IMG/VR virus record: IMGVR_UViG_3300014613_000088 | Coordinates: 1-27,654 of that record | From: a virus | Taxonomy: Duplodnaviria; Caudoviricetes | Length of the DNA stretch: 27,654 bases | Strand: one strand, 5' to 3' | In this document: positions 1 through 27,654 of the stretch, one piece after another | How positions within the stretch are numbered: the first letter of the stretch is position 1 | Layout of the letters: each line of letters opens with the position of its first letter | Program-made: the position numbers and the translations under genes | Notes under the pieces: generated by a model | What the model saw: the letters and a program-made list of their open reading frames with translations, nothing else | Database searches by the model: none | What the model was told of the DNA's origin: nothing

Positions 1-680
1 CGTTGGGCAGTTGCGCCACCGATTTGCTCCAGTTGCTCGATCAGGTATGCCAGCCAGTAGGCTGGTTCCAGCCAGCCCAGACCCTCCCAGGAGCCGCGCT
101 CGTCCCCGCCGACATAGTGGATCAGGCGTTCGATGGGGATCTCCGGCAGATTCTTGCCAGTCGTCGGGTCCTGTTGCACCAGGCCCTGCTTAGCGCCATG
201 CTCGTCGTTGACCCACTTAGCGATGGTCTCCTGGCGAATCGGTAGCAGTTTACGAATGCCGACCAACTCATCATTCCATTTGCTGGCCGATAAATCCTTT
301 TTCCTGGGATTCTGGCCCATGCGCCGTTTCCACCAGATGACTTCGTCGGCGAACCCAAACGCCCGCGATGATAGGGCAAACCGGATGGTGCCAGCATGTG
401 ACGTGCTCATGTCGTCAATGCAGGACTGGATGAAGTCGGCGCAGGCTTGGTCGGCTTTGGAGTCGGCCGCGGGAACCACGCTCCACCGAGCAGTCGAGGC
501 AGCCAGGCCCACGGCTGACCATGTGGCGAAGGCGCCAGGCTCGCGGCGCAGGACCCGCGCCATTTTTAGGATGCCAGCTTGCCCCCGGAGAGTTTCGGCG
601 TATCTGTCCGAAAGAATCCCCTGATATTCCTCGACACCAGTAATTCCTAGAGCCGCCCATAGGTCGAATTTCTTAGCCAT
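1..680 (-). CDS. Phage portal protein, Mu gp29/DUF935-like (runs off the window; not in ORF track)
   Basis: ATG at 680 with GGGAGG RBS; open to window edge: MAKKFDLWAALGITG...IRQETIAKW...EIPIERLIHY...SWEGLGWLEPAYW; directly downstream of TerL. Confidence 0.85.
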   Translation of the reverse strand, partial: MAKKFDLWAALGITGVEEYQGILSDRYAETLRGQAGILKMARVLRREPGAFATWSAVGLAASTARWSVVPAADSKADQACADFIQSCIDDMSTSHAGTIRFALSSRAFGFADEVIWWKRRMGQNPRKKDLSASKWNDELVGIRKLLPIRQETIAKWVNDEHGAKQGLVQQDPTTGKNLPEIPIERLIHYVGGDERGSWEGLGWLEPAYWLAYLIEQLEQIGGATAQ

Positions 681-750
681 TGCGCCTCCCGTGGCACAAT
701 TATGAGGCGCCGGACGCCTTCGGAGAGTGGTTATTTATGCACATGATCAA

Positions 751-779
751 AGCATACCATGCTTTGCGTTAGAATGCAA
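751..779 (-). promoter_or_regulatory. Sigma70-type promoter for portal
   Basis: TTGCAT-17 nt-TATGCT with extended -10 TG. Confidence 0.55.
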
Positions 780-789
780 TAGACAGACG

Positions 790-2256
790 TCAACTCGGTG
801 GCTTCCAGCGACTAGACGCCCGTTTGCCGACTCCGCCAATGGCATCGAAGCTCCAGGCAGCCTGCGAACGGGCAATGCAGCAGAGGGCAAACGCCAAGGC
901 TAAATCATCGTGCAAGCCGGGTGGTGCCGAAAGTGTGTTCCCTTCCACCAGTGACAGTTCCGTGATAGTCGCAAAATCATGCAGGACTACCTCGCTATTG
1001 CGCAATTGCTCAGCAGCAGTATTGTACATCATGGTCTTGGAAAGGCTGGTGGTCAGCCAACCAGGCTTACCGTCCATGCCACTCAGGGAGGATAGTTTAG
1101 AGTGTTCGGACAGCCACAGCAGGACGGTACCTCCGTGGTTGTTCCTTTCAACCAAGGTTGGCGCGCTAAAGTACCACTGACCGACCATATCGACATAACT
1201 CGCCAACACCTTAGGTTCAACCCGCTCGCCATACGCCGCGACGTGTTCGCCGGTGTCGGCGTCCATGACTTGGAAGGCGGATGCATCGCTACCGGGGTTC
1301 CCCTCAGCGGGGTCCACACCGATCACGTAGCGATGACCGGGAGTGGGCCTGACATACACACGCAAGCCTGGAATGGCCGGTGCGCCCTGGAGCCCCAGGG
1401 CCGCGTGTTCGGCATTGCATTGCGCCAACCAAGTGGCGGCCATCCGCTTATCAAGCTCCGCAGGGGCTAACGCATCCAAATCGGTTAGCGGATATTGCTC
1501 GTGCAAGTCATCCAGCGCACCGGTGCGCGCCAGAATGTCCTTGCGCTGTTCTTCATACCAGGCGGCATCCCGTTCTGGACGGGCCGTCCAGGGCAAGAAG
1601 ATCGGCTTCCAGGTGTTCTCGTCGCGCTTGGCCGCCCGATAGATGTTTTTGAACTCGCTCTGGGGTTCGCTCTTATTAGAACGCGATAGCAATGTCAGTT
1701 GGCCTCCGCCGTCCACCGTCGGCTTGGCACGCCGCAAGAGGCTATTCAGGTCGGGGCACACATCGGCCTCATCGACCAAGCAGTAAGAGACCGTGAATGA
1801 GTCACCGGCCGTGGCCGGCAAGGCGCGAGCTATGCTACCGTTAGACAGCCCCCAGATGTGATCAGAATTAGAAGTCACCGTCAGACCAGTTTTGAATTCC
1901 GGCGGCAGGCGATCCCACATACCGCGCAAGCGTTCCTGGCCGAGCAGGTACATTGCTTCGCGGTCGCCGCGGCTGAAGATCAAGATCGTAGCGGCTGGTC
2001 GGAAAATCATCAGCCACAGCGCATAGGCCAGGCATAACCAGGTCATGCCAAGCTGGCGCGCTTTGAGAATGATCAGTAGCTTTTCGTCTGGCAGGCTTGT
2101 GGCAACCTGGCGCTGAGCCGGCCAAAGGCGGAACGGGAGCCAGTCGCGTTGGGCGGCGTCGTAGATTTGACAGTGCGCGTCCGCGAAGTACGGGAATGCT
2201 TTCCAACAGGCGGCTAATTGGATGGCGGCTTTTTGCTCAGCTATTGACAGACTCAT
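790..2256 (-). CDS. terL: Terminase large subunit
   Basis: Walker A-like KARQLGMT, Walker B CLVDEAD, RNase H-like nuclease motifs IGVDPAEG, VERN, HDDLALA; 488 aa; upstream of portal. Confidence 0.95.
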   Translation of the reverse strand: MSLSIAEQKAAIQLAACWKAFPYFADAHCQIYDAAQRDWLPFRLWPAQRQVATSLPDEKLLIILKARQLGMTWLCLAYALWLMIFRPAATILIFSRGDREAMYLLGQERLRGMWDRLPPEFKTGLTVTSNSDHIWGLSNGSIARALPATAGDSFTVSYCLVDEADVCPDLNSLLRRAKPTVDGGGQLTLLSRSNKSEPQSEFKNIYRAAKRDENTWKPIFLPWTARPERDAAWYEEQRKDILARTGALDDLHEQYPLTDLDALAPAELDKRMAATWLAQCNAEHAALGLQGAPAIPGLRVYVRPTPGHRYVIGVDPAEGNPGSDASAFQVMDADTGEHVAAYGERVEPKVLASYVDMVGQWYFSAPTLVERNNHGGTVLLWLSEHSKLSSLSGMDGKPGWLTTSLSKTMMYNTAAEQLRNSEVVLHDFATITELSLVEGNTLSAPPGLHDDLALAFALCCIARSQAAWSFDAIGGVGKRASSRWKPPS

Positions 2257-2262
2257 AAAGGC

Positions 2263-2291
2263 ATGTTATCATGGATTAAGTCGTTTTGCAA
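2263..2291 (-). promoter_or_regulatory. Promoter for a probably leaderless terL transcript
   Basis: TTGCAA-17 nt-TAACAT, extended TG, ATG 6 nt after the -10, no SD. Confidence 0.55.
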
Positions 2292-2348
2292 GGAACTAGA
2301 GAGGCATTGATGTAGTTCAGGTCGAATAGCGCGTCTAAAGGTGCAAAA

Positions 2349-2867
2349 TTGAAAAAGATCAAAGACTTCCGGGTCGCCCAGCATAACGCAAACCTTCACA
2401 CCCAACGCGGCCTAAGTGCACTGGATAAGTCGATTCGAGCTGACGGCTGGATTGGAGCTATGACAACCGCAGCCGATGGTGAGATGATCGCGGGTAGCGC
2501 ACGTCTGGAGCGAGTGGCCGATGTATTTGGAGTAGAGATTGAACCGCTGGTTATTGAGACTACGGGCCAGCAACCTATTGTAATCGTAAGAAAGGACATC
2601 CCAAACGCCACCGACCCGCGGGCGCAAAGACTTAGTCTGGCCGATAATCGCGTAGCTGAATTATCACTTGCCTGGGATCCCGAAGTCCTCGTCACCTACG
2701 ACGCCGACTTCCTGGAGTCGCTGTGGCAGCCGGAAGAGCTGAGCGCACTGGGCGACGCGTGGGTCAAAGATGTAGAATTCCCGGAGTATGACGAGTCGGT
2801 CGCAGACGGGATTGCAGTCTGTCGGTGCCCGACTTGCGGACATGAACATGCCGCTAAAAAGAATTGA
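2349..2867 (+). CDS. ParB/Sulfiredoxin-like N-terminal domain protein with C-terminal Zn ribbon
   Basis: NANLH...LDKSIRADGW...MIAGSARLE...LSLADNRVAELSLAWD pattern; ends CRCPTCGHEH; overlaps a DNA MTase. Confidence 0.75.
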   Translation: MKKIKDFRVAQHNANLHTQRGLSALDKSIRADGWIGAMTTAADGEMIAGSARLERVADVFGVEIEPLVIETTGQQPIVIVRKDIPNATDPRAQRLSLADNRVAELSLAWDPEVLVTYDADFLESLWQPEELSALGDAWVKDVEFPEYDESVADGIAVCRCPTCGHEHAAKKN

Positions 2868-3981
2868 CTATCTGCCATTCCTTGAGGCGTGCTGGCAAGA
2901 GCATCTTGCGCCCAGGGCAGCGAATGCGCCAACGGTAATCAGCACTTTTGCCGGGGCGGGTGGTTCGTCACTGGGTTACAGCATGGCCGGCTTTCGGGAA
3001 CTGCTGGCCGTCGAATGGGATGACAATGCCGTGGCAACGTTCCGGCTGAACTTCCCGAATGTGCCAGTTTATCACGGTGACATTTGCAAACTGTCGGTTG
3101 ACGAATGCCTGAGACTGGCCGGACTGATCGGGTCGGGAAAGCTTGACGTACTGGATGGTTCGCCACCCTGCACTGGTTTCTCAACTGCTGGCAAGCGCCA
3201 ATTCAGTGACACGCGCAATCAGCTATTTCGAGAATATGTTCGTCTTTTGCGAGGTTTGCAGCCTAAAGTTTTCATTATGGAAAACGTTTCAGGCATGATC
3301 AAAGGCGTGATGAAATTGATCTTTGCCGAAATCCTGCGAGAACTAAAGGCCAGTGGATATCAGGTCAGCGCCAGGTTACTGAATGCGATGTACTTCAACG
3401 TGCCGCAAAGTCGGCAACGGCTGATCTTTATTGGCGTGCGGGATGATCTGAGGATTGCGCCAAGTCACCCGGAAGCGGAGAGCAGGCCAATTGCATTAAA
3501 AGAAGTCTTGCCATCGCTGAATGGTTCGCGTTCCCAAAAGATCAATCCGATAATGGATGGTAGCCGCCCGGCGGCTACTCTTTGTAAAATGCACGCTGGA
3601 TATGAAGTTATACCAGCATTTGATGATAAATATGCACAGCCTTGGTCGCGTGTACCAATTGGCGGCAATGCTCAGGATGTAATCGGTAAAGGATATAATA
3701 ATTGTGTCAAACCAAATCCCGACAAGTGCGCGCCGACATTGCCGAAAACACAAACCGGGCGTGGTTTCGCAACGATTGCGCATCCATTGGAACCACGCGC
3801 CCTAACCATCGAAGAGGCTAAAATCATTGCATCATTTCCTGATGCATTTGCGCTGATTGGCTCATATTCCGAACAATGGGCACGGATCGGCAATTCGGTT
3901 CCGCCGCTGTTCATGCGCTCGATTGCCAGGAACGTGAGGACTGAGATACTCGACAAGCCGGGGTTGCAGTCGGCTGCATAA
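2848..3981 (+). CDS. C5 cytosine DNA methyltransferase
   Basis: Motifs FAGAGG (I), GSPPC (IV), ENV (VI), QSRQR (VIII), GNSV (X); start 2842 or 2848 is more likely than 2788. Confidence 0.95.
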   Translation: MPLKRIDYLPFLEACWQEHLAPRAANAPTVISTFAGAGGSSLGYSMAGFRELLAVEWDDNAVATFRLNFPNVPVYHGDICKLSVDECLRLAGLIGSGKLDVLDGSPPCTGFSTAGKRQFSDTRNQLFREYVRLLRGLQPKVFIMENVSGMIKGVMKLIFAEILRELKASGYQVSARLLNAMYFNVPQSRQRLIFIGVRDDLRIAPSHPEAESRPIALKEVLPSLNGSRSQKINPIMDGSRPAATLCKMHAGYEVIPAFDDKYAQPWSRVPIGGNAQDVIGKGYNNCVKPNPDKCAPTLPKTQTGRGFATIAHPLEPRALTIEEAKIIASFPDAFALIGSYSEQWARIGNSVPPLFMRSIARNVRTEILDKPGLQSAA

Positions 3982-4092
3982 CGTCTGCACTTGTCAACAA
4001 GTACCGATGTTTTGATGTGGGGAGCGATGGTGAAGTAGAAGGAAGCGAGCTTTTCGTTTCTGTGACCCTTAGTATACTGTGACAAAACAAAG

Positions 4093-4497
4093 ATGCCGAA
4101 TAATCCCAGAGCCGCAGAAAATCTAAAACCGTTCAAGAAAGGGGATCCGCGCATAAATCGAAAGGGCCGCCCAAAATCCTTCGATGCTTTGCGGGCACTT
4201 TCGCAAGAAATTGCGCATGAGCCAGCCAAAACCAAAGACGGTCAGCCTGTGGTTGTCGGCGGGCATGTAGCGACGAATGCCGAACTCATCTTGCGGCTTT
4301 GGGCATCCTCGCAGGACTTTCGCAAACAACAGGGTTTTATGGAGATTGCCTTCGGCAAGGTGCCACAGGAAACGCAGATCACGGGAGCGGGGGGCAAACC
4401 GTTGCTGAATACGCAAGATATGATCGCACTGATGGTCCAGGCTGACAAACTATTGACGGAGAATGAACCTACTTCAACTGATGGCTCCGACGCTTGA
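4093..4497 (+). CDS. Probable terminase small subunit (DUF5681-like N-terminus)
   Basis: ENLKPFKKGDPRINRKGRPK N-terminus and FGKVPQETQITGAGGKPL C-terminal motif typical of small terminases. Confidence 0.7.
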   Translation: MPNNPRAAENLKPFKKGDPRINRKGRPKSFDALRALSQEIAHEPAKTKDGQPVVVGGHVATNAELILRLWASSQDFRKQQGFMEIAFGKVPQETQITGAGGKPLLNTQDMIALMVQADKLLTENEPTSTDGSDA

Positions 4498-4743
4498 CGG
4501 CGGGCGCCCGATGCCGCACACCTCCTCGGCCACCCACAGCACTTCGCTGAGATTGTCGCTGAACAGCGCGCCGAACGGCAGGATGCGTTTCATGCCCCAG
4601 ATACAGCGCAGGTCCCAGATGCGGGTATGGTCGGCGTCAACCGCGGCCTGGCCCCACTGCGAGCAGGCTGCTTCGTAAAGCCGTTGGATAGCATCTCGAT
4701 CGACGGATATCTCGCGTTGGCGTTTCTGGCTAATTCTAGCCAC
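4474..4743 (-). CDS. Hypothetical protein
   Basis: 89 aa ORF overlapping the upstream gene's stop, AGGA RBS. Confidence 0.55.
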   Translation of the reverse strand: MARISQKRQREISVDRDAIQRLYEAACSQWGQAAVDADHTRIWDLRCIWGMKRILPFGALFSDNLSEVLWVAEEVCGIGRPPSSVGAIS

Positions 4744-4984
4744 GTGTTATTCCTTGCGATTCCTGTGCTTGCCACTGCACACGCATACCATTGCGCACGT
4801 AGTACAATTCCGCGATTTGATCGACAATCTCGTCGGATGACAACGGGCCGAGGCAGCGTTTCGCCAGCAGGCCCATCAGCGTGCGCCAGTTGGTCGCTTC
4901 GGCGCTGGTTTGCGCCAGTAACTCGGCTAACTCATCAAGTGCGGCGCGGATGTCAAGGGGTTGGTTCCCCGGTCCTTGTTTCAT
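4736..4984 (-). CDS. Hypothetical protein
   Basis: 82 aa ORF with GGAGG RBS, helical composition. Confidence 0.65.
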   Translation of the reverse strand: MKQGPGNQPLDIRAALDELAELLAQTSAEATNWRTLMGLLAKRCLGPLSSDEIVDQIAELYYVRNGMRVQWQAQESQGITRG

Positions 4985-5046
4985 GGTTCCTCCAGGTCAA
5001 GCTGTTCTGATCTTCATCGGAATAAAGTCGCGCAGACTCTCACAAG

Positions 5047-5238
5047 TTAGAGCCGCATTTTACGAGCCAAGATTTTGAGATTCGCCTCAGCCTCGATCAT
5101 GCACATGATAAATGCTGGAGCGTAGTCGTCATAGCCAGGTGTCCCTGGGTCCGTCATGATCCCTAACGCCCTAAATGCCCGATGTACTGCCGCAATGGCA
5201 ATATCCAGTTGATCATCTGCCTCAGTTCTTACGCTCAT
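5047..5238 (-). CDS. Hypothetical protein
   Basis: MSVRTEADDQ... start with GGAG RBS, ATGA overlap with upstream gene. Confidence 0.65.
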   Translation of the reverse strand: MSVRTEADDQLDIAIAAVHRAFRALGIMTDPGTPGYDDYAPAFIMCMIEAEANLKILARKMRL

Positions 5239-5711
5239 GCTTTCTCCAGGTTGGGCGGTGGCGGTACTGGTTGCCAATGGGTAGGTTCAAAGTGCAAGAG
5301 CGGATCCGTGGGCAGGCTGCAAAAGACAACCCATTTGGTCTCCCACCACATGGCAACTTGAACGTGAACACCAGCCAGTTCCGGGTCGCGTTCCCAGTTG
5401 ATCGGTTTGCCATCGGCATCATAGGCCCGACACAGCAAGACTCCCGTGCCGTCTTTCGGCGCAGTGGCAATTGGTTGCCAACCGTATTTCATTTCGACTG
5501 GCTCTGTCGGCTTCGATGGCTCGACCAGTTGTGCTAACCAAATGCCGCCGCCGAAATTCGTGAACTCCAGATTCCAGATGCGTCCCCGCATAACAAAGGT
5601 TTCGTGCTCCAATATCCACGCTCGCCGGAGCTTAGCACTGACGAAAAACTCCGGGTTATGAGACTTGCTGTTCCTAAACCAGGCTTTGAGTTCGGTGATT
5701 GTCTGAATCAT
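5235..5711 (-). CDS. Phage protein with DUF551-like C-terminal domain
   Basis: WQPIATAPKDGT...PTHWQPVPPPP signature; AAAGGA RBS before ATG 5711. Confidence 0.75.
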   Translation of the reverse strand: MIQTITELKAWFRNSKSHNPEFFVSAKLRRAWILEHETFVMRGRIWNLEFTNFGGGIWLAQLVEPSKPTEPVEMKYGWQPIATAPKDGTGVLLCRAYDADGKPINWERDPELAGVHVQVAMWWETKWVVFCSLPTDPLLHFEPTHWQPVPPPPNLEKA

Positions 5712-5791
5712 GATAGCAGTTCCTTTCGTTGACCGATTGGCATGTGTGCAAAACGTGCACGGATTCAACAACGTTTTGCATACAACGCCGT

Positions 5792-6439
5792 CTAATCTAA
5801 ATCGCTCATCTGCCCGCCACAATAAGGACAAAACGAACAATCTGTTTGCGGGAGCAAACCCTTCCATGTCGCCGCGAGTAACCTGAATTGTATGTGGCAG
5901 CGCGGACATGAGATGTCTGGCGAGTCAGGGTCGGGAATACTCGCACTAGGAACCACGGCACATGGCTGAACGTCAGCCGGCACAGCCCTATCTGTCGTCC
6001 AGGTCGGATCAGCCAACGCCTTTTTATATGCCTGTTTGCTCAACGCATCGGCTGCAGAATTCTCTTCGCGCGAGACCCACTTAATCTTACCGCGCACGCT
6101 TTTCAGGAGCGCCTGGGCTTCATTCCGTAACGGTTGCAAATGTGGTTTCCGGCACTTCCACTCCCCGGAACACAGATTGATTACTAACTGCGAATCTGTA
6201 TATAACAGGATCTCCCGCAATCCCTGCATTTCGGCCCAGGTCAACGCGGCGATCACCGCGGCAAATTCCGCGACGTTGTTTGTGGCCCCGCTTCCCTTAG
6301 CGACACAGCCCATGCCGCGCTCGATTATCCGACCGTCAACCTGAGCGACCCAGCCATAGGTAGCATATCCGCCGGGATTGCACGGGGCACATGCGCCGTC
6401 TGCGTAGATGACTACCTGAGAATTTGCGTTCATTGGCAC
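5792..6439 (-). CDS. Ribonuclease HI with C-terminal zinc ribbon
   Basis: IYADGA..NPG, TNNVAEF, TDSQLV, WVSREENSAADALS (DEDD residues); tail CPRC...CSFCPYCG. Confidence 0.9.
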   Translation of the reverse strand: MPMNANSQVVIYADGACAPCNPGGYATYGWVAQVDGRIIERGMGCVAKGSGATNNVAEFAAVIAALTWAEMQGLREILLYTDSQLVINLCSGEWKCRKPHLQPLRNEAQALLKSVRGKIKWVSREENSAADALSKQAYKKALADPTWTTDRAVPADVQPCAVVPSASIPDPDSPDISCPRCHIQFRLLAATWKGLLPQTDCSFCPYCGGQMSDLD

Positions 6440-6478
6440 CTATCAAAAGTCGGGAGAGTCCCAATTGCTTACGAACGC

Positions 6479-6507
6479 ATATTATCACAGTTTAGCCCGT
6501 TTGTCAA
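6479..6507 (-). promoter_or_regulatory. Sigma70-type promoter for RNase H unit
   Basis: TTGACA-17 nt-TAATAT with extended TG. Confidence 0.65.
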
Positions 6508-6525
6508 TAGCGGGTTTTGCCCAAT

Positions 6526-6726
6526 TTATAGACCGGCATAGTCGTATTTTACGATGCTATCCCTGGGAATTACCTCCCAGCGAATCAATGCTCGGTCAGT
6601 AGGTTCTAACCAGATCGTCATGCCATGTGCGCGCAGTACATCCAGGATACCCGCTGATATACTCTCCGTGGTTTGCGTATCAGGCACATACTCGCATGAC
6701 AGGGCCACCGTGCAATTCACGATCAT
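6526..6726 (-). CDS. Hypothetical protein
   Basis: 66 aa, GGAGG RBS. Confidence 0.65.
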   Translation of the reverse strand: MIVNCTVALSCEYVPDTQTTESISAGILDVLRAHGMTIWLEPTDRALIRWEVIPRDSIVKYDYAGL

Positions 6727-6767
6727 TCAGTCCTCCACGCTTACCAGCAGCTAATATAGAAATTGCG

Positions 6768-7238
6768 TCAAAGTTCTACATCAAGCGCGTTGCCTATTTT
6801 ATCTGGTAACTCATAGCCTCGGATATGGTATAGGAACGTCACCCATTCTCGCTCAGTAAAAGTCACCCGTTCCGGCAACCATTGCCTGGCGCAATCATTC
6901 AACGCTACTACTCGCCAACTTAAAAAGTCATCTTTGTAACGGACACCAAATACGGGTACTTGCGCGCGATCACCAAGATCAATCATCGCCTGATAGGTCG
7001 GGTGGCTGCTGTATTGCGTCTTGGCCTTCTCGTGTTTGTACTCGACCAGAGCGACAGCTTTGCCCCGGTCATACTCCAGGAAAAGAAAATCCAAGTCTAC
7101 AGCAGGGCAATCCCAGCCCCACCGGCGATGCCGCTCACTCAATCCCAGGTCGCGCCACCCTGTGCGCTCAGCGCGCACGGCTTTGCTGATAGGCTGTTTG
7201 GCAGCGCTGTTCGGCTGTGGTAATGGCTGCATGGTCAA
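6768..7238 (-). CDS. Putative PD-(D/E)XK-fold nuclease-like protein
   Basis: VDLDFL...ALVEYK spacing resembles PD-(D/E)XK; AGGAG upstream; start 7238 or 7232; overlaps the MTase 3' end. Confidence 0.55.
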   Translation of the reverse strand: MTMQPLPQPNSAAKQPISKAVRAERTGWRDLGLSERHRRWGWDCPAVDLDFLFLEYDRGKAVALVEYKHEKAKTQYSSHPTYQAMIDLGDRAQVPVFGVRYKDDFLSWRVVALNDCARQWLPERVTFTEREWVTFLYHIRGYELPDKIGNALDVEL

Positions 7239-8319
7239 GGTCAACTCCTATGAATCGGCGGCCACTAAGGAGCGCAGCAACTCCGGTTGTGCCCGCCCCA
7301 CAAAACGGGTCAAGAACTACATCGAGCGGCGTACTGAAACGGTTGACAATATCGCTCATGCCGCTAACGGACTGCCCCCACTCGTGAAAGCGCTTGTCGT
7401 TATCATTGACGGCACTACGGGCAACATCGCCAATCCAGGCACCGGTATACTCGCCGTTGACGAACCACAGCAGCGGTTTCCAGAAGGTGTTGACATTGCG
7501 CTGCCAGAGTTGCACGGCTTGGGCACCTGGTGTCAGATAGGCTGCCGTCCAGTGGTAGCGTAAATATGGCGTCATGATATTGAGGATTTCGGGCAGGTAA
7601 CTTTGACCAGTCATCACGATCAATGAGCCTCCGGGCCGCAGAATCCGGGCAGCCTGTTCGGCTAACATCCCATACAATGGGATATACTCTTGCGAATAGG
7701 GCGGGTCGGTAATGATCACGTCCACCTCGCCGGGGCTAAAGTTTTGGGAAACCTCCGCAAAGTCACCGACGATCAAACGGTACGCGTCTGTGGCAGCGGC
7801 GTCAGCGGCGAATTTTCTATTGGCTTCAAAGTCGAACTCGTATTCATCGGAATTACCTTCGTTTATTGCGGGCGCTCGCCGCGGTGCGTAGTGGGCGGGG
7901 CGGGCTTTACCATCGGCGCCGGGCAACTTATCAGAATTGATAAGTTCAATATCCTGAGCGATGCCGTGCGCTGTTCCATAACTGACGCCCACCACGTCGG
8001 CAATCTTCTGCAACGTCATACCTTGCGTTCGCAAGTGACGGATCACGTCGTCACGTTGAGAGCGGCTGAGGTGCCGCCGGTATAGGTTAAGGGAGACGAC
8101 CAGGGCTTGCGGATCGTCGCCGGTGTACTCGTTGGTGACGGGCTTGATGCCCAATTCCAGACAAGCCCGATAGCGATTGCGCCCGTCCAAGATCATGCCG
8201 TCATACAAGAGGATCGGTTCAAGCTGGCCGTGGACGGCAATGTCGGAGACAAGCGCTGCAAACTCTGGGCCCTCTAACAGCGGAAAGATATGCGAAGCGG
8301 GATGAAAAGCTAATGTCAT
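7168..8319 (-). CDS. ParB-like + HTH + beta-class N6A/N4C DNA methyltransferase fusion
   Basis: N-terminal ILDGRNRYRAC..SLNLYRRHL (ParB-like), HTH TLQKIADVVGVS, then DPPY before VLDPFCGAGTTG. Confidence 0.9.
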   Translation of the reverse strand: MTLAFHPASHIFPLLEGPEFAALVSDIAVHGQLEPILLYDGMILDGRNRYRACLELGIKPVTNEYTGDDPQALVVSLNLYRRHLSRSQRDDVIRHLRTQGMTLQKIADVVGVSYGTAHGIAQDIELINSDKLPGADGKARPAHYAPRRAPAINEGNSDEYEFDFEANRKFAADAAATDAYRLIVGDFAEVSQNFSPGEVDVIITDPPYSQEYIPLYGMLAEQAARILRPGGSLIVMTGQSYLPEILNIMTPYLRYHWTAAYLTPGAQAVQLWQRNVNTFWKPLLWFVNGEYTGAWIGDVARSAVNDNDKRFHEWGQSVSGMSDIVNRFSTPLDVVLDPFCGAGTTGVAALLSGRRFIGVDLDHAAITTAEQRCQTAYQQSRAR

Positions 8320-8477
8320 TTTGAGACCTCCGTGGTGTCAGGATGCAATTCGCGCTTGGCATACTCACGCACGGCTAGTTCAACGACGGCGGACATGCTG
8401 ATGCCTTTTGCGGTAGCCAGTGCGCGAATCAAACGCTTGGCTTCGGGAGAGAGAGTGAAAGTGGTAGGTGTTTTCAT
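8316..8477 (-). CDS. Small ribbon-helix-helix DNA-binding protein (53 aa, not in ORF track)
   Basis: MKTPTTFTLSPEAKRLIRALATAKGISMSAVVELAVREYAKRE; ATGA overlap with MTase start. Confidence 0.85.
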   Translation of the reverse strand: MKTPTTFTLSPEAKRLIRALATAKGISMSAVVELAVREYAKRELHPDTTEVSK

Positions 8478-8483
8478 GCGGAG

Positions 8484-8512
8484 ATTATACCACGAAACGC
8501 TTTACGATGCAA
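8484..8512 (-). promoter_or_regulatory. Promoter, leaderless RHH transcript
   Basis: TTGCAT-17 nt-TATAAT, extended TG, ATG 6 nt downstream. Confidence 0.75.
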
Positions 8513-8545
8513 ATATGTATTGCGCGTTTGCAAAGAGAGATTTTA

Positions 8546-9095
8546 CCAATTACCAGGGAGAGATTGGAGTCAGTGCAATTCACAGTTGGCCTGCCAAGCC
8601 AATCACCTTCACCGCAATTGGAAAAGCGAGCATAACAGGGAAAGCCGCGTAACGGAAGCAGGTGATGCCGGCGGATGCGGGAGCATTGAGGAAAGGAAAC
8701 AGGGCAGATGCTCCCCCTCGTGAGAGAGGGAGTATCAACAAGGACGACGCGGTCTGCACGTCGGTTGAGGTTTCCTGGTTGCCGGGTATTGGACCGGGAT
8801 GGGCTGTTTGTCCGCCTGCTCGCCATGTTTTTCGGAGATCGGGTTTGAGATACCGACCACCCATCAAGACCCCAGGCTTACGCCTCTGGCCGGGGAGTGT
8901 CTTACAGTTTTTCTATGCAGGTACGTCCGAGTTGTCCCCGTTGAGGGTCGCAACAGGACGTGGTTTACGCTGACCGGCGTCGGAATCTCCGGCTGTGAAC
9001 CGCTTGGAGGCGAGGCGGGGCGGCGGGATTATGTGTCACCTTCGGGCGGTCACCCGTTGGTCATGGCACGCGCTTCTCAGGGCGCGAGTGATGCC
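8546..9095 (+). ncRNA. Candidate large multi-junction structured ncRNA (~550 nt), family unassigned
   Basis: No convincing ORF; many nested complementary segments, GNRA and UUCG loops, G-U pairs consistent with + strand (see findings). Confidence 0.7.
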
Positions 9096-9114
9096 GCTAA
9101 CGTGCAAAAACGAC

Positions 9115-9411
9115 TTATCTTTGAGACTGATTGGCCGGCACTGGTGCGCCAAAGATGTACTTTCCGCCGCGCCGAGATTGCGTCCAGTAAAGCATCCAGA
9201 ACAACTTATTGTCTTGCATGGCGGCGATGATTTCCTCGTTGCCGCTCCAGCCGCCGGTGGCGATGGCATAGACTGGGCCTGTTTGGACCCAATACCGGCC
9301 ATACCCGGCATATGTCCAAATGTCGTAGATGTATGCCATCAGGCCGGCAATGTCGCGGCCGGGCCAGGTGCGGATGGTTTCAAGTGCGACTTCAGTTGGG
9401 TAATCAGCCAT
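9115..9411 (-). CDS. Hypothetical phage protein
   Basis: 98 aa, AAGGGA RBS, contains ATGGWSGNEEII. Confidence 0.75.
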   Translation of the reverse strand: MADYPTEVALETIRTWPGRDIAGLMAYIYDIWTYAGYGRYWVQTGPVYAIATGGWSGNEEIIAAMQDNKLFWMLYWTQSRRGGKYIFGAPVPANQSQR

Positions 9412-9432
9412 AATATAGTCCCTTCAACCGGT

Positions 9433-9470
9433 AAAACAAAACGTCCGACCGTGTTACTGGTCGGACGTTT
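9433..9470 (-). terminator. Rho-independent terminator
   Basis: 12-bp perfect stem AAACGTCCGACC/GGTCGGACGTTT followed by TGTTTT on minus strand. Confidence 0.7.
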
Positions 9471-9720
9471 GGGACGCGGCGAGCGCGGCTTGCAGGTAGG
9501 CTATCACCGGCGCAAGCTCAAAGGAATCAATGAGAATGGAAGATTGATCTGATAAGCTGTACAGTCTGATGTTCTGAGTAGCAGCTGTAAAGCCACACAA
9601 GTCTTCGGTGATATGGTCCAGTTTATCAGGGCGTGTAGTGGGCAAAACAAAACTCCTGTACTCTGACCGGTAGTCGATGTAGCCGATAAGCAGCGGATGT
9701 GTCTGGGCGACACAAGGCAT
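9454..9720 (-). CDS. Hypothetical protein
   Basis: 88 aa, GGGAG upstream, ends in terminator hairpin. Confidence 0.5.
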   Translation of the reverse strand: MPCVAQTHPLLIGYIDYRSEYRSFVLPTTRPDKLDHITEDLCGFTAATQNIRLYSLSDQSSILIDSFELAPVIAYLQAALAASQTSDQ

Positions 9721-9837
9721 TCATCGGCTCCCGGTCAAAACACAGGAGTTCACGCTGCTTATCAACTTTCTCTCTTAGTTGTTGCGCATCGCCTCCGCCG
9801 GTTTCCCAGTCCGGCCTCGTCAGTTCAACGCAACTAC

Positions 9838-9866
9838 ATTCTAGCATGGTTCCGATTTTTTGTCAA
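9838..9866 (-). promoter_or_regulatory. Sigma70-type promoter
   Basis: TTGACA-17 nt-TAGAAT with extended TG. Confidence 0.7.
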
Positions 9867-9894
9867 GTGCAATACCCAAACTCGTGGTACCAGT

Positions 9895-10152
9895 TTACGC
9901 CGGCTCCTGGATGACCAGGACATTGGCCTCACGCGCATAGCCCATGCGAATGGTTTCGGCATTGTCCTGGCTACGGAAGAGCTTCAGGTGGACGTTTTCA
10001 AACCATGAATCGACGCGGTCATGCCTTCTAATTACAGCGCCATGCTTACTGATTAAGACCCGCATAGTTATCGGAGCAGCTTGGAGATACATGACCCTAA
10101 AGTCTGCCCGTAGGTCGAATGCGCGTTGCGCCTCGGCGCCGAATCTGAACAT
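9895..10152 (-). CDS. Hypothetical protein
   Basis: MFRFGAEAQ... just after upstream stop; start uncertain. Confidence 0.5.
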   Translation of the reverse strand: MFRFGAEAQRAFDLRADFRVMYLQAAPITMRVLISKHGAVIRRHDRVDSWFENVHLKLFRSQDNAETIRMGYAREANVLVIQEPA

Positions 10153-10159
10153 GTCAAGC

Positions 10160-10477
10160 TTATCCACTTGATTGCTCCAGGTTGTCAGATTTCTGTTCCT
10201 CGAATGTGAGCCACCAAGCTCCTCGACCTTCATGTTGCCAGACAATGCGAGTTGGGCTGACCTCTACGACGCGATGACGTGTTAGCTCCACGCTGCAAAA
10301 TCGCCCATCACTAGTAATATACCCGCTGATTTGCACATCCATGTCCCTCACTCCACGCACCCGTGGGGTGTACCCTAACGAGTGTATGAATTCCTGGTTC
10401 ATCTGGTTTAGTTGAACCTCGACCATCCCCAGGCATTTTACGTCTCTAGGTGAGTACTCCAGCGACGTGATAATCAT
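10160..10477 (-). CDS. Hypothetical protein
   Basis: 105 aa ORF overlapping the RHH gene 3' end. Confidence 0.6.
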   Translation of the reverse strand: MIITSLEYSPRDVKCLGMVEVQLNQMNQEFIHSLGYTPRVRGVRDMDVQISGYITSDGRFCSVELTRHRVVEVSPTRIVWQHEGRGAWWLTFEEQKSDNLEQSSG

Positions 10478-10613
10478 TGACTTGTTCGGCTTCAGCCAAT
10501 TTACGCACAGCCAATTCTATGATCCCGGCGCGACTCAAACCCAACTTGGCGGCCAAGAGCACCAGCAGACGTTTACATTCAATTGAGAGTGAGTGGGAAG
10601 TGCGTTCTTTCAT
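10446..10613 (-). CDS. Small ribbon-helix-helix DNA-binding protein
   Basis: MKERTSHSLSIECKRLLVLLAAKLGLSRAGIIELAVRKLAE; paralog of 8316-8477. Confidence 0.85.
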   Translation of the reverse strand: MKERTSHSLSIECKRLLVLLAAKLGLSRAGIIELAVRKLAEAEQVNDYHVAGVLT

Positions 10614-10619
10614 AGGCGC

Positions 10620-10648
10620 ATTGTACAACAGAATGACGTACTTGTCAA
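10620..10648 (-). promoter_or_regulatory. Promoter, leaderless RHH transcript
   Basis: TTGACA-17 nt-TACAAT, ATG 6 nt downstream. Confidence 0.75.
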
Positions 10649-10679
10649 ATTTCACTCTTGCCATCTTTGGCCCATAGTT

Positions 10680-10850
10680 GGCTAGTCGGCTGTTGGGTGG
10701 AGAGCCAGGTCGCTCGACTGTACTGTGCGGCCCGATAGTGGTTGCAGCTACCGCCTGAAGTCGGGATTGACTGCCTGCTGCTACACGCCCAGCCATACGG
10801 CTCTGAGTGCCGGGTCGCCCTCGCTGTCTCCACCCAACAGCCGACTAGCC
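10680..10850. repeat. Perfect 24-bp inverted repeat enclosing 123 nt of structured sequence
   Basis: GGCTAGTCGGCTGTTGGGTGGAGA (10680-10703) / TCTCCACCCAACAGCCGACTAGCC (10827-10850). Confidence 0.95.
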
Positions 10851-10854
10851 TCTG

Positions 10855-11148
10855 TCATGCTTTCCTTGAATTTCCCGGCGCGATGGCAGCGCCCTGCCGA
10901 TTCCAAGCCGTACGCACAGCAGCGTATACCCACAGCGGCACGTAGGCCGGGCCGTCGCGACGGTCAACGACCAGCACCAAGCCCTGGTCAGCGGCGACTG
11001 CCAGCACGGCGCGCATGTTGCTGGCCGCGGATAGGCTCATGCTAGCGGCCAGTTCGCGCAATGACGGCGGGCAGCAGTTTTCCGCCCAGTAACAATCGAG
11101 GGCGGCTAACACTCGATCCAGACGGGCAGGGCTGACGTGGTGTTTCAC
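10855..11148 (-). CDS. LexA-like winged-helix DNA-binding protein (no peptidase domain)
   Basis: YWAENCCPPSLRELAASMSLSAASNMRAVL..QGLV; GTGA overlap start. Confidence 0.7.
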   Translation of the reverse strand: MKHHVSPARLDRVLAALDCYWAENCCPPSLRELAASMSLSAASNMRAVLAVAADQGLVLVVDRRDGPAYVPLWVYAAVRTAWNRQGAAIAPGNSRKA

Positions 11149-11288
11149 GGGCGGAAGTGGGCGGATAGTCTCCGAATTACCCCTTGGATAGCCGCCAGAA
11201 TCAGCATGAAGACAAACGGCGTGAGCACCCCAAGCGCCCAGCCGAACAGAACGCTCGTCCAATAAAAGTGAATCGTGATCTCGCTCAT
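11145..11288 (-). CDS. Small single-pass membrane protein
   Basis: AAAGGA RBS; hydrophobic VLFGWALGVLTPFVFMLILAAI. Confidence 0.65.
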   Translation of the reverse strand: MSEITIHFYWTSVLFGWALGVLTPFVFMLILAAIQGVIRRLSAHFRP

Positions 11289-11317
11289 GGTTCCTTTCCT
11301 TTCTTGAATAGAGGCCG

Positions 11318-11659
11318 TTAGCGCCAGGCCGTCAATTGCAAGCCTCCGGCACAGTCGAAAGTCGCGGTCTGCTCGCGACCCTCTAGCAACCGTTTCACAG
11401 CCGGCAATTGCAGGTCCTGCGCACTGAACAAGTAGCGGGCTCCCTGCGTCGGGTCCGCTACGCCTTTCCAGGTTAGCGCCACTTCCCAATCCAGGTCGCT
11501 TGGCTCAGCGTTACCGTACCAGCCGACCGCAACGGCACCGCGTGTCGCGTGCACATGGGCGACCGCAGATTTACCATCCATGCCGCAAGTGCCAGCTTCA
11601 CCGGCAACCAGGTGGGCCAACAGCGAGGCCAACACCCACATGCGTTCCAGGTCGATCAT
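11318..11659 (-). CDS. Compact SleB-like cell wall hydrolase (Hydrolase_2-like)
   Basis: LAHLVAGEAG..GKSAVAHV and DPTQGARYLFS motifs. Confidence 0.65.
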   Translation of the reverse strand: MIDLERMWVLASLLAHLVAGEAGTCGMDGKSAVAHVHATRGAVAVGWYGNAEPSDLDWEVALTWKGVADPTQGARYLFSAQDLQLPAVKRLLEGREQTATFDCAGGLQLTAWR

Positions 11660-12201
11660 TCGAGTGATCCTTGACCCATCAACGCGATGACCTGCGCGTC
11701 GATTATGGCTTTGAGGTCTTCTGCCGCTTGGCGTACATCGCCACCGTTGGCGGCCAGGATCGCCAGCCGCCCGCGGATATGACCGGGGACAACCCGCTCC
11801 AAATAGGTTTGTGCTCGTGCCTGCGCACGTGGGGAATGCACGTCGGCAAAGCCGGGCAGGTACGGGTAATCGGTTTCCGCTGTAGCCGATGCCGGATCTA
11901 GCCCGATGAAGTCTGGCGTTAGCGTCGGACCGCCCGGAGTCTCCAGGACTGACTTGCCCCGCAGGTGTCGCCAGCGGATAGCCTGCATCGCGCTAGTTTG
12001 GAGCAGGTTCGGCCAGGGCGGCAAAAGATCATCTCCGGCCAGACCCCGCGCTTGCCAAACTAGCACCCGCCGGGCGACTTTGGCCGGTGGATGGCCCTGG
12101 ACAAGCAGGGTTCGCACGTCGGTCGCGTTGCGCAACTGGCGGGGTTCCCACGGATCAACCCAGTCTGAAATGTCCACCATGATGCACAGTGGCTTAGACA
12201 T
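11656..12201 (-). CDS. Hypothetical protein
   Basis: GAGG RBS before ATG 12201 (MSKPLCIM...); the longer track ORF runs into the TnpB element end. Confidence 0.7.
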   Translation of the reverse strand: MSKPLCIMVDISDWVDPWEPRQLRNATDVRTLLVQGHPPAKVARRVLVWQARGLAGDDLLPPWPNLLQTSAMQAIRWRHLRGKSVLETPGGPTLTPDFIGLDPASATAETDYPYLPGFADVHSPRAQARAQTYLERVVPGHIRGRLAILAANGGDVRQAAEDLKAIIDAQVIALMGQGSLE

Positions 12202-12253
12202 GCGACGCCTCTTTCGGTGGGGCCGGTCGGAAGCCGTTTGGCCGATTGATTCG

Positions 12254-12503
12254 ATAGTTACCCATTCCATAGACAACTATGACGTGGGTGTTAACTGAAC
12301 CGGTTGTCCGTTTATAGCTCTCGCAGCCAGTGGCCCGGAACCTGGTTCAGCAGCTACACTACGGGTAGCTGGAAGTCGCTCTTGATACCGTTGCTCCAAA
12401 AGAGACTTCACGGCGCCGAATGGTAGGTGATTCAACTCGTCGTCACCGAAACGTTCGGCGATATTGAGCGCCCCGTTCCAATCAGCGTTACTCTCGAAAT
12501 CGC
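12254..12503 (-). ncRNA. TnpB omega RNA scaffold overlapping tnpB 3' end (guide predicted at 12253-12234)
   Basis: Established position of omega RNA; terminal hairpin ACCCA..CATAG TTGT CTATG..TGGGT; 5' end approximate. Confidence 0.7.
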
Positions 12504-13530
12504 AAGCCAGGCATTTGAACTGGGCTTGCGATGGACGATTCTTGGGATCGACATAGCCACACCGCGAACACTGCTGGCTGGTGTATGCAGGTTGTACAGA
12601 ACGGTAGCGGATGCCGCGTTCATCCAGTTTGAACTTGAGTTTATCACGGGTGTAGCCGAGTTGGGCCGCGGAGAGCCAACGATTCATCATGCGAGACTTG
12701 AAGCGCATGTCCTTGACCGTCAGGCGTTCAAGCGCGACGGCGGACGCGGGGGGCAAGTCATCCAGCATGGTATTCAGGGCACGGCCAATTTCGTTGCGGG
12801 CAAATGCCTGGGCCTTGTGATCGCTCAGGTTAACCGCTGCGAGTCCCTTGCGTTTCAGGCAACGGTTCAACTTTTGCTTGCGGCGGCGCTTGGCAGTGGC
12901 CCGCTCAGTACGCTGGCGCAAGACGGCGCTGACTTCGCCGTAGCTTTGGCCCTCGGAAGTGGCAACGATGCGCTTCATGCCGATGTCCACGCCGATGACC
13001 GTCTTGGTCGCGGGCTTGGCGGTTTTACGTTCTACGACCAGCGTGGCGTACCATTGGGCGCCCCGCTTGGTGAGCGTCACGCCCGTGCAGAGCTTGGGAA
13101 AATCCGCGATGGCTTGGCGCGCTTTGCCGTAGAGCTTTAGTGGAATGCGGACTGGATGCCCAGCGTTGAGCGTTGAGATGCGTAACCAGAAGTCGAAACG
13201 GGGTGTTTCAGACGGCTCCAGGACGATGACGTTGGCGTTGCCTTGGATGCACATGCTATGCAACACGGGCGGCTTGGTACGCTCATTGGCGTACCACGAT
13301 TGCACCGTGCCACACGCCTGTTGCCAGGCGCACCGTTGCCAGCGCACCGAGAGCGGCGTTGTTGCGCCAGGCAGGTCGGCGTACTTGTCAGGCGTCTTGT
13401 CGGCGTTGAAAATCAGCAGGTCGATGTAATTCTGAGTGACGCGCATGTACTCGGCGGCGACGGCATCCAACTGGGTCAACTTACCGGCGTTACCGTCACT
13501 CAGTTTCAGATGCGTAATCGCCTTTTTCAT
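12277..13530 (-). CDS. tnpB: RNA-guided endonuclease TnpB
   Basis: RuvC I VIGVDIG, RuvC II VALERL, Zn finger CSRC..CLAC, RuvC III NADWNGALNI; D-E-D triad intact; 417 aa. Confidence 0.95.
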   Translation of the reverse strand: MKKAITHLKLSDGNAGKLTQLDAVAAEYMRVTQNYIDLLIFNADKTPDKYADLPGATTPLSVRWQRCAWQQACGTVQSWYANERTKPPVLHSMCIQGNANVIVLEPSETPRFDFWLRISTLNAGHPVRIPLKLYGKARQAIADFPKLCTGVTLTKRGAQWYATLVVERKTAKPATKTVIGVDIGMKRIVATSEGQSYGEVSAVLRQRTERATAKRRRKQKLNRCLKRKGLAAVNLSDHKAQAFARNEIGRALNTMLDDLPPASAVALERLTVKDMRFKSRMMNRWLSAAQLGYTRDKLKFKLDERGIRYRSVQPAYTSQQCSRCGYVDPKNRPSQAQFKCLACDFESNADWNGALNIAERFGDDELNHLPFGAVKSLLEQRYQERLPATRSVAAEPGSGPLAARAINGQPVQLTPTS

Positions 13531-13675
13531 CTTGAAGCCTTTTTAGTTCAATAATCGCCAGGCGGTCCATGATCATGACGATGCTTTCGCCAGTGATGGC
13601 ATGAATAAAGCGCAACACCTTGACGGTTTGCGTCCAGATTCTTGTTGATGTGTAGGATGGCGTTTGCTTTCTCAT
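13496..13675 (-). CDS. Small RHH-like DNA-binding protein upstream of tnpB (59 aa, not in ORF track)
   Basis: MRKQTPSYTSTRIWTQTVKVLRFIHAITGESIVMIMDRLAIIELKRL; overlaps tnpB start. Confidence 0.75.
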   Translation of the reverse strand: MRKQTPSYTSTRIWTQTVKVLRFIHAITGESIVMIMDRLAIIELKRLQDEKGDYASETE

Positions 13676-13681
13676 GGTGGC

Positions 13682-13710
13682 AGTTTATCACACAAAGCGT
13701 CGCGTGTCAA
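13682..13710 (-). promoter_or_regulatory. Promoter, leaderless RHH-tnpB transcript
   Basis: TTGACA-17 nt-TAAACT, extended TG, ATG 6 nt downstream. Confidence 0.75.
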
Positions 13711-13727
13711 ATTGCATCTGTCGACTT

Positions 13728-14051
13728 TCATACGCGGCCCATGGCGCTGCGCATGGGCATTTTGTCAATAAACGGGCATGAACTCAATGAAGGAATTCGA
13801 TACCAGGTACGCCGGTAAAACACATAGCTGACACCATTCACCAGCACCGCGGTTTTGTGCACAGCACGGACAGCGTCCACGGCTTCACGCACCGCGGCCG
13901 AGCCGGTCCGTTCCCCGCGGTACACCGGGGCCATTGCTCGCCCGTACTGATCATAGCGAGACGCCAGGACCGGTGCATCTTCCATCGGAATTTCTGAGAC
14001 ACAGATCGATGGTTCACGTTGTGGGGCACGTCTACGTTTAGGCGCGGTCAT
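13728..14051 (-). CDS. Hypothetical protein, C-terminus possibly displaced by the TnpB element
   Basis: AAGGA RBS before MTAPKRRR; overlaps upstream RHH stop. Confidence 0.65.
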   Translation of the reverse strand: MTAPKRRRAPQREPSICVSEIPMEDAPVLASRYDQYGRAMAPVYRGERTGSAAVREAVDAVRAVHKTAVLVNGVSYVFYRRTWYRIPSLSSCPFIDKMPMRSAMGRV

Positions 14052-14226
14052 TGGGCCTGTCCTTCGGCGCGTTACTTGGCGTGCTCTCAGCCAGTAGTTT
14101 GGCGACTGCCAACTCAGCAACCGCTGCCATACTCACGCCCAGGATTGCCGCCAGTAGGCGGACCTTTTGGCGGGTCTCGGTAAATACGCTGATGTGAGTG
14201 CGGGTCTTGAGAATGTATTCGTCCAT
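14038..14226 (-). CDS. Small ribbon-helix-helix DNA-binding protein
   Basis: AGGAGG RBS; RTHISVFTETRQKVRLLAAILGVSMAAVAELAVAKL. Confidence 0.8.
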   Translation of the reverse strand: MDEYILKTRTHISVFTETRQKVRLLAAILGVSMAAVAELAVAKLLAESTPSNAPKDRPNDRA

Positions 14227-14242
14227 AATGCCTCCTATTCGT

Positions 14243-14347
14243 ATTCTATCGCGCTTTTGCATCTTTGTCAAATTTGTATATCGCTATCTCAGCGTTGGGA
14301 GCAATTGCGGTCTAACCCTTGACAAGCACGGCGAATCATGGTAGAGT
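14243..14347. promoter_or_regulatory. Divergent promoter pair at the accessory/late boundary
   Basis: Minus: TTGACA(14271-14266)-17-TAGAAT; plus: TTGACA(14319)-17-TAGAGT(14342) with extended TG. Confidence 0.75.
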
Positions 14348-14399
14348 ACCAGCAACAGTATATTTGCAGGCCATTGCCTGCCGAATCGCCAGAGCCCAG

Positions 14400-14435
14400 A
14401 GCCAGAGCGCATCATGCGTCTCTGGCTTTTTCTTT
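14400..14435 (+). terminator. Terminator-like hairpin in the late-operon leader
   Basis: AGCCAGAG-CGCATCATGCGT-CTCTGGCT then TTTTCTTT, just before the GAGGG RBS. Confidence 0.65.
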
Positions 14436-14444
14436 GAGGGAACC

Positions 14445-15887
14445 ATGCCATACACCAAAACTGAGATTCCCGAACCGGCAAAGGGTATGCCGGAACCCGC
14501 CCAAGCTATCTACCGGGCCGCGTTCAACACCGCCTGGGAGCGGTACGCCGATTTGGATGACACAAAGCGCGAGGCCAAGTGCCATGCAATTGCGCACACG
14601 GCAGTCAAGCGTGCCGGATATGTCCAGGACGCGGAAGGCAAATGGAGTCGCCAGTCCGATGAGGAACTAACTGCCAGCGTGGTAGCAGAGGCTATTGAGT
14701 TGATCGACCGCGCCGAATTGCAAGCCGCGGCCTATCTGGCCGAGGCCAGCGAATTGCCGATAATGGCGAACGACGCCACGCGGCTAGTAACCTTGCACGC
14801 ACTACTAGAAGAGAACGTCAGCGGAGTGGCCGCCGAACGGGTCAGCGCTGTCGAGGTAGCACGAGTTGGCGATTACACTGATGCGCATGGCAAGGAAATC
14901 CACATCACCGAAGCCGACCTGGATATGATGGTCAAAAACTTCACGGCCCAAGCCGCCGGTCAGGATATCCCCATCGACGTGATGCATGAGAAGCGAGAGG
15001 CTGGCGGTTGGCTCAAACGGTTATGGCGGAAAGGCCAACTCCTGATGGCCGAAATCACCTGGAACGGTCTGGGCGCCCGGCTGGTCAGCGATAAGGTCTA
15101 TCGCTACCTGTCCGCCTCCATCGCCATGCCAGCCTGGGTATTGCGGTCCGTCTCCTTGGTTAACTTCCCTGCCATCAAGGGCCTGGCGCCGGTTGAGCTA
15201 TCTGAATGGCTCCTGGCCCAGCCCACACCTGATATAGTGGATCAGCGCGGTAGCCCCCGCGCCCGACATAGCGAACCATCCGTGGTTGCCCGGCAGCGAC
15301 CGCCGCGTGGTTCAGCATTGAAATCTGGAGGTACGAATATGGCTGAGGACACCATCCTGCAGGAAGAGCAGGAACAGCCGCTTGTGGCCGACAATAGTGC
15401 GCAACTTGCCGAGTTCATGGCTGCGTTGGAAAAAGCCAAGGACGAGGCCGTCGCCAAACTAAGCGAGCAAATCGTTTCCGAGATGGCTGAAAAACGCGAG
15501 CAAATGCTGGTTGAGATGCATCAGGCAATCGCTGAGGAACGTGAGTTGAGCGAGTTTGCACTCAACGCCACCGCTACCGGCTCGCACGCGTTGCCGATCA
15601 AACCGGACGAACTGAAGACGGCGCTCAAGGAGTTGCCGAAAGCTCAGCGGCAGAAGATGATCGACTTGCTGACCAAGATCACGCAGGCCGGCACCGTAGA
15701 CCTGGGCGAGATTGGCACTGCGGCCGAGAAGGCGGATAAGCGTCGCCTGGACCCGGAACTGCGCAACGTGCTCAAGCAGCAGATGCGCACGGGTATGACC
15801 GTGGAGACATTCTTCAAAGCGAATCCTGAGCTTGGCGACCAGACACAGTACGACCTGGCCGAGTTCGGGGAGGTGAATCATGGCTGA
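14445..15887 (+). CDS. ChaB domain + Mu-like prohead protease (gpI) + scaffold fusion
   Basis: ChaB-like MPY..PEPAQAIYRAAFNTAW..AHTAVKRAGY; protease IPIDVMHE..AGGWL..YRYLSA..SLVNFPAIKGL; coiled-coil C-terminus. Confidence 0.85.
   Translation: MPYTKTEIPEPAKGMPEPAQAIYRAAFNTAWERYADLDDTKREAKCHAIAHTAVKRAGYVQDAEGKWSRQSDEELTASVVAEAIELIDRAELQAAAYLAEASELPIMANDATRLVTLHALLEENVSGVAAERVSAVEVARVGDYTDAHGKEIHITEADLDMMVKNFTAQAAGQDIPIDVMHEKREAGGWLKRLWRKGQLLMAEITWNGLGARLVSDKVYRYLSASIAMPAWVLRSVSLVNFPAIKGLAPVELSEWLLAQPTPDIVDQRGSPRARHSEPSVVARQRPPRGSALKSGGTNMAEDTILQEEQEQPLVADNSAQLAEFMAALEKAKDEAVAKLSEQIVSEMAEKREQMLVEMHQAIAEERELSEFALNATATGSHALPIKPDELKTALKELPKAQRQKMIDLLTKITQAGTVDLGEIGTAAEKADKRRLDPELRNVLKQQMRTGMTVETFFKANPELGDQTQYDLAEFGEVNHG
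15339..15887 (+). CDS. Probable internally initiated scaffolding protein
   Basis: In-frame ATG with GGAGG RBS (MAEDTILQ...), like Mu I/Z. Confidence 0.65.
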   Translation: MAEDTILQEEQEQPLVADNSAQLAEFMAALEKAKDEAVAKLSEQIVSEMAEKREQMLVEMHQAIAEERELSEFALNATATGSHALPIKPDELKTALKELPKAQRQKMIDLLTKITQAGTVDLGEIGTAAEKADKRRLDPELRNVLKQQMRTGMTVETFFKANPELGDQTQYDLAEFGEVNHG

Positions 15888-16359
15888 TCTCTCTCGTGAC
15901 GGCGGTTACCGACTGGGACCTGGCGAGCACCACATCCGTGAATGGGTGCTCAATAACTCGGTCGCCCAGACGGTCTATAAGCGCCAACCCCTGATCATCG
16001 ATGCCGACGTGGATACCGTGTATCTGGTCGGCTACGTGGATGCCACTGTGCTGACGACTGCTACCGATCTCTTCGTGGGGATTTGTGCCAGTGCGCAGAC
16101 GGCAGTCCTGACAACCGACACTGAAACCGATAACGTAGTGGACGTCATCATGAGCGGACTGGTGGGTTTCCCCACCAGTGCGCTGACGGACGCCAACATC
16201 GGTGACATCGCTTCTATGGCCGACAGTGCAACGGTCGGCGTCGATACCGAGGCCGCGGGCTTCTTGTCCATTGGCCGGATCATGTATGTCGAGGACGGTT
16301 ACGTCTACGTGGCGCTCAACGCGCACGGCGGCGGCGTCCCGACGCACATGTCATTCTAA
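15880..16359 (+). CDS. Head decoration/cement protein
   Basis: GGGAGG RBS; beta-rich 159 aa between scaffold and capsid. Confidence 0.7.
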   Translation: MADLSRDGGYRLGPGEHHIREWVLNNSVAQTVYKRQPLIIDADVDTVYLVGYVDATVLTTATDLFVGICASAQTAVLTTDTETDNVVDVIMSGLVGFPTSALTDANIGDIASMADSATVGVDTEAAGFLSIGRIMYVEDGYVYVALNAHGGGVPTHMSF

Positions 16360-16373
16360 GCGCGAGGTGACCC

Positions 16374-17273
16374 ATGCCTATCTCAAGTTCAGTTCCCTAT
16401 CATCTGGTAGTCGGCGCCCGCTCAGGCTTCTTGCAAGCCTTTGAGGCAGCCACTCCGATGTGGCAGCGGATCGCTCAGCGCGTCGATCTGGGTGCGAAGT
16501 CCACCGACTTGGTGGACCTGGGCGCAACACCGATGCCTAAGAATTCCAAGTCTGGCTATACGATGCAGGATTACATCGAGAAGCGCATCGCGGTGACGCC
16601 GGACGACTGGGATATCACTGTCCACATCTCGAAAAACGCGGTCAAGGACGATCAGACTGGCACGCTCGATCAGCGGGTCCGTTCGGCTGGCGAACGCTTC
16701 CAGCAGCATTTTGACCAACTCTGCTTCTCCGCGCTCAATGCCGGCGATGGTTCGACCTATGGAACCTGCTACGATGGCCTGTCGTTCTTCAACAACAGCC
16801 ACGTAGACAAGGGCGCGACTTACACGACCGTGCAGGACAACAACTACGCCCTCGGGCTGACGTTGACCAACTTCAACACGGTCTGGACTGCCGCGATGAA
16901 CTTCAAGGACGACCACGGCCAACCTAGCCGCTACAACTACGACCTGCTGGTGGTGCCGCCCGCCCTGGCGCTCAGCGCCGCCCAGATCACTGACAACACT
17001 GAAGACGCGACAACCGGCAACCGAGCGATCAACCCGTTCAACGGTAAGGTCGGCTACGTCGTCTCGCAAGACTTCGACGCGACGGCCTGGGCGCTGGTTG
17101 CCAGTGCCCACGCCATCAAGCCGATCCTGCTGGTGATGCGGGAAGAGCCCCATCTGGAAGATGCCTGGGTGGATCCCAATCAGCCAGACGGCGGATGGTA
17201 CGCCTTTAAATTCTCCAGCAGGTACGACGTTTTCTACGGAGATTGGCGACTTTCCGCGCTGGGCCAGACCTAG
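16374..17273 (+). CDS. Major capsid protein, Mu gpT-like
   Basis: 299 aa; AVKDDQTG, CYDGLSFFNNSH, LLVVPPAL, INPFNG, KPILL, YGDWR motifs. Confidence 0.9.
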   Translation: MPISSSVPYHLVVGARSGFLQAFEAATPMWQRIAQRVDLGAKSTDLVDLGATPMPKNSKSGYTMQDYIEKRIAVTPDDWDITVHISKNAVKDDQTGTLDQRVRSAGERFQQHFDQLCFSALNAGDGSTYGTCYDGLSFFNNSHVDKGATYTTVQDNNYALGLTLTNFNTVWTAAMNFKDDHGQPSRYNYDLLVVPPALALSAAQITDNTEDATTGNRAINPFNGKVGYVVSQDFDATAWALVASAHAIKPILLVMREEPHLEDAWVDPNQPDGGWYAFKFSSRYDVFYGDWRLSALGQT

Positions 17274-17431
17274 TCGCAACTGTGCGGCAGTGAATCACCG
17301 CCGCCGCCTACCTGATAGCGCCTTGCGGCGCACCATGCCGGGATGGTTAATAGCGTTTCCTGTTCCGGCTCCTCCTTTCTGCCCGCCGGGTTCGGGCAAC
17401 TCGGCGGGTGGGGAGCATCCGAGAGGGTACT

Positions 17432-19273
17432 ATGACTACATTTACTTCTTTGCAATCCGACGGCGTTGATATCCGCACAGTAGCCGAGAACGTCTTTGGC
17501 AACCTGTGGTACGTGGATTCAACGCACGCCAGCAAGTCGGATGCGTCCGGGTTCGGGACCGACCCCGCAACGCCATTTGCGACCTTGGACTACGCCATAG
17601 GCGCGGCCACTGCCAACAACGGCGATGTGATCCTGCTGGCTCCCGGCCACGCCGAAACCAAGTCTGCCACTGGCAGCCTGTTCGCCGCGGACGTCGCCGG
17701 CGTCAAGATCGTCGGTGTTGGTCAGGGCGCGGACCGCGCCACCTTCACCTTCTCGCATACCGGCGCGGCCACCACCATCTCGGCGGCCAGCGTCTGGTTG
17801 GAAAACGTCGTGTTTGTCTGTGGCATTGACAGCGTGACCACTCCGCTAACGATCAGCGCGGCAGACTGCACGCTCGAGGCCGTCGAGTTCCGCGATGCTG
17901 CGAACACTGAGTTCGTGGCTGGTGTCATCACCACCGCGGCCGCCGACCGCCTGACCATCGAAGACTTCAAGTACACTGGTGACACGGTCACCGGCAACGC
18001 CTGCACCATCGGCATCGCCCTGATTGGGGTCAACAACTGCTTGATCAAGAACGCCCGCTTCCACGGCATCTTCTCTACGGCCGCCATCAATCTCAAGACG
18101 ACCAAATCGTTGGGCGTCATCATCGTTGACTCGTCATTCGAGAACGTGGGCACGGCGCTGACCAAGAACGTGGTTGAGTCCATTGCGGACTGCACCTTCC
18201 AGGTCTCCAACTGCTTCGACATGGTGGGGGGCTACGGCTTCTCCGGCAGTGACACGGCGGCTCTGGCTGCCGATGACACGGCCACTATCGCGGCTGCGGT
18301 CGCGGTGGTGGACGGCTACTTCGATGTGCCGACCAAAGACGCGGCTACCGATACCACGATTCGGGATGTGATTGGCCGCAAGACTGACACGGCGGCCACT
18401 AGCGCAGTGAGCGAAGTCGAATCGCTGATGGCCTACGCCAAGCAAAACGTGACCAACACCGAAGCGGCCGCAGTTGCGATTGGCGTCATCGACGGTTACT
18501 TCGATGCGCCGACTAAAGACGCTGTGACCGACACCACCATTCGCGACGCGATTGGTCGTAAGACCGATACGGCTGCGACAGGCGCGGTCACCGAAACCGA
18601 ATCGCTGATGGCCTACGCCAAGCAAAACGTCACGAACACCGAGGCGGCTGCCGCTGCTCTGGTAGTGATCGACGAGTTCCACGATGTGCCGGCCCAAAAT
18701 GCGGTTCTCAATGCCCAGACCAACGAGGTCATCGGTAACAAGACCGATACCGCTGGCTCCGGGGCTGTGACTGACACGTCATCGCTGGTGAAGTACGCCA
18801 AGCAACTCGTCAACGCGGCCATCGCGGGCGCGGCTGTCGATCTGGCAATCGAGCGCTGCGTTGAGAAGACTGACGGCGCCTGTCTCGGCAGTGACGATCC
18901 GCTCTTCACCATCACAGGCGGCCCGATTGTGGTCACCAAGTTTGTCGGCCTGGTCACGACTGTGATCGGCGCAAATGTGGCGACCTGCGCAATCGAGCTT
19001 GACGTGACGGATCCGGCCAACACCATCGCACTCTCCACTGCAGTTGCAATCACCGATGACGCGGCTGGCACCACGTACACCTTCACCGCCGCCACCCCGG
19101 GCGTTCTCACACCCAACACGCTGGGCGGCATCGACCAAATGCCCACCAACGAATGGCTATGCCCAGTTGGCTCAATCATCGCTAACACTAGCGCAGCCAA
19201 CACCGGCGTCATTCACTGGTACATGACGTATAAGCCGCTCTCGCCGAGCTGTGTAGTGGCAGCGGCGGCCTAA
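17432..19273 (+). CDS. Virion fibre/spike-like protein with beta-helix-like N-terminus and three 60-aa repeats
   Basis: WYVDS..GTDPATPFATLDYAI..GDVILLAPGH N-terminus; repeats at 180-nt period; GAGGG RBS. Confidence 0.75.
   Translation: MTTFTSLQSDGVDIRTVAENVFGNLWYVDSTHASKSDASGFGTDPATPFATLDYAIGAATANNGDVILLAPGHAETKSATGSLFAADVAGVKIVGVGQGADRATFTFSHTGAATTISAASVWLENVVFVCGIDSVTTPLTISAADCTLEAVEFRDAANTEFVAGVITTAAADRLTIEDFKYTGDTVTGNACTIGIALIGVNNCLIKNARFHGIFSTAAINLKTTKSLGVIIVDSSFENVGTALTKNVVESIADCTFQVSNCFDMVGGYGFSGSDTAALAADDTATIAAAVAVVDGYFDVPTKDAATDTTIRDVIGRKTDTAATSAVSEVESLMAYAKQNVTNTEAAAVAIGVIDGYFDAPTKDAVTDTTIRDAIGRKTDTAATGAVTETESLMAYAKQNVTNTEAAAAALVVIDEFHDVPAQNAVLNAQTNEVIGNKTDTAGSGAVTDTSSLVKYAKQLVNAAIAGAAVDLAIERCVEKTDGACLGSDDPLFTITGGPIVVTKFVGLVTTVIGANVATCAIELDVTDPANTIALSTAVAITDDAAGTTYTFTAATPGVLTPNTLGGIDQMPTNEWLCPVGSIIANTSAANTGVIHWYMTYKPLSPSCVVAAAA
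18290..18815 (+). repeat. Three tandem ~180-nt intragenic repeats
   Basis: atcgctgatggcctacgccaagcaaaacgt at 18421 and 18601; diverged copy at 18781. Confidence 0.9.
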
Positions 19274-19287
19274 CCTGTAACACTCTC

Positions 19288-19315
19288 CGGGCCAGTCGCG
19301 AGGCTGGCCCGTTTT
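19288..19315 (+). terminator. Hairpin/terminator
   Basis: CGGGCCAGTC-GCGA-GGCTGGCCCG-TTTT. Confidence 0.6.
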
Positions 19316-19330
19316 CCCCTCGGAGGTCAC

Positions 19331-19528
19331 ATGGACATTCTGCTCAGAGATGCGAAATTCTGGATTGCCATCGTACTCCTTCTCAAAGTAGTACTGTTCT
19401 ATGCAATCCCGGCTTTCCCGGAAGAGATTTGGGTCGCCGTCGACGCGCTGCTGGCTGTCGTCATCGGCGCCTTTGCTGGAGTAGCGACTCGCCAGATGGT
19501 CGTGGCGCGCCGCATTAGGAATGGGTGA
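19331..19528 (+). CDS. Holin-like two-TM membrane protein
   Basis: 65 aa, two hydrophobic helices, basic C-terminus, GGAGG RBS. Confidence 0.65.
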   Translation: MDILLRDAKFWIAIVLLLKVVLFYAIPAFPEEIWVAVDALLAVVIGAFAGVATRQMVVARRIRNG

Positions 19529-19532
19529 TACT

Positions 19533-19820
19533 ATGTCACCACGTAGACCACGTAAAGAACCACCGCCCGGACAGAACGAATCCAACGAGGCTCCCGATAA
19601 GTTTCCGTTGCCACAAGTGGCCGAGCCGCCCCGCGTTGTCGCGCCCCCGCCCCCATCCAAGCCGGTTCTCTACAGCGTCGGCGTTCGCAATCGCTGTCCC
19701 TGGGCCACGATCCAGAGCGCCGGGGCCTCCTGGGGCCGCGAGCCAACGATTCTACCGGCCAGCGATGCGCGCCTGCCGGAATTAAAGAGATGCGAGTTTT
19801 TGACCGTCACGGAGATCTAA
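19533..19820 (+). CDS. Proline-rich hypothetical protein
   Basis: In-operon ORF; start 19521 or 19533. Confidence 0.6.
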   Translation: MSPRRPRKEPPPGQNESNEAPDKFPLPQVAEPPRVVAPPPPSKPVLYSVGVRNRCPWATIQSAGASWGREPTILPASDARLPELKRCEFLTVTEI

Positions 19821-19821
19821 C

Positions 19822-20401
19822 ATGGGCGTACTAGACAACATCTTCGGCGCGAACTGGATTGCCGATCTGTTCAATCCGCATCACCAGCCCGCCGGCACAC
19901 CCGTCGGCGGGCAGTTTGCGCCAGCTACGGGCGGGGCGAGCGGTGGTATGGGCGGCCAGACAACCGCGCCAAGTTTGGAAACCAAACGCGCGGCCGCTGC
20001 TAAACGCCTGCACGAATGGCAAAACAATACTGATCGCGGTTTCGAGAGTAACGCTGATTGGAACGGGGCGCTCAATATCGCCGAACGTTTCGGTGATGCC
20101 GAGTTGAATCACCTACCATTCAGCGCCGTGAAACCTCTCCTGGAGCAGCGTTACCAGGCGCGGTTTCCAGCTACCCGTAGTGTAGCTGCTGCACCAGGTT
20201 CCGCGCCAGCAATGGCGGCGACAGCTAACCACGGACAACCGGTGCAGTTAACACCCGGTCATAGTTGTCTATGAACCGGGTAACTATTACCCGCCGATAG
20301 AGTATCGCGGGAAGGGCGATACAGGCCAACCGCCCGAAGGGCCTTCCGGGATCAGCAGCAATCGCCAATCGCCACCCAAAGCACCTACGGTCAACCGTTA
20401 A
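19822..20401 (+). pseudogene. NPHHxPAG..GGQF-motif gene interrupted by a tnpB 3'/omega RNA fragment
   Basis: Native N-terminus to 20034, TnpB C-terminal peptide in frame to 20274, separate open frame 20288-20401 ending before the next RBS. Confidence 0.65.
20035..20287 (+). mobile_element. Stand-alone tnpB 3' end / omega RNA copy (253 nt)
   Basis: 57 nt identical to 12443-12499 (reverse complement), then diverged homology ending at GGGTAACTAT. Confidence 0.9.
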
Positions 20402-20414
20402 AGCGAGGTAACTC

Positions 20415-20774
20415 ATGGCCGGAACTGTAATAACTGTTGAATTACCGCACAGCGTGATTCAAGAAGTCAAATTCGCCTGGACAGCCTCGGCCGGTGGCGC
20501 GGCAGATGCCACTACGCTCGAAGCCTACTCCGGGCGCGTGCTGGAATGCGTGGTTATCCCTGGAGCTACGCCACCCACCGGCTTGTTCGACGTAGCGATC
20601 ACCGATGGTAACAGCGTGGACGTGCTGCATGGCTTGGGCGCGAACTGCTCGAACGCCGCTACGATTGTGTTGATGGCTGGTCTGGGCGCGGTTGCCAACT
20701 CGCCGCTGACGCTGGCCGTCACCGCTGCTGGTAGCGCAAAGACCGGCACGGTGATTTTGCATCTGGGAGTGTAA
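20415..20774 (+). CDS. Putative virion structural protein
   Basis: GAGG RBS; A/G/T/V-rich beta protein in late operon. Confidence 0.7.
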   Translation: MAGTVITVELPHSVIQEVKFAWTASAGGAADATTLEAYSGRVLECVVIPGATPPTGLFDVAITDGNSVDVLHGLGANCSNAATIVLMAGLGAVANSPLTLAVTAAGSAKTGTVILHLGV

Positions 20775-20777
20775 GCC

Positions 20778-21272
20778 ATGTCCTACATCATGCGCGGGTC
20801 GGACACTGGTTCCGGCGTCAACGCCAACTCTGCTAACCACATCGTGGTAACTGCGGATATGACTAGCGCGGTCTGGAATGCCGTTGCTACGCAAGAGGTC
20901 TTCACCGTAACCGGTCTGTGCCGGTTGCACATGTGGATCCTCTGCACCGCGACGCTAACCGATTCTGCCGATGCCGCCCGCATCCAGTTCGGTCATGAAA
21001 GCGCCACCAATGCCTTTATCGCCTCAACCGTCTGCGCCACAGCCGGCGCGGGCTTACTGGCAACTGATTGCCTCTGGTACGATACTTCCCCACTGACCAC
21101 GCCAGAAGTCGCCGCAACCGCGATCTTGGATTACGTCGTCAACGGGCTGGACGTCGGCTACGAGGTCACTGGTGCGGCACTGACCGGGGGCAGCTTGGAA
21201 TTCCACTGCGTCTGGGAGTCGCTGGAGAGTGGCGCAAGTGTTGTGGCCGGCGTTGGCGGGCCGCTTGTGTAG
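20778..21272 (+). CDS. Putative virion structural protein resembling the C-terminal domain of 17432-19273
   Basis: VFTVTG...GSLEFHCVWESL..SVVA vs LFTITG...GVIHWYMTYKPL..CVVA. Confidence 0.7.
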   Translation: MSYIMRGSDTGSGVNANSANHIVVTADMTSAVWNAVATQEVFTVTGLCRLHMWILCTATLTDSADAARIQFGHESATNAFIASTVCATAGAGLLATDCLWYDTSPLTTPEVAATAILDYVVNGLDVGYEVTGAALTGGSLEFHCVWESLESGASVVAGVGGPLV

Positions 21273-21285
21273 CACAGGAGCAGAC

Positions 21286-21642
21286 ATGCGTTTATGGCGC
21301 ATAGTGTGGAAGATAATTCGCCCACCAGTGGGATGGGAAGTCCGACGGATGGTAGCATGGATTTGCCTGGCCGTGGGGTTGGTGCGGGTGTCACCGCTGG
21401 CGCCGTGTCTGGTGCGGTGGGCGCCGCCGTCGGTGTATGGCTGGGCGCTGATCGCGATTGGGATTGCGCTGCTGCGCACGCGACGGTTGCGTGCGCATTG
21501 GCCGGGGCGAGTGGCAGCGGTATTGGGCACGACCCTGCTGGCAATTCTGGCAGCAGATCTATCGGCGAATAGCGCGGCTACGGCCGTGTACGTTTTGTTG
21601 GCCTATGCGCTGGTCGGGGAAGCGGGGGCGCGGGATGGATAA
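21286..21642 (+). CDS. Multi-pass membrane protein
   Basis: AGGAG RBS; about four hydrophobic segments. Confidence 0.7.
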   Translation: MRLWRIVWKIIRPPVGWEVRRMVAWICLAVGLVRVSPLAPCLVRWAPPSVYGWALIAIGIALLRTRRLRAHWPGRVAAVLGTTLLAILAADLSANSAATAVYVLLAYALVGEAGARDG

Positions 21643-22375
21643 TAGCATGTGGATCGGTGTCATCATCGGACTAGTCGCGTTGATAGTCGCGATTTACGCA
21701 ACGCTGCGGGGTGGGACAACCGGCGGACTGGAGGAAGTTGTGCGCAGGTTGGCAAGCAATTTGGCGGAAGCGAGTCTCAAGATTGCTGCACTGGAACGTG
21801 AAAACGGCATGTTACGGGCAGAGTTGGAGCAAGTGCGGCGGGCACTGGCAGCATTGAATATGCCAGTTGAGAAGCTAATACTCCCATTTCATCCGCTGCT
21901 ACTAGTGATGGGTGATCAGCAGGCCGGGCAGATCGACGAGGCGGCGATTATGCGAGCCAGGATATCGTATCGGCGGTTACAGGATTGTACAGCGCAGGGG
22001 TTGGATGAGGAGTTGCGCCGGCGGCGGTTGGACGGGACACTATATCGCTGGGTGCTAATTTCGGCGCACATGGGGCCAGACGGGATAATGTTAGGGCCGG
22101 ATGTGGTAAACCGAGAGTGGCTACTACGTCGGTTACAAGATGTGCAAATCCTGTTTCTGAACGGCTGCGAGAACGTGAAGGTGGCCGACGGATTGGCCGG
22201 GCTGGTGGACTGGATCGTAGTGGTATATGAGCGGATCGACGGGCGGGATGCCGGGGATTTCTGTTATGCATTCTGGAATGGAATTGCGGCGGGCGAGGTG
22301 CCGGAGTTGGCGTTTCGGCGAGCGCTGATCGAGGTGCCGCAAGTATCGCCATATGTGGATATCCGCAAAGCGTAA
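21635..22375 (+). CDS. TM + coiled coil + CHAT (caspase-like) domain protein
   Basis: N-terminal TM, heptads, then VLISAHMG and ILFLNGCE matching the CHAT His-Gly / LxxC dyad context. Confidence 0.7.
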   Translation: MDNSMWIGVIIGLVALIVAIYATLRGGTTGGLEEVVRRLASNLAEASLKIAALERENGMLRAELEQVRRALAALNMPVEKLILPFHPLLLVMGDQQAGQIDEAAIMRARISYRRLQDCTAQGLDEELRRRRLDGTLYRWVLISAHMGPDGIMLGPDVVNREWLLRRLQDVQILFLNGCENVKVADGLAGLVDWIVVVYERIDGRDAGDFCYAFWNGIAAGEVPELAFRRALIEVPQVSPYVDIRKA

Positions 22376-22468
22376 GGGGTAGGCTAGGGATACAGGCATG
22401 ACACGCAGAATTGGCCCATACATGAACGCCATGCGCAAATTTGGCGTGCCAGAACCAGGGGAATACAA

Positions 22469-22825
22469 ATGAGCATAACGTATGACCTCGGTACGAATAG
22501 CGGGAAATGCCGTTTTACGGTCGGAGATACGACGAGTGGCAGCGGGATCCTACCGGCCGGCGGTAACTTCACGGACGCCGAAGTCGAATTCGCGATCACG
22601 CTGGCGGGCGACTGGCAACACGCGGCGATCTACCTGCTACGCGTCGCGGCCGGCCGGTGGGGGATTAAAGCGTCTTCGCTGTCGATCGGCGATTACTCAG
22701 AGGCACGCCAGCAAGTCGCCAATTTGACGGCCTTGGCTGATACGCTGGAGGCCAAGCTCCCGGGTGGGTGGTCCGGCATGGGGCTGGGGACCAGCACGGC
22801 CGCCAATCCGGCGGTCTTGGCATAG
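22469..22825 (+). CDS. Probable head-tail adaptor
   Basis: KCRFTVGDT..FTDAEVEF..SLSIGDYSE pattern; synteny. Confidence 0.65.
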   Translation: MSITYDLGTNSGKCRFTVGDTTSGSGILPAGGNFTDAEVEFAITLAGDWQHAAIYLLRVAAGRWGIKASSLSIGDYSEARQQVANLTALADTLEAKLPGGWSGMGLGTSTAANPAVLA

Positions 22826-22828
22826 CCG

Positions 22829-23227
22829 ATGGAAACCGTGCTCTCAGTTGCAGAGGTATCTGATCACACATGCAGCATCGTGCAGGCTGGCACGACTATT
22901 GGTGGCTACGGTCACTCTGATCCAAATTGGACGACGCCAACTGCGACAACCGCCAACGTCGCCTGCCACTACTCGCCGGGCGGGGTGCGCGAGATGGTAG
23001 ACGCCCGCAACCAGGGCACAACGATTCAACATCACACGCTCTGGATGAAGTACGCCGATGCGCCCAGCACACTGTTGACGCCCGGCTCAAACGTCAGTCA
23101 TCGGGTGACAACCATCAAAACGACAGGGGGCACCAGCATCGACGCTGGCCCATTCGATATCACGGACATCACCGACATGGCCGGCATCCACCAGATGCTC
23201 CGGCTGACACTCAAGAGGATTGCCTGA
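22829..23227 (+). CDS. Probable head closure/stopper protein
   Basis: Beta-rich 132 aa; synteny after adaptor. Confidence 0.6.
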   Translation: METVLSVAEVSDHTCSIVQAGTTIGGYGHSDPNWTTPTATTANVACHYSPGGVREMVDARNQGTTIQHHTLWMKYADAPSTLLTPGSNVSHRVTTIKTTGGTSIDAGPFDITDITDMAGIHQMLRLTLKRIA

Positions 23228-23970
23228 TGCCATACAACAAACAAGCAGCCATCTATCCCAGAGGCGACCGAGGTTTCGATGTTGGATTGCGCGACCTGAT
23301 TGCGCATCTGCCTAAGCACATTGTCATGGCCGAGGTGGGCGTATTCTCCGGTGCTGGTACACGCATCTTCCTGGACAGCGGGAAGGTCAGTTGGCTGTAT
23401 GCGGTAGATGCCTGGCAGGATTATACAGAGGACGGTGTACTGTACTGGTCACCGTTCACCTGGCAGGATGTCCAGGATACGTTCGCTGCCGGACCAGGGG
23501 CTGATCTCAATGTCGAAACGCTGCACATCTCCAGCCAGCAAGCCGCGGCCCAGCGACCGGACGGCGAGTTGGATTTCGTCTACATCGACGCCAGTCATGC
23601 CTATGCCGATATCAAGGCCGATCTGGAGGCATGGTTGCCGAAGGTGCGTGCCAGGGGCTGGATCGGCGGCAACGACTATACCCTGTCTGATACCGTGCGA
23701 CAGGCAGTGGACGAACTAGGTCTGGGTGAGCCGCTGACGTTCTCAGATTCAAGCTGGCTACTGCGCTTGCCGAAGGCCGCCGCGCCAAAACCTACACCAG
23801 TAGAGGAAACTGTAGAGGGAATGGCACCGCCGGTAGAGGACATGGTAGAGATTGTGCCGGTAGAGACGCCGATGCCGGAGGGACCGCACGCACCGGCAGA
23901 GAGTAAGCGCCTATCCCGCTGGGTGATTCCTGATCCGGTGGTGGCTGAGCCCATAGCGCAAGAGGGGTAG
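23227..23970 (+). CDS. Class I SAM-dependent methyltransferase (Methyltransf_24-like) with P/E-rich tail
   Basis: AEVGVFSG, YAVDAW, LDFVYIDASHAY, WLPKVRARGWIGGNDY; TGATG overlap start. Confidence 0.85.
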   Translation: MPYNKQAAIYPRGDRGFDVGLRDLIAHLPKHIVMAEVGVFSGAGTRIFLDSGKVSWLYAVDAWQDYTEDGVLYWSPFTWQDVQDTFAAGPGADLNVETLHISSQQAAAQRPDGELDFVYIDASHAYADIKADLEAWLPKVRARGWIGGNDYTLSDTVRQAVDELGLGEPLTFSDSSWLLRLPKAAAPKPTPVEETVEGMAPPVEDMVEIVPVETPMPEGPHAPAESKRLSRWVIPDPVVAEPIAQEG

Positions 23971-23974
23971 CCGG

Positions 23975-24481
23975 ATGCGAATCACCGGCAAGGTTGAAGT
24001 CAATTTCAACAGCAGGGAAGTCAAAGCAGCAGGGGCTGAATTTGCACGCGCTTTCACTAAAGAACTTGGTGAGTTGACTCGCGATATCGCACAGCGGAAT
24101 ATTTCGCCAGGCGTCGGCCCTGGGCCACACCCCCATCGCCCACCGCCATTCCGTCAACATACCGACACAGGTGCTTTGCGTGACAGTATTCAGGTAGCAC
24201 CGCGCGAGCAAGGATTCCTGACGACATACTTGGTCTGGACAGATCTAGATTACGGCACTTATCTCGAAATGGGGTGGTTCAGTATGGCCGGGAATTTCTG
24301 GCGTTATCCCTGGATGCTTCCGGCAGTTTCCGAGGCTGAGCAATCTCTTTACAAAATAGCACGGTCAACGGGGCGAGCTTACTTCACGGGAGGTTACAGC
24401 AATCGGCGGGCTGGGCGAGTAGATATATCCGAACCGTCCTTCGCTACTTTCAAGCCTGGCATTCCGCCGGAGTTAAGATAA
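23975..24481 (+). CDS. HK97 gp10-like neck/tail completion protein
   Basis: DTGALRDSI..DYGTYLEMG..YPWM motif. Confidence 0.75.
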   Translation: MRITGKVEVNFNSREVKAAGAEFARAFTKELGELTRDIAQRNISPGVGPGPHPHRPPPFRQHTDTGALRDSIQVAPREQGFLTTYLVWTDLDYGTYLEMGWFSMAGNFWRYPWMLPAVSEAEQSLYKIARSTGRAYFTGGYSNRRAGRVDISEPSFATFKPGIPPELR

Positions 24482-24496
24482 AGAGCGAAAGTGGAT

Positions 24497-25315
24497 TTAC
24501 GAATCAGGCCAGGAGACATGCAACCAAGTTCTGTTAGAGCGTATAGAGAAAATCGTTCCATCCGAAACGTTATAGGCGGAACCAAGCGTGGCACAGGTTT
24601 CACCATCTTGTAGGCGATGTTTGATTTCAAGCACGTCGGCTTCGGTCAAACGGGCATTATGATGCTTAGAACCAAGATTGCGACCTTTTGTTACAGCAGA
24701 AATACGGCGTCTTGTCTCGGCAGTCGCGGTAGCGCCAAGACGCGTGCCAGCATAGGGATCGGTATTATAACCGAATTGCTTATCCGTACATTGGGTCTTG
24801 TCGTACCATGCTTGCTCTCTGGTGGTAAGGTTATCCGTAGGAGCAACTGTTTCAAGGACAGAAAAGGTGAACGCTTCCTGACCATGTTCGTCCCAGTCAG
24901 ATTGGAGCAATACGCTATTATGCTTTCCACGTCTGAGCAACTTGCGATGCTTGCTCCATCGTGGATGGATATTGTTACTCGCACCGATATAGATTTTGCC
25001 GTTCAGACCATTGCGGATTTCATAGACACCGCGTATTTGGGGATTGCGTTTTTCATCGGCCAACTTGCGGCTGAAGCAAAATCGGTTGCAATATTTGCGA
25101 TTCAGGAAGTCCGAGCGTTCTTCACGCTGTCCGCGAACAAGTTTCGCGCCGCAATATTGGCAAGTGAGTTCGACAAGAATCGGGCGTCGATTATGGAGGT
25201 GAGTACACTTATACGAACAGCACTGTCTTTTAGCAAAGACCTTCGCTGTCTCATTCGATCTTTGGATCAATTGCATTCCACACTGGGCGCAATAGCGAGC
25301 ATCAGGACTTGACAC
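24497..25315 (-). CDS. GIY-YIG homing endonuclease with N-terminal Zn fingers, NUMOD3-like motif and C-terminal HTH
   Basis: GVYEIRN..KIYIG, conserved R/E/N; CxxC..C..C repeats; TAETRRRIS; GGGAGG before GTG 25315; visibly AT-richer. Confidence 0.9.
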   Translation of the reverse strand: MSSPDARYCAQCGMQLIQRSNETAKVFAKRQCCSYKCTHLHNRRPILVELTCQYCGAKLVRGQREERSDFLNRKYCNRFCFSRKLADEKRNPQIRGVYEIRNGLNGKIYIGASNNIHPRWSKHRKLLRRGKHNSVLLQSDWDEHGQEAFTFSVLETVAPTDNLTTREQAWYDKTQCTDKQFGYNTDPYAGTRLGATATAETRRRISAVTKGRNLGSKHHNARLTEADVLEIKHRLQDGETCATLGSAYNVSDGTIFSIRSNRTWLHVSWPDS

Positions 25316-25481
25316 GAGGGGGCCTCCCATTTTTGGGACGTTGAAAAGCTTGGACAGCGGCGGGATCGATCATCCAGTCGCGACCATGCTTATGAGCCGG
25401 TAACAAACCGTGCTCGATCCATTTGAGGACCGTCACGCGTTTGACATTGAGAAGTTCAGCAACTTGGGAAGTGGTTAGCAT
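25302..25481 (-). CDS. Excisionase-like HTH_17 DNA-binding protein (59 aa, not in ORF track)
   Basis: MLTTSQVAELLNVKRVTVLKWIEHGLLPAHKHGRDWMID. Confidence 0.85.
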   Translation of the reverse strand: MLTTSQVAELLNVKRVTVLKWIEHGLLPAHKHGRDWMIDPAAVQAFQRPKNGRPPRVKS

Positions 25482-25487
25482 GACTGA

Positions 25488-25516
25488 AGTCTATCACGTT
25501 TTCTATAGATTGTCAA
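25488..25516 (-). promoter_or_regulatory. Promoter, leaderless HTH-GIY-YIG transcript
   Basis: TTGACA-17 nt-TAGACT, extended TG, ATG 6 nt downstream. Confidence 0.75.
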
Positions 25517-25532
25517 ATTGGACAGGCGGCAA

Positions 25533-26108
25533 ATGACACCGACAATGTTTTCACAGCGCGACCCGCAGTGGGCGGCAGACCAGTTGGGCACCGGCACCTT
25601 GACCATCGGGCGCGCCGGCTGCCTGCTGACCTGCGTTGCCAGCGTCCTGGCCGATTGCGGGGTCGGCACAGACCCGGGCCGCCTGAACGCCTGGCTGACG
25701 ACCAATCGCGGGTATCTGAATGACGACCTGTTCATCTTTGCGGCAATCGAGCCGCTGGGCGTCAAGTTGACGCGCTGGGACTGCTACGACCGCCCTGCGC
25801 CCGTCGCGAAGCTGCGTGAGAACTTGCTTGCCGGTCGGCACGCGGTCTGCATGGTGGACTTCTCGCCAGGCGGTACGGTGCAACCGCATTGGGTGCGAGT
25901 GTTGGAGGCGCACGATTGGCGGATCATGGATCCCTGGCGATTGCCCGGTAATGAAGCCCGCGACTTGGGCGATTACTACGCAGTCGGTTGGGATGCCGCG
26001 CGAGCGATCCTGGCTGTGGCGACTTATGAACCGAATGTGGCACTGCGTAGTGTGCGGCACGCCGGGTTTGCCGGACCGGCACAAGATTTCGTGTGCATCG
26101 CGCCATGA
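25533..26108 (+). CDS. Peptidase C39-like (papain-fold) protein, possible endolysin
   Basis: SQRDPQW..TIGRAGCLLTCVA (Cys), QPHWV (His), IMDPW (Asp). Confidence 0.8.
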   Translation: MTPTMFSQRDPQWAADQLGTGTLTIGRAGCLLTCVASVLADCGVGTDPGRLNAWLTTNRGYLNDDLFIFAAIEPLGVKLTRWDCYDRPAPVAKLRENLLAGRHAVCMVDFSPGGTVQPHWVRVLEAHDWRIMDPWRLPGNEARDLGDYYAVGWDAARAILAVATYEPNVALRSVRHAGFAGPAQDFVCIAP

Positions 26109-26524
26109 TCGACGAAACCGCGGTCCTGATTGCGTACCTGGGCTCCGTCGGCGGCGTGACGACGCAGGTGTCAACACGGATCTTTGGCCCGCCGGGCCTG
26201 CCGAGCGGATATACGGGTAGTACAAAGGTTCTAGTTGTCTTCTGCGACGGCAGTGGGATGCCGACTGACATTCCATACCAGAACCTGCCGTTCCAGGTGC
26301 GGTGTTACGGGGATACGCCCAGTACCGCGCATGACGTATATGAGGCCGTGCACGATGCGTTACACAACGTGAGCGCCACGAAAGTGACAGTCGGCGCAAC
26401 GCAGGTGGTGCTCGCCAAGGCCATGCGCATCAGCGGTCCGATGTACCTCCAGGAACCGGAGGTAGGGTTCCACTTCTGGTTAGCGCGTTACAGTGTTGTC
26501 ATGGGTGATCGAGTGGTGGCATGA
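26105..26524 (+). CDS. Probable tail terminator protein
   Basis: VSTRIF..LP, FQVRCYG..A..V..AVHDALH pattern; synteny. Confidence 0.65.
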   Translation: MIDETAVLIAYLGSVGGVTTQVSTRIFGPPGLPSGYTGSTKVLVVFCDGSGMPTDIPYQNLPFQVRCYGDTPSTAHDVYEAVHDALHNVSATKVTVGATQVVLAKAMRISGPMYLQEPEVGFHFWLARYSVVMGDRVVA

Positions 26525-26976
26525 CTTGGTTATCATTCGGCCCAGTCGCGCACCACCCAGGCAGCCTACGGGTGGATATCCGCCCGGTAGCCGATGTAGT
26601 GGCCGACATTCGCAACCTGCCATTCGCGGATGAGACATTCGAGGGGGTGGAATGCTGGCATGTGTTGGAGCATTTACTACCTTGGGAGGCCAATGTAGCC
26701 GTACGCGAGATGGCGCGAGTAACTCAACCGGGCGGCATAGTAGAGATCGCGGTCCCAGACTTGAAAGCATGTGCGCGACTGGTCTTGATCGGCAATCCGG
26801 GAGGCGTGAGAATGCTATACAGCGCGCATCCCGAGCCAGCGCAGCGCCATCGTTACGGTTACACGGCAGCTAGTCTGGCTCGCCTGCTATGTGGGCATCT
26901 GGAGCAAGTAGCTTTTGCGTCAAACGAGGGGGATGAATACGCCATTCACATGACCGGCATCCGGAAGGCGGCATGA
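26521..26976 (+). CDS. Class I SAM-dependent methyltransferase (Methyltransf_11-like)
   Basis: ADIRNLPFADETF..HVLEHL..RVTQPGG..VPD. Confidence 0.85.
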   Translation: MTWLSFGPVAHHPGSLRVDIRPVADVVADIRNLPFADETFEGVECWHVLEHLLPWEANVAVREMARVTQPGGIVEIAVPDLKACARLVLIGNPGGVRMLYSAHPEPAQRHRYGYTAASLARLLCGHLEQVAFASNEGDEYAIHMTGIRKAA

Positions 26977-27654
26977 ACGCCAAGCGCGTCCTGTGGCTCT
27001 TGAATCACAACACACTGCGGGAAGCCGAAGTTCCCATGCTGCGGGCATTTGGCCTGGAGGTCTTCATTCCGAAGAGCTTCCCGCGGACTGAGGAAAACAT
27101 GAGCGCCGGCGTGACTTATGCTTACGACGCCAGCCTGACCATTCCGGCGGATCTGCTGCACCGCATGAACGCGTTCGACTTTTACAGGACCTATACCTGG
27201 CCGGCAGATCTGGCAGCCGATCTGAACGCCCATTTCGACGTGGCAATCTGCGCGTGTTTCCCGGCGCTGCTGGATGCGGCGTGTGCGGCATTCGCCGGCC
27301 CGATCTTCATCAGGGCCTTTGGTCGAGAAGGGCTATGGACTTACCGGCACCTACTAGCCGATTGCCAACCGCACGTAAAGGACCGCTTGTGGCGAAAAGA
27401 CAATATTTGGTTCACGGCGGCCTATCCCAATGTTTCAGCCATCGAGCCGGATTGGTTGCAACGGTGCGCGGTAGTCTTGCCGATTGGCCTGGGGGCCGCG
27501 CATTTCGCAGCAGAGGACCAGTGGCATTACACACGCCCAGAGATTCTGTTCGTTTGTCAGCGGATCAAGACGGCGGCCTACTACCGGGAGATCTATCGGG
27601 AGTTCAAGTGGTATTTCGGGGACCTGCCGCACGTGATCGTGGGCGGTCAAGCAG
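26973..27654 (+). CDS. Probable glycosyltransferase (runs off the window; not in ORF track)
   Basis: ATGA overlap; open to edge: MNAKRVLWLLNHNTLREAEVPML...IRAFGREG...LPIGL...ILFVCQRI; resembles GT-B N-termini; catalytic C-terminal part not visible. Confidence 0.6.
   Translation, partial: MNAKRVLWLLNHNTLREAEVPMLRAFGLEVFIPKSFPRTEENMSAGVTYAYDASLTIPADLLHRMNAFDFYRTYTWPADLAADLNAHFDVAICACFPALLDAACAAFAGPIFIRAFGREGLWTYRHLLADCQPHVKDRLWRKDNIWFTAAYPNVSAIEPDWLQRCAVVLPIGLGAAHFAAEDQWHYTRPEILFVCQRIKTAAYYREIYREFKWYFGDLPHVIVGGQA

Follow-up and report, generated by a model that had tools for sequence, protein, structure and literature searches.

A truncated IS607-type right end with a predicted omegaRNA inside a phage gene

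How the 3′ end of a tnpB gene came to lie by itself among the late genes of a phage, and whether an RNA made from it could act with a TnpB encoded elsewhere, are the questions raised by the locus described here. The window, meaning the whole stretch of DNA analyzed, is a 27,654-nt virus record that is present in groundwater metagenome runs and has a gene content that includes terminase, Mu-like protease, and capsid genes. The copy spans ~20036–20287 (+) and is inverted relative to the tnpB 3′ end of the window at 12254–12503. Over 20040–20287 it shares 88% identity with the 3′ end of the tnpB element that occupies 12254–13799 (−), with 29 substitutions in 245 aligned bases plus four gap columns. 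As a first-pass annotation of this DNA had stated, both right ends finish in GGGTAACTAT and are followed by differing flanks (and hence differing predicted guides), and no left end precedes the copy: BLAST with full sibling elements places a left end in the window only at 13752–13803. An 853-nt contig from run X4 extends across both junctions and matches the window at every base, so that the copy is no assembly artefact.

The copy is oriented in the sense of the surrounding late genes, and no plus-strand promoter-like site was seen within 19200–20500. Two other features of the record were observed in passing. A free-standing GIY-YIG endonuclease gene at 24497–25330 (−), also among late genes, is a second candidate homing element, and three tandem repeats of 180 nt occur at 18289–18828 inside a 621-aa ORF with no Pfam family.

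The interrupted phage gene

The uninserted allele of the phage gene was found in protein P0122 (188 aa) and in contigs of run X5. A search with the N-terminal 71 residues returned three proteins among 250 candidates, namely the window fusion, P0122, and P0123 (202 aa). P0122 matches the halves of the window gene at residues 1–73 and 151–188, with one change in each, and has 77 more codons between them. This middle segment is also present in P0123 and its cluster mate P0124 (202 aa), which are more distant relatives than P0122 and read YHP in place of YYP, implying a mismatch at the first position of the guide described below. Two contigs of run X5, a run from a separate study, show the uninserted sequence. 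One agrees with the window up to 20039 and continues with 93 nt that differ from it; the other has 156 nt that likewise differ from the window, with GGAG as their last bases, before it joins the window from the TAT at 20285. Both loose ends translate in frame to the middle segment of P0122. The X5 pieces are short contigs at a depth of 2.6–4.3, and they have the same variant at 20354 as P0122, such that the two may represent one source rather than independent ones. No Pfam or NCBIfam family was found for the phage gene, and its best Atlas match (0.77) is a lead only.

The remnant thus lacks 232 nt of phage gene and holds 245 nt of element DNA plus a shared TAT in their place, for a net gain of 13 nt. 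This bears directly on the earlier annotation, which described a precisely inserted element. Its arithmetic, whereby removal of the copy restores a 108-aa ORF, is correct, but the natural allele has 188 aa. The extra junction sequence that it named as evidence against precise insertion is present in P0122, P0123, P0124, and the X5 contigs. The empty junction that it predicted gave zero matches in viral contigs, a weak negative given that no relative of the phage was found there.

Coordinates of the locus can be assigned from these comparisons. The 5′ part of the phage gene (codons 1–73 of 188, by comparison of P0121 with P0122) occupies 19822–20039 (+) and is now joined in frame to C-terminal codons of TnpB, producing a 150-aa ORF with its stop at 20272–20274. 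At the left joint, GCGG at 20036–20039 (+) is found both in the intact phage gene and in the matching place of full-length siblings; X5 record 26 tracks the window as far as 20039, and sibling tnpB pieces align from 20038. GCGG occupies the matching tnpB position in L032–L035, and lower-depth siblings have only GG there, so that the overlap amounts to 2–4 nt of microhomology, depending on the donor. The bases 20036–20039 can be attributed to either side, and the element DNA proper is 20040–20287 (+), a 248-nt remnant consisting of the last 78 tnpB codons, a predicted complete omegaRNA scaffold, and the right end. The first-pass annotation was therefore right to see a copy of the tnpB 3′ end, but its length of 253 nt does not stand, as uninserted phage sequence runs to 20039.

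Within the remnant, the 5′-most conserved helix group of the predicted scaffold lies at 20052–20125 (+) and the terminal hairpin of the right end at 20253–20281 (+). The TAT at 20285–20287 (+) is a core common to the right end of the element and to its target, where it forms codon 151 of the phage gene. X5 record 28 matches the window from 20285 onward, and its loose end before TAT finishes in GGAG. As a consequence, the empty allele reads GAGTAT at the insertion point, which is the motif of the family described in the next section. The flank at 20288–20307 (+) is the predicted guide 2, a role assigned from TnpB biology. The 3′ portion of the phage gene also begins there and extends to a stop at 20399–20401. 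No second GTAT followed by the guide-2 seed occurs in the window. CTGAT, the bases directly 5′ of the copy, was rejected as an insertion motif: it is phage sequence beside the deletion joint.

The parent family and the resident element

The other member in the window is a resident, non-autonomous element of 1546 nt at 12254–13799 (−), composed of a left end, a small ORF replacing tnpA, tnpB, and a right end. Its left end (13752–13799, −) is ~90% identical to that of autonomous siblings and begins at 13799 after GGTAT, with the GTAT target motif, the predicted TAM, at 13800–13803 (−). The 417-aa tnpB product (12277–13530, −) is a candidate trans-acting nuclease with RuvC residues D182, E268, and D350, all invariant in 18/18 aligned homologues, and zinc-finger cysteines. 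It passes NF040570 (122.5 bits, cut-off 100) and does not pass the narrower IS607_TnpB model NF038280 (57.9 bits, cut-off 350). Where siblings have tnpA, a 59-aa ORF overlapping the tnpB start is found (13496–13675, −), for which no family passes its cut-off. A sigma-70-like promoter site (TTGACA, 17 nt, TAAACT, with an extended −10) lies ahead of this ORF and tnpB at 13682–13710 (−). TTGAC occurs twice upstream of tnpB, one occurrence being the −35 box of this promoter-like site. Since both lie inside the resident element, neither is the target motif, contrary to the TTGAC target that had been proposed for this locus. The predicted guide 1 is the right flank at 12234–12253 (−), and it matches the resident left junction over 5 nt only. 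No X5 contig covers an uninserted allele of the resident site.

Other observations were made around the resident element. Its right flank (12249–12253) and its left end (13795–13799, −) start with the same five bases, CGAAT, and the flank of L034 is loosely alike; the recombinase may prefer end-like targets. Small ORFs of a size typical of regulators (14038–14226, 13496–13675, and 10446–10613, all −) each lie behind a TTGACA-type promoter site, two of these sites having been identified by scan and the third by eye. The three ORFs showed only weak family matches, below cut-off.

Identity of the parent family comes from its autonomous siblings, L033–L035, which are the closest elements (84% DNA identity over the window tnpB) and run in the order left end, tnpA, tnpB, and GGGTAACTAT, with a length of 1908 nt in L034. 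With NF033518, the model for IS607 transposases, the L034 TnpA scores 193.6 bits (cut-off 110), and it also matches PF00239. A serine-recombinase TnpA thus precedes tnpB in the siblings, while the remnant and resident are without tnpA. Terminal inverted repeats and target duplications are lacking, and a short core is common to the ends and the target: TAT is present at left junctions, at right ends, which finish in ACTAT, and once in the empty allele. By these sequence features, the family of the remnant and resident is IS607-type (serine recombinase plus TnpB). Excision and integration of such elements would be expected to pass through a circular, double-stranded intermediate.

GTAT lies immediately 5′ of 18/18 recognizable outer left ends, as compared to 0.23% of 4-mers in the window. 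The 18 comprise L003, L007, L008, L014, L033, L034, L035, and the window (eight) with three, four, and three others; 12 were found without asking for GTAT, and six were partly selected by TAT or GTAT patterns. In L016–L018, the sequence shared by BLAST begins at GTAT. The count omits L004 (with TAT as the first bases of its contig), L010, L013, and L042 (similar to the left end in its inner part, the outer end being unrecognizable), L011 and L032 (contigs starting inside the element), and L019–L021 (fragments), together with two non-TAT pattern matches far from a tnpB start and one ATAT match in L019.

Described members of the IS607 group, including IS607, IS1535, ISC1926, and CboIStron (PMC6188088, 10.1101/2023.11.20.567912), likewise have a serine TnpA with an N-terminal HTH before tnpB. 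Similarly, the IS607 family has no terminal inverted repeats or target duplication and has a right-end omegaRNA with a flank-derived guide. The window family differs in its TAT core and GTAT motif, since IS607 elements have a GG core common to ends and target (PMC6188088), and the TAMs reported for IS607-type TnpBs are G-rich, as in TGGG, AGGAG, or GAGGG, with a GG rule stated in a review (PMC13565253). The GTAT family has neither a GG core nor a G-rich target, and it is filed as IS607-type with a different core rather than as a canonical GG member. The remnant itself further differs from IS607 elements in that it has no left end, no tnpA, and no complete tnpB; nor was a group I intron seen. 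Within the papers searched, none linked a GTAT motif with TnpB, and ISfinder or supplementary tables of TAMs and transposon ends may already list the family.

The first-pass annotation had instead likened the locus to ISDra2, an IS200/IS605 element with the TAM TTGAT. ISDra2 is similar in pairing TnpB with a right-end RNA that overlaps the 3′ end of tnpB, but its transposase belongs to another class and its target motif is a different one. As was noted, the copy has CTGAT directly before it, but the motif at left ends is GTAT, and CTGAT resembles TTGAT by chance. IS200/IS605 membership was rejected, as the upstream gene in siblings encodes a serine recombinase rather than a Y1 HUH transposase and the flanks are GTAT rather than TTGAT-like.

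Relatives were sought in several collections. A metagenome scan yielded at least 601 stretches that match the pattern, six of which were confirmed among the matches listed. One of the six is the record of the window itself (L031) and one is a chance match (L036), leaving L032–L035, all full-length or contig-truncated elements. In a class-wide genome search, 7/401 genomes matched, five of them through 24–32-nt matches near threshold. Viral-contig scans for the right-end hairpin and for TnpB gave no match, and nine loci found there by a guide-side motif, none similar to the window by BLASTn, were dropped as chance. Named best TnpB homologues are mostly from Chloroflexota, and a host in that group is likely. 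Distant members with 45–46% TnpB identity occur in Desulfamplus records (L016, L017, and L018) and retain the GTAT flank and ACTAT end. In L033, the GTAT element at 82–1989 lies inside another tnpB gene, the C-terminal codons of which come after its right end.

A second, unrelated element end, finishing in GTGGAGTGAGGG, was seen with three different flanks, at 10345–10467 (−) in the window, ~63–165 (−) in L034, and ~2144–2250 (+) in L033. It follows a tnpB C-terminus in L033 and a 55-aa RHH-like gene without tnpB in the window, and no tnpB precedes it in L034. This end is likely another orphan omegaRNA, from a GG-type TnpB family, and its folding is weak (z −0.7 to −1.8). No more copies of it were found in viral-contig scans. 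Just upstream of the RHH-like gene is a perfect 24-nt inverted repeat (10680–10703 and 10827–10850) with its arms 123 nt apart.

Taken together, the family architecture, the GTAT flank, the intact allele and size of the loss, the precise right joint, the overlap at the left joint, and the retained fold make it highly probable that the locus is the 248-nt right end of an IS607-type tnpA–tnpB element that was likely inserted whole at GTAT and then likely reduced by one deletion, leaving a predicted omegaRNA. In the proposed order of events, the TnpA of a sibling element would have inserted that element over the TAT of codon 151, and a later deletion at the microhomology would have taken the left end, tnpA, most of tnpB, and 232 nt of the phage gene. 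A full-length insertion at the GAGTAT site of the phage gene was not among the finds, and the two-step history is therefore inferred.

The predicted omegaRNA and possible action in trans

Fifteen right-end regions produced a consensus scaffold of 56 pairs in nine helices. Across these sequences, 24/56 pairs change on both sides, a count that 0/500 shuffles reached and that exceeds all slid controls, on the understanding that the shuffle control ignores relatedness and that both relatedness and the overlap of the 5′ helices with conserved TnpB codons inflate covariation. Part of the conservation of the 5′ helices may be protein-driven. The remnant retains 55/56 consensus pairs, the same as the resident, and folds with a z of −4.4. 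A covariance model built from 12 other elements, without the resident or remnant, scored the resident at 198 bits and the remnant at 184 bits; decay products of the GTAT family that have other lengths scored 150 (L042), 107 (L046), and 50 bits (L047). Rfam gave zero matches. A pseudoknot could form between the invariant loop GUAGU and the invariant 3′ ACUAU, as judged by inspection with no covariation support. An omegaRNA-type scaffold with its own flank-derived guide, as first annotated, is thus borne out at the level of predicted pairs, in the same genome as a TnpB with three RuvC residues.

Genome G206 holds two copies (L048 1263–1652 and L054) of a gene-less, ~390-nt mini-element of the GTAT family, each with an AGTAT left flank, promoter-like sequence, and a full omegaRNA-like fold. 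These show the same series of helices despite an unrelated 5′ sequence, suggesting that the predicted 5′ helices are a feature of the RNA. The terminal hairpin of L054 carries an additional palindromic insert, and no close TnpB was found in G206. A decayed mini with part of a left end and a right end (L042 ~1435–1700) lies 3.5 kb from a full family element on the contig that also holds L007.

Protein-less elements of this kind have precedents. Stand-alone omegaRNAs were reportedly first described by Altae-Tran in 2021. For those of OMEGA systems, mobilization is described as evident and activity in trans as demonstrated (PMC10691335), and the remnant is like them in combining a complete scaffold, with predicted limits, and a guide in the absence of an effector gene in cis. 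The genome also contains an effector that appears compatible by sequence, an intact tnpB with a scaffold 88% identical. It differs from them in that it is not mobilized as a unit, being a single-copy deletion remnant with a deletion-type left joint, immobile by transposition and of predicted activity. Likewise, PATE-like gene-less minis of IS200/IS605 encode omegaRNAs and rely on the TnpB of another element (PMC10055086), but PATEs have both ends and the remnant only the right one; their both-ended equivalents in the GTAT family are L048 and L054. The locus is best classed as the remnant of a truncated IS607-type element, and it may act in the manner of a stand-alone omegaRNA.

If so, the remnant would be transcribed as part of the plus-strand late genes, and its RNA would be trimmed at the 5′ end and loaded by the resident TnpB. 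Purified AmaTnpB shortens long RNAs from their 5′ side into functional omegaRNA and accepts additional sequence on the 3′ side (PMC10278001), and an IS607 TnpB is able to cleave when its omegaRNA is expressed separately (10.1101/2023.11.20.567912). With D182, E268, and D350 in place, the resident TnpB could take up the RNA of the remnant and cleave the intact alleles of siblings at GAGTAT followed by the guide 2 sequence. The junction of the remnant itself, which reads CTAT rather than GTAT, would be spared, much as TCGG as opposed to TGGG is reported to spare CboIStron. Biochemical competence of the remnant RNA in trans is somewhat more likely than not.

A selected role in nature, in contrast to such competence, is doubtful. 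In the strongest alternative to passive retention, the origin is the same but the remnant is selected as an RNA-only drive allele, with TnpB cutting intact alleles just past GAGTAT and repair from the remnant allele copying the deletion as well (co-conversion). Because the remnant is without a left end, it cannot be excised, and it would not be moved by TnpA; removal of the left end abolished excision of CboIStron (10.1101/2023.11.20.567912). Spread would occur only through cut-and-repair between co-infecting phages, which are named as homing targets in one review (PMC13565253). That review came from a looser search; one aimed directly at TnpB in phage homing during coinfection gave no paper. 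The free-standing phage homing endonucleases SegF and SegB (PMC13565253) act with co-conversion and provide an analogy, in that a nuclease encoded elsewhere would cut the rival allele and carry flanking changes across, with the difference that here an RNA encoded at the converted site would supply the specificity.

Several facts fit selection as a drive allele: the whole scaffold is retained, a real sibling contains both the target and GTAT, the remnant junction would be protected by CTAT, the catalytic residues of TnpB are present, IS607 TnpB can function with omegaRNA supplied separately, and the remnant is in sense orientation among late genes. In particular, the first helix begins at 20052, only 12 nt past the joint, while ~1660 nt of the full element lay upstream of it; this closeness and the net gain of 13 nt are the facts worst explained by an unselected deletion, though they were noticed after the fact. 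Against this, there is a single locus, a conserved 188-aa gene is destroyed, the two alleles do not occur together in any run among the contigs listed (contigs do drop rare variants), and P0123 and P0124 would mismatch the guide at its first position. Moreover, evidence for selection after truncation is weak because most differences from the resident are family variation. For example, the two-armed changes in the terminal hairpin, which had been read as signs that its pairing was retained, are as originally quoted, but one is standing variation (G-C in seven, A-U in seven, and G-U in one of 15 sequences) and the other is unique to the remnant. Selection as a drive allele is accordingly considered unlikely, and a recent, passively kept remnant is the default reading.

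Other origins and implications

An origin in one step, in which a serine recombinase joined the right end alone (or an omegaRNA-sized piece was copied) and an illegitimate left joint replaced 232 nt, is quite unlikely. It would account for a precise right joint beside an illegitimate left one, for the near equality of the replaced and inserted lengths (232 vs. 245 nt), for a boundary near the 5′ edge of the scaffold, and for the lack of a full-length insertion at the site. On the other hand, plain insertion followed by deletion requires no new chemistry, other remnants differ in length, and no second remnant with the same boundary was seen either among the six confirmed metagenome loci (among the matches listed) or among extra matches in 5 + 401 genomes.

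Duplication of the 3′ end of the resident, with later divergence under selection for RNA structure, is less probable again, indeed highly improbable. The resident is the closest sequence to the remnant (29 differences vs. 37–38 for L032/L033), and in a three-way comparison the remnant agrees with the resident at 20 sites against L033. However, it agrees with L033 against the resident at 15 sites, among them a 3-nt length difference, is alone at 15, and all three differ at three. Some of the variants found only in the remnant in this comparison recur in another X5 sibling piece and in P0002. Half of the substitutions in 20040–20205 (8/16) fall at third codon positions, and the right joint is at a proper GTAT target that the resident, lacking tnpA, could not have reached unaided. 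By these sequence comparisons, the donor was most likely a sibling element and not the resident copy. Finally, the first-pass model of a precise, 253-nt, RNA-only element following TGAY is barely credible despite the CTGAT before the copy and the open joined frame, given the 77 more codons in uninserted alleles, GTAT at all 18 recognizable left ends, and a transposase that is a serine recombinase.

Insertion of a sibling element followed by deletion is thus the preferred history, and as a remnant the locus is ordinary. It stands only a modest chance of being a non-excisable, RNA-only gene-drive allele of a phage, in which a TnpB with a GTAT TAM would act in trans to copy the guide and the 232-nt deletion into siblings; were this true, one TnpB would drive two loci of the phage. 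Both alleles are natural, so that guide, TAM, and target for probing a role of stand-alone omegaRNAs in homing or competition between phages are all available from nature. Stand-alone omegaRNAs are already known, and the less familiar by-product is the GTAT target preference. The parent family pairs a serine recombinase with TnpB, inserts strictly at GTAT, and has a TAT core, from which a 417-aa nuclease with a GTAT TAM is predicted.
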